Source: an uncultured Candidatus Rokubacteria bacterium
Lineage (GTDB): Bacteria > Methylomirabilota > Methylomirabilia > Rokubacteriales > CSP1-6
NCBI GenBank assembly: GCA_963789955.1
Contig: CAWBMV010000006.1
Location: 128,001 to 192,000, forward strand
Reading direction: 5' to 3'
DNA: 64,000 nt
Numbering within the stretch: position 1 is the stretch's first letter; every line of letters begins with the position of its first letter. The notes beneath the pieces were generated by a model that did not search any database, was not told where the DNA came from, and worked only from the letters and a program-made list of their open reading frames with translations. Both the position numbers and the translations under genes were made by a program. Positions 1-64,000 of the stretch are shown here, piece by piece.

Positions 1-390
1 CTCCGCGAAGAGACGGTCGTGGTACGGCCAGTACTTGCCCGAGGCGCCGGCGCAGCGCGCCGCCTCGTGCGCGGGGCGCGCCAGGGTATGCATCGAGAGC
101 GGACGATCCTTGAAGACCAACCGAATGCGACCTTCGTACTCCTCGAACAGCTTGGCCAGCGACCGCTGGACCAATTGACAGTACGGTCACTGGTAGTCGG
201 AGAACTCGATGATCGTCACCGGCGCTCCTGACGGTCCCTTGACCATGCTCGGAGACCAGGTGAGCTCGACCTGCGCGAAGGCGCGCGCCGGGAACGCCAC
301 GACGATGAGCGTCAGCAGCGAGAGCGTCACGCCGATCCAGCTGTAGTACACTCGCGGCGGCCGACCGGCGCAGCGCGACAGGTACTTCAC
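1..390 (-). CDS. DsbA/thioredoxin-like selenoprotein (UPYC motif), 3' end runs off the window
   Basis: Reading through TGA at 187-189 gives signal peptide ...ARAFAQ, then KGPSGAPVTIIEFSDYQ-U-PYC-QLVQRSLAKLFEEYEGRIRLVFKDRPLSMHTLARPAHEAARCA, a DsbA-like fold with UGA at the first Cys of CxxC. GTG at 390 follows a TATTCT -10 box; GTG at 351 is an alternative start. Confidence 0.9.
152..174 (-). promoter_or_regulatory. Candidate bacterial SECIS of the DsbA-like selenoprotein
   Basis: 12 nt after the UGA: UUGG-U(bulge)-CCAGC-GGUC loop-GCUGG-CCAA. The bulged U and GGUC apex resemble the E. coli fdhF SECIS. Confidence 0.75.
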
Positions 391-441
391 GGACCGAGAA
401 TACGATGCGGCCGTGCCCATCGCAACGGGCGGGGAGGATCC

Positions 442-900
442 ATGGAAGCCCTGGTCGAGTACGTCTTTGGAACGTACCCATCGTGGTCCCACCTGGTCGT
501 CCGTATCGCGTTGGGCGTCATCTTTTTCGCCCACGGCGCCCAGAAGACGTTCGGCTGGTTCGGCGGGCACGGCCTGTCGGCCACCATCAGCGGCTTCCGT
601 CAGATGAATGTCCCGCCGGCGGCCACGGCGCTCGCGGCGTTCACCGAGTGCTTCGGCGGGCTCGCGCTGATCGTCGGCGTGCTGGCGCGGCCGACGGCGA
701 TCGGCTTGATCCTGGTGATGCTGGTGGCCATCGCGAAGGTGCACGGCAAGCACGGCTTCTTCCTCAATTTCTCGATGACTCCGGGTAAGGGACACGGCTA
801 CGAATTCAACCTGGCGCTGATCGCGCTGGCCCTGTCCATCCTGATCGGTGGTGCGGGCGTCTTTTCGATCGATCGGCTCATCGCACCGTTCGGCGGCTAG
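442..900 (+). CDS. DoxX family membrane protein
   Basis: RIALGVIFFAHGAQKTFGWFGG and GYEFNLAL...GAGVFSID motifs; GGAGG SD upstream. Confidence 0.9.
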   Translation: MEALVEYVFGTYPSWSHLVVRIALGVIFFAHGAQKTFGWFGGHGLSATISGFRQMNVPPAATALAAFTECFGGLALIVGVLARPTAIGLILVMLVAIAKVHGKHGFFLNFSMTPGKGHGYEFNLALIALALSILIGGAGVFSIDRLIAPFGG

Positions 901-924
901 GCTCTGACCGGATTCGTCGCCCGG

Positions 925-1272
925 GTGATCGTGAACGCCGCCATGATCTATCTGGCGGCACAGGTCGTGCCGGGTATCGTCCTGCGCGGGAAGCCGCTCT
1001 GGCCGGCCCTGCTGGCGGGGCTGGTCCTGGCGCTCATCAACGCGGTGGTCCGGCCCGTGCTGAAGATCATCACCCTGCCGCTGACGCTCCTGACGCTCGG
1101 CCTCTTTCTGTTCGTGCTGAACGCGTTCTGCCTCTGGCTGACATCGGCCGTCGTCCCCGGCTTCGACGTGGTGGGCTTCCGGGCCGCCTTTCTGGGCGCG
1201 CTCCTGATCACGGTGGTGAGCTGGGCCCTGACGGCCTTCGTGACCGACAGCGGCCGATTCGGGCGTCTTTAA
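925..1272 (+). CDS. 4-TM membrane protein, YvlD / phage-holin superfamily IV-like
   Basis: LINAVVRPVLKIITLPLTLLTLGLFLFVLNA motif. Confidence 0.85.
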   Translation: MIVNAAMIYLAAQVVPGIVLRGKPLWPALLAGLVLALINAVVRPVLKIITLPLTLLTLGLFLFVLNAFCLWLTSAVVPGFDVVGFRAAFLGALLITVVSWALTAFVTDSGRFGRL

Positions 1273-2036
1273 GCGGCGCGTCCGCCCTCTTCGCTGAGGG
1301 CCGTGATGACGTAGGTGCCGCTCTTCTCGTCGCGCTCGAGCGTGACGATCTTCTGCTTGGCGGCGTCCTCGAGGAGCTTCGAGAAGGTCGAGAAGCCGTA
1401 GTAGGTCTCGTTGAAGGCCGGGTTCTTCCGGATCATCGTCTGCTTGACCATCGAGCCCCAGAGCGTTTCCTTGTTCTCGCGCTGGAGCGCCTGGATGGCG
1501 TCGATGAGCTGCGCCATCGCCTCCGCCTTCTTCTCGGGCATCCCGCGCAGCAGCGTCGTCTTCTTCGTGTCGCGGATCAGGTCCTCGTAGAAGATGAACT
1601 CGTCGCAGTTGGCGACCAGCAGATCCGACGACGACGATTTGACGCCGAGCCCGATCACGTAGCGGTCGTTCTCGCGGAGCTTGGAGACGAGCGGCGAGAA
1701 GTCCGAATCGCCCGAGACCAGCGCGAAGGAGTCGATGTGGGTCTTGCCATAGGCGAGGTCGAGGGCGTCGACGACCATCCGGATGTCGGCGGAGTTCTTG
1801 CCGCTGTAGCGCGACTGCGGGACGTCGATCAGCTCGATCGCCCACTCGTGGAAGGGGCGCTTGTACTCGGTGAACCGATTCCAGTCGGCGTACGCGCGCC
1901 GGACGATGATCTTGCCCTTCTCCAGCAACCGCTCGAGGACCAGCTTGATCTCGAAGGCCTTGTACTGCGCTTCCTTGACGCCGCGGGCGATGTTCTCGAA
2001 GTCGATGAACAGCGCCAGCTTCCGTTCCCCGTTCAT
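1269..2036 (-). CDS. NYN (LabA/DUF88) domain protein with C-terminal OST-HTH/LOTUS domain
   Basis: LFIDFEN, GKNSADIRMVVD, LVSGDSDFSPL; C-terminal FNETYYGFSTFSKLLE. Confidence 0.9.
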   Translation of the reverse strand: MNGERKLALFIDFENIARGVKEAQYKAFEIKLVLERLLEKGKIIVRRAYADWNRFTEYKRPFHEWAIELIDVPQSRYSGKNSADIRMVVDALDLAYGKTHIDSFALVSGDSDFSPLVSKLRENDRYVIGLGVKSSSSDLLVANCDEFIFYEDLIRDTKKTTLLRGMPEKKAEAMAQLIDAIQALQRENKETLWGSMVKQTMIRKNPAFNETYYGFSTFSKLLEDAAKQKIVTLERDEKSGTYVITALSEEGGRAA

Positions 2037-2150
2037 CCCCGCAGTCCTTTCGTCCGGCGCTCCACCGGAGCGGGGCGCCGACTGGTGTTGATTATACGGC
2101 GCGACTCCATCCGCCAGAAAGCTTCTGGGCGCGTTGTATAGTTGGTCGAC

Positions 2151-2795
2151 ATGAAGCAGAAGCTCGATCCGGCCCTCGCCGCGCGCGTCCCGCCCGGCCA
2201 GATCCTGACGGCCAAGTGGCCCGTGCTCACGTACGGCCGCACCCCGCGCTTCGATCCCGCCCGCTGGACGTTCCGCTGCTACGGTCTGGTCGAGCGTGAG
2301 ACCACGTGGACGTGGCCCGAGTTCCAGGCCCTGCCGCGGGTCACGATCACCTCGGACATCCACTGCGTGACCCGCTGGTCGAAGCTCGACAACGTCTGGG
2401 AGGGCGTGCCGATCCGCGAGATCGTGGATCGGGTGAAGCCGCGGCGCGAGGCCGCGTTCGTCATGCAGCATGCGGACCCGGACTACACGACCAACACCGC
2501 GCTCGCGGACCTCGTGCAGGACGACGTGATCCTGGCGCTCAAGCACAATGGCCGCGATCTGGAGCCCGACCACGGCGGCCCCGTGCGGCTGGTGCTCCCC
2601 AAGCTCTACTTCTGGAAGAGCTCGAAATGGCTCCGCGCGTTCGAGTTCCTCGACGTCAACCCGCCCGGGTTCTGGGAGCAGAACGGCTATCACATGCACG
2701 CCGACCCGTGGACCGAAGAGCGCTATTCCGATCAGGAGACCCACGCCATGCAGCAGATGCGCGCCGAGGCCGCGCGCCGTCTCCGCGATCGTTAG
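2151..2795 (+). CDS. Sulfite oxidase-like molybdopterin oxidoreductase (YuiH-like)
   Basis: DIHCVTRWSKLD, HGGPVRLVLPKLYFWKSSKW, GFWEQNGYH. Confidence 0.9.
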   Translation: MKQKLDPALAARVPPGQILTAKWPVLTYGRTPRFDPARWTFRCYGLVERETTWTWPEFQALPRVTITSDIHCVTRWSKLDNVWEGVPIREIVDRVKPRREAAFVMQHADPDYTTNTALADLVQDDVILALKHNGRDLEPDHGGPVRLVLPKLYFWKSSKWLRAFEFLDVNPPGFWEQNGYHMHADPWTEERYSDQETHAMQQMRAEAARRLRDR

Positions 2796-2822
2796 GCCGC
2801 CCCGCTTCCGGCCCGCCCGCCG

Positions 2823-3647
2823 TCAGGCCGACAGGAAATCGCTCAGGAGAGCCTGGAAGGCGACCGGCTGGTCACCGGGGACCGTATGGCCGGCGCCGGG
2901 GACTTCCGCGAACCGGGTGTTGAGATTTTCGTCGAGCATCCGCTTGGCGATCTCCGGGGACAGGACGTCGGAGTCGGCGCCGCGCACGAGCAAGATCGGA
3001 CAGGTGATACCGCGCCAGAGCGGCCAGAGGTCGATCGGATCGCGCCACGTTCCGGCGCGCACGGCGTCGCGAAGCCCTCGATCGTATTTCCAGGTGAGAC
3101 CGCCCTCGACGGGCCGCGTGCCGTGCTGGACCCGGTGGCGGAGCATCGCCTCGGTGTAGAGCGGGTTGGTCAGACGATGGAACGCCAGCGCGTGCTCGAG
3201 GCTCGGAAACAGCTCGGGCGAGCGAGCCATGAGCGTGCCGACACGGAGCATTCCCGCCTCGGAGATCTCCGGGCCGATGTCCACGATCACCAGCCGCTCG
3301 ACGCGCGCCGGCGCCTGCCCGGCGAAGCCGATCGCGACCCGTCCGCCCATCGAGAGCCCGACGATCGAGAGCCGCGAGAGGCCGAGGGCGTCGGTGAACG
3401 CCGCGACGTCGGCCGACATCGTGGCGACCGTGTAGTCGGCGTTCGGTGACGGATCCGAGTCACCGTGGCCCCGCTGGTCGAGCGCGAGCACACGAAAGCG
3501 AGCGGCGAGCCCGGCGGCTTCCTCGTCCCAGGTTCGCGCGTGGCCGGTGACACCGTGGAGCATCAGCAGCGGTGGCGCCGTCGCGGCGCCCCACTCGGCG
3601 TAGTGAAATCGCTGGCCGTGCAGGATCAGGGTTCGATCGCGATGCAT
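2823..3647 (-). CDS. Alpha/beta fold hydrolase
   Basis: LHG, DQRGHGDS, GLSMGG nucleophile elbow, GAGH. Confidence 0.9.
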   Translation of the reverse strand: MHRDRTLILHGQRFHYAEWGAATAPPLLMLHGVTGHARTWDEEAAGLAARFRVLALDQRGHGDSDPSPNADYTVATMSADVAAFTDALGLSRLSIVGLSMGGRVAIGFAGQAPARVERLVIVDIGPEISEAGMLRVGTLMARSPELFPSLEHALAFHRLTNPLYTEAMLRHRVQHGTRPVEGGLTWKYDRGLRDAVRAGTWRDPIDLWPLWRGITCPILLVRGADSDVLSPEIAKRMLDENLNTRFAEVPGAGHTVPGDQPVAFQALLSDFLSA

Positions 3648-3724
3648 TGAAAGATCTTAGCAGGCCCGGTCGCGACGTCGACTGAAGGCGTGGTTCGGCG
3701 CCCGAACCTGCTACGATCCGCTCG

Positions 3725-4630
3725 ATGGAGGCGCACCTACATCGGCAGACCGCCGCCGCGCGCTCGCGCGGCCGGTTGACCGCGACCCTGGCCCTCACGT
3801 GCGGGTTCCTCCTCGTCGAAGTGGCCGGCGCGCTGTGGTCGGGCAGCCTCGCGCTCCTGGCCGACGCGGCGCACATGCTCGCCGACGCCGGCGGTCTGGC
3901 GCTCGCGCTGTTCGCCATCTGGATCGCCGGACGGCCGCCGACGCCGGCGAAGACCTATGGCTACTATCGCGCGGAGATCCTCGCCGCGCTGGTCAACGCG
4001 GTCGCGCTGCTCGCGGTCGCCGGCGGAATCCTGTTCGAGACGTACCGGCGGCTCCTGATGCCGCCGGCGATCCTCGGCGGTCCGATGCTCGGCGTGGCGG
4101 TGGTCGGGCTCGTCGTGAATCTCGCCTGCGCCGGGCTGCTCCACGGCGCCGCCGAGACGAGCCTCAACGTTCGCGCGGCGTACCTCGAGGTGCTCGGTGA
4201 CGCGCTCAGCTCCCTCGGCGTGGTCGTCGCCGGGGCGCTGGTGGTCGTCACCGGCTGGACGCTCGCCGACCCGCTGGTGAGCGGCGCGATCGCGCTCGTG
4301 ATCGTCCCGCGCACGTGGCGGCTCTTGCGGCAGGCGGTCAACGTGCTCCTGGAGGGCACGCCGGCGCACCTGAACCTGGGTGAGATCGAAGAGGCGATGC
4401 GCTCGGTGTCCGGCGTGCGGCGAGTGCACGACCTGCACGTGTGGACGCTCACCTCGGAACGCGAGGCCATGAGCGCCCACGTCGTCGTCGACGACGTCCG
4501 CGACAGCGAGCGGCTGCTGGAGACGCTCCACGCCGTGCTGCACGCCCGCTTCGGCATCGACCACACCACGATCCAGCTCGAGATGGAGCCGTCCGCGGTG
4601 CTGCGCATCCAGGGACCGAGCTCAGCCTAG
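3725..4630 (+). CDS. Cation diffusion facilitator (CzcD/ZitB-like)
   Basis: SLALLADAAHMLAD, TYGYYRAEIL, VHDLHVW, HTTIQLE. Confidence 0.92.
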   Translation: MEAHLHRQTAAARSRGRLTATLALTCGFLLVEVAGALWSGSLALLADAAHMLADAGGLALALFAIWIAGRPPTPAKTYGYYRAEILAALVNAVALLAVAGGILFETYRRLLMPPAILGGPMLGVAVVGLVVNLACAGLLHGAAETSLNVRAAYLEVLGDALSSLGVVVAGALVVVTGWTLADPLVSGAIALVIVPRTWRLLRQAVNVLLEGTPAHLNLGEIEEAMRSVSGVRRVHDLHVWTLTSEREAMSAHVVVDDVRDSERLLETLHAVLHARFGIDHTTIQLEMEPSAVLRIQGPSSA

Positions 4631-5201
4631 GGAGACGCCGGTCTCGGTGAGGAGGCTCGCCGACCTTCTCGGCCGGCGCCGCGAGCGAGGACGGTGACAC
4701 CGTCGGTCGACCCTGGCCCAGGCGGGCTTTCACCGTCGGCGACACGAAAAACAGAACGAGGATCGCGTTCAGGAGCAGCGAGAGGATCAGCCACCGCCTC
4801 AGTCGGACCAGACGCCCCTGCTTGAACCAGAGGAGGCGTTCGAGCTTGTGCTCGTACGTCTCCTCGGGAGCGAAATGCTCGATCGGCCAGGCGCGTTCTT
4901 TCGAGCTCCCTGACGGCTCGGCGGTCGGCACCAGCACGAAGGCGAAGCCGTCTCGCTCGAGCGCGCGGGCGACGTGATCTCGCTGCCGGCGCTCGATCGA
5001 CGGTTGATTCGTCGTCGGACCGTCTCGGCGACGGTCCACGATGATCTCGAGCTCGTCACGCGAGCCGACCGCGGTCGTGAGTCCCGCGACGAACACGCCG
5101 GACATCAGGGGGGTCCGCGAGACGACGCACAGGCGCCGCGTCGCGACGGGGGATCCCGTGGGCAGCGTGAGATGAGCGACCAGCTCTCGACTGTTGTTCA
5201 T
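4627..5201 (-). CDS. Hypothetical single-TM protein with Arg-rich DRRR...ERRQR motif (3' end uncertain)
   Basis: ORF from ATG 5201 with IIVDRRRDG...IERRQR and one hydrophobic helix. As assembled it runs to 4449, antisense into the CDF gene; a one-base shift would end it at TAG 4627. Confidence 0.55.
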
Positions 5202-5388
5202 CGGGTACCGGACATATTCATAGCGTGACAGCCCCGAATCTTCGGCAGTTTTTCTGGGCGGCCCAGGACCGGGAAGACCTTGTTGCTGCGAGCGCTCCGC
5301 GACCGGCCCGATGCCGACACCGTGAGCACGCCCCTCTTCGTCGCCTCGATCTCCTCCGATCCGGTATAGTTGCCGCCGGAGGCTGCCC

Positions 5389-6936
5389 ATGGCGACATAT
5401 GCGCTCACGGAAAAAGCGGTCGTTCTGCGGTCCGAGGACGACGTCGCGGTCGCGAAGGCCGAGCTGCCGGCCGGCACCATTCTCGAGGACGGCGGCCGGC
5501 GCATCGAGGTGCGCCAGGACATCAAGCCCGGCCACAAGGTCGCGCGCCGCGCCGTCGCGACCGGCGACCCCGTCCGTCGCTACGGGCAGGTCATCGGCTT
5601 CGCCACGCAAGACATCGCGGTGGGCGACCACGTTCACACCCAGAACCTCGGCATCGGCGATCTGAGCACGGATCGCTACGAGATCGGCGTGGACGTGCAT
5701 CCCGTCGAGTTCTATCCGCCCGCGCAGATGCGCACCTTCGACGGCTACCAGCGAGAAGACGGCCGCGTCGGCACGCGCAACTACGTCGCCGTCATCTCGG
5801 GGGTCAACTGCTCGGCGAGCGTGAGCCAGTTCGTCAAGGACCGCTTCCGCGACGTGTCGAAGGACTACCCGAACATCGACGGGGTCCTCGCCATCACCCA
5901 CAAGTCCGGCTGCGGGACCAAGCTCTTCGGCGAGGACCACATGGCGCTCCAGCGCGTGCTCGCCGGCTACGCCAAGCATCCGAATGTGGCCGCGTACCTT
6001 CTGATCGGGCTCGGCTGCGAGACCAACCAGGCGGCGGTCATGGTCGAGCGCCAGCGCATGGCGGCGCCCGGTCATCCCGAGCGTAAGCCGACGATCATCA
6101 ACATCCAGGAGGCGGGCGGGATCCGCAAGACGGTCGACCGCGCCTCGCAGGAAGTGGCCAAGCTCCTGCCGTTCGCCAACGAGGCGCGGCGCACGCCGCA
6201 GCCGATCTCGGAGCTCACGCTCGCCACCAATTGCGGCGGCTCCGACGCGAACTCCGGCATGACCGCCAACCCGGCGCTTGGCTGGGCCGTCGACGAGCTC
6301 GTCCGCTACGGCGGCACCGGCGTGCTCGCCGAAACACCCGAGATCTACGGCGCCGAGCATCTGCTGATCCGGCGCGCCGTCAACGAGGGCGTCGCCAAGA
6401 AGCTGATCGATCGCTACAAATGGTGGGAGTGGTACTGCCGCGGGATCGAGGCGATGGACAACAATCCAGCGCCGGGCAACAAGGCGGGCGGGATCACCAC
6501 GGTGTTCGAGAAGTCGCTCGGCGGCGTCACCAAGGGCGGAACAACCCCGATGATGGACGTGTTCCTCTACGGCGAGCCGATCACCACGCGCGGCTTCGTG
6601 TTCATGGACACGCCGGGCCACGATCCGGTCTCGATCACCGGGCTCGTCGCGGGTGGCTGCAACATCATCTGCTTCACGACGGGGCGCGGGTCCGTCTTCG
6701 GGTGCAAGCCCGTACCCTCGATCAAGCTCGCGACGAACTCGCTGATGTACCGCCACATGGCGGAAGACATGGACATCAACTGCGGCGTCGTGCTCGAGGG
6801 CACGCCGATCGCGACGGTCGGCCGTCAGATCTTCGAAGAGGTGATCGCAGTCGCGTCGGGCAAGCGCTCGAAGAGCGAGCTCTCGGGTGTCGGTGAAGAA
6901 GAGTTCGCGCCCTGGATCATCGGCCCGGTGATGTGA
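5389..6936 (+). CDS. Altronate/galactarate dehydratase family (UxaA-like, SAF domain)
   Basis: GHKVA...VRRYGQVIG, GRVGTRNY, HKSGCG, NCGGSD, NPAPGNKAGGITT, FTTGRGS. Confidence 0.92.
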   Translation: MATYALTEKAVVLRSEDDVAVAKAELPAGTILEDGGRRIEVRQDIKPGHKVARRAVATGDPVRRYGQVIGFATQDIAVGDHVHTQNLGIGDLSTDRYEIGVDVHPVEFYPPAQMRTFDGYQREDGRVGTRNYVAVISGVNCSASVSQFVKDRFRDVSKDYPNIDGVLAITHKSGCGTKLFGEDHMALQRVLAGYAKHPNVAAYLLIGLGCETNQAAVMVERQRMAAPGHPERKPTIINIQEAGGIRKTVDRASQEVAKLLPFANEARRTPQPISELTLATNCGGSDANSGMTANPALGWAVDELVRYGGTGVLAETPEIYGAEHLLIRRAVNEGVAKKLIDRYKWWEWYCRGIEAMDNNPAPGNKAGGITTVFEKSLGGVTKGGTTPMMDVFLYGEPITTRGFVFMDTPGHDPVSITGLVAGGCNIICFTTGRGSVFGCKPVPSIKLATNSLMYRHMAEDMDINCGVVLEGTPIATVGRQIFEEVIAVASGKRSKSELSGVGEEEFAPWIIGPVM

Positions 6937-8038
6937 GGCCGGCGATCGGGCGCTCGCGGCCGGTGCGCGGCTCGGACGCGCCGCCGACGAGCTGAGTCGC
7001 GAGCCGGCGGGCCGCGAGGCCGCCGGCGGCCGCATACGCGATGGTGAGCGCGAGCGCCACCGCGGTCTCGACGCCGTTCGGGGTGAGCGGCGCGTAGGCC
7101 GGCAGGGTCGAGAGAAACCACGCGTACGCGGCGAAGAGGCTCATGGCGTAGACGATCGCCGCCACCCCTGGACGCCGCCGCGGCTCGGCCAGCGCCATCA
7201 GGGCCGCCGGCACGAGCGGTAGCGCCAGACGCAGCGGCCACGGCGCCGGCGGCACCGCCTGATTCTTTGCCGCGATCTCCCGGCCCACCGCGATCGGCGA
7301 GCTGGTGTCCTGCGCGACCGCCTCGTCGATGACCGACACGGGCTGAAGCAGCGCGAACCCGCCCCGGGCGATCTGCTGGCCGACGATCCCGAGCGCGAAG
7401 GACAGGATCACCGCGAAGGCCGGCGCCCACCGAAGCGCCGAGATCCGCGTCGTCGTCACGAGCGTCAATGACAGGAGCAACGCGGCGAGCATGGCAAAGC
7501 TGTGGAACAAGATACCGCCGTGGGCGTAGGCGAGCAGCCACGCTGGATCCAGAGTGACGCGCACGCCCCCGTAGAGGAGCGCCCCGGCGAGGACGAGCGC
7601 CGCGCGGCCGGCCCGGCTGCGAAGCGGGTACACCTCGATGGCGATCACGAGACAGCCGAGCGTGCTCACCGCCGAGCCGAGCAAGGCCAGCAGATGCGGC
7701 GGGCTCCAGAGCGTCACGTCGAGCCCGAAGAGGCGGTGCCAGAGGTCGTCGATCGGCGCCGCGAGCACCACGAGCACGAGACCAAGCGCGGCCAGACGGA
7801 ACCCGCGCGTCGACGGGACTCCGCACCACCACTCGTAGGCGAGCACGCCCCAGCCGAGCGCCAGTCCCACGACAACGCTGCCGTAGATCATCAGGTGCGG
7901 GGCGATCCAGAACGAGTCGCGCCCGATCGTCATGTGCCACTGGATGTCCCAGCCGAGACCCCACGCACCCACGACCTTGGCGGCCAGAGCGCCCCAGAGC
8001 GCGGCGCGACGGTAGGCGAGCGGCGAGTCGGCGCTCAC
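6917..8038 (-). CDS. Multi-pass membrane protein with two DxxWH...PH motifs
   Basis: GTG overlaps the clpS stop (GTGA). WDIQWHMTIGRDSFWIAPH and IDDLWHRLFGLDVTLWSPPH; many hydrophobic segments. Confidence 0.8.
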   Translation of the reverse strand: MSADSPLAYRRAALWGALAAKVVGAWGLGWDIQWHMTIGRDSFWIAPHLMIYGSVVVGLALGWGVLAYEWWCGVPSTRGFRLAALGLVLVVLAAPIDDLWHRLFGLDVTLWSPPHLLALLGSAVSTLGCLVIAIEVYPLRSRAGRAALVLAGALLYGGVRVTLDPAWLLAYAHGGILFHSFAMLAALLLSLTLVTTTRISALRWAPAFAVILSFALGIVGQQIARGGFALLQPVSVIDEAVAQDTSSPIAVGREIAAKNQAVPPAPWPLRLALPLVPAALMALAEPRRRPGVAAIVYAMSLFAAYAWFLSTLPAYAPLTPNGVETAVALALTIAYAAAGGLAARRLATQLVGGASEPRTGRERPIAGLTSPGR

Positions 8039-8322
8039 GACTGCACGACCGTGACGATGAGGCCGATCGACGCCAGGACGTTGCCGACGCGCACGCATTC
8101 CGTTTCCGCGCCGACCTTGACCACGGCCCGCCCGGTGTTGTGCACCTGCCAGGCCAGCTCCCAGCCCTTGGCCTCGCTGCAGCCGGTCGCCTTCTGAAGC
8201 TGTTTCACGACTTGCTCGAACGTGTGGCAGTCGCAATTGTGAAGAATCGTCATCCACGGCGGGGCGACGGCTTCCTGGTCGACCTGCTCGACATCGGATT
8301 CCGGTGTGGCCTTCTCGACCAT
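8035..8322 (-). CDS. clpS: ATP-dependent Clp protease adaptor ClpS-like
   Basis: PPWMTILHNCDCHTFEQVV...AWQVHNTGRAVV matches the ClpS core pattern. Confidence 0.85.
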   Translation of the reverse strand: MVEKATPESDVEQVDQEAVAPPWMTILHNCDCHTFEQVVKQLQKATGCSEAKGWELAWQVHNTGRAVVKVGAETECVRVGNVLASIGLIVTVVQS

Positions 8323-8336
8323 TCCTTAGACTACTC

Positions 8337-8426
8337 CTAGGGCGTACGGAACCACGCGTGGGCGGGCGGAGCCAGCAACGCGACGGCGAGGAGCGCGGCG
8401 ATCAGCGCTCGGCTCACGAGCTTCAT
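8337..8426 (-). CDS. 29-aa small ORF: Sec-type signal peptide plus pentapeptide WFRTP
   Basis: MKLVSRALIAALLAVALLAPPAHA-WFRTP*. GGAGG SD 8 nt upstream of ATG. Below the ORF-track size cutoff. Confidence 0.65.
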   Translation of the reverse strand: MKLVSRALIAALLAVALLAPPAHAWFRTP

Positions 8427-8469
8427 TGGCGTGGCCTCCCGGAGCGATGGGGGCGTGGCGGTCGGCTCA

Positions 8470-10707
8470 TCATCCGGCTCGCCGGCCGGCCGCCGCCGCG
8501 GCCGAGCTCAGCAGGCGTGCGATCTCGACGCGGTCGGCGGCGTTGGTCGTCGGGGTGGAAGCCAGGCGCGCGGCGTCCCGGTAGTAGCGCTCGACCGAGA
8601 ATTCGCTCGTGTAGCCGTACCCGCCGTGGACTCGCATGGAGTCGAGCGTGACCTCGTACGCGATTTCCGACGCGTACACCTTCGCGATGAGGCGGCTCGT
8701 GTCGTCGGCGTCGGGCTCGGCGGCGGCGTACGTGAGCAGGCGCGCCGCCGTGATCCTGGTCGCCATGCCGGCGAGCGCCAGCTGGATCGCCTGGTGCTGG
8801 GCGATCGGCTTCCCGAAGGTCGTTCGCTGCTGGGAATAGCGAAGCGCGGCCTCGAACGCGGCCTGCGCCAGCCCGACACCGATCGCCGCGACACAGAGTC
8901 GGGCGAGCGCCAGGACGGCCGCGCCCGTTCGATCATCGCGCGCGGCGGCAGCGCCGAAGCGATTCCGTGAGGGAACGCGGCACGCCTCAAACCCGATGCG
9001 ACACACGTCGAGGCCTCGCAGCCCGAGCGTCGCGGCCGGCGCGCCGACCCGGACGCCGCGCATGTCGGGGCCCACGACGAGCCACACGGCGCCGTCAGGC
9101 GAGGTCGCCTCCACCAGCACCAGGCCCGCGTGAGCCGCATGGTCGATCGGCGCCGTCTCGCCATCCAGAATCCAGTCTTCGCCGGCGCGCGTGGCATGAA
9201 TGCCGCTCGCGATCGCCACGGCGCCGAGGGTTTCACCGCATGTCATCGCCGGCAGAAGGCGCTCGCGCTGCTCGCCGGTCCCCACGCTCTCGATCGCGCG
9301 CGTGACGACGAAGTGCGCGAGCGCAATCGCGGAGAGAGTGGCCGAGCCTCGCGCGAGCTCCTCGACGATCATCGCGGTCGTCCGGAGATCGAGCCCGAGG
9401 CCTCCGTACCTGGGGTCGACGAGCGCGCCGAGGATTCCGAGCTCGCCGAGTCCGGTCACCAGACCGGCGGGATGGGCATGGGCGACGTCGAGGTCCTGGG
9501 CCGCGGGGATGACCTGCTTGTCGACGAGCTGCCGTACCGCGAAGACCATCTGCCGGATCTCCTCGGACTCTCCCTCGCGCGAGGTGAGCGCACCGAGGCG
9601 CTCGCCGTACCGCTCGAGCAGGCTCCGCGCAATGATGGTCCGCTGGATCTCGTTCGTGCCCTCGCCGATGATCATCAGCGGCGTGTCGCGGTAGTACCGC
9701 TCGACGTTCAGCGCGGCGAGGGCGCCGGCGGCGCCGTGCAGACGGAGCGCCTCGACGGCAACCTCCTGAGCCGACTCGGAGGCGAAGAGCTTCGCCATTC
9801 CCGCCTCGAGGTCGCAGCGCTCGCCGCGGTCCTTCATCGCGGCCGCCCACGAGGTGAGCAGGCGCGCCGCCCTGAGCTTCGCCGCCATGTCGGCGAGGGC
9901 GGGCGGAGCCTCGGCGCCAGCGCCGCCCAGATGGGCGAGCGTATCGTCGTAGGCCGCCTGCGCGACGCCGACGGCGCGCGCCGCGATGTTGATCCGGCCG
10001 GCCTCGAGCCCGCCCATCACGTGCTTGAAGCCGCGCCCCTCGACGCCGCCCACCAGGTTCGCGGCCGGCACCACGCACTCGTCGAAGACCAGCTCCGCGG
10101 TGTCGACGCCCTTGTAACCGAGCTTCGCGATCGACTTCACCACCCGGAAGCCCGGATAGCCCTTCTCGACGATGAAGCACGACATCCCGCGGTGCCGCGG
10201 CTCGGCCTTGGGATCGGTCAGCGCCAGCAGCGCGAGGGTGTTGCCCTCGCGCGCATTCGTGATGAAGAGCTTCGTGCCGGTGATGAGGTAGTCGTCCCCA
10301 CGGCGCACGGCGACGGTGCGAATCGCCTGCACGTCCGTGCCGGCATGCGGCTCGGTCAGCGCGAGGCCGCCCCGGGCCTGGCCGCGCGCGAAGCGGGGGA
10401 GGAAGCGCTCGCGCTGCGCGTCGGTCCCATGGTTCAGCACGATCAGCGCGGCCATCGTGTGGCTGTTGATCACACCCGCCAGGGACATCCAGCCTCGGCA
10501 CAGCTCCTCGATCACGCGCGCGTACGTCGTCACGTCGAGCCCGAGGCCACCGTACGCGGCCGGCACCAGCGAGCCGAACAGGCCGAGCTCACGCATCCGG
10601 GCGACCAGGTCGTGGGGATAGGCGTCGGCGTGCTCGAGCGCGGCGGCGGCGGGACGGACCTCGGAATCGACGAATTCGCGCACCGCGCTGACCACGGGGT
10701 GGTCCAT
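8470..10707 (-). CDS. Double-length acyl-CoA dehydrogenase (two ACAD units fused)
   Basis: Unit 1: ALTEPHAGTD, GTKLFITN, ERYYRD...IGEGTNEIQR. Unit 2: YSQQRTTFGKPIAQHQAIQ, HGGYGY...VERYYRD. Confidence 0.88.
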   Translation of the reverse strand: MDHPVVSAVREFVDSEVRPAAAALEHADAYPHDLVARMRELGLFGSLVPAAYGGLGLDVTTYARVIEELCRGWMSLAGVINSHTMAALIVLNHGTDAQRERFLPRFARGQARGGLALTEPHAGTDVQAIRTVAVRRGDDYLITGTKLFITNAREGNTLALLALTDPKAEPRHRGMSCFIVEKGYPGFRVVKSIAKLGYKGVDTAELVFDECVVPAANLVGGVEGRGFKHVMGGLEAGRINIAARAVGVAQAAYDDTLAHLGGAGAEAPPALADMAAKLRAARLLTSWAAAMKDRGERCDLEAGMAKLFASESAQEVAVEALRLHGAAGALAALNVERYYRDTPLMIIGEGTNEIQRTIIARSLLERYGERLGALTSREGESEEIRQMVFAVRQLVDKQVIPAAQDLDVAHAHPAGLVTGLGELGILGALVDPRYGGLGLDLRTTAMIVEELARGSATLSAIALAHFVVTRAIESVGTGEQRERLLPAMTCGETLGAVAIASGIHATRAGEDWILDGETAPIDHAAHAGLVLVEATSPDGAVWLVVGPDMRGVRVGAPAATLGLRGLDVCRIGFEACRVPSRNRFGAAAARDDRTGAAVLALARLCVAAIGVGLAQAAFEAALRYSQQRTTFGKPIAQHQAIQLALAGMATRITAARLLTYAAAEPDADDTSRLIAKVYASEIAYEVTLDSMRVHGGYGYTSEFSVERYYRDAARLASTPTTNAADRVEIARLLSSAAAAAGRRAG

Positions 10708-10735
10708 GGGCGAACAGATACTACAATATGGGTGC

Positions 10736-12367
10736 ATGCCGTTCGACGACCTCGTCCTTGGTCTGCAGCGCGCGCTCGATCGCCTGGTTCGCCGGCTCCG
10801 GCTCGGACCGCCACCGTCGCCGGGCCAGCGGCGGCTGCTGATCGTGCAGATCGACGGGCTCTCGCGCGCCGTCCTGCAGGAGGCAATCGCCCGGGGACGC
10901 GCGCCGTTCCTGGCGCGACTGCTGCGGCGGCGGGGCTATCTCGTGGCGCCGATGTGCGTCGGGCTCCCGACCTCGACGCCGGCGTTCCAGCTGGCCGCGA
11001 TGTACGGCGTTCGCCCGGACATTCCGGGGTTCCACTACCACGATAAGCGCAGGAAGACCGACGTCTACTTTCCGCGAGGCGGTGACGCAGCCCACGTCGA
11101 GCGAACCCAGGCGGCAGGCCGCCGCGGGATCGTGAGCGGCGGCGGGACCTACGGATGCGTCTTCACGGGCGGCGCCGCCAGCAATCTGATGACCTTCGCG
11201 ATGATGAAGCGCCCGACCGGCGGGGGGCTCATCCGTGCCGCCTCCAATCTGGTCGTGAACGCCTGGGTTCTCGTGAAAGGGACGATCGCCTCGACGGTCG
11301 AGGTCGTCCGCGTCTTGCTGCGGACGATCGCCGATCCCGTATCCGCAGCGTCGGGCAACTGGAAATGGCTGGCGATCAAGCTCGGAATCTCGGTGTGGCT
11401 GCGCGAGCTCTTCACCCTGGCGGCCGCCCGCGACATTTACGCCGGCGTCCCGGCGATCTACGTCAACTATCTCGACTACGACGTGGCCGGCCACGCCTGG
11501 GGCCCGCGACATCGCCGCGCCCTCCGGGCTCTGCACCGCGTCGATGCCTCAATCCTTCGGCTCTGGCGGGTACTGAGGCGGGTGCCGGAGTATCGCTACG
11601 ACCTCTACGTGCTGTCCGATCACGGCCAGGCCGCGAGCGTGCCCTATCTCAAGGTGACCGGCGGCCGGCCGATCGAGCAGTCGCTCTTCGAGGATTTCTT
11701 CGATCCCGAGGGCGCCCGCGTGGTGTCCACGCCGGAGCGCAAGCACGGCGGTCTCGCCACCGGCATCGAGGCGCTCCGGGCGCAGCGAGCCCCCGGGTTC
11801 TTCCAGCGGTTCGTGAACTACCTCGAGCAGGACTTCCCCTGGGTGCTCGGAGGCACGCGCTCCGTTCGTGAGCGCGGCGGCATCCGGGTGATCGCCGCCG
11901 GTCCGAACGCCTTCGTCTACTTTCTTGAGACGGCGGAGCCGTTGACCCTGGAGCGCATCGAGGAGCGCTACCCCGCGCTGGCCGCGCGCATCTCGGCCTC
12001 GCCCGGTATCGGGATCGTCCTGGTGCGGTCGGCGGACGGCCCGCTCTGTTTCTGGCGCGGCGCGCGCTACGGCCTCGACGCGCTCGCCACCGGGCCCTTT
12101 GCCAAGCGGCCCGACCTCGAGCGGGTCGTCGAGGGGATCCGCGACTTGATGGCGATGCCCTCGGCGGGCGACCTGGTGATCTATGGAATCGACGCGCCAC
12201 AGGGTAATGTGTCGTTTGTGGCTGAAGTGGGGGCGCATGCCGGTCCGTCGACCGACGAGATGCAGACGTTCCTGATCCATTCGCGCGGCGTGACGGTGCC
12301 GACACCGATCACGCATCCGGTCCAGCTCTACTCGCACTTCGCGCGGTATCAGGTGGACGCGGCGTGA
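10736..12367 (+). CDS. Alkaline phosphatase superfamily / type I phosphodiesterase
   Basis: IVQIDGLS, PTSTPAFQ, YLDYDVAGH, VLSDHGQ, GAHAG. Confidence 0.85.
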   Translation: MPFDDLVLGLQRALDRLVRRLRLGPPPSPGQRRLLIVQIDGLSRAVLQEAIARGRAPFLARLLRRRGYLVAPMCVGLPTSTPAFQLAAMYGVRPDIPGFHYHDKRRKTDVYFPRGGDAAHVERTQAAGRRGIVSGGGTYGCVFTGGAASNLMTFAMMKRPTGGGLIRAASNLVVNAWVLVKGTIASTVEVVRVLLRTIADPVSAASGNWKWLAIKLGISVWLRELFTLAAARDIYAGVPAIYVNYLDYDVAGHAWGPRHRRALRALHRVDASILRLWRVLRRVPEYRYDLYVLSDHGQAASVPYLKVTGGRPIEQSLFEDFFDPEGARVVSTPERKHGGLATGIEALRAQRAPGFFQRFVNYLEQDFPWVLGGTRSVRERGGIRVIAAGPNAFVYFLETAEPLTLERIEERYPALAARISASPGIGIVLVRSADGPLCFWRGARYGLDALATGPFAKRPDLERVVEGIRDLMAMPSAGDLVIYGIDAPQGNVSFVAEVGAHAGPSTDEMQTFLIHSRGVTVPTPITHPVQLYSHFARYQVDAA

Positions 12368-13128
12368 GGCATCTCACGGTCGTGAGCTACAACATCCACC
12401 GCGGCGTCGGGCTCGACCGCCGCCGTGACCTCGATCGAATCGCCGACGTCATCGGCGAGGTCGGTCCCGACGTCGTCGGGCTCCAGGAAGTGATTCGCGA
12501 GGGGGGCGGCCTTCCGGAGGCCGACCAGGCCGCCTACCTGGCGGCGCGGCTCGAGATGACCGAGCTCATCATGGGCGAGACCCGCGTGCACGGCGCCGGA
12601 ACGTACGGCAACGTCGTACTCAGCCGCCTGCCGGTCCTCGGCTCCGGACGCTGCGATCTGAGCTACAGCATGCGCGAGCCGCGAGGCTGCGTGCGCGTCG
12701 ACTTCGACGTCGACGGCATGCCGCTGCACGTGTTCAACTGCCACTTCGGTCTGGCGCTGCGGGAGCGCCGCGAGCAACTCGGGCTGCTCGGTGCCTTCAT
12801 CCGCGCGTCCGGACGTCTGGCCGGCCCGCGCGTACTCCTGGGCGACTTCAACGAGTGGCATCGCGGGCCGGTGACGCGCGGGCTGCGGCGCGAGTTCTCG
12901 TCACCGATGCGACGCCGGCGCACTCACCCGGCGATGTTCCCGCTCTTTGCGCTGGACCGGATCTACTGGGACGCCGAGCTGGAGGGCGAGGAGTTCAGCG
13001 TGCACCGGAGCCGGCTGGCCCGTGTGGCTTCGGACCATCTCCCGGTGGTCGCACGGCTGCGCGTGCGCCATCGGCCGCCGCGTCCGTCTCCGTACGTCGT
13101 CGGCGACGCGCTTCCGCCGCCGGAGTAG
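12364..13128 (+). CDS. Endonuclease/exonuclease/phosphatase family protein
   Basis: SYNIH, GLQEV, GDFNEW, LDRIY, ASDHLP. Confidence 0.9.
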   Translation: MRHLTVVSYNIHRGVGLDRRRDLDRIADVIGEVGPDVVGLQEVIREGGGLPEADQAAYLAARLEMTELIMGETRVHGAGTYGNVVLSRLPVLGSGRCDLSYSMREPRGCVRVDFDVDGMPLHVFNCHFGLALRERREQLGLLGAFIRASGRLAGPRVLLGDFNEWHRGPVTRGLRREFSSPMRRRRTHPAMFPLFALDRIYWDAELEGEEFSVHRSRLARVASDHLPVVARLRVRHRPPRPSPYVVGDALPPPE

Positions 13129-13147
13129 GCTTACCGCGTCGCGGCGC

Positions 13148-14371
13148 TCAGTCCCGGCCGGCCAGGTCGAGGGCCGCGAGCAAGAGGGTGCGGGCGCCGT
13201 ACTCGATGTCGTCGATCGGCGTGAACTCCTCCTCGCAGTGACTGCGGCCGTCGTGCGACGGCACGAAGACCATCCCGGTCGGTCCGATCGCCGCCATGTA
13301 CTGCGCGTCATGACCGGCGCCCGAGAGGATCCGGCGATATCGCGCGCCGGAGGCTCGCGCCGCGCGCTCGACCGTGTCGACGACCTCGCGAGCGAACGGT
13401 GTGTAGGGCACCCGCCAGTAGTTCTCGAGCTCGTAGCGCACGCCCTCGCGCCCACACGCCGCGCGCACGATCGGCTCGAGCCGCGCCTGCGCCTCGTCGA
13501 GCGTCGCGTCCTTCGGGTCGCGCATATCGATCGAGAGCGTCACCTTGCCCGGGATCGCATTGACGATGTTCGGTGTCACCACGAGATGGCCGATCGTCGT
13601 CACCAGCTCACCGCCGATCTCGCGCGCAATCTTGCGAACTCCCGAGATCACCTCGGCGGCGGCCACCAGGGCGTCGTGGCGGATCCGCATCGGCGTCGGG
13701 CCGGCATGGTCCTGCACCCCGTGGATCGTCAGACGGGACCAGCCGATCGCCACGATGCCTTCGACGACCCCGACCGAGAGCTTTTCTTCCTCGAGGAACG
13801 GGCCCTGCTCGATGTGGAGCTCGAGGTACGCGCGGATCGGCCTCGGTATGCAGGGCTCGGATCCCAGATAGCCGATCCGCTCGAGCTCGTCGACCAGCCG
13901 GATCCCGTCCTCGTCCTTGGCGTTGTAGGCGTCTTCGAGGGCGATCTTGCCGGCCATGACACCGCTGGCGATCATCGCCGGCTGAAAGCGGGCCCCTTCC
14001 TCGTTGGTGAAGATCGCCAGGGTCACGGGATGGCGCGTGCGGATCTTCAGGTCGTTGAGCGTCCGGATGACTTCGAGGCCGCAGAGGACGCCGAGCTGGC
14101 CGTCGTAGCGACCGCCCGTCGGCACCGAATCCACGTGGGAGCCCATCATCACCGGCGGGAGCGTCGCCGTCCCCGGACGCTGACCGAAGATGTTTCCCAT
14201 CTGGTCGACGGCGACCGAGAGGCCGGCCTCGCGCATGCGCGTGACCATCCAGTCGCGGCCGCGCTTGTCGTCGTCAGTGAGCGCCAGGCGGGTGAGCCCG
14301 CCGCGCGGGGTCTGACCGATCCGGCCGAGCTCCTCGATCGACTGCTCGAGACGCCGCCTGTCGACATTCAT
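13148..14371 (-). CDS. M20 Zn-dependent amidohydrolase (allantoate / N-carbamoyl-amino acid hydrolase family)
   Basis: GSHVDSVPTGGRYDG, NEEGARF, ELHIEQG, SGAGHDA, SHCEEE. Confidence 0.92.
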   Translation of the reverse strand: MNVDRRRLEQSIEELGRIGQTPRGGLTRLALTDDDKRGRDWMVTRMREAGLSVAVDQMGNIFGQRPGTATLPPVMMGSHVDSVPTGGRYDGQLGVLCGLEVIRTLNDLKIRTRHPVTLAIFTNEEGARFQPAMIASGVMAGKIALEDAYNAKDEDGIRLVDELERIGYLGSEPCIPRPIRAYLELHIEQGPFLEEEKLSVGVVEGIVAIGWSRLTIHGVQDHAGPTPMRIRHDALVAAAEVISGVRKIAREIGGELVTTIGHLVVTPNIVNAIPGKVTLSIDMRDPKDATLDEAQARLEPIVRAACGREGVRYELENYWRVPYTPFAREVVDTVERAARASGARYRRILSGAGHDAQYMAAIGPTGMVFVPSHDGRSHCEEEFTPIDDIEYGARTLLLAALDLAGRD

Positions 14372-14535
14372 CTTCTTCCTCCGGACACGCAGAAGACGGG
14401 GACGCGTCGCCAGCACGCGCGCGACCTCCAGGCGCTTGCGGAGCCCAATGAGCAACGTGCGCGCCTGTCCCCTGGGGGCCCCTGCCGGCTGTCCGCCATT
14501 GTCGCGCCCAGAATAGCTGGTTTAGACTCGGAGGC

Positions 14536-15072
14536 GTGAGCGACAACCCCGTCCTGTCACCCGCGACGATCAGCTTCTGCCCCCTCTGCGGCGCCGCCCT
14601 CGCGGTCGAGTCGGTGCCGCCCGACCACCGTGAGCAGAAAGTCTGCTCGCGCTGCCGGTTCGTCTTCTACCTGAACCCGAAGGTCGTGGCCGCGACCATT
14701 CCCGAGCAGGACGGCGCCATCCTCCTCACGCGGCGCTCGATCAACCCGGGGAGCGGGCTGTGGACGTTTCCGGGCGGGTTCGTGGACTTCGGCGAGACCG
14801 TGACCGACGGCGCCATGCGCGAGACGTTCGAGGAGACCGGCCTGAAGGTCGACCTGACCGGGCTGCTCAACGTGTACACCTATCCGGCGGCTCCGGTGAT
14901 CATCGTCTACAAGGCGCGCGTGATCGGCGGCACCCTGACGACGTGCGACGAGAACGACGCGCTCGAGTGGGTCACGCCCGAGCGGATTCCGTGGGATGTG
15001 CTGGCATTCCAGTCGACGCGCGAGGCCCTGCGCGACTGGGTCGCGGCGAAGGGACTGATGCCGGGCGGCTAG
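14536..15072 (+). CDS. NUDIX hydrolase with N-terminal zinc ribbon
   Basis: FCPLCG...CSRC; PGGFVDFGETVTDGAMRETFEETGL Nudix box. Confidence 0.9.
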   Translation: MSDNPVLSPATISFCPLCGAALAVESVPPDHREQKVCSRCRFVFYLNPKVVAATIPEQDGAILLTRRSINPGSGLWTFPGGFVDFGETVTDGAMRETFEETGLKVDLTGLLNVYTYPAAPVIIVYKARVIGGTLTTCDENDALEWVTPERIPWDVLAFQSTREALRDWVAAKGLMPGG

Positions 15073-15503
15073 GCGCGGGACGGCAGGGCGACGGTCGCTC
15101 GGCCGGTGACGACCTTCTCGGCGCGCTGGTTCTCCGCCCACACCTCGAGCTCGACCAGGTGCACGTCGTCCTTCGACGACTTGCCGACGACACGCCCGCG
15201 GCAGGTCACGACGTCCTTCAGCCTGACGAGCGCGGCGAACCTGACGCCCAGCTTCCTGACGGTGCCGGCGCCCGACCAGTCCGTCACGGCCTGGCCGACG
15301 AATCCCATCGAGAGCATCCCGTGGGCGAAGACGCCGCCCATGCCGGCGGCGCGGGCGAACTCGTCGTCCTGATGGATGGGGTTGAAATCGCCGGACGCGC
15401 CCGCGTAGCGCGTGAGCTGGATCTGCTGGATCGGACCCTTGACGAGCGGCGGCAGCTCGTCGCCCACCTTGATGTCGTCGAAGTAGACCTTCGCGTACTT
15501 CAT
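15069..15503 (-). CDS. MaoC-like dehydratase (HadB-like)
   Basis: YAGASGDFNPIHQD...AHGML. Confidence 0.88.
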   Translation of the reverse strand: MKYAKVYFDDIKVGDELPPLVKGPIQQIQLTRYAGASGDFNPIHQDDEFARAAGMGGVFAHGMLSMGFVGQAVTDWSGAGTVRKLGVRFAALVRLKDVVTCRGRVVGKSSKDDVHLVELEVWAENQRAEKVVTGRATVALPSRA

Positions 15504-15957
15504 AGCCTCACGACCGTCACGCCGCGCATGGTGGCGACGATCTCGTTCGAGCCGTCGGCGATGCGTCGTCTCGCGGACCACGAACGCCATCGGGCCGCTC
15601 CGCCCGGTCTTCTCGTAGATGTCGACGATCTTCGCCCGGCAGAGATAGGTCTGGCCGGGCTGCAGCGGACGGAAGATCTCGAACTCCTGCTCGCCGTGCA
15701 GGATGCGCGAGATGTCCGTGCCGAGCTCGCGCAGGAACGCGGCGGTGTCGGCCGCCTCGTCGCGGAACGTCACCGAGAACGTCGGCGGCGCGATCAGGTC
15801 GCCCCACTCGGAGGCGGCGCCGACGCGATCGTCGAGATAGAGCGGGTTCGTCGTCGCCGAGCGCGCGCGCGAACTCCTTGATCTTCCCGCGCTCGACCGT
15901 CACCGCGTAGGGCGGGTACTCCTTGCCGATCAGCGACGTGTTGATCTGGATCGTCAC
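15500..15957 (-). CDS. MaoC_dehydrat_N / HadA-like hot-dog protein (frameshifted in assembly)
   Basis: VERGKIKEFARALGD / IAPPTF / ILHGEQEFEIFRPL across frames; ATGA overlap with the next gene. Confidence 0.8.
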
Positions 15958-16352
15958 GATCCCGCGCCCTTCTTCATCGCCCGCGAGAGGAACTTCTCCA
16001 TGTCGGGCACGACGAAGCGCTCGTGCCGCCCTTCGGCGATCTTTTCCTTCTCGTCCCACGCCTCGACCGAGAACAGAAAGCGCTTGCCGTCCGACTCCAG
16101 GAGCGTCGCCTTCGCGCGCACCTTCATGCCGACCGGTGTCGCCGCCAGATGCTTCATCTCGACCATGGTGCCGACCGATCCGCCGCCGGGCGGCAGGTGA
16201 GGCCGGAGCACCGCGCCGGCGGCGTCTTCCAGCATGCCGATGACGAACGGCGTCGCGAAGACGTGCACGCCGCGGTTGCCCATCGCGTGGGCCGTCTTGT
16301 CGTCGCCGACCGTCCCGCTCACTTCCGCCGTGGTGCCGCGCTCGATGTTCAC
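15954..16352 (-). CDS. FlK-like thioesterase
   Basis: VFATPFVIGMLEDAA...SVGTMVEMKHLAATPVG...GRHERFVV. Confidence 0.85.
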   Translation of the reverse strand: MNIERGTTAEVSGTVGDDKTAHAMGNRGVHVFATPFVIGMLEDAAGAVLRPHLPPGGGSVGTMVEMKHLAATPVGMKVRAKATLLESDGKRFLFSVEAWDEKEKIAEGRHERFVVPDMEKFLSRAMKKGAGS

Positions 16353-16363
16353 GGAGTCCGGTT

Positions 16364-17096
16364 TTACCGCGGAAAGAGAAGGGAGTGCAAGCCCATCACG
16401 ACCAGCAGCACCTCGATGATGGCCAGGAAGACGCGGTCGCTCATGCGGTCGAGCAGACGGCGCCCGAACCAGGAGCCCGCGAACATCGTCGCGCCGAGCA
16501 GGGCGCCCACCGCGACGGTCTCCCAGGTCAAGAGCGCGTAGCGCGCGAGCGCGGCGCCGCGCGACAGGTGCATGACCATGGCGCAGACGGCTTCGGTCCC
16601 GACGTATGCGCCGCGCCGAAGGCCGTAGGCGAGGAAGAACGGCGTGTTCAGCGGGCCGGTCGTGACCACGAGCCCCGAGATGAGCCCGACCGCCGCGCCG
16701 AGCGCCGGGAAGTAGCGCAGGCGCATCCTGAAGAAGTCCATCGCGAGAACGCGGCGCAGCGGGACCGACGCGATCAGGAAGAGGCCGACGAACCGTCCGA
16801 GCCACTCCGCCGGCGCGCCGACGTAGAGCGCGGTGCCCAGCGCGGTCGCCGGCACCGCGCCGAGCGCGAATCGCAGAACGACCGCTCGGTCCACCTCGCC
16901 GCGGCTCCACCAGATCCGCGCGAGATTGCCGATCGCCATCGTGATCGTCAGCACGGGCACCGCCGCGCGCAGGCCGAGCACCCACGCGACGAGCGGCAGC
17001 ATGATGATCCCGGTACCGAATCCGGCGACGCCGCCGATCAGGGAGCCCACGAGCGCGCCGACGACGAGGACTGACCCAACCGATCGGATCGGGCAT
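16364..17096 (-). CDS. TauE/SafE sulfite exporter family (one frameshift near 17070)
   Basis: GSLIGGVAGFGTGIIMLP and multiple TM helices; TATGAT -10 box 8 nt before ATG 17096. Confidence 0.85.
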
Positions 17097-17116
17097 GTCG
17101 TGTCATCATACGCGGA

Positions 17117-18272
17117 ATGTCCCGATGGCTCGCCGCGGCGGGCGCGCTCGTCGTCTCGCTCGACTCCATGATGAACATCGCGTTCCCCGCGATCGCCGCG
17201 GCGTTCGCGGTTCCGCCCGAGCGCGTGCGGTGGGTGATCATCTGCTACGTGCTGACCTACGCGATCACCGCGTTCGCCGGGGGCGCCGCCGCGGATCAGC
17301 TCGGGCACGTCGCGGTGTTCCGTGCCGGCGTCGCGCTGAGCGTGGTCGCGTTCGTGATGGGCGGCGCGGCGCCGAGCTTCAACTGGCTCCTCATCGCGCG
17401 CGTCGTCCAGGGCTTCGCGGGGGGGCTGATCTACGGCACCGCGCCCGCGCTGAGCACGCTCGGAGCGCCGGCCACGATGCGCGGGCGGCGGCTCGGCTTC
17501 TTGAGCGCGGCCATGGGGCTCGGCTTGCTGGGCTCGCTGCCGGCCGGCGCGCTGGTCGAATCCTTCGGCTGGCGCGCCGTGTATCACGTCCGTGTCCCCG
17601 CTCGCGCTCGCGGTGCTCGCCTGGGCGCTGGTCACTCGAGCCGGGACCGTCGAGCCCCAGCGCAAGCCCGTCGCCTTCGGTGACCTGACGCGCGGGCCCG
17701 TGCTGCGCGCGGGCGCCCTGTCCTTCGTCGCCCGCGGCGCGATCTTCGCGATCTGGCTGCTGGTGCCGTTCTACCTGGTCGAGGCGCGCGGGCTCGGCGC
17801 CTTCGTCGGCGGCTTCTTCTTCATGCTCACGCCGCTCGGCACGACGGTGGCGGCTCCGCTGGCCGGTCGACTCGCCGATCGGGTCGGCCCTTCGGCGCCG
17901 GCCGTCGCCGGGCTGGCGCTCGAGGCCCTCGGCCTCGCCGCGCTCGGCTTCGTCGGCGGCTCGACTCCGCTCGCCGTCGTCGCGCTCGCGCTGTTCGTCG
18001 CCGGCTTCGGTCTGGGCTTCTTCGAGGTGCCGAACATGACGACGATCATGACGGCGTTCCCGTCCGGCCAGCAGGGAGCCGCCGGCGGCCTCTCGTTCCT
18101 GGCGCGCACCCTCGGCGTCGTCACCGGCGTCGCGGTGACCGGGCAGATCGTCGCCGCCCGCACCGCGGCGGTCGGCTTCCTCGGCGCGTTCGCCGAGTCG
18201 CTCCTGGTGGCCGCGGTCGCGGTCGCCGTCGCGTCGGTCTTCGCGCTCGCCGGCGCGCGCGCTCGGCGCTGA
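17117..18272 (+). CDS. MFS transporter (frameshift near 17595)
   Basis: Two halves, 17117-17595 and 17592-18272; LLIARVVQGFAGG and AGRLADRVG motifs. Confidence 0.85.
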
Positions 18273-18331
18273 GCCCGGCGCGGCGCTATACTGCTGGCCA
18301 TGAAGGTTCTGTGAGGGGGAGGGAGGCACCG

Positions 18332-19366
18332 ATGGCAGCTGCGCTCACGTCCAAGCGGCATCGCGTCGACGATGTCGACGCCGGCGAGTTCTGTTTCCAG
18401 CAAGGGTGGACCGACGGCCTGCCGGTGGTCCCGCCGACCGAAGACCGCGTGCGCATGATGCTCGCCGCGGCGCGGCTCGATCCCAAGCAGGAGATCGCCT
18501 ACATCACGAACCGGTCGGTGTCGGTCACCGCGGAGAAGGTCGCGATCAACGCGGTCATGGCCGGCTGCCGGCCCGAATACATGTCGGTGGTCGTCGCCGC
18601 GGTGGAGGGCATCGGCGATCCGGCGTGGAGCTATCACGGGCCGGGCACGTCGACCGGCGGCGCCGGCGTGCTCATGATCATCAACGGACCGATCACGCGC
18701 GAGCTCGACATCAACGCCGGCGACAATCTCTTCGGGCCGGGCTGGCGGTCGAATCTCACGATCGGGCGCGCGCTGCGCCTGGTGATGCGCAACGTCTGCG
18801 GCTCGTTGCCCGGGCTCCTCGACCGTGGCACGCTCGGCCATCCGGGCAAGCTCTCGTTCGTGATCGCCGAGAACGAAGCGGAGAGCCCGTGGACTCCGCT
18901 CCACGTCGAGCGCGGCTTCCGGCCCGATCAGAGCACGGTCACGGTCATGGCCGCCGAGGCGCCGCATCAGTTCTACAACCAGCTCTCGCCCGACGCCGAA
19001 GGCGTGCTGACCACGCTCGCCGATTCGATGAAGCATTCGGGCGGCGCCGGCCGGCAGCCGCAGTACGTCGTCACCCTGGCCGGCGAGCACATGCGCACCA
19101 TCGCCGGCAGCGGCTGGGGCAAGAAGGAGATCCGCCAGTTCCTGTTCGACAACACGAAGAACACGATCGCGCATCTCAAGCGCACCCACCGCATCCCGGG
19201 CGCGATTCAGCCCGGCGACGACACGAAGCTCCGGCCCATCGTCGCGGAGCCCGACGACCTCCTGATCGTCGCGGCCGGCGGGCGCGCCGGCTCGTTCTCG
19301 TCGTTCATCCCGGGATGGGGCGGTGCCCGTTCGTCCCTCGCCACCACCAAGGAGGTCAAGCGATGA
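18332..19366 (+). CDS. Uncharacterised protein of the family that accompanies UGSC selenoproteins
   Basis: GWTDGLPVVPPTE, TAEKVAINAVMAGCRPEY, NLTIGRALRL, TLGHPGK; ATGA overlap with the UGSC gene. Confidence 0.8.
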   Translation: MAAALTSKRHRVDDVDAGEFCFQQGWTDGLPVVPPTEDRVRMMLAAARLDPKQEIAYITNRSVSVTAEKVAINAVMAGCRPEYMSVVVAAVEGIGDPAWSYHGPGTSTGGAGVLMIINGPITRELDINAGDNLFGPGWRSNLTIGRALRLVMRNVCGSLPGLLDRGTLGHPGKLSFVIAENEAESPWTPLHVERGFRPDQSTVTVMAAEAPHQFYNQLSPDAEGVLTTLADSMKHSGGAGRQPQYVVTLAGEHMRTIAGSGWGKKEIRQFLFDNTKNTIAHLKRTHRIPGAIQPGDDTKLRPIVAEPDDLLIVAAGGRAGSFSSFIPGWGGARSSLATTKEVKR

Positions 19367-19893
19367 TCGAGCTTCTGGATCCCACGGTCGAGGCGGCCAA
19401 GCAGCCGATCGCGTACGTGGATCGGCCCGGGTCCCTGAAAGGCAAGCGGATCGGCCTGATCGAGAACACGAAATACAACTCCGACAAGCTGCTGGTGCGG
19501 ATCGGCGAGATCTTGAAGGCCGAATACGGGGCCAGCGAGACGCGCCTGTTCCGCAAGCACAACGCGTCGGTCCCGGCGCACGAGGAGATCATCCAGGAGG
19601 TGCGGAAGACCTGCGACGTCATCGTCGCCGGTGTCGGAGACTGAGGGTCCTGCTCGTCGGGCAGTGTGCTCGACGGAATCGTGCTGGAAAAGAACGCGGT
19701 GCCGGCGGCGTCGATCATCACGGATGTCTTCGAGAAAACGGCGCGCGCGATGGCTGAGCAATGGGGCGTACCGACCTACAAGTTCCTGATGATGCCGCAC
19801 CCGATCGCGAATCTCAGCGAGGCGGAGCTCGACAGCCGCGCGCGGGAGATCGCACCCGAGGTCGCGAAGCTTCTGCTGAAGGGCCAGGAATAG
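19363..19893 (+). CDS. UGSC-motif selenoprotein (176 aa with UGA at 19642-19644)
   Basis: ...DVIVAGVGD-U-GSCSSGSVLDGIVLEKNAVP... is continuous in frame across the TGA; GGAGG SD. Confidence 0.9.
19655..19675 (+). promoter_or_regulatory. Candidate SECIS of the UGSC gene
   Basis: CGUCGGGCA-GUG loop-UGCUCGACG stem; G-first apical loop 19 nt after the UGA. Confidence 0.7.
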
Positions 19894-20901
19894 CGACCGC
19901 GTTCCGGCCGCCCTGGTGGTGCCGGAACGCGCACGTCCAGACTGATCTGGGGCCCGCTCTTCCGCCGTCACCGGATCCGGTGGCGGCGGGAGCGGGTCGC
20001 CACCGCCGACGGTGACTTCGTCGATCTCGACTGGGCTGACTCGGCCCGCCCCGACGCGCCGCTCGTGCTGGTGCTCCACGGCCTCGAAGGCTCGTCGAGC
20101 TCCCACTACGTCGTCGGCCTCACGCGCCAGGCGCTCACGAGAGGCTGGCGCGCCGTCACCCTGAACTTCAGATCGTGCAGCGGCGAGCTGAATCGCCTCC
20201 GCTCGTTCTACCACTCCGGGCACACTGCCGATCTGGACGAAGTCGTCCGGCTGATCGTCGGGCGAGAGCCAACCGTCCGTATCGGCGCGGTCGGCGTGTC
20301 GCTGGGCGGCAACGTCCTGCTCAAGTGGCTCGGCGAGCGGGAAGCCGCCGTGCCCGACGCGGTCGTGGGCGCGGTCGCGATCTCGGTGCCGTTCGATCTC
20401 GCGCACTGCGCCGAAGCTCTCGACCGCGGCTTCTGCCGCCTGGTCTATGGCGCGAACTTCCTCGGGACCATGCGGGACAAGATCCGCCTCAAGGCGGCGC
20501 GCGATCCGGGACTGGGCGAGATCGTCGACGTCCCGCTCGCGCTTCGCGCGCGAACCTTCGCCGAGTACGACCGCGCGGTGACGGCGCCGCTCAACGGCTT
20601 CGCGAACGAGCGCGACTACTGGACGCGCGCGTCGAGCGCGCCGTACCTCTCCCGCATCCGGCGGCCGACCTTGCTCGTCAACGCGCTCGACGATCCGATC
20701 GTCCCGCCCAGTGCGCTCCCCGATCCGGCCGAGCTGCCGCCCTGGGTCCGCGCGGAGTTCGTCCGGCGCGGCGGGCATGCGGCGTTCCTCGAAGGCCGCT
20801 GGCCCTGGCGGGTCGAGTCGTGGGCCGAGCGCCGGGCCGTCGAGTTCCTGGACGGGCTCGTCGCCGGTGAACGCGCCGTCCCCGCCGGCCCGGTCTGCTA
20901 G
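19890..20901 (+). CDS. YheT-like alpha/beta hydrolase (N-terminal frameshift, start uncertain)
   Basis: FRPPWWCRNAHVQT / DGDFVDLDW...LHGLEGSS, GVSLGGN, NALDDP, GGHAAF. Confidence 0.85.
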
Positions 20902-20939
20902 CATGCGGACCATGCGTCAGGACGCCTACGGGTCTGCCG

Positions 20940-22207
20940 GTGAGCACCGACGCGGCCGCCACGGTCGAGGCGTACGATCACGCGGTCGATGCGCTTCTCT
21001 CCTGGGACGCGCGGGCTCTCGAGCGCTTCCGCGACGTGATCGCGCTCGACCCGGGGCTGGCCCTCGCTCACGCCGGCGCCGCGGTCTGTCTCTTCCTGGA
21101 GGAGCGCTTCGCGGAGGCGCAGGAGGCCGGGAAGACCGCGCGCGCGGCCGCGGCGTCCCAGACCGACCGCGAGCGGCGCCACGTCGAAGGCCTGGCGCTC
21201 CTGGTCGAGGGCAAGGGCAACGACGCGGCGAGCGCGATGCGCGCGCATCTCGCCGACTATCCGCGCGATCTGCTGGTGTTCCAGCGTCTCTATTTCGTCT
21301 GGTTCTGGCAAGGAAAGTTCCCGGAGATGCTGGCGCTCGCCGACACCCTGGCCCGGTACCATCCCGGCAGCTCGTTCATGCTCGGCCTGCACGCGTTCGT
21401 GCTCGAGCAGGCCGGCCGCTGCGACGAGGCCGTCCGCATGGCGCTCGTGGCGAACCAGAAGAACCCGCGCGACGCCTGGGCGATCCACGCGCTCGCGCAC
21501 GGGCTGTACGAGATGGCGGCGTTCGACACGGGCATCACGCGGCTGCCGCCGGCCATCGAGCCGTGCACGCATCTCGGCTGGTTCAAGAACCATCTTCTGT
21601 GGCACCTGGCCTTGATGCACATGGGCCGAGGCGAATACGACGTCGCGTCCGATTTCGGGCGCCGGGTGTTCGAGGGCGCGCCATCGTCGATCCCCGGCGA
21701 CCTTCACGACTCGATCTCGCTCCTGTGGCGCCTCGAGCTCCTCGGCCGCGACGTCGGCGAACGCTGGAAGCCCTTCGCGCGGATCGCGGGCGAGCGGCTC
21801 GATCGTCAGGCCCTGCTCTTCCATGCCGCGCACCTGGCGATGGCGCTCGCCGCGAGCGGCGACTGGACGACCGCCGAGCGCCAGCTCGGCATGCTGCGTG
21901 AGCGCGGCGGGCGGGATCGGACGGGGCTGGTCCGCGACGTGCTGGTGCCGCTGGTCGAGGGGATCCAGGGATTCGCCGCCCGCGACTATCGCCGCGCGAT
22001 CGAGCGGATCGAGCCGCTGACGCTCGCGGATCGTCGAGCTCGGGGGAAGCCGTGCCCAGCGCGACGTCTTCCACGACACGCTCCTCGAGGCGTGTTTCCG
22101 AGCGGGGGATATGGACCGCGCCGAGCGGCTCTTGACCGATCGCGTCGCGCGCCGGCCCGACCGCTTCTGGAAGACGAGAGCCACGACCGGCCGCCGCGGC
22201 GTCATGA
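20940..22207 (+). CDS. TTC38-like tetratricopeptide repeat protein (frameshifted near the 3' end)
   Basis: DAWAIHALAH, NHLLWHLAL, DSISLLWRLEL, then GGSRAQRDVF in the shifted frame. Confidence 0.8.
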
Positions 22208-23728
22208 GGCCGCGCGCGGCATTCGCCGCGCTCCTGGTCGTTCTCACGATCGTCCAGGTCGGTTGCGTCTCGCGAGGCGCGCCCGCCGCCGACGGTGATC
22301 TCGTTCGGCTCACCTTTCTTCAGATCAACGACGCCTACTCCCTCGGGCCGGTCGACGGCGGCCGGCGTGGCGGGATGGCGCGGCTGGCCACCCTGGTACG
22401 CGGAGGTGAAGCACGAGAACCCCAACACGATCTTCGCGATCGGGGGCGACTTCCTGTCTCCGTCGGTCGAGTCGACGTTCCTCCAGGGCGCCCAGATGGT
22501 CGCCGCGCTCGACGCGGTCGGCCTGGACTTCGCGACCTTCGGCAACCACGAGTTCGACTTCGGGCCGGCCGTTCTCGCCGAGCGCATGAAGGAGTCGAAG
22601 TTTCGATGGATGTCCGCGAACGTCGTCGACCGGAGCTCGGGCCGCCCGTTCGGCGGCGCCTCGCCCGACACCGTGCTGACCCTCGGCGGTGTGCGCGTAG
22701 GCCTGTTCGGGCTCACGATGGCCGACGCGGCGCGCACCTCTCGTCCCGGACCCGACGTCGGCTTCAACCGTCCGCTCGTCGCGGGCAAGGACGCCGCCGC
22801 GCGTCTCAGGGCGCAGGGCGCACAGGTCGTCGTCGCGGTCACGCATCAGGAAATCGCCGAGGACAAGGCGCTCGCCGGCGCCGCCGACGTCGATGTGATC
22901 CTGGGCGGCCACGAGCACGATCCGATGGTGGCCGAGGAAGGCAAGACCCTCATCACCAAGGGCGGCTCCGACGCGCGCTACCTCGTCCAGGTGGATCTCT
23001 GGCTCACGCGCGAGGGAAAGCTGGTCGAGCGGTCCTGGCGCTTCCGCGAGGTGAGCCGGCGGGTCACGCCGGACCCGGCGGTCGAGGAGCTCGTTCGTTC
23101 GTACGGCGCCCGGCTCGACCGCGAGCTGGACGTGGTGATCGGGCGAACCGACGTTCCGCTCGACGCGCGAACCAGCCGGCTCCGGACGCAGGAGACGAAC
23201 GTCGGCGATTTCGTCGCCGATCGTCTGCGAGAGCGGCTCGGCACCGATGCGGCGTTCGTCAACGGGGGCGCGATCCGCACGAACCGCATCGTGCCGGCGG
23301 GGCCGCTGACCAAGCGCGACGTCCACAGTCTGTTGCCGTTCACCGACGTGGTCCTCAAGCTCGAGCTTCGCGGACGAGATCTTCGAGCGGCGCTCGAGCA
23401 TGGCCTGTCGCAGACGGACCGCGAGGGCGGAGGGTTCCTGCAGGTCTCCGGGGTTCGCTTCGTGTGGGATCCCCGGCGAGCGCCGGGTCAGCGAGTGGTG
23501 AGCCTCTCCGTGGGCGGCCGACCGCTGGACAACGAGACCCCGTACGGTGTCGCGGTACCCAGCTATCTCGTTCGCGGCGGCGACGGCTACACCGCTTTCG
23601 CGCGCGGCAAAGTGCTCATCGACGAGTCGAGCGGCCCGCAAGTCGCCCAGATCGTCATGGACGCGATCGTGGCGCGGGGCACGATCACGCCGGTGACCGA
23701 CGGGCGCATCACCACGGACGCGCGCTAG
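22204..23728 (+). CDS. 5'-nucleotidase / metallophosphoesterase (UshA-like), probable lipoprotein (frameshift near 22400)
   Basis: LQINDAY, GGDFLSPS, GNHEFDFG, VTHQ, GGHEH, NGGAIR, FLQVSG; VQVGC lipobox-like sequence. Confidence 0.88.
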
Positions 23729-24026
23729 CCTCGCGACCGTCGGGCCTCGACCAAGGGCGCGGTCGTCTACGACTTCTGCCGCTGATCGTCGCTGTTCTTA
23801 TCCACTTATCCCCAGAAATTCACAAAACGAAAATCGCACGGTGTGACGCGACACGAGCGCCAGCACGCCTTGTGAACACAGAAAAGCCGCGCGTCACGGC
23901 GTGCACGCGACGCAGAGCCCTGTGCTCACGCGGTCCTCGCGCACTGAAGCCGACGAATCCCGCATTTCTCGCGGCGATGTTCGCCGTTGATCTCCTCGCG
24001 CTCGGCACTCTACGGTACTTGCTACC

Positions 24027-24404
24027 GTGCTGACCCCGCCGCGCGTCCTGGTCGTGGATGACGAGCGCTACATTCGCGGACTCCTCTCCGAGCTCCTCGC
24101 CGTCTGGGGCTGCGAGACCGATCTGGCGGCGAGCGGAACGGAAGGCCTGCGACTCTTCAAGCAGAAGAGCTACGACCTCGTCCTGACCGACTACGTCATG
24201 CCCGGCGGCTCGGGCCTCGAGCTGGTCGAGAACGTCCGGAACAGCGACGCGGCGGTCGGCGTGATCATGCTGACCGCGTCGGGGGCCGACCTGGATGTGC
24301 ATGGCCGACGGCTCGGGTTCCAGCTGCTCCGCAAGCCTCTCCAGATCGATCATCTCGAAGCGGCCGTGAAGCAGGCCCTGGGCGACCGGAAGACCGAGGC
24401 CTAG
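24027..24404 (+). CDS. Single-domain response regulator receiver
   Basis: VLVVDDE, DLVLTDYVMPGGSG, MLTA, KP. Confidence 0.9.
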   Translation: MLTPPRVLVVDDERYIRGLLSELLAVWGCETDLAASGTEGLRLFKQKSYDLVLTDYVMPGGSGLELVENVRNSDAAVGVIMLTASGADLDVHGRRLGFQLLRKPLQIDHLEAAVKQALGDRKTEA

Positions 24405-25349
24405 CTACTTCCCGAGGACCTTGCGCGGGTCGAACGCGTCGCGCAGACCGTCGCCGATGTAGTTGATCGAGAGGACGGTCAGGAAGATCGCGGTTCCCGG
24501 GAAGATCGCCCAGTGCGGCGCGAAGTCCAGGTTGTCCTTGGCGTCGAACAGGATTCGACCCCACGTCGGAATGTCCGGCGGAAATCCGAGCCCGAGGAAC
24601 GACAGGGTGGACTCGGCGATGATCGCCGCGGCGACGTCGATGGTGGCCGCGACGATGACCGGGCCCATCGAGTTCGGCAGGATGTGACGGATCACCTGCC
24701 GGATCGGCCGCGCGCCCAGGCTGCGCGCCGACTCGACGAATTCCTTCTCGCGCAGCGACAGGAACTGCGCCCGCACCAGCCGGGCGACCTGCATCCAGCG
24801 CAGCCCGCCGATGACCGCGACGATCAGGATGAAGACGCCGGCCTCCGGGCCGAACATCTTCCGCAGCGAATCGCGAAACAGATAGACGATCAGCAGCAGG
24901 AGGGGCAGGCCCGGCAGCGCCAGGAACATGTCGGTGATCCGCATCAAGGTGTGATCGACCGCGCCGCCCATGAATCCGGAGATCGCGCCGACCGCGGTGC
25001 CGATCGAGATCGCGATCAGCATGGCGGCGATGCCGACCGCCAGCGAGATGCGCCCGCCGTAGAGCATGCGCGCCAGCAGATCCTGGCCCAGATCGTCGGT
25101 GCCGAGCGGATGGCTCCACGACGGGCCCTTGAGCTTGGCCTTGAAGTCGATGTCGTTGATCGGCAGTCGCCACACGAGCGGGCCAACCAGCACCGCGAGC
25201 ACGAGCGCCACGAGGATCACGCTCCCGACCATGGCGAGCCGATGGCGGCGGAAGCGGCGGCCGGTCTCTTGCCACAGCGACGTGCGCGGCGCCGATGCAG
25301 CGACCGCGAGCGGCCGGGCGACGGGCTCGGAGGCGACGCGGGCAGCCAT
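24405..25349 (-). CDS. Peptide/nickel ABC transporter permease (DppC/OppC-like)
   Basis: HPLGTDDLGQD, EFVESARSLGA, ESTLSFLGLG, GDGLRDAFDP. Confidence 0.92.
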   Translation of the reverse strand: MAARVASEPVARPLAVAASAPRTSLWQETGRRFRRHRLAMVGSVILVALVLAVLVGPLVWRLPINDIDFKAKLKGPSWSHPLGTDDLGQDLLARMLYGGRISLAVGIAAMLIAISIGTAVGAISGFMGGAVDHTLMRITDMFLALPGLPLLLLIVYLFRDSLRKMFGPEAGVFILIVAVIGGLRWMQVARLVRAQFLSLREKEFVESARSLGARPIRQVIRHILPNSMGPVIVAATIDVAAAIIAESTLSFLGLGFPPDIPTWGRILFDAKDNLDFAPHWAIFPGTAIFLTVLSINYIGDGLRDAFDPRKVLGK

Positions 25350-26308
25350 CAGCGGTACGAGATCCGCGGGTCGAGCCAGGCGTAGAGCAGGTCCGCGACC
25401 AGGCTCGAGAGCAGGACCAGGATCGAGAAGATGAACGTCACGGCCATGACCACCGGCGTGTCGTTGGCGAGGATCGACGTGATCAGCAAGGAGCCGATCC
25501 CGGGCACCCGGAAGATCTGCTCGGTCACGATCGCGCCGCCGAAGATCGTCGGGATCTGGATCGCGACGAGCGTGACGACGGGGATCAGCGCGTTCCTGAC
25601 GACGTGCTTGACGAGTGTCACGCCCTCGGAGAGGCCCTTCGCCCGCGCGGTGTTCACGTAGTCCAGCCGGATGACGTCGAGCACGGAGGCGCGCATGAAG
25701 CGCGTCATCGACGCGGCCTGGGCCAGGCCCAGCACCGCCACCGGCATGATCGCCTGCCGGATGTGCTCCCAGTACCATCGCCAGCCGGTCGCGCTGATGT
25801 CGGAACGATAGATGAACGGAAGCCAGTCCAGGTGGATGCTCAGCAGCAAGATGAACAGCAGGCCGGTGAAGAACGTCGGGAGCGAGAAGCCGATGAACGC
25901 CAGGGTGGTCGCGATCTGATCGAAGATCGAATAGGGGCGTAAGGCCGAGTAGGTCCCGATCGGCACCGCGACGAGGATCGCGAGAAGCTGGGCGGCGCCC
26001 AGCACCAGGAGCGTCGCCGGCAGCCGCTGCAGGATCAGGGTGTCGACGTCGACGCGGCTCACGAAGGAGAAGCCCCAGTCGCCGCGCAGCATCGACACCA
26101 TCCATCGGACGTAGCGGATCGGCAGCGGGTCGTCCAGACCGAACTTCGCGCGCAGGTTCATGCGCACTTCGGGCGGCACGTTGGGGTTGGTGGCGAGCTC
26201 CTCGAACGGATCGCCGGGCGCCAGGGCGAGGATCGTGAACAGGACGATGCTGATGCCGGCGAGAACCGGGAGGAGGATCAGGATCCGTCGCAGCAGGTAC
26301 CTGGACAT
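25349..26308 (-). CDS. Peptide/nickel ABC transporter permease (DppB/OppB-like)
   Basis: DYVNTARAKGL, HVVRNALIP, ADLLYAWLDPRI. Confidence 0.92.
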   Translation of the reverse strand: MSRYLLRRILILLPVLAGISIVLFTILALAPGDPFEELATNPNVPPEVRMNLRAKFGLDDPLPIRYVRWMVSMLRGDWGFSFVSRVDVDTLILQRLPATLLVLGAAQLLAILVAVPIGTYSALRPYSIFDQIATTLAFIGFSLPTFFTGLLFILLLSIHLDWLPFIYRSDISATGWRWYWEHIRQAIMPVAVLGLAQAASMTRFMRASVLDVIRLDYVNTARAKGLSEGVTLVKHVVRNALIPVVTLVAIQIPTIFGGAIVTEQIFRVPGIGSLLITSILANDTPVVMAVTFIFSILVLLSSLVADLLYAWLDPRISYR

Positions 26309-26317
26309 TCGGATACC

Positions 26318-26367
26318 GGCGTCAGGCGGGGCCGCGGCGGATCGCGCCGCGCGGCCCCGCCGACACC
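26318..26367 (-). other. Intercistronic GC-rich stem-loop after the substrate-binding protein gene
   Basis: GGCGGGGCCGCG...CGCGGCCCCGCC inverted repeat; no U-tract. Confidence 0.6.
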
Positions 26368-26368
26368 G

Positions 26369-28166
26369 TTAGGCCTTCGACCAGTACGCGAGCGCCCAGA
26401 AGTCGCTGTCCCAGCCGCTCTGGACCGCGTCACGCAGGCGGTTGGAGATCGCCGCGACGCGCGGGCGGAACACCACGGGAATGACGACGACGTTCTGGAT
26501 CACCAGGTCGTTCATCTTGACGAACAGGGCCGCGCGCTTGACCGGGTCCATCTCGTGCTCCGCGGCCTTCCACAGCTTGTCGTACTCCTCGTTCCGCCAG
26601 CGGGTCTTGTTCGTCAGCGCGAACTTGTTGTCCTTGGCGGAGACCTCCCAGGACGTGAACTGATCCATGAAGCGCTGGGGATCGGGCTGGGTCATGGTCG
26701 TCGTGTACATCTGCAGATCGGTGTAGAAGTGCGAGTACGTGTCCGGGTTGGCCGGATCCGACGAGAAGAACACGTTCGCGGTGATCGCCTTCAGCTCGAG
26801 CTCGATACCGGCCTTGGCGCAGGCCTGCTTGACGATCTGCTGGTTCTTCTGACGCGGGTTGTTGATCGACGTCTGATAGACGAACTTCAGCTTCTTGCCG
26901 TCCTTGGCGCGAACGCCGTCGCCGCCGCGCTTCCAGCCCGCGGACTCCAGGATCTGGTTCGCCTTGTCGACGTTGAACTCGAACTTCGTGTTCTTCGAGA
27001 CGAACCGCGACGGGCGCGTTGACGAAGTTGGCGGTGGCGATGCCGGTGCGCCCGTAGATCTCTTCCTGAACGGAGCCGCGGTCGACCAGCAGATTGAGGG
27101 CCTGACGGACCGCCGGGTCGCTCAGGGTCGGGTGCTTGGTCTTGGCCGACGACCGCTCGCCGTCGACCTCGGTCCACGGATCGGTCGTGTTGACCTGGAT
27201 GTGCTCGATGTTGCCGCCGGAGACGATATCGGCGCGGCCCTTGCCGCCCTGCTCGAAGCGTTTGAGGATCTCGTCCTCGACCTGCATGTTCCAGGCGTAG
27301 TCGTACTCGCCGGTCTGGATGACCGCGCGCGCCGCGCCCACCGCGTCGCCGCCGCCCTTCATCTCGACCTGGTCGAAGAAGGGCCGATTGGGGACGTGAT
27401 AGTTCGGGTTGATCTCGCCCCGAACGATGTCGCCGGGCTTGAAGTCGACGAACTTGTAGGGGCCGGTGCCGACGGGCTTCAGGTTCGTGGGAGCCTCGCG
27501 CGACTTGTCACCCTTGAAGGCCTGGAAGAGATGCTTGGGAATGATCGGTCCGGTCGCGGCGCCGCAGAACGCCGCGGCCCAGAACGGCGTCGGCGACTTG
27601 TAGCCGATCTTCACGGTGTGACTGTCGACCTTGTCGATCCGCACGATGTCCCGGTACGGGCCGATGGTGACCGCGGCGGTCCCCGGGTCCATCACGTACT
27701 CCCACGTGAACACCACGTCGTCGGCGGTGAAGGGCTTGCCGTCGTGCCACACGACGTCTTTCTTCAGCTTCCAGGTCACCGACATGCCGTCCTTCGCGAC
27801 CTGACCGTTCTGGAGACTCGGCGCCTCGGCCGCCAGGACCGGCACGATGTTTCCGTCGGGATCGTACGAGGCGAGGGGCTCATAGAAGATGCGGCAGGCG
27901 TCCTGGTCCTTGGTGCCGTTGGCGAAGTGCGGGTTCAACAAGGTGGGCGCCTGCCACCAGAGCGTCTTGACGAGCCCGCCGCCGCCACGCTTGGTGGGAT
28001 TGAACGTCCACTTGGTCTGGGCCTGCGCGACGCCGGCCGACGTCAGCATCTGGGCGGCCATCGGAGCCGTCAGGCCGAGTCCGACCATCATCCCTACGAA
28101 GCGACGGCGGCTCAAAGTTCCCGCCTTCACCTGATTGACCAGCGCCCTCAACTCACGCTCTTCCAT
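26369..28166 (-). CDS. Peptide ABC transporter substrate-binding protein (family 5), frameshift near 27010
   Basis: LSRRRF Tat-like leader, WHDGKPFTADDVVFT, PVGTGPY; C-terminus continues in another frame to 26369. Confidence 0.9.
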
Positions 28167-28234
28167 TGAATCTCCTCTCTCGCCCGGCCCGGCGGCCGGG
28201 TGGTTGGCTTCTTAGCGTTTCGTGCGACGGAGTG

Positions 28235-30031
28235 TCAAGACTGCCGGTACCAGTATGCGAGGCGCCACAGATACGAATCCCACCCCGAGAGGTCGTTGCC
28301 CTTGAGGCGATTCGATACTCCCGCGACGGCGTTGCGCCACACGATCGGAATCACGACGACGTTCTGGGTGAGCATGTCGTTCATCCGGATGATCAGGGCG
28401 GCACGCTTGGCCGGGTCCATCTCGCTCTCGGCGGCCTTCCAGATCCGATCGTACTCCTCGTTCCGCCAGCGCGTGGTGTTGCGCCGCGCCCACTTGTTCT
28501 CTTTCGAGCACACCTCCGCCGAGGTGAAGTTCGACATGAAGGTCTGCGGATCGGGCGCGTTCGGCCCGGTGCTGTACATCTGGAGGTCGGCGTAGAACTT
28601 GGTGTAGGTGTCGGGGTTGGCGACGTCGGACGAGAAGAAGACGGACGAGACGACGGACTTCAGCTCGACCTCGATGCCCGCCTTCGCGCAGGCTTGCTTC
28701 ACGATGGACTGCGTCTTCTGGCGCTCCGGGTTGATCGAGGTCTGGAACACGAGCTTGAGCCGCTTGCCATCCTTGCCCCGGACACCGTCCGCGCCGCGGC
28801 GCCAGCCGGCGCCGTCGAGGATCTGATTGGCGCGGTCGACGCTGAATTCCCAGCGCATGTTCGGCGAGCGAAAGCGCGGCGGCCCGTTGAGGAAGTTCGG
28901 CGTCGCCTGACCCTGGCGGCCGTAGATCTCCTCGTGGATGGCGCCGCGGTCGACCAGGAGATTCAATGCCGAGCGGACCGCGGGGTCGGTCAGGAACGGG
29001 TGAGTGGTCTTGATGGACGACCGCTCGCCGTCGACCTCTTTCCACGGGTCCGTGTTGTTGAGCTGCATGTGCTCGATGGCGCCACCGGTCGCGATGTCGA
29101 GATGGCCTTTGCCGCCTTGCTCGAATCGTTTCAGCACGTCGTCCGCCACCTGCATGTTCCAGGCGAAGTCGTACTCGCCCGTCTGGAGCACGGCGCGGGC
29201 CGCGGACGCGGCGTCACCGCCGCCTTTCATCTCGAACTGGTCGAAGAACGGGCGATTCGGGACGTGGTACGCGGGATTGATCTCGCCCCGGACGAGATCG
29301 CCCGGCCTGAAATCGACGAAGCGGTAGGGTCCGGTGCCGACCGGTTTCAGGTTGGTCGGCGCCTCGCGCGACTTGTCGCCCTTGAAGGCCTGGAAGAGAT
29401 GCTTGGGGATGATCATGCCGCGTGCCCCGCAGAAGGCGTCGAACCAGAAGGGGTTCGGATTCTTGAACGACAGTCGGACGGTGTGGCTATCGACCTTCTC
29501 GACCCGCTCGATATCGCGGTAGGTCGTGATCGTGACGGCCGCGGTGGCCGGGTCGGCCGCGTATTCCCAGTTGAAGACGAGATCGTCGGCGGTGAACGGC
29601 TTTCCGTCGTGCCAGGTCACACCGCGCTTGAGCTTCCAGGTGACCGATTTCCCGTCGCGCGCCAGGCCGCCGTTCTCGACCGTCGGAATCTCCTGGGCAA
29701 GGATGGGGAAGAGATTGCCTTCGGGATCGAACGCCGCGAGCGGCTCGTAGAACACGCGCGAGCCGTCCTGGTCCTTGGTGCCGACCGCGAAGTGCGGGTT
29801 GAGCAGGGTCGGCGCCTGCCACCAGAGCACCTTGAGTTGCCCGCCGCCGCCCCGCCGAGTCGGGGCGAACCCATCGCTTCGCGGCTGGGCCTCGAGCTTC
29901 GCGGCACCGAGAAGCTGCGCCGCGATCGGCGCGCTGAGGCCGAGGCCGACCATGAGCCGGGTGAAGGCGCGGCGCGAGAGACGGGCGGCTCGAACGTCCG
30001 CGATGAGGTCGTGGATCTGTCGTTCGTCCAT
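28235..30031 (-). CDS. Peptide ABC transporter substrate-binding protein (paralog)
   Basis: LSRRAF leader; long identical stretches with the downstream copy (WWQAPTLLNPHFA, GDKSREAPTNLKPVGTGPY). Confidence 0.92.
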   Translation of the reverse strand: MDERQIHDLIADVRAARLSRRAFTRLMVGLGLSAPIAAQLLGAAKLEAQPRSDGFAPTRRGGGGQLKVLWWQAPTLLNPHFAVGTKDQDGSRVFYEPLAAFDPEGNLFPILAQEIPTVENGGLARDGKSVTWKLKRGVTWHDGKPFTADDLVFNWEYAADPATAAVTITTYRDIERVEKVDSHTVRLSFKNPNPFWFDAFCGARGMIIPKHLFQAFKGDKSREAPTNLKPVGTGPYRFVDFRPGDLVRGEINPAYHVPNRPFFDQFEMKGGGDAASAARAVLQTGEYDFAWNMQVADDVLKRFEQGGKGHLDIATGGAIEHMQLNNTDPWKEVDGERSSIKTTHPFLTDPAVRSALNLLVDRGAIHEEIYGRQGQATPNFLNGPPRFRSPNMRWEFSVDRANQILDGAGWRRGADGVRGKDGKRLKLVFQTSINPERQKTQSIVKQACAKAGIEVELKSVVSSVFFSSDVANPDTYTKFYADLQMYSTGPNAPDPQTFMSNFTSAEVCSKENKWARRNTTRWRNEEYDRIWKAAESEMDPAKRAALIIRMNDMLTQNVVVIPIVWRNAVAGVSNRLKGNDLSGWDSYLWRLAYWYRQS

Positions 30032-30242
30032 GAGATCGTCCTCCTGCCGGTGGCCGTCGGGCGTCCCGTCGGCGGGCGCATGCTTCCGTCGCCGGGTCTG
30101 CTCGTCGGTGAGGACTCGCGCGGGCCAGCCAGGTCCGCCTACTATATGCAAGCGCCCGGGTCGGAGCAAATCGGCGCCCGGCCTGTATTGGTATACTTTT
30201 GCGAGTTTCTTTCGGCACGACCGGAAGGATAGGAGGGCAGGG

Positions 30243-30871
<629 letters not shown>

Positions 30872-30875
<4 letters not shown>

Positions 30876-31612
30876 CGAGTGAGTCGCTCGGCTTCGCGGT
30901 CGCGTTCACGGCGGGATTGTTCTCGTTCCTGTCGCCGTGCGTGCTGCCGCTCTTTCCGTCGTACGTGTCGTTCATCACGGGCATGTCCGTCGCCGACCTC
31001 ACCGCGGAGCTCTCGGCCGCGGCGCGCCGCCGGGTTCTGATCCACGCGGTCGCCTTCGTCCTGGGCTTCTCGCTCGTCTTCGTCGCGCTCGGCGCTTCGT
31101 TCAGCGCCGCGGGGCAGTTCCTGCTCGACTACCGCGACTGGATCCGTCGTATCGGCGGCGCGCTCATCGTGATCTTCGGGCTCTACATCGTGGGTGTTCT
31201 CAGGATCGGCTTCTTCGGACGCTCGCAGCAATGGCAGCTCCGCGAGAAGCCGGCGGGATACCTCGGCTCCCTCGCGGTGGGCATCACGTTCGCGATCGGC
31301 TGGACGCCGTGCGTGGGCCCGATCCTCGGCGCGATCCTGTCGCTGGCCGGGACGGCCGAGACGGTCAAGCGCGGCATCGGCCTCCTGGTCGCCTACTCGG
31401 CGGGGCTCGGGCTGCCGTTCCTGATCTCAGCGGCGGCGCTCGGTCCGTTCCTGGCGTTCTTCAAGCGCTATCGCCGGTTCATCCCCGTCGTCGAGCGCGC
31501 GGCCGGCGTGGTCCTCGTCGTCGTCGGTGTCCTCGTCTTCACGAACTACTACGTCGTGCTGAACTCCTGGGCGGTCTCGCTCACCCCCGACTGGCTCCTC
31601 AAGCGGCTGTAG
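30872..31612 (+). CDS. ccdA: Cytochrome c biogenesis protein CcdA
   Basis: SFLSPCVLPL and GWTPCVGPILG. Confidence 0.92.
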
Positions 31613-31616
31613 CCGC

Positions 31617-32516
31617 GTGCGCGTTCACGTCCGAGTTCCCGCGACGTCAGCGAACCTCGGTCCCGGCTTCGACGCTCTCGGGCTCGCGCTCGCTCTCTAC
31701 AACGAGGTCGTCGCCGAGGAACGCGACGGCGTGACCGTCACGATCGAGGGGGAGGGCGCCGACCGCCTCGCCCGCGACGGCGGCAACGTGGTCGCGCGGG
31801 GCGTCAAGCTCGCCTACGAGGCCGCGGGACACGCGTTCAAGGGTTGCGCGCTCGAGTGTGTGAACCGCATCCCGACCGCGCGCGGCCTCGGATCGAGCGC
31901 CGCCGCCTGGGTCGGAGGCCTCGTGGCGGGCAACGCGCTGGTGGGATCGCCGCTCTCGCGGGAGGCGCTGCTGGGGCTCGCGGCGCGGGCGGAGGGCCAC
32001 CCGGACAACGTCGCCGCCGCGGTCTTCGGCGGGCTCACGGTCTCGTGCGTGACTCCGGACGGCGTGACCGCGGTCACCTTGCCGGTGACGAAGAGCCTCT
32101 CGTGGGTCGTGCTGGTGCCCGAAGTGACGAGCACCACGGCCGAAGCGCGCGCGCTGTTGCCACGCTCGGTGCCGCGCGAGGACGCCGTGTTCAACGTGCA
32201 GCGCGTGGCGCTCCTGCTCGCGGGCCTTCAATCCGCGCAGCCCGCGGCGCTCTCGGTCGCGCTCGAGGACCGTCTGCACCAGCCGTACCGATTGAAGCTC
32301 TTTCCCTGGATGCCCGACGTCGCGACGGCGGCTCGGACGGCCGGCGCACTCGGCTGCGTGCTGAGCGGCGCGGGGCCCTCGCTGCTCGCCGTCGTCGACG
32401 GCAACGGCACGGCCGTCGGCCGAGCGATGGAGGAGGCGGCAAGCCGCGCCGGCATTCGGGGCAAGGCCCAGGCGCTGGATGTCGACGCCGCGGGCGCCAC
32501 GAGCCGGGTCTCCTAG
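31617..32516 (+). CDS. thrB: Homoserine kinase
   Basis: VPATSANLGPGFD, PTARGLGSSAAA, EGHPDN, LSGAGP. Confidence 0.95.
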   Translation: MRVHVRVPATSANLGPGFDALGLALALYNEVVAEERDGVTVTIEGEGADRLARDGGNVVARGVKLAYEAAGHAFKGCALECVNRIPTARGLGSSAAAWVGGLVAGNALVGSPLSREALLGLAARAEGHPDNVAAAVFGGLTVSCVTPDGVTAVTLPVTKSLSWVVLVPEVTSTTAEARALLPRSVPREDAVFNVQRVALLLAGLQSAQPAALSVALEDRLHQPYRLKLFPWMPDVATAARTAGALGCVLSGAGPSLLAVVDGNGTAVGRAMEEAASRAGIRGKAQALDVDAAGATSRVS

Positions 32517-32527
32517 GTCGCCGGACC

Positions 32528-33751
32528 ATTTCCGTCTCTCGCCCCGGAACGATCATCCTCGTCGTCTGGGCCGCGCTGGCCGTGGGCAACGGCCTCTACT
32601 TTTCGTTCTCGGTATTCCTGGTGCCACTCATCGAGGAATTCCACTGGTCACGCGGGCTGACCGCGGGCGCCCAGTCGGTGTCGACGATCATCCAGGGCCT
32701 GCTGGCGCCGGTCGCGGGAATTCTCGTCGACCGATTTGGGCCGCGCCGCGTGATCCTCACGGGCACGGTGCTCCTGGCCAGCGCGTCCGTTCTCGGGTCG
32801 ACGATTCACTCGGCCGGCGAGTTCTACGTCTACACCGGCGCACTCGGCGCCGCCGGACTCGTGGGCGTCGGCCCCGTACCGATGGGCGTGCTGCTCTCGC
32901 GCTGGTTCTCGGAGCGTCGAGGACGCGCCGTCGGTGTCGCCTTCTCGGGCATGGGGTTCGGCGTCTTCGTGATGGGGCCGCTCGCTCAGTGGCTGATCGC
33001 GACGATGGGCTGGCGCGTCGCGAGCGCGACCCTGGGCCTCGGGTCCTTCTGCATCCTCGCGCCGATCGTGTGGATCGGCGCTCGCGACCCAGCGCCCGAT
33101 CGGCGCGCGGGCGCGTCGGCTCGCGCGAGCGCCGCCGGCGCCGGCGCGGACCCCGGCTCGGCTCGCGAGTGGACGTTGCAGCGCGCCGTTGCGACGCGCA
33201 CCTTCTGGGCGCTCTGGTTCGCCTACATGTGCACACCGCTGGCGGTGTTCTCCGTGACCACTCACCAGGTCGCGTTCGCGATCGATCGCGGCTTCGAGCC
33301 GCTGCTGGCGGCCAGCGTGTTCGGCGTCATGGGCTTGCTGTCGATCGCCGGACGCGCCAGCTTCGGGCTGGCGGCCGACCGGATCGGCGGCCCGCTCGCG
33401 GCGACCATTTCGTACGGGTGCACGGCGTGTGGATCGCTCGCGCTCCTGGCGCTCGACAGCGATCGCCACGTGGGCTGGCTCGTGGCCTATGCGCTCTTGT
33501 TCGGGCTCGGCTTCGGCGCCCGCGGTCCGATCATCACCGCGATGGCGTCCGATCTCTTCGGCGGCCGCCGCTTCGGGGTGATCTATGGAGCCCTGAGCGT
33601 CGGGAACGGAATCGGTGGCGCAATCGGGCCGTGGTTCGGCGGCGTCGTCCACGACGTCATGGGCTCCTACCGGGTCGTCTTCCTCACGTCGATGGTGTTC
33701 TGCGCGGTGGGCTCCGCGTGCTTCTGGCTGGCCGGACGGCGCTCGTCTTGA
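32528..33751 (+). CDS. MFS transporter (OFA/MCT-like), start codon uncertain
   Basis: GILVDRFGPRR, SRWFSERRGRA, GLAADRIG; about 12 TM segments. Confidence 0.85.
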   Translation: MSVSRPGTIILVVWAALAVGNGLYFSFSVFLVPLIEEFHWSRGLTAGAQSVSTIIQGLLAPVAGILVDRFGPRRVILTGTVLLASASVLGSTIHSAGEFYVYTGALGAAGLVGVGPVPMGVLLSRWFSERRGRAVGVAFSGMGFGVFVMGPLAQWLIATMGWRVASATLGLGSFCILAPIVWIGARDPAPDRRAGASARASAAGAGADPGSAREWTLQRAVATRTFWALWFAYMCTPLAVFSVTTHQVAFAIDRGFEPLLAASVFGVMGLLSIAGRASFGLAADRIGGPLAATISYGCTACGSLALLALDSDRHVGWLVAYALLFGLGFGARGPIITAMASDLFGGRRFGVIYGALSVGNGIGGAIGPWFGGVVHDVMGSYRVVFLTSMVFCAVGSACFWLAGRRSS

Positions 33752-33784
33752 CCTCTCGGGCGCACGATGCTAACTGGATCGGGC

Positions 33785-34918
33785 ATGAGTGACGGCGTCC
33801 TGCCGGACCGTGAGCTGCGCGCGGCGGTGCGCGACGGCTGGATCGTGTCGCCGGTCCCGATCGACGATCAGCAGTTCCAGCCCGCGAGCCTCGACCTGCG
33901 GCTCGGGTCCGACGCCTATCAGCTCCGCGCGAGCTTTCTGCCGTTCCGGGAGAGCGTGCAGAGCCGCCTCGGCGAGCGCGGGCTCACCGAGAGCGACCTC
34001 GTCATCGATCAGCTGTCGCTGGCCGGCGCCGGCGCGACCCTGCAGCGCGGCTCGGTCTATCTCGTGCCCCTGCTCGAGTCGCTCGCTCTGCCGCCGGGCG
34101 TGCGCGGCCGGTCGAATCCGAAGTCGACCACGGGGCGGCTCGATATCTTCACGCGCGTGATCACCGACGCGACGCCGCGCTTCGACGAGATCCGCGCGGG
34201 GTATCGCGGCGCGCTCTACCTGGAAGTGTCACCGCAATCGTTTCCGGTCCGCGTACAGACCGGCGCCTCGCTGAATCAGCTCCGGCTGCTCGCCGGACAG
34301 ACGTCGATGTCGGACGAGGCGCTCGAGACCCTGTATCGCGAGCGGCCGCTGCTCTACGACGACGACGAGCGTCCGCTCCCGCTGGAACGTGTCGTGGTGA
34401 GCGATGGTCTCTACATGGGCATCGATCTCTCCGGCCGATTGACCGACGGAGTCATCGGCTATCGCGCCCATCCCAATCCGCCCGCGGTCGATCTGAGCCG
34501 AATCGGCTTCTACGATCCCGGGGAGTTCTGGGAGCCCATCAAGCGCCCGTCGCGCGATTCGTACATCCTGGAAGCCAACCGCTTCTATATCCTCCTTTCC
34601 AAGGAGCGGATCCGCGTGCCCCCGGAGTTCGCCGCCGAGATGGTCGTTTACGACGCCGGGGCGGGGGAGATCCGCACCCACTACGCCGGATTCTTCGATC
34701 CCGGATTCGGCTGGGGCGATGGAACGATTCTGGGCACCAAGGTGGTCATGGAGGTCAGGGCGCGCGAGGTACCGTTCATGGTGTACGACGGCCAGACCTC
34801 ATTCAAAGTCTTGTTCGAGCGGCTTCGATCGCGCCCCGAGCGGGTCTATGGTGCGGGCCTGGGCTCGTCCTACCAGCGGCAGACCTTGACCCTCAGCAAG
34901 CACTTCAGACGCGTGTGA
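33785..34918 (+). CDS. dcd: dCTP deaminase (long two-domain type)
   Basis: QPASLDLRLG, NPKSTTGRLDIFTR, RTHYAGFFDPGFG, LSKHF. Confidence 0.9.
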   Translation: MSDGVLPDRELRAAVRDGWIVSPVPIDDQQFQPASLDLRLGSDAYQLRASFLPFRESVQSRLGERGLTESDLVIDQLSLAGAGATLQRGSVYLVPLLESLALPPGVRGRSNPKSTTGRLDIFTRVITDATPRFDEIRAGYRGALYLEVSPQSFPVRVQTGASLNQLRLLAGQTSMSDEALETLYRERPLLYDDDERPLPLERVVVSDGLYMGIDLSGRLTDGVIGYRAHPNPPAVDLSRIGFYDPGEFWEPIKRPSRDSYILEANRFYILLSKERIRVPPEFAAEMVVYDAGAGEIRTHYAGFFDPGFGWGDGTILGTKVVMEVRAREVPFMVYDGQTSFKVLFERLRSRPERVYGAGLGSSYQRQTLTLSKHFRRV

Positions 34919-34927
34919 GAAGGGGCG

Positions 34928-34936
34928 TGCTAAAAT
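34928..34936 (+). promoter_or_regulatory. Extended -10 promoter element upstream of pup
   Basis: TG-C-TAAAAT about 60 nt before the pup ATG. Confidence 0.55.
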
Positions 34937-34995
34937 GCGTGCAGTAGTGGTTTCGGGTACTTTGCGACACGGCCCGTTGCCCCATGGAGGGCGAG

Positions 34996-35196
34996 ATGGC
35001 AGAGCAGAAGAAGAAAGAAGTCCGGCCGACCAAGCCCGCAGAAGGTGGAGACGGAGCAGCGCCGAGCCCTGAGCTTGCCAAGAAAGGCAAGAAGATCAAG
35101 GAAGACATCGACAAGCTCCTCGACGAGATCGACGACATCCTGGAAGAGAACGCCGAGGAGTTCGTGAAGAGCTACGTGCAGCGAGGCGGCGAGTAG
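34996..35196 (+). CDS. pup: Prokaryotic ubiquitin-like protein Pup homolog
   Basis: DKLLDEIDDILEENAEEFVKSYVQRGGE C-terminus; disordered-looking N-terminus; GGAGG SD. Confidence 0.9.
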   Translation: MAEQKKKEVRPTKPAEGGDGAAPSPELAKKGKKIKEDIDKLLDEIDDILEENAEEFVKSYVQRGGE

Positions 35197-35198
35197 GA

Positions 35199-35411
35199 AT
35201 GCCGATCTACGAGTATCGCTGCAAGCAGTGTGAAGGCGAGTTCGAGAAGTACGTCGCTGGGGCGTCGACAGCCGTCGCGTGTCCGTCCTGCGCCAGCGAG
35301 CAGGTGATGCGGAAGCTGTCGGTGTTCGGCCTCAAGACCGCCGGCGCACTCCAGTCGTCCGGCATGTCCGGCGGCGGTGGGTGCTGCGGCGGCGGCTGCG
35401 CCTGTCACTGA
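35199..35411 (+). CDS. FmdB-family zinc ribbon protein
   Basis: MPIYEYRCKQC...CPSC; Gly/Cys-rich tail CCGGGCACH. Confidence 0.9.
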   Translation: MPIYEYRCKQCEGEFEKYVAGASTAVACPSCASEQVMRKLSVFGLKTAGALQSSGMSGGGGCCGGGCACH

Positions 35412-35439
35412 GTAGCTCCACGAATCCCGTCTCGCTCTG

Positions 35440-36348
35440 ATGGACCTTCGCCGCCTCGAGATCTTTGCGAAGGTGGCAGAGCTCGGAAGTTTTTCGCGCG
35501 CCGCCGAGGCGCTGTTGCTGACCCAGCCCACGATCTCCGAGCACATCCGCGCCCTCGAAGACGAGCTCGGCGTGCAGCTTCTCGATCGGCTCGGACGCGG
35601 GGCCACGCCCACGCGCGCCGGCGAGCTGATGCTCGGATACGCGCGGCGCATGCTCGCTCTCTCACGTGAAGCCCGCCAGGCGCTCGACCAGTTCCAGGGA
35701 CGGCTGAGCGGACAGCTCGTCGTGGGCGGCTCGACGATTCCCGGGGAGTATCTGCTGCCGGCGCTAATCGGCCAGTTCAAGGCGAAGTACCCGGACATCT
35801 CGATCTCGCTGCTGATCGGCGGCAGCCGCCAGGTGAGCACGTGGGTCGATGACGGTCGGGCCGAAGTGGGTGTGGTCGGCGCGCGTCCGACTCTCCGCAC
35901 CTCGGTCAGCCGCGAGCTCATGCCGGACGAGCTCGTGGTCGTCCTTCCGCCGGAACACCCCTGGGCGGGACGCAAGAGCATCACGCTCGCCGACCTCAAG
36001 CGCGAGCCGTTGATCGTGCGCGAGCAAGGCTCGGGATCGCGCGAGGCGCTCGAGCACGCGCTGGGCGAGGCCAACGTCGACCTGACAGCGCTGCGAGTCG
36101 TCGGCGAGATGGGCTCCACCCAGGCCATCAAGCAGGCGGTGCGCTCCGGCGTCGGGATCTCGATCATCTCGAAGCGGGCCGTCGACGACGAGTGCAAGGC
36201 CGCGCTGCTGTCGTGCGTGAAGCTGAAGGATCTCCGTGTCTCGCGCTTCTTCTACCTGATCACCCACCGCGACCGGAGCCGGTCGCCGCTGGCTCAGGCG
36301 TTCGTCGACTTCGTGGAATCCCAGCTTCCCGCCCGCGCCTCTCAATAG
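35440..36348 (+). CDS. LysR family regulator (CysL-like, selenium-metabolism-associated type)
   Basis: SFSRAAEALLLTQPTIS HTH, GGSTIPGEYLLP, REQGSGSR; ends 4 nt upstream of selD. Confidence 0.88.
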   Translation: MDLRRLEIFAKVAELGSFSRAAEALLLTQPTISEHIRALEDELGVQLLDRLGRGATPTRAGELMLGYARRMLALSREARQALDQFQGRLSGQLVVGGSTIPGEYLLPALIGQFKAKYPDISISLLIGGSRQVSTWVDDGRAEVGVVGARPTLRTSVSRELMPDELVVVLPPEHPWAGRKSITLADLKREPLIVREQGSGSREALEHALGEANVDLTALRVVGEMGSTQAIKQAVRSGVGISIISKRAVDDECKAALLSCVKLKDLRVSRFFYLITHRDRSRSPLAQAFVDFVESQLPARASQ

Positions 36349-36352
36349 GCCT

Positions 36353-37422
36353 ATGGCCGACCACACACACAGCGAGGTCCGGCTCACTTCCTACGCCTCC
36401 TGCGCCGGCTGAGCGTCCAAAATGGCTCCTGGAGATCTCCAGGAGGTGCTGGCAGTACTGAGGCCCGGCGGGACGCCGCCGCCCCCTGAGCTGCTCGTCG
36501 GGACTCGGGCGCGGCCGACGACGCGGCGGTCTATCGCCTCGGGCCCGACCTGGCGATCGTCGAGACGGTGGATTTCTTTCCGCCGGTCGTCGACGACCCG
36601 TGGACGTGGGGCGCGGTCGCGGCCGTGAACGCGATGTCGGACGTCTACGCGATGGGCGGCGAGGTGCTGTTCGCGCTCGCCGTGGCAGGGTTCCCGCGCG
36701 AGATGGCGAAGACGATCATCTCCGAGGTGTTCCGCGGCGGCCGTGACAAGGTCGGCGAAGCCGGAGGCGTGATCGCGGGCGGCCATACCGTCGTCGACGC
36801 CGAGCCGAAGTACGGGCTCTGCGTGACGGGTCGCGTTCATCCCGACCGCATTCTGGTCAAGGGCGGTCTGCGGCCGGGTGACCGAGTCTTTCTCTCCAAG
36901 CCGCTCGGGACCGGCGTGATCACGACCGCGGCGAAGAACGGCGTCGCCGGCGCTGAGCGGCTCGCGGGCGCGGTCGCCAGCATGCTCAGGCTGAACCGTG
37001 TCGCGGCCACCGTCGCCCGCGAGAGCGGCGCGAAGGGCGCGACCGACATCACGGGCTTCGGCTTTCTCGGTCACGCCGGAGAGATGGTCAAGGCCTCCGG
37101 CGCAGGTCTCTCGATCGACGCATCCCGGCTTCCGGTGCTCCCGGGCACACGCGAGCTCGCCGAGAAGGGGCAGTTCAGCGGCGGGATGAAGCGCAACCGG
37201 CGCTACGTCGACGAGGCGTTCGGGAGCGCGCTCACCATCGAGCCGTCGGTGCCGGGCTATCTGGCCTCGCTACTCACGGAAGCGGAGACCTCGGGCGGGC
37301 TCCTGTTTTCGGTCGCCGCCGACCGTGCGGGAGCCGTCGTCGACGCGTTTCGGCGGCGCGGTGAGGAGTGCTGGGAGATCGGTGTCGTGTTGCCGGAGCC
37401 GGTGATCCGCATCAAGGCGTAG
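36353..37422 (+). CDS. selD: Selenide,water dikinase, Sec-containing (UGA 36410-36412; frameshift near 36505)
   Basis: RLTSYASCAG-U-ASKM, DDAAVY, TVDFFPPVVDDP, NAMSDVYAMGG, GGHT, TDITGFG, ETSGGLL. Confidence 0.93.
36426..36445 (+). promoter_or_regulatory. Candidate SECIS of selD
   Basis: CUCCUGGA-GAUC loop-UCCAGGAG perfect 8-bp stem; G-first loop 21 nt after the UGA. Confidence 0.7.
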
Positions 37423-37465
37423 CGGCCCGCCCTTATCGGCTGCGGTCTCCGTTTCTTCGCATTGG

Positions 37466-37482
37466 AATCGGTGTTACCGATT
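37466..37482. promoter_or_regulatory. Palindromic LysR-type box (ATC-N9-GAT / T-N11-A)
   Basis: AATCGGT-GTT-ACCGATT, about 70 nt upstream of the transglutaminase ATG. Confidence 0.55.
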
Positions 37483-37551
37483 TGTCTTCCTGCCGAATCC
37501 CGATATCGTCGAAGGTCATCGAATGGTCAGCCTGAGCTCAAGGAGATCGCC

Positions 37552-38669
37552 ATGAACCGTCGCACCTTCTTGCGCGGCGCCGCCTCGCTCCCGGCACTCG
37601 CCGTCTCGTCCCGTGTCGCGGGCTTCGTGAGCCCCGGCCGGCGCCCAGCAAAAGGAATTCGTGCCGCGGCCCGGAACCTGGCGGACCTTCGAGATCACGA
37701 CGCGGGTCGAGATCCTGGAGCCGGTCGGAGTGACTCGCGCCTGGCTCCCGATTCCGTCGGTCAAGTCCGACTTTCAGAAGCCGCTCGGCGACCAGTGGAC
37801 GGGCAATGCGAAGGTCATGAAGTCCGTGGCCGACAATCCCTACGGCGCCAGCATGCTCTACGCAGAGTTCGCGGCGGGCGAGGCCGCGCCGGTGGTGGAG
37901 CTGACCAGCCGTTTCCAGACGCAGGATCGCGCGATCGACTGGTCGAAGAAGGTGGCGGTCGACGACGACCCGGCGATCGTCAAGACGTGGACGAAGTCGA
38001 CCGATCTGATGCCGACGGACGGGATCGTCCGCGAGACCGCGCTCGAGGTCACCAAGGGCAAGACCACCGATCTCGAGAAGGTGCAAGGCCGTGTACGACT
38101 GGATCCTCGCCAACACCTACCGCGAGCCCAAGGTGCGCGGCTGCGGCGTCGGCGACATCAAGACGATGCTCGAGACGAAGAGCTTCGGCGGCAAGTGCGG
38201 CGACATCAACGGGCTCTTCGTCGGCCTGGTCCGATCCGTCGGCGTGCCCGCCCGCGACGTCTACGGCATCCGCGTGGCACCGTCGGCCTTCGGCTACAAG
38301 GCACTCGGCGCGGGAAGCGCGAACATCAGCAAGGCCCAGCACTGCCGCGCCGAGGTCTTCCTCAAGGACTACGGGTGGGTGGCCATGGATCCCGCGGACG
38401 TGACGAAGGTGGCCCGCGAGGAAACGAGCGAGTGGCTGAAGATCGATCATCCGCTGGTCGAGGCGGTGCGGCCCAAGCTCTTCGGCGGATGGGAAGGCAA
38501 CTGGGTCGCGTTCAACACGGCTCACGACGTGGCGCTGCCGGGCGCGACCCAGGGGGGAAAGCTCGGCTTCTTCATGTACCCGCAGTCGGAGACGGCACAG
38601 GGCCGCCGCGACAGCCTCGACCCTGACAATTTCAAGTACACGATCACCACGCGCGAAATCAAAGCGTGA
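37552..38669 (+). CDS. Tat-exported transglutaminase-like protein (frameshifted)
   Basis: MNRRTFLRG leader; GGKCGDINGLFV, AQHCRAEV, GWVAMDPAD (Cys-His-Asp triad). Confidence 0.85.
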
Positions 38670-38691
38670 CCGTGAGCGCTCGACGGGCGCT

Positions 38692-39255
38692 GTGACGATC
38701 GTCGCCGCGCCCGTCGCGGCCGCCCGCCGACGTGTCATCATCCGCCTCTCGATCCTGTTCCTCGGTACTCTTGTCTGCGTCTCGACCATGGGTGCGGGGA
38801 TCGTCCGCGCGGATCCCACACGCTTCATTCCGTGGACAGACGCGACGGCGCCGGCCCTCGCTCTCAACGATCTCGGCGGCGCCCCGCGTACGCTCGGGGA
38901 CTACCGCGGCCGGATCCTCCTGGTGAATTTCTGGGCGACCTGGTGCGAGCCCTGCCGCGACGAGCTGGCGTCGATCAACAAGCTCCAGGAGAAGCTCGCG
39001 GGGAAACCGTTCGTGGTCCTGTTGATCAACTACGGAGAAGCGCGGGCACGGGTCGCCGATTTCGTGAAGCGTGAGTCGATCGTGTTTCCGATTCTTCTCG
39101 ACCCGAATCAGGACGCGTCGAAGGCGTGGCGAGTTCGCGTGCTGCCGTCGAGCTTCCTGGTCGGTCCGGATGGGCACGTTCGCTACACGGTCATCGGCGA
39201 GATCGACTGGGCTCAGGCTGATGCCGTCGAAGTCGTCCAGAGTCTGTTGCGCTAG
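38692..39255 (+). CDS. TlpA-like thioredoxin
   Basis: NFWATWCEPCRDE; N-terminal hydrophobic segment. Confidence 0.88.
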   Translation: MTIVAAPVAAARRRVIIRLSILFLGTLVCVSTMGAGIVRADPTRFIPWTDATAPALALNDLGGAPRTLGDYRGRILLVNFWATWCEPCRDELASINKLQEKLAGKPFVVLLINYGEARARVADFVKRESIVFPILLDPNQDASKAWRVRVLPSSFLVGPDGHVRYTVIGEIDWAQADAVEVVQSLLR

Positions 39256-39293
39256 GGGCTATCGGGCGAGGAGCGGTTCGTCGAGAGGTGAGG

Positions 39294-39569
39294 CTATGCG
39301 TCGGGACGGGGCGCGCGCGGATTTCGCAGGACGGCCAGGAGTCGCTTCTTGAGCTCGGAGGGGATCTCCACTTCCTTCAGCTTGGTCGCGGCGTTCACGG
39401 TTCCTCGGTAGGTGTTGACGAACGCCACGCAGGGCCCGCATCCCTCGATGTGCCATTCCAGAAGCTCCCGCGTCGGTTTAGGGAGGCTTCCATCGAGATA
39501 ATCGCCAAGGAGGTCGGCTATCTGCCGACATTCGATCTTCGAGGGCATCTGGGCGTCACGCTCTGACAT
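39294..39569 (-). CDS. Small zf-HC2 (anti-sigma-like) zinc finger protein
   Basis: CRQIADLLGDYLDG...HIEGCGPC (HxxxCxxC). Confidence 0.8.
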   Translation of the reverse strand: MSERDAQMPSKIECRQIADLLGDYLDGSLPKPTRELLEWHIEGCGPCVAFVNTYRGTVNAATKLKEVEIPSELKKRLLAVLRNPRAPRPDA

Positions 39570-39672
39570 CGCCGTACATTATATGTAGACGCCGGGCCGC
39601 GTGCGAGGGATTCGAGGCCAGATTGGCTGGGGAATCTTTACGCAGTGCGGCGTAGCCGATATGCTCGCGCCC

Positions 39673-40741
39673 ATGCCCCTTCGTCTGGCGATCCTCACGC
39701 CGTTCGGTCCGCCGGCCCCGAGGGGCAATGCCGTGACGGTCGCGCGGGTCGCGCAGGGTCTCGCCGAGCGGGGCGTCGAGGTCCGTCTGTGGGATCTCTC
39801 GGCGGTCGACCTTGCGACGGTCGACTCCGAGATCCAGGCCTACCGGCCGGCGCTGATCCACGCCTTTCACGCCTACGGTGCAGGCCCTCTGGCGCTTCGT
39901 CTGGCGCACCGCGTCGAAGTCCCGCTCGTCGTCACGCTCACTGGAACCGACGCGAACCACGATCTGCTGGACCCGGAGCACTCGCCGGTGGTCAAGAACG
40001 TGCTCAACAACGCCCACCGGATCACCGTGTTCCATCAGTCAGTCGGCGATCGGGTCGCCGCCATGCTGCCGGGTGTCGGCGGACGACTTGTCGTCGTCCC
40101 CCAGTCCGTCCGCCTGCCAGGGAACGGCCGGTTCGATCTGCAAGAGCGCTGGCCGCTTCCGCCTCGGACCGTCCTCTTCGTGTTTCCCGTCGGTCTCCGA
40201 GCGGTGAAGAATCCGGTTTTTCCGGTGGCGCCGCTGAGCCGGCTCGTCAAGGCGATCCCAGAAATCCGTCTGCTCTATGCGGGGCCGATCCTGGAGCCCT
40301 CGGTCGGTGAAGCGCTGGAACGGCAGCTCTCGGCGATGCCGTGGGCTCGCTACGTCGGCGAGGTCCCGCACGAACAGATGGCGTCGCTCCTGTCGCAGGC
40401 CGACGTGGTGCTGAACTGCTCCATTTCGGAAGGGGGCATGGCGAACTCCGTGCTCGAGGCCCTGTCGCTCGGCCGCGCGGTCCTGGCCTCCGATATCGAC
40501 GGCAATCGCTCGATCGTCGCCGACGGCTCCACGGGCTTTCTTTTCCGCGACGAGGCCGAGTTCGAGCGGCACGCCGCGGAGCTCGCACGCGATCCGGCGC
40601 TCCGGGAGCGGCTCGGGCTCGCCGGCTCGGTGCTCGTCAGGGAGCGCTTTTCTCCGGCACGGGAGATCGACGGCTATCAGACGGTCTATCGCGCAGCTGG
40701 CTACGGCTCGAGGAGCGCTGGGGCCGTCGTCGGCTTTGTGA
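39673..40741 (+). CDS. GT4 glycosyltransferase of the SenB/GLT1D1-like clade (3' end uncertain)
   Basis: GNAVTVAR, HAFH, PLVVTLTGTD, PQSV, GLRAVKNP, SISEGGMANSVLEA, ASDIDGN. As assembled the ORF runs to 40947; a one-base shift gives TGA at 40739-40741. Confidence 0.85.
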
Positions 40742-40994
40742 CGCTGACGTCACGCCGAGAGCGCTCGGCGATTGTGCAGCGACGTTGCGAGCGCCGATTC
40801 GCGAGGCACGGACTGGAGAGAGGCCGCGGATTTCGGCGTGATTCAGCTGTCGATCGTCCCTTTCCGCAATTGGCAGGCAACTTGCTTAGCTCATCGAGTA
40901 GTATGAGACGAAGCGGTCGTCGAGAAAACGGCAGCGCCAGCGCTTGACGGCTCTCTATAGAATGGGCAGCAGGGATTCGCGAGAGGAGAGCTCG

Positions 40995-42010
40995 ATGACT
41001 CAGGATTCCCGGGTTCAGGCGTTCGTCGCCGCGTTCGAGAGACTGCGCGCCGAAGTCGAAAAGGTCATCGTCGGCCATCACGAAGTCATCACGCACGTGC
41101 TCACCGGCATGTTCGCCGGCGGTCACGTCCTGCTCGAAGGCGTGCCGGGCCTGGGCAAGACGCTCCTGATCAAGACGCTCTCGGAAGGGCTCGACCTGTC
41201 CTTCTCGCGCATTCAGTTCACGCCCGACCTGATGCCCGCCGACATCATCGGCACCAACATCATCGTCGAGGACGCGGACGGCCGGAAGCACTTCCAGTTC
41301 CAGCAGGGGCCGATCTTCGCGCACATCCTGCTGGCCGACGAGATCAACCGCGCCACACCCAAGACGCAATCCGCGCTGCTCGAAGGCATGCAGGAGAGCG
41401 CCGTCACCGTCGGCGGCTCCACGCGGCCGCTCCCGGCGCCGTTCTTCGTGCTCGCCACGCAGAACCCGATCGAGATGGAAGGGACGTATCCGCTGCCGGA
41501 AGCCCAGCTCGATCGATTCCTCTTCAAGCTGCGCGTCCGTTACCCGCAGATCGAGGAGCTGAACGCGATCATCGATCGCACGACGCAGTCACGGACCGCC
41601 ATCGTGCAATCGCGTCCTGAGCGGGCCCGGACGTGCTCTCGTTCCGCGAGCTGATCCGCGAAGTGCCGATCGCCTCGCACGTCCGCGACTTCGCCTCCGC
41701 GATCGTCATGGCGACGCACCCGCAGTGGGAGCAGGCGCCGGACGTCGCGCGCCGGTTCGTGCGGTACGGCGCGAGCCCCCGCGGGGCCCAGGCTCTCGTG
41801 CTCGGCGCCAAGGTGAGGGCGCTCGCCGAGGGGCGGTACAACGTCAGCGTGGAGGACATCAAGGCGCTGGCGGTGCCGGCGCTGCGCCATCGCGTGATCC
41901 TGAACTTCGAGGGCGAGGCCGAGGGAATCGACACCGACACGGTGATCTCCCGGGTCATCGCCGACACCGAGGCGGGCGTCGCCCAGAGCCGCGAACCCTT
42001 TCTCCGCTAG
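40995..42010 (+). CDS. MoxR family AAA+ ATPase (frameshift near 41610)
   Basis: [54 protein letters not shown]. Confidence 0.93.
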
Positions 42011-42025
42011 TCGCAGGAGGAGCGC

Positions 42026-43477
42026 ATGACCGAGTCGCCACGGATCGAAGGCCTCCTGCGCCGTATCGGGCGGGAGGTCCGCCGCCGGCGGGCCGAGTAT
42101 TACGGTCTCCGCGGCGCCTTCTGGGGTGCGGTGGCCGGGGTCGCAGTCCTGCTGGCCAAACACGCCCTGGCCGGACGAGCGCCGTGGATCGCCGCGAGCC
42201 TCATGGTCCTCGGCGGGCTGGCGGGGATCGTCTACGGGGCCGCGCGGGGCATCCGGCGCGGCGACATCGCGCGGGTCGCCGACCGGGCGTTCGGTCTGGA
42301 CGACCGTGTCGCGACGACGCTCGAGTGGGCGGACCGCCCGGACCGCACGCCGCTCGTGGACGCGCTGATCGCGGACACCGTCGCGCGGGTCGAGAGCCTG
42401 CAGATCAAGCGCGTGGTCAAGCGCGTCGTTCCCCGTGAAGGCCAGCTTCTGCTCTTCCCGGTGCTCGCCGCCCTGGTCCTGATGATCATGCCGCCGATTC
42501 CGTTGCCGTCGGGCCGGCTGCCCGATTTCCTGTCCTCCACCGAAGAGGAGAGCGAGGAGCGGACGGGCTCGTCCATGCTCGAGGAAACGACGCGCCAGCT
42601 CTCCAAGGATTCGCTCAAGCGACCGTCCTTCGAGGAGCGCGACTTCGCCCAGCGCGCCGGTGGCAGCGGCGCCACGACCACCGGCGATCTGTCGGCGATC
42701 TTCAAGGACACCTCGCTCGCCAACTCGCGCCCCGACTTCAACAGCTTCATGAAGAAGGGTGACGAGCGGCTCCGCATGCTCGAGCAGACGGACCGCATGC
42801 CGGATCTCCAGTCGGACTTCACGAACAGCCAGTACAAGATGGTCTACCGCAAGTCGAAGGCGCTGACCGGCGGTCTCCGGCCCGATCAGATCTCGCCCCA
42901 GAAGCTGCGTGAGCTCCTCGAGGAGATGGAGCGCCTCGGTCGCAAGGGCGGTGGCAACTGGAGCGGTGACGCCATGGAAGGCATGGAGGCGCTCGAGGGC
43001 GGCCAGAGCGATCGGGCCCTGGAGGCGATGCAGAAGGCGCTCGACAAGATGCGCGCGATGGACGAGGCGCAGCGCTCCGGCAAGGGCCTGCGCGGCGGGC
43101 GCGAGTCCGAGCGCGGCGGGCGAGGCAAAGACCGCGCACGCGGCGACGGCATGGGTCCGGAGGATCAGGATTTCGGCGAAGGCGAGGGGCTCATGCCCGG
43201 CAAAGGCCGGAGCGGGAACCCGAAGGGCGAGGCCACCCAGCGGCTTCGCGCCAACCCGTTCGACGTGGGCGTCGAGGGGGAGTCGCGTCAGGGCCGCAAG
43301 GACGGCTACGACACCAACCTGACCGGACGGGGCGGCACCATGGCCTCGCGGCTTCAGTACCTCGGCGTCATCGGCCAGTACCGCAAGGCGATGGAGGACG
43401 CGATCACGCGTGAGCAGGTGCCGCGCGACTTCCACGACCAGATCCGCAACTACTTCCAGTCGCTCGACGAGCGCTGA
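42026..43477 (+). CDS. Membrane-anchored Gly-rich/coiled-coil hypothetical protein of the MoxR cluster
   Basis: N-terminal TM helices; C-terminal EQVPRDFHDQIRNYF motif. Confidence 0.75.
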   Translation: MTESPRIEGLLRRIGREVRRRRAEYYGLRGAFWGAVAGVAVLLAKHALAGRAPWIAASLMVLGGLAGIVYGAARGIRRGDIARVADRAFGLDDRVATTLEWADRPDRTPLVDALIADTVARVESLQIKRVVKRVVPREGQLLLFPVLAALVLMIMPPIPLPSGRLPDFLSSTEEESEERTGSSMLEETTRQLSKDSLKRPSFEERDFAQRAGGSGATTTGDLSAIFKDTSLANSRPDFNSFMKKGDERLRMLEQTDRMPDLQSDFTNSQYKMVYRKSKALTGGLRPDQISPQKLRELLEEMERLGRKGGGNWSGDAMEGMEALEGGQSDRALEAMQKALDKMRAMDEAQRSGKGLRGGRESERGGRGKDRARGDGMGPEDQDFGEGEGLMPGKGRSGNPKGEATQRLRANPFDVGVEGESRQGRKDGYDTNLTGRGGTMASRLQYLGVIGQYRKAMEDAITREQVPRDFHDQIRNYFQSLDER

Positions 43478-43491
43478 TCGGACGGAAAAGC

Positions 43492-44379
43492 ATGCCGGTG
43501 ATGCGCTCAACGTTCTTCACGTCCGAGTTTCTGGCGCAGCTCGAGCGTCTGTCCTTGCTCTCGCGGCGGATCTTCCGCGGGCGGGTGAAGGGCGAGCGCC
43601 GCAGCCTCCGGCGCGGGCACAGCGTCGAGTTCTGTGACTACCGCGCGTACGGCGTCGGCGACGATCTGCGCTACGTCGACTGGAACATCTACGGCCGACT
43701 CGATCGCCTGCACGTCAAGCTCTTCGTGGACGAAGAGGATCTGTGCCTGCACCTGATCGTCGACGCGTCGGCGTCGATGAACTTCGGGACGCCCAGCAAG
43801 CTCGAGTGCGCGGTACGGATCGCCGCGGCGCTCGGCTTCGTCGGGCTCGTGAACATGGAGCGCGTCGGGGTGGGTGTGCTCCGCGAGCGGATCGCCGAAG
43901 GCTTTCCGCCGACCCGCGGCCGCAACCAGGTCACCGGCCTCGTCGATTTCCTCGCCGCGGTACGCCCCGCCGGCGGCACGAGCCTCAACGAGGCGCTGGC
44001 CAACTACGCCGCGCGCTCGCGGCAGACGGGGCTCGCCGTCGTCATCTCCGATCTCCTCGATCCGGCTGGGTATGAATCCGGCGTGCGGGCGCTGCTCGAA
44101 CGGCGCTTCGACGTGCATCTGGTCCACGTGCTGGCGCCCGAGGAGATGAACCCGGAGCTCGCCGGCGACCTGCGCCTGCTCGACAGCGAGACCGGCGAGA
44201 TGCGCGAGCTCTCGATGGACGGCGACGCCGTCCGCGCGTACCGCGAGCGCCTCCGGCAGTACCTCGAGCGCGTCGAGACCTTCTGCCGGACCAAGGAGAT
44301 CGGCTATCACCGGATGACCTCTGACTCGCCCGTGGAGTCGTTCGTCCTGGCCCAGCTCCGGGGCCGAGTCGTCGCATGA
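43492..44379 (+). CDS. DUF58 domain protein
   Basis: GHSVEFCDYRAYGVGDDLRYVDWN, DASASM, VISD. Confidence 0.92.
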   Translation: MPVMRSTFFTSEFLAQLERLSLLSRRIFRGRVKGERRSLRRGHSVEFCDYRAYGVGDDLRYVDWNIYGRLDRLHVKLFVDEEDLCLHLIVDASASMNFGTPSKLECAVRIAAALGFVGLVNMERVGVGVLRERIAEGFPPTRGRNQVTGLVDFLAAVRPAGGTSLNEALANYAARSRQTGLAVVISDLLDPAGYESGVRALLERRFDVHLVHVLAPEEMNPELAGDLRLLDSETGEMRELSMDGDAVRAYRERLRQYLERVETFCRTKEIGYHRMTSDSPVESFVLAQLRGRVVA

Positions 44380-47300
44380 GCTTCCTGTCTCCGCTCGCGC
44401 TCTCGCTGTTCGCGCTGTCCGTCCCGCTGGTGCTGCTCTACTTCCTCAAGGTCCGCCGGCGCGAGCGGACGGTGTCGAGCCTGCTGCTCTGGAGCACCTC
44501 GCTCCGTGACCGCGAGGCGTCGACGTTCTTCCAGCGCCTGCACCGCGATCCGCTGCTCCTGCTCCAGCTGCTGGCGCTCCTGGCGCTGGCGCTGGCGCTG
44601 GCGAAACCGGTCGCGACCGTCATGGGCCAGGGCGCACGCAAGGTGGTCGTCGTCCTCGACACCTCCGCCTCGATGAAGGCGCAGGACGTCTCGCCCTCCC
44701 GGTTCGAGGCAGCCAGAGCCGGCGCGACCTCGCTCGTGCGCGGGCTCGGCGAGGGCGCGGAAGTGATGGTGATCGAGGCGGGCGTACAGCCGAAGGTGAC
44801 CGCCGCGCTCGCGCGCGACCGCGAACGGGCACTCGGCGCGATCCGCTCCGCGCAGGCCCGCGACCTGCCGACCCGCCTGGTCGAAGCCGTGCGGACCGCG
44901 CGGGCGCTCGTCGCCGCCGATCCGCGGGCCGAGATCCACGTCTTCACCGATGGCGCGTTCACCCTGCCCCAGAGCGAGGACACCACCGATCCGCGCGTGC
45001 GCTGGATCGGCGTCGGGCGGCAGGGCAACAACGTCGCGATCACCAGCCTGTCGATCCGCAAGAACTACTACGGCGCGTTCGACTATCAGGCGTTCGTGTC
45101 GCTCGTGAACTACGCGAACGAGGCCCAGACCTTCACGTTCCGCCTGGAGCTCGACGGCAAGTCGATCGCCGAGAAGGAAGTGACGCTCGAGCCGAGCGTT
45201 CGCCGGTCGGTGGTGTTGCCGTTCAGCCACGGCGGCAGCGGGACGATCACGGCGCGGATCCGCGTCGACGACGACCTGGCCGTCGACAACGTCGCGTACG
45301 CGGTCCTGCCTCCGCCGCGGAAGATCGCCGTGCTGCTGGTGAGCCCGGGGAATCTGTTCCTCGAGAAGGTTCTTCGAACCGATCCTCAGGTGTCCCTCGA
45401 CGTGCGCACGCCCGACCAGTACCAGGGCGGCATGGGCGACGCGGACGTCGTCGTGCTCGACTCGGTGACGCCGCCACGCGCCGGACCGGGGCGTTTCATC
45501 TTCGTGAACGCGGTGCCGCCCGACGTGCCACTGGAGGTGCTCGGCCGCATCGAGCGCCCGACGATCATGGACTGGGACCGGACGCACCCGGTCATGCGTC
45601 ACGTCGAGCTCGCGAAGGTGACGATCGAAGATGCGCTGCGCGTCCGGCCGCTGGCGGCCGGGCGCCCCGTCGTCGAGGCGGTAGGCGGACCGCTCGTCTA
45701 CGCGCTCGAGGAGCCCGACCGCAAGGCGCTGTTCGTCGGGTTCGACCTGTTCAAGACCGACTTTCCGCTGCGGATCGCGTTTCCGCTGGTGCTGTCGAAC
45801 ACCCTGCGCTGGCTGCATCCGGCAGGGCTCGACCAGTCGAGCTTCCAGTTCGCCACGGGCCAGCCGATCCTGCTGCCGGCGCCCCACGGCGTCAGCACGG
45901 TCACCGTGACCACGCCCAGCGGCCGGACGGTTCAAGGACGGGTCACCCGCGGCGCGATCAGCTTCACGGAGACCGACGAAGCCGGCGTGTACACCCTGGC
46001 GACGGCGCGCGGCGAGACGCGCGTAGCCGTGAACCTCATGAACGCCGAGGAATCGAACCTGGCGCCGCATCCGCTGCCGAGTCCGTCCGGGCACGGCCCG
46101 GCCGCGCCGCCGGTACCGGTCCAGCGCGACCTCTGGCCGCTGTTCGTCATGCTGGCCGTCCTGCTGCTCGCGGGAGAGGGACTCCTCTACTGGCGTCGCC
46201 AGAGCGCCGGGCGGCTACGCTTGCCGTCGAGCCCAGGCGATCGCTGGGCACTCGCGCTGCGGAGCGCGCTGGTCGTGGTTCTCTGTCTCACGTTGCTGCG
46301 GCCGACCCTGCCCCGATGGGTCGACCGGATGAACGTCGTCTTCTTGATGGATCTCTCCGACAGCGTGAGCCTCGCCTCGCGCGAGCGCGCGTACCGGTTC
46401 GTCGCCGAAGCCGCCAAGTCGATGAAGAGCGGCGACCGCAACAGCGTGATCGCCTTCGGCGAGCAAGCGGTCGTCGACCAGCCGCTCGCCACTCGTCCGA
46501 CCGTCGAGCGTCCGAAGGTGCAGGTCGATGGACACGGTACGAACATCTTCCAGGCGATCCAGCTCGCCCTCGCGATGCTGCCGCCGGGCCAGGCCAATCG
46601 CATCGTCATGCTCACCGACGGGCGCCAGAACGCGGGCAACGCGCTCGCCGGCGCGCAGGCCGCCAAGGACGTGGCCGCGGATATCTACTACGTCGCCGCG
46701 CCGCTGACCTTCACACAGGAGGTGGTCGCCGAGGCGCTGGTGCTGCCGCACGAGGTGAAGTTCGGCGAGCCCTTCCAGGCGAAGGTCGTCGTGTGGAGCC
46801 ACCGAGACACCGAGGGACGGCTCTCGCTCTTCAGGAACAACGAGTTCCTCGGCTCGCAGGTCGTGCGCCTGAGCGCCGGCAAGAACGTCTTCAGCTACCG
46901 GCAGTCGCTCGACACGAGCGGCATCCACGTCTATCAGGCGGCGATGGAGGTCGACGGCGATACGATCGAGGAGAACAACCGCGCCGTCGGCGCCGTCGTG
47001 GTGCGCGGCCGGCCCCAGGTGCTGCTCGCCGACAAGGACAAGAGCCACGCCCAGTCACTGGCCGGCGCGCTTCGCTCGCAGAACATCGACGTGACCGTGG
47101 TGGAGCCGCCGGGGATTCCGACCGATCTGGCCGGCCTGCAGAAGTACGACGGGATCGGTGCTCTCGAACGTCTCGTCGCTCAAGCTGAGCCGGCCGCAGA
47201 TGGGGTACATCCGCGATTACGTCCGCGACTACGGCGGCGGGCTCGTCATGATCGGCGGCGAGGAGAGCTTCGGGCTCGGCGGCTACTACCGCACGCCGGT

Positions 47301-48752
47301 CGAGGAAGCGCTGCCGGTCACGATGGAGGTCAAGCAGAAGGTCGAGATCCCGAGCCTGGCCGTCGTGCTCTCGATCGATCGCTCGGGCTCCATGGCGATG
47401 TCGACCGACGAGAAGGTGACGAAGCTCGACCTCGCCAAGGAAGCCTCGCATCTCGTGGTGGATCTGCTCGACGAGCGCAACGAAGTCGGCGTGATGAGCT
47501 GGGACACCGAGTTCATCTGGGACGCGCCGGTGCGGCCCGGCCAAGGACAAGGCGGCGATCCATCACGCGATCGCGACGATCAAGGCCGGCGGCGGCACCG
47601 ACGGCTATCCGGCGCTCAAGGAGTCGTACCAGGTGCTCTTCGAGCGCCCGGCGCTGCTGAAGCACGTGATCTTCCTGTCGGACGGACAGATGACGCGCGG
47701 CGACTTCCAGGGCCTGCTTCGCCGGATGGCGAAGGACAAGATCACGGTCTCGACCGTCGCGATCGGCAAGGACGCGGACGTCCAGCTGATGGTCGACGTG
47801 GCCAAGTGGGGCAAGGGCCGCTTCTACTACACCGAAGACTCGCAGACGATCCCGCGGATCTTCACGCTCGAGACCCAGCTCGCCTCCAAGGCCTCGCTCG
47901 TGGAGCAGCCGTTCAAGCCGCAGCTGACCTCGCCCGGCCACGAGGCGATCCAGGAGATCGACTGGAAGAGCGTGCCGCCCCTCGGCGGCTACGTCGCCAG
48001 CACCTTGAAGTCGACCGCCGACCTGGTCCTCATGAGCCACCAGGAAGATCCGGTGCTCGCCACCTGGCGGTACGGGCTCGGCCGCTCGGTCGCGTTCACG
48101 TCCGACGCCAAGGCGAAGTGGGCCGTGCTCTGGCTCCGGTGGCGTGAGTTCAACAAGTTCTGGTCGCAGCTCATCCGCTGGACCTTGCGAAGCGGGACAC
48201 GCAGCGACACGGTCGCAGTCGTGGAGCGCCACGAAAACACCGGCGAGATCTTCGTCGACGCCGTCGACCCGAAGGGCGAGTTCATCAACTTCCTCGACTC
48301 GCAAGTCGGCCGTGGTGGCGCCGAACCGGGAGCGGTCGGTGGTGGACCTCGAGCAGGTCGGCCCGGGCCGCTACCGTGGTCAATTTCCGGCCGCCCAGGA
48401 GGGGGTCTACCTGGTCGGTATGGCGCAGCGGCGGAACGATCGCGTGATCGGCTCGCAGCTGGCGGGTCTGGTGGTACCGTATGCTCAGGAGCTGCGCGAC
48501 CTGGGCGTCGACGAGAGCCTGCTCCGTGAGCTCGCTGAGCTGACGGGTGGGGGAGCGCTCGCGAAGCCCCAGGACGCATTCTTGACAGCGCGGCGGCAGT
48601 CGCGGATCGGTGTCGAGATCTGGCCCTGGCTCGTCGGGCTCGTCGCGCTGCTGCTCGTCCCGGACATTGCGCTCCGGCGCATCGGCCCAGGGGCGTTCGA
48701 CCGAGTGGTCACGCTCGTCCGTCGGGGTCTCCGGAAGAAGGAGGTTCCGTGA
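44376..48752 (+). CDS. Large BatA/VWA + VWA + GATase1-like + VWA membrane protein (frameshifts near 47155, 47535, 48305)
   Basis: Three MIDAS motifs (DTSAS, DLSDS, DRSGS), GGGLVMIGGEESF, WRYGLGRSVAFTSD. Confidence 0.82.
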
Positions 48753-50102
48753 TGCATCGACCGGGTTCGCGGTCCTGGATCGTCGCGGCGGTCGCGGGTC
48801 TGCTCGTTCTCGCCGTCGCCGGCGGGGCGAGCGCCCAGTCCAAGCTGCGAGTCGTCGTGATCGCGCCCTTCGACGCAAGCGTGCTCGAGCGCGAAGAGCA
48901 GTGGATGGGCGAAGGCATCGCCCAGATCCTCGGTCTCGGCCTGGCGCAGCACGCGTCGATCGTTCAGATCGAGCGCGGGCGCCTGCGGGCCGCCGGCCGA
49001 GCCGACGCGTGGACCGAGCCGTTCCTCGCCCAGGCCGCGCGCGCTGTCCGCGCCGACGCGGCGCTTTTCGGCCGGATCGAGCGTCGCGGTACCGACCTGG
49101 TCGTCGTCCCGCAGCTGATGGAGATCAAGCCGAGCGGACCGGAAGTCACGAACCTCGAGCCGGTGGTCGCTCCGCCGGGTGAGCTGTTCGGTCGGCTCGC
49201 CACCTTGCCGGTCGCGTACGTTCGCACGCTCCACGTGGCCACGACCGATGCCGAAGTGGGCCGGATCGAGAAGGCGGCGCGCCCAACGCGGGTGCCGCGG
49301 GCGTTCGAGCTGTTCTCGCGCGGCCAGATCTCGGCGTTGCGCGCCGACCAGGAGGGTAACGAGGCCGCGGTCGATCTTCTGTCTCGTGCCGTCGAGGTCG
49401 ACCCCAGCTTCGTCGTGGCGGCCTACATGCTCGGCGTGGTGCACTCCTCGCTCGGCAACCGATGGAAAGCGGCCGCACAGTTTCGCGCCGCGACGCAGCT
49501 CGATCCTCTCTATCCGGAGCCGTACAAGGCGCTCGGCGATCTCTACCTGTCGCAGCCGCGGCGGCTCTTCGATCAGGCGGTCGAGGCGTACGGCAAGGCG
49601 ATCGAGCTCCGCCCCTTCTACGCGGATGCGTACGTCGGGCTCGGCGACGCCAAAGCCGCGAAGAGCGACATCGACGGCGCGATCGCCGCGTACCAGAAGG
49701 CCCTCGTCTACAACCCGGTCAACCCGCGCGTACACATGAGCCTGGGCAAGATCTACTACGGGGAGAAGGGCCTCTACTACGAGTCGGTCAACGCGTACAA
49801 GAAGGCGATCGATCTCGATCCTCACTCGGTCGACGCTCGCATGGGCCTCGGCGAGGTCTACGAAGAGAAGGGGCTCTACAAGGAAGCGACGGAGGAATAT
49901 CGGCAGCGTGATCGAGATCGACGGCAAGCACACCGGCGCCATGTACAACCTCGCGCTCGTGTACGAGAAGGTCGACCCCAAGGCCGCGATCGGTCAGTGG
50001 GAGCGGTACATCGAGCTCGCGTCCCCGCTGGCCACGGAGAAAGATTGGGTCGACGTCGCTCGCCAGCATCTGAGGAAGCTCAAGAATCAGGTCAAGGACT
50101 AG
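48749..50102 (+). CDS. Exported TPR-repeat protein (frameshift near 49905)
   Basis: Signal peptide ...GASAQ; repeated AYxKAIELxP TPR units. Confidence 0.85.
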
Positions 50103-50242
50103 GCGGCCGCAGATCCGCGGCCGTCTACGTCGTCGTTCGACTCGCCCCGAGCGTGGTCGCCGCAGGCGCCTCGAATGTATGCGGAGGGGTGCCTCGCCGA
50201 CGGCTATGATAGCCGCGTGGGCAGAGGTTTCTGGGGGATCCT

Positions 50243-51236
50243 GTGGATGAGCTGAGGAAGGACCCGACCCGAGGGCACTGGATCCTCATCCGCCCGAAGG
50301 CCAAGCCCGCCCCGCCGACGGATTGTCCCTACTGCCCGGGTGCGGAGCATCTCGCCGGACCGGAGATCACGGCGTTTCGTCCGGAGGGCTCGATCGCGAA
50401 CAGTCCGGGCTGGAGCGTGCGCGTCGTTCCCGAGCCCGACGCGTATTTCCGGATCGAATGGGAGCTGGTGCGCGAGGGCGTCGGCATGTTCGACATGATC
50501 AATCCGCGCGGCGCCAGCGAGCTCGTCATCGAGTCACCCCGCCACGACGACACCCTCGGCGTCGATGGCTCCCGAGCGCTCGAGGCGGTGCTGTGGATGT
50601 ATCGCGACCGGCTGCTCGACCTGAAGCGCGACGGTCAGATTCGCGACATTCTCGTGTCCCGCCGCCACAAGAAGCCCGGCGTGGCCGGCCATCATCCGTA
50701 CTCGCGAGTCACCGCGATCCCGATCGTCTTCGACGAGACGCGGCGCGAGCTGCGCGAGGCGCGCGAGTACTACCAGTACAAGCGACGCTGCCTCTATTGC
50801 GACATCCTTCGCCAGGAAATCGGCGCCGAGGAGCGCGTGGTGCGTCTGACCCCGGCGTTCGCCGCCGTGGTGCCGTACGCGCCGCGCGTGCCCCTCGAGA
50901 CGTGGATCGTCCCGCGGCAGCACGGGTGCTCGTTCGAAGAGGCCATCAAGCCTGAGAACCTCGGCGACCTCGCCCGCCTCCTGTCCGACTACTTCCGCAC
51001 GCTCGCGCGTGGCTTCGGCGACCCCGGGTACGAGATGGTGCTGCACACCGCGCCCAACCTCCGCTCGCGCATCTTGCAAGGGGACTGGGCCACGATCCGT
51101 GACGACTATCACTGGCACATCGAGATCATGTCCGGAGCCCGAGCACGCCAATCGCATCGGGGGCATCTTCATCAACGAGACGCGCCCCGAGGTCTCTGCC
51201 GCGGAGCTCCGTCAGGCCTGGACCGATCAGGTCTAA
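50243..51236 (+). CDS. GalT/ADP-glucose phosphorylase-like HIT protein with degenerate active site (frameshift near 51130)
   Basis: ELRKDP, CPYCPG, CLYCD, YHWHIEI; HPYSR in place of HxHxQ. Confidence 0.85.
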
Positions 51237-51412
51237 GACTCGCTCCAGCCGACTCAAAGCTCCGTCTTTCCTGGTCGTATCTAAGTACCGGTAAACAATT
51301 CACAACAGCCGCGACAGAGGTCTGCGGTCTCGAGCGGCGGGCCCTCCTCGGTCTTCAACGCCGGAGCCGGGGTAGCGCTCAGGGGATTCCCTGTCATTAC
51401 GGCTATTTCCAG

Positions 51413-51440
51413 TTGACGCCGGGCTAGCCCGGTGTAGAAT
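51413..51440 (+). promoter_or_regulatory. Sigma70-type promoter of the isc operon
   Basis: TTGACG, 16-nt spacer, TAGAAT. Confidence 0.7.
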
Positions 51441-51473
51441 CCGACTGAATGAGTCGCCGATCAAAAGAGTCGG
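51441..51473. promoter_or_regulatory. Tandem IscR type-1-like operators
   Basis: CCGACT-GAATG-AGTCG and CCGATC-AAAAG-AGTCGG; the first matches the GACT-N5-AGTC core exactly, the second is a variant. Confidence 0.7.
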
Positions 51474-51526
51474 CGATGCGGGCCCTGCCCATGGCAAGGG
51501 ATCGGAAGAACGCGAGGGTAGAGACG

Positions 51527-51955
51527 ATGCTCCGCTTTACGAAGCGCGCCGACTACGGGCTGATGGCGATCCACTACATCGCCACGCACGATGGCCTCGG
51601 AGCCGTCAGCACCAAGCGGATCGCCGAGGAGTTCGGGATTCCGCCCGAGCTGCTCGCGAAGATCCTGCAGCGCCTCGCCAAGCGTAGGCTGATCGTCAGC
51701 CAGAACGGGCCGAAGGGCGGATACGTGCTGACGCGGCACCCCGGCGACATCACGGTCGGCGAGGTGGTCCGCGCCCTCGAGGGGCCGATCAGCATCGTGA
51801 GCTGTCTGGAGGGCCCAGGAGTGCCCGCAGGAGACGCGCTGCAATCTCAGCGGCCCGTACAGAAGCTGCAGACGGCGATCAGCCAGCTGCTCGACAACAT
51901 GAGCCTGGCCGAGCTGAGCAACCAGGACGTTCCCGAGGTTCTGTCGATCAAGTGA
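51527..51955 (+). CDS. iscR: Rrf2 family Fe-S regulator (IscR-like)
   Basis: [36 protein letters not shown] is recovered after correcting two compensating indels. Confidence 0.85.
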
Positions 51956-51992
51956 AGCAGGGCACGCACCAGCGCGAGACGGAGAGAGCCAG

Positions 51993-53222
51993 ATGCTGAA
52001 GTTCCCGATTTTCATGGACTCGCAGTCGACGACGCCCGTGGACCCGCGGGTCGTCGAGGCGATGCTCCCTTACTTCACCGAGAAGTTCGGACACCCGGCC
52101 AGCCGCAATCATTCGTTCGGCTGGGAGGCCGAGAACGCGGTCGATCGTGCCCGCGAGCAGATCGGCAAGATCATCGGCGCCCGGGATCCCAAGGAAGTGA
52201 TCTTCACGTCCGGCGGAACCGAGTCGATCAATCTCGCGCTCAAGGGCGTCGCCGAGATGTACCGGGAGAAGGGCAACCACATCGTCACCACGGCGATCGA
52301 GCAGCGGGCCAGCCTGGACGTCTGCAAGCGTCTGGAGCGCCAGGGCTTCGAGGTGACGTACGTGCCGGTGCGACCCGACGGCCTCGTCGAGCGTCGACGC
52401 GATCCGCCAGGCGCTCACCGACAAGACGATCCTGATCTCGGTGATGTATCGCGAACAACGAGATCGGCACGATCCAGGACATGGCCGCGATCGGCAAGCT
52501 CGCCAAGGAGAAGGGGATCATCTTCCACGCCGACGCGACCCAGGCGGTCGGCAAGATTCCGGTGAACGTCGAAGCGATGGGCATCGATCTGCTCTCGTGC
52601 ACCGCGCACCTGATCTACGGCCCCAAGGGCGTGGGCGCGCTGTACGTCCGGCGCAAGGCGCCGCGGGTGCGCATCGCGCCGCTGATCGACGGCGGCGGGC
52701 ACGAGCGGGGCATGCGTTCGGGAACGCTTCCGGTGCCGCTCATCGTGGGTTTCGGCCGCGCGGCCGAGATCTGCGGCGAGGTGATGGCCGAGGAGGGCGC
52801 GCACCTCGCGAAGCTTCGCGACCGGCTCCAGGACATGATCCTCTCGAACGTCGACGAGGCGTATCCTGAACGGCCACCCGGAGCGGCGGCTGCCGCACAA
52901 CCTGAACATCTCGTTCGCGTACGTCGAGGGCGAGTCGGTGCTGATGGGGCTCAACAAGGAGACGCGCCTTGTCCTCGGGCTCGGCCTGCACCTCGTCGAC
53001 GCTCGAGCCGTCGTACGTGATCGGCGCGCTCGGCGCGAGCGCCGAGCTGGCCCACTCGTCGATCCGCTTCAGCCTGCACCGGTTCAACGACCGAAGAGGA
53101 AGTCGAGTACGTCGGCGCGCGGACGATCGAGGTGGTCAAGCGGCTGCGCGAGATGTCGCCGCTCTACGAGCTGGCCAAGGAAGGCGTTGATCTGAAAAGC
53201 ATTCAGTTGGAAGGCTGACTAA
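51993..53222 (+). CDS. iscS: IscS-like protein lacking the PLP lysine (several frameshifts)
   Basis: [38 protein letters not shown]; but [10 protein letters not shown] and EQRASL at the PLP site. Confidence 0.88.
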
Positions 53223-53236
53223 GGGGGGCTTCGACC

Positions 53237-53647
53237 ATGGCGTATAGCGATAAGGTTGTCGACCACTACAACAACCCACGGAACGTCGGGTCCTTCACGA
53301 AGGACACTCCGGGAGTGGGTACGGGGCTCGTCGGCGCGCCGGAGTGCGGCGACGTCATGAAGCTCCAGATCAAGGTCAACCTCGACACGGGCGTCATCGA
53401 GGACGCGAAGTTCAAGACGTTCGGGTGCGGCAGCGCCATCGCGTCGTCGAGCCTGGCCACCGAGTGGCTGAAGGGCAAGACGGTCGACGAGGCCGCCAAG
53501 ATCAAGAACACCGACATCGTCAACGAGCTGAAGCTGCCGCCGGTGAAGATCCACTGCTCGGTGCTGGCCGAGGACGCGATCAAGGCGGCCCTGGCCGACT
53601 ACCGGGAGAAGAGCGCATCGGCGGACACTTCGGCGTCGTCGAAATAG
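53237..53647 (+). CDS. iscU: Fe-S scaffold IscU
   Basis: GAPECGDVM, FGCGSAIASSS, LPPVKIHCS. Confidence 0.97.
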   Translation: MAYSDKVVDHYNNPRNVGSFTKDTPGVGTGLVGAPECGDVMKLQIKVNLDTGVIEDAKFKTFGCGSAIASSSLATEWLKGKTVDEAAKIKNTDIVNELKLPPVKIHCSVLAEDAIKAALADYREKSASADTSASSK

Positions 53648-53669
53648 GTGAGCGGGAGGAACACAACGC

Positions 53670-53998
53670 ATGGCGGTCGCACTGTCGGAAGCAGCGGCGA
53701 AGCAGGTGAAGGAGCTCAAGCAGGCGCAGAACCTGCCGGAGACCGTCTTCCTGCGCATGGGTGTCAAGGGGGGCGGGTGCTCGGGGATGTCGTACACCCT
53801 CGAGTTCGACACCGAGATCGGTCCCCACGACAAGTCTTCGAGATCGACGGCATCAAGGTCGTGGTCGACAAGAAGAGCTACCTGTACCTGAACGGCACAA
53901 CGCTCGACTACGTCCAGCAGGGGCTGACGGGTGGCTTCACCTTCGTCAACCCCAAGGCGAAGTCGAGCTGTGGATGCGGCACGTCGTTCTCGGCGTAG
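53670..53998 (+). CDS. iscA: A-type Fe-S carrier IscA (frameshift near 53832)
   Basis: GGGCSGMSY...SCGCGTSF. Confidence 0.93.
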
Positions 53999-54017
53999 CC
54001 GGGGCCGGAACCACAAG

Positions 54018-54050
54018 GAACGGGCCCGGCGGAGGGCCCGTTCGCATTTT
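54018..54050 (+). terminator. Intrinsic terminator-like hairpin after iscA
   Basis: GAACGGGCCC-6 nt-GGGCCCGTTC followed by GCATTTT. Confidence 0.65.
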
Positions 54051-54075
54051 GGGCAGGGGCGTGAAGGGGAGGGCT

Positions 54076-54656
54076 GTGGATCACTTCGAGGTCTTCGGGT
54101 TGCCGCGCCGACTCGGCATCGACACCGCCGAGCTGCAGCGAAAGTTCTACGAGCTCTCGCGCCGCGGCCATCCTGACTTCCACCAGGGCGAGACACGCCG
54201 AGCGCCAGGCGGAAATCCTCGAGGCCTCCGCGCGCCTCAACGCCGCGTACCGGGCACTGCGCGATCCGATCGCCCGTGTCGAGTACCTGGTCCGCCTCGA
54301 AGAAGGGCGCAAGACGCGCGAAGGCGCCACGGTGAAGCCGAAGGCACCGCCCGAGCTGCTCGCAGAGATGTTCGAGATCCAGGAGAGCGCTCCAGGAGGC
54401 CAAGTCCGCCGGCAGCGGCTGGACGACGCCGACGCGCAGCAGACGCTCGTCGCCCAGCGCGACCGGCTCCGGGCGCGCTACGAGCAGGAAGAGGCTCGGC
54501 TGCGTGGGCCGCTCAGCCAGGCGTGGGACGCGGCCGCGGCCGCTGAACGCGCGGCGGCGCTCAACGCCTTCAAAGACGTCGCTGGCGGACGCGGGCCTAT
54601 CTGCGGACCGTGATCGACGACATCGACGAAGCGCTCGGAGACATCGCAGGAGACCC

Positions 54657-54679
<23 letters not shown>
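54076..54679 (+). CDS. hscB: Fe-S co-chaperone HscB (frameshifted; end approximate)
   Basis: DHFEVFGLP...HPDF J-domain, [16 protein letters not shown]; position in operon. Confidence 0.85.
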
Positions 54680-56493
<1,814 letters not shown>

Positions 56494-56494
<1 letters not shown>

Positions 56495-56817
56495 TGGCGG
56501 TCCACAAGGTGACGTTCCTGCCGCTCAACGTGACCGTCGAGGTCGACGACGAGAAGTACCCGCTCGCCGACCACGGCAAGCCCGGGTCGCTGCTGGACAT
56601 CGCGCTGGCCAACGACATCCATCTCGAGCACAACTGCGGCGGAAGCTGTGCCTGCACGACCTGCCATGTGATCGTGAGGGAGGGCGAGGAGAACCTCTCG
56701 GACATGCAGCCGGACGAAGAGGACCGGCTCGACACGGCCGAGGGGCTCACGATCCACTCGCGGCTGGGCTGTCAGGCGGTCGTGCGCGGCAACGTCGTCG
56801 TGGAGATCCCCAAGTGA
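56494..56817 (+). CDS. fdx: ISC-type [2Fe-2S] ferredoxin
   Basis: [15 protein letters not shown]...SRLGCQ; own GGAG SD. Confidence 0.93.
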
Positions 56818-57017
56818 TCAAGTGGCGGGACTACGAGGACATCGCGATCGCGCTCAGCGAGGGCCATCCGGATCTCGATCCGCTGACGGTCCGGTTCACC
56901 GATCTCCACCGCTGGGTGACCGAGCTTCCCGGCTTCACCGACGACCCGAAGGGGTCCAACGAGAAGATCCTCGAGGCGATCCAGATGGCCTGGCTGGACG
57001 AATACCGGAACCGATGA
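56814..57017 (+). CDS. iscX: Fe-S assembly protein IscX
   Basis: [12 protein letters not shown]...[10 protein letters not shown]...[12 protein letters not shown]. Confidence 0.93.
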
Positions 57018-57040
57018 CGCGAGTGGTCGCGGGCGGACGC

Positions 57041-57268
57041 CTACCAGGTCACGACCTGGTCGGCCTCGAAGATCAGCTCGAGCAGCTGACCGTACGAGAG
57101 GTCGCCGTCGAGGCGGCGCACCGTCGCGCCCGCCGGCAGACCGGACGCGGCGCCGCCCGGCAGGACGACGACCGTGACGCGATCGCCGCGCCGCGCAGAT
57201 GGTGATCGACCACGGTCCACGGCGAGCGTGGTGTCCGAACCCTTGACCAGATGGAGCACCGCGGCCAT
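57041..57268 (-). CDS. Small DsrH/TusB-like protein
   Basis: VLHLVK N-terminus; LSYGQLLELIFEADQVVTW C-terminus. Confidence 0.6.
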   Translation of the reverse strand: MAAVLHLVKGSDTTLAVDRGRSPSARRGDRVTVVVLPGGAASGLPAGATVRRLDGDLSYGQLLELIFEADQVVTW

Positions 57269-57624
57269 CAGAACACCAGGAACCGGCGGCCGCGCTGGAC
57301 GAGGGCGGCGATCTCGTCGCGGGTCACCGGAATGACGGCGTGGCCGTCGGCGTTCCAGCTCGCGTCGGTCGGCACGGCGTCCTTCTCGACGTGGAACGGC
57401 ACGCCGAGCGATTTGAGGTTCGCCCGGAACTTCGCGATCTCGTCGCCGTCGACGAGCTCGTCGGTGTCCTCGTCGAGCAGGTGGACGCCGGCGCCCAGCA
57501 GCACGAAGGTGACGTCGTTCTCGCCCGCGACGACGCCGAGGCCGATGCGCATCGCCTCGTTCGCGCGATGGGACACGCGCGGGTCCGTCGAGATGAGGAC
57601 GATGACCGGCGGGCTGGCGATCAC
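57268..57624 (-). CDS. DsrF/TusC-like protein
   Basis: ISTDP...RANEAMRIGLG...FVLLGAGV...FLVF; middle gene of the triad. Confidence 0.65.
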   Translation of the reverse strand: MIASPPVIVLISTDPRVSHRANEAMRIGLGVVAGENDVTFVLLGAGVHLLDEDTDELVDGDEIAKFRANLKSLGVPFHVEKDAVPTDASWNADGHAVIPVTRDEIAALVQRGRRFLVF

Positions 57625-57629
57625 GGAGA

Positions 57630-57954
57630 TCAGTTGAGCGCGATGAACCGGTCGGTGGCGTTGATCAGGTCGGTCAGGACGACGAGGCCGCAGTAGGTCA
57701 CGCGTGTCGGCGTCGCGCAGAGGGATACGACGCTTCTGGCAGCCGTAGGCGCACACGAACAGCTTGGCGCCGCGCTCCGGCAGGGCGCGAACGCGCGGAT
57801 CGTCCAGCGCGGTGACTCCGTCGTCGATGAGGTACAGGTAGAGATCCGCGCCGCGCTCGAGCGCCGCGCTCGAGAGACCGACGGCCGTCTCGAGGTTCGG
57901 ATGATCGCGCCCCGTGGACAGCAGAACGCCGAGCTTCTTCTTCGCGAGGTCCAT
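57630..57954 (-). CDS. DsrE/TusD-like sulfur carrier (frameshift near 57705)
   Basis: YLYLIDDGV, LFVCAYGCQKRR, then CGLVVLTDLINATDRFIALN in the shifted frame. Confidence 0.78.
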
Positions 57955-57996
57955 CGCGGATCGAGCGTAGCATCGTAAAAAATGGAGAGCAAGCCG

Positions 57997-59154
57997 ATGA
58001 GCCGTCGAGTGTACCTGGATTACAACGCGTCGACCCCCGTCCATCCGGAAGTGCTCGCCGAGATGCTGCCGTACTTCGCGGACGTCTACGGCAATCCGTC
58101 GAGCATCCACGGGTTCGGGCGTGAGGCGCGCGAAGGCATGGACCTGGCGCGCGAGCGGGTCGCGAAGTTCCTGAAGGTGGCGAGCCAGGAGATCGTCTTC
58201 ACCTCCGGCGGGACCGAGTCGGACAATTTCGCGGTGAAGGGGCTCGCGCTCGCCAAGGGCAGGGGCCACCTCATCACCTCGCAGGTCGAGCACCACGCGG
58301 TGCTCCGCGCGTGCCGGGCGCTCGAGGCCCAGGGCTTCGGCCTGACCTGCCTCGGCGTCGACGAGCACGGCATGGTCGACCCCGACGAGGTGCGGCGCGC
58401 GATTCGCCCGGACACCCTGGCGATCAGCATCATGCACGCCAACAGCGAGGTCGGCACGCTCCAGCCGATCGAGGCGATCGGCCGTATCGCGCGCGAGCAC
58501 GGCGTGCCGTTCCATGTCGACGCGGTGCAGACCTTCGGCAAGCTGCCGATCGACCTCGACCTGCTCGGCATCGACATGCTGTCGTTCTCGGCCCACAAGA
58601 TCTACGGGCCGAAGGGCGCGGCCGGGCTCTACATCCGCAAGGGCACCAAGATGGTCGCGGTCCAGCACGGCGGCGAGCACGAGCGGCGCCGGCGCGCGGG
58701 CACCGAGAACGTGGCGGGCATCGTCGGGCTCGGCAAGGCGGTGGAAGTGCGGGCCCGCGACATGGCCGCGGAGGCCGAGCGGCTGACGGGCCTCCGCGAT
58801 CGGCTCTGGAACGGGATTCGCGAGCGCGTGCCCGACGTGAAGCTGTCCGGCCACCCGACCAAGCGGCTCCCGGGTACCGCGAGCCTGCTCTTCCGCCACG
58901 TCGAGTCCGAGTCGATCGTGCTCGGCCTCGACCTGAAGGGGATCGGCGTCTCGGCCGGCTCGGCGTGCACCTCCGGCAACGTCGAACCGTCGCACGTCCT
59001 GGTCGCGATGGGCGTCGCGGTCGACTGGGCCATGGGCGCAGTCCGATGCTCGCTCGGACGCTCGACCAGCGCCGACGACATCGACTACGTCGTCGCGTGC
59101 GTCGAGCCGCTCGTCAAGAAGCTCCGGCAGGCGATGCCGGTCGGCGCGGCATGA
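57997..59154 (+). CDS. Canonical class I cysteine desulfurase (NifS/IscS-like)
   Basis: [35 protein letters not shown] all intact. Confidence 0.95.
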
Positions 59155-59185
59155 GCGGTCGCCCCCGGCCGGAGCGAGGCTGACG

Positions 59186-59848
59186 GTGTTCGCGGAGCTC
59201 CGGCGCGACATCCAGGCGGTGCGTGATCGGGACCCCGCCGCGCGCTCCACGCTCGAGGTGCTGCTCTGCTATCCGGGTGTCCACGCGCTCGCGTGCCATC
59301 GGTTCGCGCACGCGATCTGGCGGCGCGGCTGGAAGATCCCCGCGCGCTTCCTGTCTCACATCGCCCGGTTCTTCACCGGCATCGAGATCCATCCCGCGGC
59401 CAAGCTCGGGCCCGGCCTCTTCATCGACCACGGCATGGGCGTCGTCATCGGCGAGACCGCCGAGGTCGGGGAGAACGTCACCCTGCTCCAGGGCGTGACG
59501 CTCGGCGGCACGAGCCTCAAGCGGGAGAAGCGCCATCCGACCCTCGGCGACAACGTCGTCGTCGGCGCCGGCGCCAAGATCATCGGCGCGTTCAAGATCG
59601 GGGACGGCAGCCGCATCGGCGCCGGCTCGGTCGTCGTCCGCGAGGTGCCGACGAACTCCGTTGTCGTGGGCGTTCCGGGCCGGGTAACATATCGGGACGG
59701 TCAGCGGGTGGCCGGCGGGATCGATCTGGATCAGACCGATCTGCCGGACCCCGTGAGCAAGGCCATCGAGCAGCTCGTCGAGCGGATTCGAGCTCTCGAG
59801 GACGAGCTCGAGACGGTGAAAAAGAAAGTCGAGGAGGAACACGCGTGA
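59186..59848 (+). CDS. cysE: Serine O-acetyltransferase
   Basis: [33 protein letters not shown]. Confidence 0.95.
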
Positions 59849-60024
59849 ACCCCAAGGACATGCTGAGCCTCAAGGAAGCGTCGACGTATCTCGGCATGGA
59901 TGAGCGCGCGCTCGCGTCGCTCGCCACCGAGCGGCGCATCCCGTCGTTGCAGCTCGACGGCGCCTGGATGTTCTCCAAGAAGTCGATCGACAAGTGGCGG
60001 GGTCAGCAGACGCCACGCCCGTGA
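59845..60024 (+). CDS. Small HTH_17/excisionase-like DNA-binding protein
   Basis: [13 protein letters not shown]...[20 protein letters not shown]. Confidence 0.8.
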
Positions 60025-60585
60025 TCTCGCGCGACGAGGCCTGGTCCGTCCTCACCGAGTTCACCAAGAGCGATAGTCTCCGCAAGCACGCCCGCGCCGT
60101 CGAAGCCTCGATGCGCGCCTACGCCGGCCGTTACGGCGAGGACCCGGACGCGTGGGGCGTGACCGGCATGCTCCACGACTTCGACTACGAGATGCACCCG
60201 CGCGCGCCGCATCACCCCATCAAGGGCGCCGAGATCTTGATATCGCGCGGCGTGTCCGAGCCGATCGTGCACGCGATCCTGGCCCACGCCGACTATTCCG
60301 GCGTGCCGCGCGTCTCGCGCCTCGACAAGGCTCTCTACGCCTGCGACGAGCTCTCCGGCTTCGTGCACGCGGTGCGCCCTGGTCCGGCCCGGCCGGGTGA
60401 TCACCGGGCTCGAGCCGCCTTCGGTCAAGAAGAAGCTCAAGGACAAGGCGTTCGCCCGCACCGTGAACCGCGACGACGTCTACCGCGGCGCGACCGAGCT
60501 CGGCGTCGATCTCGACGCCCACATCGCCTTCGTCATCGCCGCCCTCACCGAAGTCGCCCCCGAAATCGGCCTCGCCCGCACCTGA
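60021..60585 (+). CDS. HD-domain (HDIG) metal-dependent hydrolase (frameshift near 60372)
   Basis: SLRKH, GMLHDFDYE, ACDELSGF, KKLKDKAFARTVNRDD. Confidence 0.88.
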
Positions 60586-60715
60586 CCCGAGCGAGGCTGA
60601 GTAACGCCTCCCGATGCCTAGGCCACGACCCCCGAGGTGCCGATCGCACCCGCCGCCGGGCGGGACGTACAGACAAGGCCAACGGGATGCGCGCGCGACG
60701 CGCGTGATCAGGATT

Positions 60716-60864
60716 GCGTGCGGGGTGGGCCGGGGGCGGGGGCCCCTTCCGTGACCCGTGTAGTCAGGGTCGATCTCGATATACGCGCGTCGTACGACGA
60801 CGCCGCGGGCTGTCCGCTAGCGTGGTCGCGGAAGGGGCCCCCGCCCTCGGCCCGCCCCGCACGC
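60716..60864. repeat. 41-bp imperfect inverted repeat enclosing 67 nt
   Basis: Arms 60716-60756 and 60824-60864 differ at 3 positions, all of which form G-U pairs on the + strand. Confidence 0.9.
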
Positions 60865-60870
60865 CGCGCC

Positions 60871-62056
60871 ATGACCGCGCGCGACGAGAGCGATCACACA
60901 CGTCGACATGGACGCCTTCTACGCGGCGGTCGAGCAGCGCGACCGCCCCGAGCTGCGCGGACGGCCCGTGATCGTGGGCGCGAGCCCGACGGGCCGCGGC
61001 GTCGTCTCGGCCGCGTCGTACGAGGCGCGAACGTTCGGCGTGCGCTCCGCGATGCCGATCGGCCGCGCGGCGCGGCTCTGCCCGGAAGGGGCCTTTCTTC
61101 CGGTGGACATGGAGAAATACCAGCGCGTCTCCGTCCAGATCATGGGCATCCTGGCCGACTTCTCGCCGCTCGTCGAGCCGGTCTCCGTCGACGAGGCGTT
61201 CGTCGATCTCACGGGCACCGAGTCGCTCTTCGGAAGCCCGGTGGACGCGGTGCGCCAGATCAAGCGGCGGATCCACGCCGAGACCCGCCTCACGGCGTCG
61301 GCGGGGCTCGCCGCCAACAAGTTCGTCGCGAAGGTGGCGTCCGACCTCGAAAAGCCTGACGGCCTCGTCGTCGTCGCGGCCGGTGACGAGGCGCGATTCC
61401 TCGGCGCCTTGCCGATCGAGCGGCTCTGGGGCGTCGGCAAGGTGATGGCGAAGGAGCTGCGCGAGCTCGGCTTCGCGACGATCGGCCAGCTCCAGAAGGC
61501 GCCGCGGGCCGTGCTCGCCAAGCGGTTCGGCAAGCACGGCGATGGGCTCTACGACCTGGCCTACGGACGCGACGACCGGGCGGTCGAGCCGTTCGGCGTG
61601 CCCAAGTCGATCGGCGCCGAGGAGACCTTCGGCGCCGACTGTACGGATCACGAAAAGCTCCGGACCACCCTGCGCGCTCACGCGGAGCGCGTGGCCGCCG
61701 AGCTGAGAGACGGGGGCTACGCGGCCGGCCGCATCACCGTGAAGCTTCGACTCGCCCCATTCGAGACGCACACCCGCAGCATCACCGGCGAGCCGACCCA
61801 GGACGGCCTCGAGCTCTACCGCCGCGCCCTGGCGCTGCTCGAGCGCGATCCCGTGACGCGACCCGTCCGCCTCATCGGGCTTTCCGCGGGTCGCCTCGGC
61901 CCGGCGGGCGCGGGCCAGCTCGATCTGCTGGATCCCGCGGCGCTACGACGTGAGCGGCTGGCTCGCGTGGTCGACCGGCTGACGGCTCGATTCGGAGAGG
62001 GCGCGGTAGTCCCCGCGACCTTGCTGGGGCGACGGCGCCACCACGACGACGACTGA
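60871..62056 (+). CDS. dinB: DNA polymerase IV (N-terminal frameshift)
   Basis: HVDMDAFYAAVE, SYEARTFGV, SVDEAF, AKVASDLEKPDG, RLIGL. Confidence 0.93.
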
Positions 62057-62112
62057 CGGGGCGGGAAGGAGCCGCCGATGCCGCTCGGCGACTCCTCCGC
62101 CGCCATCGAGAC

Positions 62113-63294
62113 CTAGAAGCTCAGAGGCTCGGTCAGGCGCACCCAGCGGCCGCCCTTGACCACCGCGAGGAATGCCGAGTTCGCACCCTGGTGCTTGTCG
62201 GGGCCGAAGCTCGCTTCGGGCCCGTTGAAGATGTCCTTGTAGCTCTTGATCGACTCCATGCCCTTGACGAAGCTGTCGGTCGTCAGATCGGCGCCCGCCC
62301 TTTCGAGTCCGACCACGGTCAGATCGGCGGCGACCCAGCCATACACGGCGCCGATGTTCGGGTCGACCTTGTAGCGTTCTTTGTAGCGATCGAACCACCC
62401 CTGCGCCGTCGGGCTCAACGTGTCGCGGTACGGCATGTCGGTCAGCCCCATGGCGTAGAGCCCTTCGGTGACGCCGCCCTGCGCCCCGGCGACGAAGAGA
62501 TCGTAGCTGGCGGTCGAGCCGAAGAAGTCGACGTCGGTCCAGCCGATCTTGCGCGCCGTCGCGTACGGCACGATCGAGTCGCGCACGATCGTGCCGAACA
62601 CGACCAGGTCGCAGTTGGCCGCCTTGAGCTTGGTGATCTGCGCCGTGAAGTCCTGGTCGGTCGGCTTGTGCGTGGTCGTCTCGACGATCTTCACCTTCAT
62701 CTTGTCGGCCTGTAGCTGCACGCCGTCGAGCACTTCCTTGCCGAAGTCGGTGTCCTGGTACATGACGCAGAGCGCCTTCTTGCCCTTCTTGGTCACGAAG
62801 TAGTTGATGCCGGCGCGCACCTGGTCGACGTACGACGCGGCCCCGTAGAATTTCAGCTTGTGGAAGGGCTCGTACATCGAGCGCGCGGCCGAGAGGGGAA
62901 AGAGATTCGGCACGCCCGCGTCGAACTGCTCCTTGAAGAGCGCATTGTTCATCGGGGTGCCGAGCCCGGCGACCATGGCGAAGATGTGGTCGCGGTTGAT
63001 CAGCTTCGTGCCGGCCTGCACGGCCCGCGGCACCTGGTACTGAGTGTCCTCGACCACCAGCCTGATCTTGCGGCCGTGGACGCCGCCCTTCTCGTTGAGC
63101 TCGTCGAACCGCATCTTCACGGCGTTCGACGACGAGACGCCGTAGGTGGCGGCCGGCCCCGAGAGGTCGGTGTGCATCCCCAGGACGATCTCGGTCTTGC
63201 TGACGCCGCGGGTCTCCTTCTGCGCCGCCGCGACACCGGCCAGCGCGACCGCGCCGATCAGCACTCCCACCGTGAGCAATCGAACCCTCATCAT
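62113..63294 (-). CDS. Branched-chain amino acid-type ABC substrate-binding protein
   Basis: Signal peptide, DLSGPAA, GGVHGRKIRLVVED, YQDTDFG. Confidence 0.9.
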   Translation of the reverse strand: MMRVRLLTVGVLIGAVALAGVAAAQKETRGVSKTEIVLGMHTDLSGPAATYGVSSSNAVKMRFDELNEKGGVHGRKIRLVVEDTQYQVPRAVQAGTKLINRDHIFAMVAGLGTPMNNALFKEQFDAGVPNLFPLSAARSMYEPFHKLKFYGAASYVDQVRAGINYFVTKKGKKALCVMYQDTDFGKEVLDGVQLQADKMKVKIVETTTHKPTDQDFTAQITKLKAANCDLVVFGTIVRDSIVPYATARKIGWTDVDFFGSTASYDLFVAGAQGGVTEGLYAMGLTDMPYRDTLSPTAQGWFDRYKERYKVDPNIGAVYGWVAADLTVVGLERAGADLTTDSFVKGMESIKSYKDIFNGPEASFGPDKHQGANSAFLAVVKGGRWVRLTEPLSF

Positions 63295-63344
63295 GCGCTC
63301 CTTTCGTCGTGACGCCAGGACCGTGACGTGGCCGCCGAGCGGCG

Positions 63345-64000
63345 CTACGCCTCGGCGTACATGGCGTCGATCACGTCCTTGTACTTTCGGTTGACGTACG
63401 CGCGCTTGAGCTTCATCGTCGGCGTGAGCTCCTCGTCCTCCGCGGTGAGGATCTGCTCGATCAGCCGGAACTTCTTGATGGTCTCGACCCGCGCCAGCTG
63501 TCGATTGACCCGGTCGATCTCGCCGCCGATCAGGCTCTGGACCTCGTCCGTTCGGCAGAGCGAGGCGAAGTTCGTGAACGGCACGTTCCGCTCCTGCGCG
63601 AACTGCGCCACGGTCTCGTGGTCGATCATGACCAGGCAGGACAGGAACTTCCGCTTGTCGCCGATGACCACGGCATCGGAGATGTAGGGCGAGAACTTGA
63701 GCTGGTTCTCGATCTCGGACGGCGTGACGTTCTTGCCGCCGGCCGTGATGATGATGTCCTTCATGCGGTCGGTGATCCGGACGAACCCCTGATCGTCCAT
63801 GACGCCCACGTCGCCGGTGTGCAGCCAGCCGTCGACCACGGTTTCCGCGGTCTTCGTCGGGTTCTTATAGTAGCCGAGGAAGACGTGGGGGCCCTTCAGC
63901 AAGATCTCTCCCTCGGCGGAGATGCGGACTTCGGTGCCGGGCCGGGCGATGCCCACGGTGCCGAGCTTGATACGGTCGACCGGCATGGCCGTGGCGAGCC
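63345..64000 (-). CDS. Long-chain fatty acid-CoA ligase, C-terminal part (truncated by window)
   Basis: GWLHTGDVG, ITDRMKDIIITAGGKN, ELTPTMKLKR. Confidence 0.9.
   Translation of the reverse strand, partial: LATAMPVDRIKLGTVGIARPGTEVRISAEGEILLKGPHVFLGYYKNPTKTAETVVDGWLHTGDVGVMDDQGFVRITDRMKDIIITAGGKNVTPSEIENQLKFSPYISDAVVIGDKRKFLSCLVMIDHETVAQFAQERNVPFTNFASLCRTDEVQSLIGGEIDRVNRQLARVETIKKFRLIEQILTAEDEELTPTMKLKRAYVNRKYKDVIDAMYAEA

Follow-up and report, generated by a model that had tools for sequence, protein, structure and literature searches.

A complete isc operon of Rokubacteriales encodes an IscS homologue that lacks the Schiff-base lysine and is predicted to be inactive as a desulfurase

The window analyzed here, i.e., the whole stretch of 64,000 nucleotides from an uncultured Candidatus Rokubacteria bacterium, contains an isc operon in which the iscS product, denoted IscS*, carries leucine and glutamine in place of the lysine that forms the Schiff base with PLP and the histidine that stacks on this cofactor, and retains the persulfide cysteine. 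We propose, at a probability of about 0.55, that IscS* is a non-catalytic docking and persulfide-relay subunit that would be fed by a paralog, the prime candidate being the desulfurase IscS2 encoded nearby. The features of the IscS* gene are as follows.

51993..53222, plus strand: IscS*, cysteine desulfurase homologue of the ISC type (K206L, H104Q), its window copy bearing six 1-nt insertions from assembly
52302..52304, plus strand: CAG codon of Gln104, replacing the PLP-stacking His104 (IEQRAS; by alignment to E. coli IscS)
52610..52612, plus strand: CTG codon of Leu206, replacing the Schiff-base Lys206 (TAHL; by alignment to E. coli IscS)
52987..52989, plus strand: TGC codon of Cys331 (E. 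coli Cys328), the retained persulfide/loop cysteine (SSGSACTS)

In an HMMER alignment of the intact ortholog from the relative genome G013 with E. coli IscS (1P3W), Gln falls on His104 and Leu on Lys206, gap-free at both sites; the same alignment maps T244, C331 and R357 of IscS* to T243, C328 and R354 of the E. coli protein. A first-pass annotation of this DNA had reported both substitutions and held that they were not indel artefacts. The alignment and the orthologs confirm the codons: both sit within in-frame segments, and the same residues occur in intact frames of relatives, which rules out an indel or sequencing artefact at codons 104 and 206. That annotation left unstated that the interval 51993-53222 as a whole is a broken reading frame that does not translate in one frame. 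Compared with orthologs (9 of 9 aligned), it contains six single-base insertions, near 52392, 52448, 52864, 52963, 53086-89 and 53205-07. All six are absent from the assembled contigs of near relatives in four public soil runs (two are Illumina RNA libraries and two have no library on record; the RNA runs contain the locus as assembled contigs only), and the best-supported 40 of the 147 differences from these contigs include none at codons 104 and 206. Relative to G013, 39 frameshifting indels, which include some compensating pairs where the sequences diverge, are found in 11.6 kb and hit 10 of the 18 neighbouring genes; they are unevenly distributed, with none in iscU, iscS2, cysE and dinB. 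The rpoB and gyrA genes are also split in the source genome and whole in G013. Given this and the absence of the six IscS* insertions from the near-relative contigs, these insertions are assembly errors; because the window copy is error-prone, the protein analyses were performed on the G013 ortholog (407 aa, ~90% DNA identity; L171:2585-3808). Single-base indels are frequent in the source genome in general, and other broken genes found in it are best treated as likely assembly errors.

Among the best 120 of 7,989 database matches, Leu206 is present in 120 of 120, and Gln104 and the loop Cys in 119 of 120 each; the possibility, entertained in the first-pass annotation, that orthologs keep Lys and His is thus not borne out in this set, whose members are labelled plain cysteine desulfurase or IscS by their sources. 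The named relatives of the locus are Candidatus Rokubacteria (Methylomirabilota). In the 80 loci returned by the locus search, all 18 Rokubacterial ones combine Gln104 with Leu or Met206, and the other 62 (from Acidobacteriota, Nitrospirota and more) all have His and Lys. Across 50 genes of the Lys-less clade, position 206 is Leu in 80% and Met in 20%, with Gln104 and the loop Cys in 50 of 50. In a 129-row tree that contains no row of the Archaeoglobus fulgidus type, IscS* nests among Lys-bearing ISC-type IscS: the Rokubacteriales proteins form one clade (63 rows, SH-aLRT 100), inside which the Lys-less clade is nested (51 rows, families f1 and f5, support 92), and the sister families retain Lys206, with six of their rows retaining His104 as well. 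The codon counts at position 206 (60 rows parsed: AAG 12, ATG 9, CTG 24, CTC 14, TTG 1) suggest that the two-step change probably ran AAG-ATG-CTG. Several early-branching members of the Lys-less clade have Met206 (ATG), one step from AAG; the Met206 rows do not form a single basal group.

Six rows of one genus, g14 (L156, L157, L168, L169, L028, L029), have Gln104 and Glu183 and retain Lys206, so that H104Q with Q183E is probably a second inactivation within the order. The natural variant series comprises His+Lys, Gln+Lys+Glu183, Gln+Met and Gln+Leu. The trees favour two origins of H104Q, placing g14 inside family f4 with support of 97 when the trait columns are removed; the AU test does not reject a single origin (p-AU 0.079), and a 40-row tree left the backbone order open. 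Four substitutions that are common to the whole order, Asn to His34, Gly to His361, Tyr9 to Ser/Ala and Lys105 to Arg, predate the loss of Lys, and His34 falls in the modelled dimer interface.

The G013 ortholog scores 604.6 bits against the NF010611 profile (cut-off 548) and 593.5 bits against TIGR02006, below the cut-off of 643.2. The best sequence and fold matches are E. coli IscS (PDB 1P3W, 3LVL; E 1e-145) and human NFS1, the top Foldseek matches of the structural model (TM about 0.85-0.89; model pLDDT 76). The pLDDT is below 50 at the N-terminus, in residues 33-42 and 230-244 and in the Cys loop, so that the monomer model is uninformative on His34/His361 and on pocket geometry. IscS* is also like E. 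coli IscS in its operon context, its IscU, Fdx and IscX surfaces and its Cys loop, and differs from it in the replacement of K206 and H104, reported as essential (PMC9978102), and in the order-wide changes (N35H, G358H, Y9S/A and K105R in E. coli terms). The E. coli variants H104Q, K206A and Q183E are each reported to have no desulfurase activity, to retain some PLP and to accumulate Cys-ketimine-like species (PMC9978102). By analogy with these mutants, IscS* is predicted to be unable to cleave cysteine.

An inactive, B6-bound IscS without the lysine has been described in A. fulgidus, where the IscS Cys ligates the [2Fe-2S] cluster in the IscS-IscU structure (PMC8918507, PMC7585200) and where the sulfur source of the inactive pair is stated as an open question (PMC8918507). 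IscS* resembles this protein (PDB 4EB5, 4EB7, 4HVK; D199K variant 4R5F) in its group I fold, the lost Schiff-base Lys, the retained loop Cys and the partnership with IscU, the IscS* gene adjoining iscU. In contrast, A. fulgidus IscS is shorter (382 residues) and has Asp in an SSND motif (ISSNDIYGPKG), whereas IscS* has Leu or Met in TAHL or TAHM, has lost His104 as well, and retains H205, Q183 and R357. IscS* is an ISC-type protein (above the NF010611 cut-off) encoded in a full iscR-S-U-A-hscBA-fdx-iscX operon with an intact desulfurase alongside, and most of the host genomes searched, unlike that of the sulfate reducer A. fulgidus, have no dsrA. In the HMMER comparison with the G013 ortholog, the A. 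fulgidus chains score 370 bits and E. coli IscS 488 bits. The TAHL motif, these scores and the identity of the SSND protein as another gene rule out membership of IscS* in the A. fulgidus Lys-to-Asp lineage. Because the source genome encodes its A. fulgidus-type member separately (on contig C37, with SSND), IscS* appears to represent a separate, convergent loss of Lys within the canonical ISC family, and the comparison with A. fulgidus made in the first-pass annotation holds as an analogy and fails as kinship. Methanosarcina acetivorans IscS1 is likewise a Lys-less IscS paralog beside an active IscS2 in one genome; it is described as uncharacterised and belongs to an archaeal minimal iscSU cluster (PMC7585200), as opposed to a full bacterial operon. 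The matches listed in a search of the open-access literature contain no description of the Rokubacterial protein.

The IscS* gene is under purifying selection. The dN/dS ratio is 0.084, with a maximum of 0.128 for any pair (NG86, 11 same-genus genes, 55 pairs; a rough estimate with GC3 near 0.9), and neutral decay, which the first-pass annotation had named as a possibility to be checked in this way, is ruled out by the value of ~0.08. Where both genes are present (30 Lys-less loci), IscS* shows higher conservation than IscS2 in 423 of the 435 non-independent pairs, with identities of 82.5% and 76.4%, respectively. The segments EGESV (311-315) and RLR-MSP (382-388), R219, R220, R224, R226, R238, W44 and the SGSACT loop occur without exception (100%) in 50 Lys-less genes, in agreement with the earlier observation that the persulfide-Cys loop and the C-terminal tail are intact. 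The conserved positions match the IscU and IscX/CyaY surfaces and part of the TusA surface as defined in PMC2854127; E49 of the TusA site is not conserved in the same 50 genes. IscU docks on the C-terminal domain of IscS, and IscS without residues 376-404 fails to bind it (PMC2854127).

The remaining residues of the cofactor pocket, T76, N155, D180, Q183, T203, H205, T244 and R357, are invariant (120 of 120, in the best 120 of 7,989 matches), which argues that IscS* probably still binds a B6 vitamer non-covalently; A. fulgidus IscS is reported to hold PMP (PMC8918507). The first-pass description of IscS* as PLP-independent is a fair one for the chemistry and probably does not extend to a cofactor-free protein, given the invariant pocket and the B6 held by both E. 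coli K206A and A. fulgidus IscS.

The remaining features of the isc operon and its control region are the following.

51413..51440, plus strand: sigma-70-like promoter, TTGACG-16-TAGAAT, a consensus match only (1 found versus a mean of 0.4 in shuffles)
51442..51456, no strand: palindrome CGACT-N5-AGTCG, directly past the -10 box, candidate operator
51527..51955, plus strand: Rrf2-family regulator in the iscR position (TIGR00738, 120.6 bits over 73.3; below the cut-off of the IscR equivalog; frameshifted in the assembly)
53237..53647, plus strand: iscU, canonical scaffold with three Cys and LPPVK (TIGR01999, 217 bits over 192.4)
53670..53998, plus strand: iscA-type carrier (identified through the G023 ortholog; one frameshift in the assembly)
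54060..54679, plus strand: hscB-like co-chaperone (named by position and sequence; start approximate; frameshifted in the assembly)
54657..56494, plus strand: hscA-like Hsp70 chaperone (named by position and sequence; frameshifted in the assembly)
56494..56817, plus strand: ISC-type 2Fe-2S ferredoxin, fdx (best match TIGR02007, below cut-off)
56817..57017, plus strand: iscX (TIGR03412, 111.8 bits over 40.4; start approximate)

The gene order (promoter/palindrome, iscR-like, iscS*, iscU, iscA, hscB, hscA, fdx, iscX), together with the profile matches, the conservation and the signs of selection, supports the first-pass reading of a pseudo-desulfurase inside a complete isc operon. All three Cys of IscU are present in 32 of 32 loci. 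A GAC[TC]-N4-6-[AG]GTC pattern is found 5' of iscR in 49 of 57 Rokubacteriales loci, and the palindrome is the probable operator of the Rrf2/IscR-like regulator. Two copies of a near-direct repeat, GAGTCG-C/G-CGAT, 16 nt apart, also lie past the -10 box (51442-51477) and are possibly a second half-site for a regulator.

Downstream of iscX lies a second module of sulfur-related genes.

57041..57268, minus strand: small gene in the DsrH/TusB position, without Pfam or NCBIfam match and named from position only
57268..57624, minus strand: DsrE/F-family protein without Cys, DsrF/TusC-like (PF02635, 25.6 bits over 22.7)
57630..57954, minus strand: DsrE-family protein with three conserved Cys, candidate persulfide carrier (PF02635, 26.7 bits for the G023 ortholog)
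57982..59154, plus strand: IscS2, intact NifS/MisS-type cysteine desulfurase, the proposed sulfur donor (second possible start at 57997)
59186..59848, plus strand: cysE, serine O-acetyltransferase of cysteine synthesis, directly 3' of iscS2 (TIGR01172, 240 bits over 210.65)

The iscS2 gene is located ~5-6 kb 3' of iscS*; its product scores best against TIGR03402 (506 bits, just under the cut-off), and all copies inspected carry the His, Lys and Cys. The protein has neither the last C-terminal helix nor the PRVR basic patch; it retains an ESES helix and terminates at an LR..MP-like motif. The genes for IscS2 and the DsrE/F-like proteins are linked to isc in 33 of 33 long Rokubacteriales loci (28 Lys-less and 5 Lys-keeping; 2 short loci omitted) and in none of 46 long outgroup loci (5 short omitted; the queries were Rokubacterial, and distant homologues may be missed). 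The first-pass proposal of the enzyme at 57997 as the sulfur donor fits this fixed linkage. Loci of the Lys-keeping sister family share the linkage, which therefore predates the loss of Lys. Among genomes of at least 90% completeness, IscS2 is found in 79 of 83 from family f1 and 13 of 14 from f4. Within the DsrE-like trio (57041-57954), the Cys-bearing protein contains a CAYGC motif plus a third conserved Cys; Cys68 and Cys72 are present in 31 of 31 sequences and Cys88 in 30 of 31. That these genes take part in a classical TusA-TusBCD-TusE relay is unsupported, as DsrC/TusE was not found in the source genome (87% complete).

An IscU-like gene, iscU2, follows iscS2 in 29 of the 33 long loci and is missing from 4 of them; it is also missing from the window between 59154 and 59186. 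The third Cys of IscU2 is replaced by Ala in 24 of 24 rows that reach this position (7 of 31 rows are truncated); the protein (L169:10018-10404 and equivalents) retains Cys, Asp, Cys and His, and may be a SufU-like Zn/persulfide shuttle and not a scaffold. The locus thus looks like a case of complementary degeneration, with a dead IscS* and an intact IscU on one side and a live IscS2 and a defective or lost IscU2 on the other. Past cysE (59845-62056), the window contains a small helix-turn-helix gene, an HD-domain gene and a dinB-like polymerase gene, the last of which stays near the locus in the four relatives listed.

Elsewhere in the source genome, SufB/D was not found (87% complete). SufB/D was found in only 19 of 83 f1 genomes (and 5 of 14 f4 genomes), so that ISC is usually the sole complete scaffold system found; the further notion that it is the sole IscU system has to be qualified, since most relatives carry iscU2, though without the third Cys. 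The source genome also encodes a SufS with Lys and a SufU-like protein, an alternative donor candidate. The sufS gene (frameshifted in the assembly, Lys retained) and the sufU-like gene lie at L131:8818-10399 (C37 about 58800-60400, minus strand), next to agmatinase-like and XdhC-like genes, names that come from sequence appearance only. A third group I paralog, at C37:452949-454154, has Asn-Asp in place of His-Lys, with the motif SSND (TLSSNDLY), and has lost Q183, H205 and R354; the Asn-Asp pair is found in 40 of 40 Rokubacteriales loci, the source genome included, and tusA adjoins the gene in 39 of the 40. In the source genome, a tusA-like gene (PF01206) directly precedes this Lys-to-Asp paralog (L130:8950-10351 = C37:452949-454350, minus strand). 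In 9 genomes that belong to other orders, the second paralogs retain His-Lys, and tusA was not found near them. Genes resembling cofD, cofC and cofE of F420 biosynthesis and an F420-dependent NADP oxidoreductase gene, again named from sequence appearance, adjoin the tusA-linked paralog at L130:4400-7800 (C37 about 448400-451800).

Under the scheme that we favour, IscS* would dock IscU, Fdx and IscX as normal IscS does, probably with PLP or PMP bound non-covalently in a structural role, and Cys331 would accept a persulfide from another enzyme, most likely IscS2, and hand it to IscU. Delivery may proceed through an IscS*:IscS2 heterodimer or through carriers, namely the DsrE-like protein, the Cys-deficient IscU2 or TusA. 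Within this scheme, the loss of catalysis is predicted from the E. coli mutant data and docking from conservation, and we infer the donor and the route. A model of the IscS*:IscS2 dimer scores 0.94, versus 0.22 for the best of three controls, with at least 98% of contacts agreeing between runs and a partner pLDDT of 92; among solved complexes, 51 of 78 attain the mark used for such models, as do 2 of 108 mismatches. Given that each chain is similar to IscS homodimers of known structure, this score indicates likeness and compatibility, not binding. IscU is loaded by the loop of the same IscS subunit. A heterodimer alone therefore does not explain how sulfur reaches Cys331, and a carrier or a loop-to-loop step would be needed; a carrier step through the DsrE-like protein, IscU2 or TusA is as likely as the heterodimer route. 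Several observations count against this scheme. The TusA-site E49 is not conserved in IscS*, IscS2, whose gene lies beside cysE and the DsrE-like genes, may serve mainly tRNA thiolation or cofactors, SufS with SufU is an alternative donor in the same genome, and the totally conserved substrate-binding N155 and R357 exceed the needs of a pure platform. Furthermore, the linkage is older than the loss of Lys and hence is no proof of dependence.

Without any relay, IscS* might act solely as a platform that stabilises IscU and recruits Fdx and IscX. Cys331 would then ligate the cluster transiently, and IscU would receive its sulfur straight from IscS2 or SufS/SufU. Such a role, with the Cys as a [2Fe-2S] ligand in the IscS-IscU structure, has been proposed for A. 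fulgidus IscS (PMC8918507, PMC7585200), IscU that is already loaded with persulfide is reported to be competent for cluster assembly (PMC9769115), and IscS2 retains the ESES helix and the LR..MP-like end. However, the last C-terminal helix and the PRVR patch are missing from IscS2, and loss of 376-404 abolishes IscU binding by IscS (PMC2854127); an IscU-bound IscS* would also be expected to block the surface that another desulfurase needs. We regard this solution as unlikely, though worth serious consideration.

Somewhat less probable still is that the pocket of IscS* performs altered B6 chemistry or senses cysteine, with non-covalent PLP and a stalled Cys-PLP aldimine or ketimine, resulting in slow turnover or in gating of ISC assembly by cysteine supply. 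This would account for the invariance of the rest of the pocket, including the carboxylate-binding N155 and R357 (120 of 120, best 120 of 7,989), as opposed to the A. fulgidus-type paralog of the same genomes, which lost Q183, H205 and R354, and it accords with the order-wide new His34 and His361 and with the Cys-ketimine-like species that accumulate in E. coli H104Q and K206A (PMC9978102). Yet the same variants have no desulfurase activity (PMC9978102), a replacement base is not identified, and the interchange of Leu and Met at position 206 fits a packing role.

The first-pass annotation had concluded that this pseudo-desulfurase must receive sulfur from elsewhere or use sulfide directly. The former part stands, and the latter is disfavoured: that IscS*-IscU builds clusters from free sulfide is improbable, even though this hypothesis has been published for A. 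fulgidus IscS (PMC8918507), abbreviated systems are reported to be able to use sulfide (PMC13066941) and cysE points to available assimilatory sulfide. Only 4 of 83 f1 genomes contain dsrA-like matches, of which none exceeds the cut-off, and the source genome yielded no such match; the runs that contain the window DNA are mostly soil metagenomes; and Fdx, the likely persulfide reductant (PMC9769115), is retained along with its binding patch. Finally, an artefact or a decaying pseudogene, to which the six frameshifts of the window copy and their uneven distribution over the region (iscU, iscS2, cysE and dinB are free of them) might point, is highly improbable and already refuted at the clade level by the dozens of genomes in which unbroken frames carry these substitutions, the dN/dS of ~0.08, the lack of the insertions in near-relative contigs and the similarly split rpoB and gyrA.

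Extending the relay through IscS*, we tentatively consider a doubtful but possible arrangement in which Rokubacteriales split their sulfur traffic between the catalytic IscS2 and two dead adaptors, IscS* for IscU and the Lys-to-Asp paralog for TusA. The adaptors would be paired with IscS2 in heterodimers or loaded by carriers, and sulfur would be routed by the choice of the pseudoenzyme subunit and not by competition on one IscS.

In the ISC system, IscS is regarded as the obligatory source of sulfur, and homologues of IscS* are annotated as ordinary cysteine desulfurases. Judging from sequence, a whole bacterial family appears to possess a complete, apparently regulated ISC operon with an IscS that is predicted to be inactive, usually without a SUF scaffold as backup. 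The concept of a dead IscS is already known; what is new is its independent origin in a full ISC operon across a large, mostly SUF-less soil lineage, with complementary degeneration of the neighbouring module. The locus offers named candidate donors and carriers in a host that is not a sulfate reducer and, together with the natural variant series, these make the question of the sulfur source testable with a few soluble proteins. If the proposed split of sulfur traffic between IscS2 and two adaptors is true, an ISC system routed by a pseudoenzyme would be a general answer to the problem of how dead IscS paralogs are supplied with sulfur.
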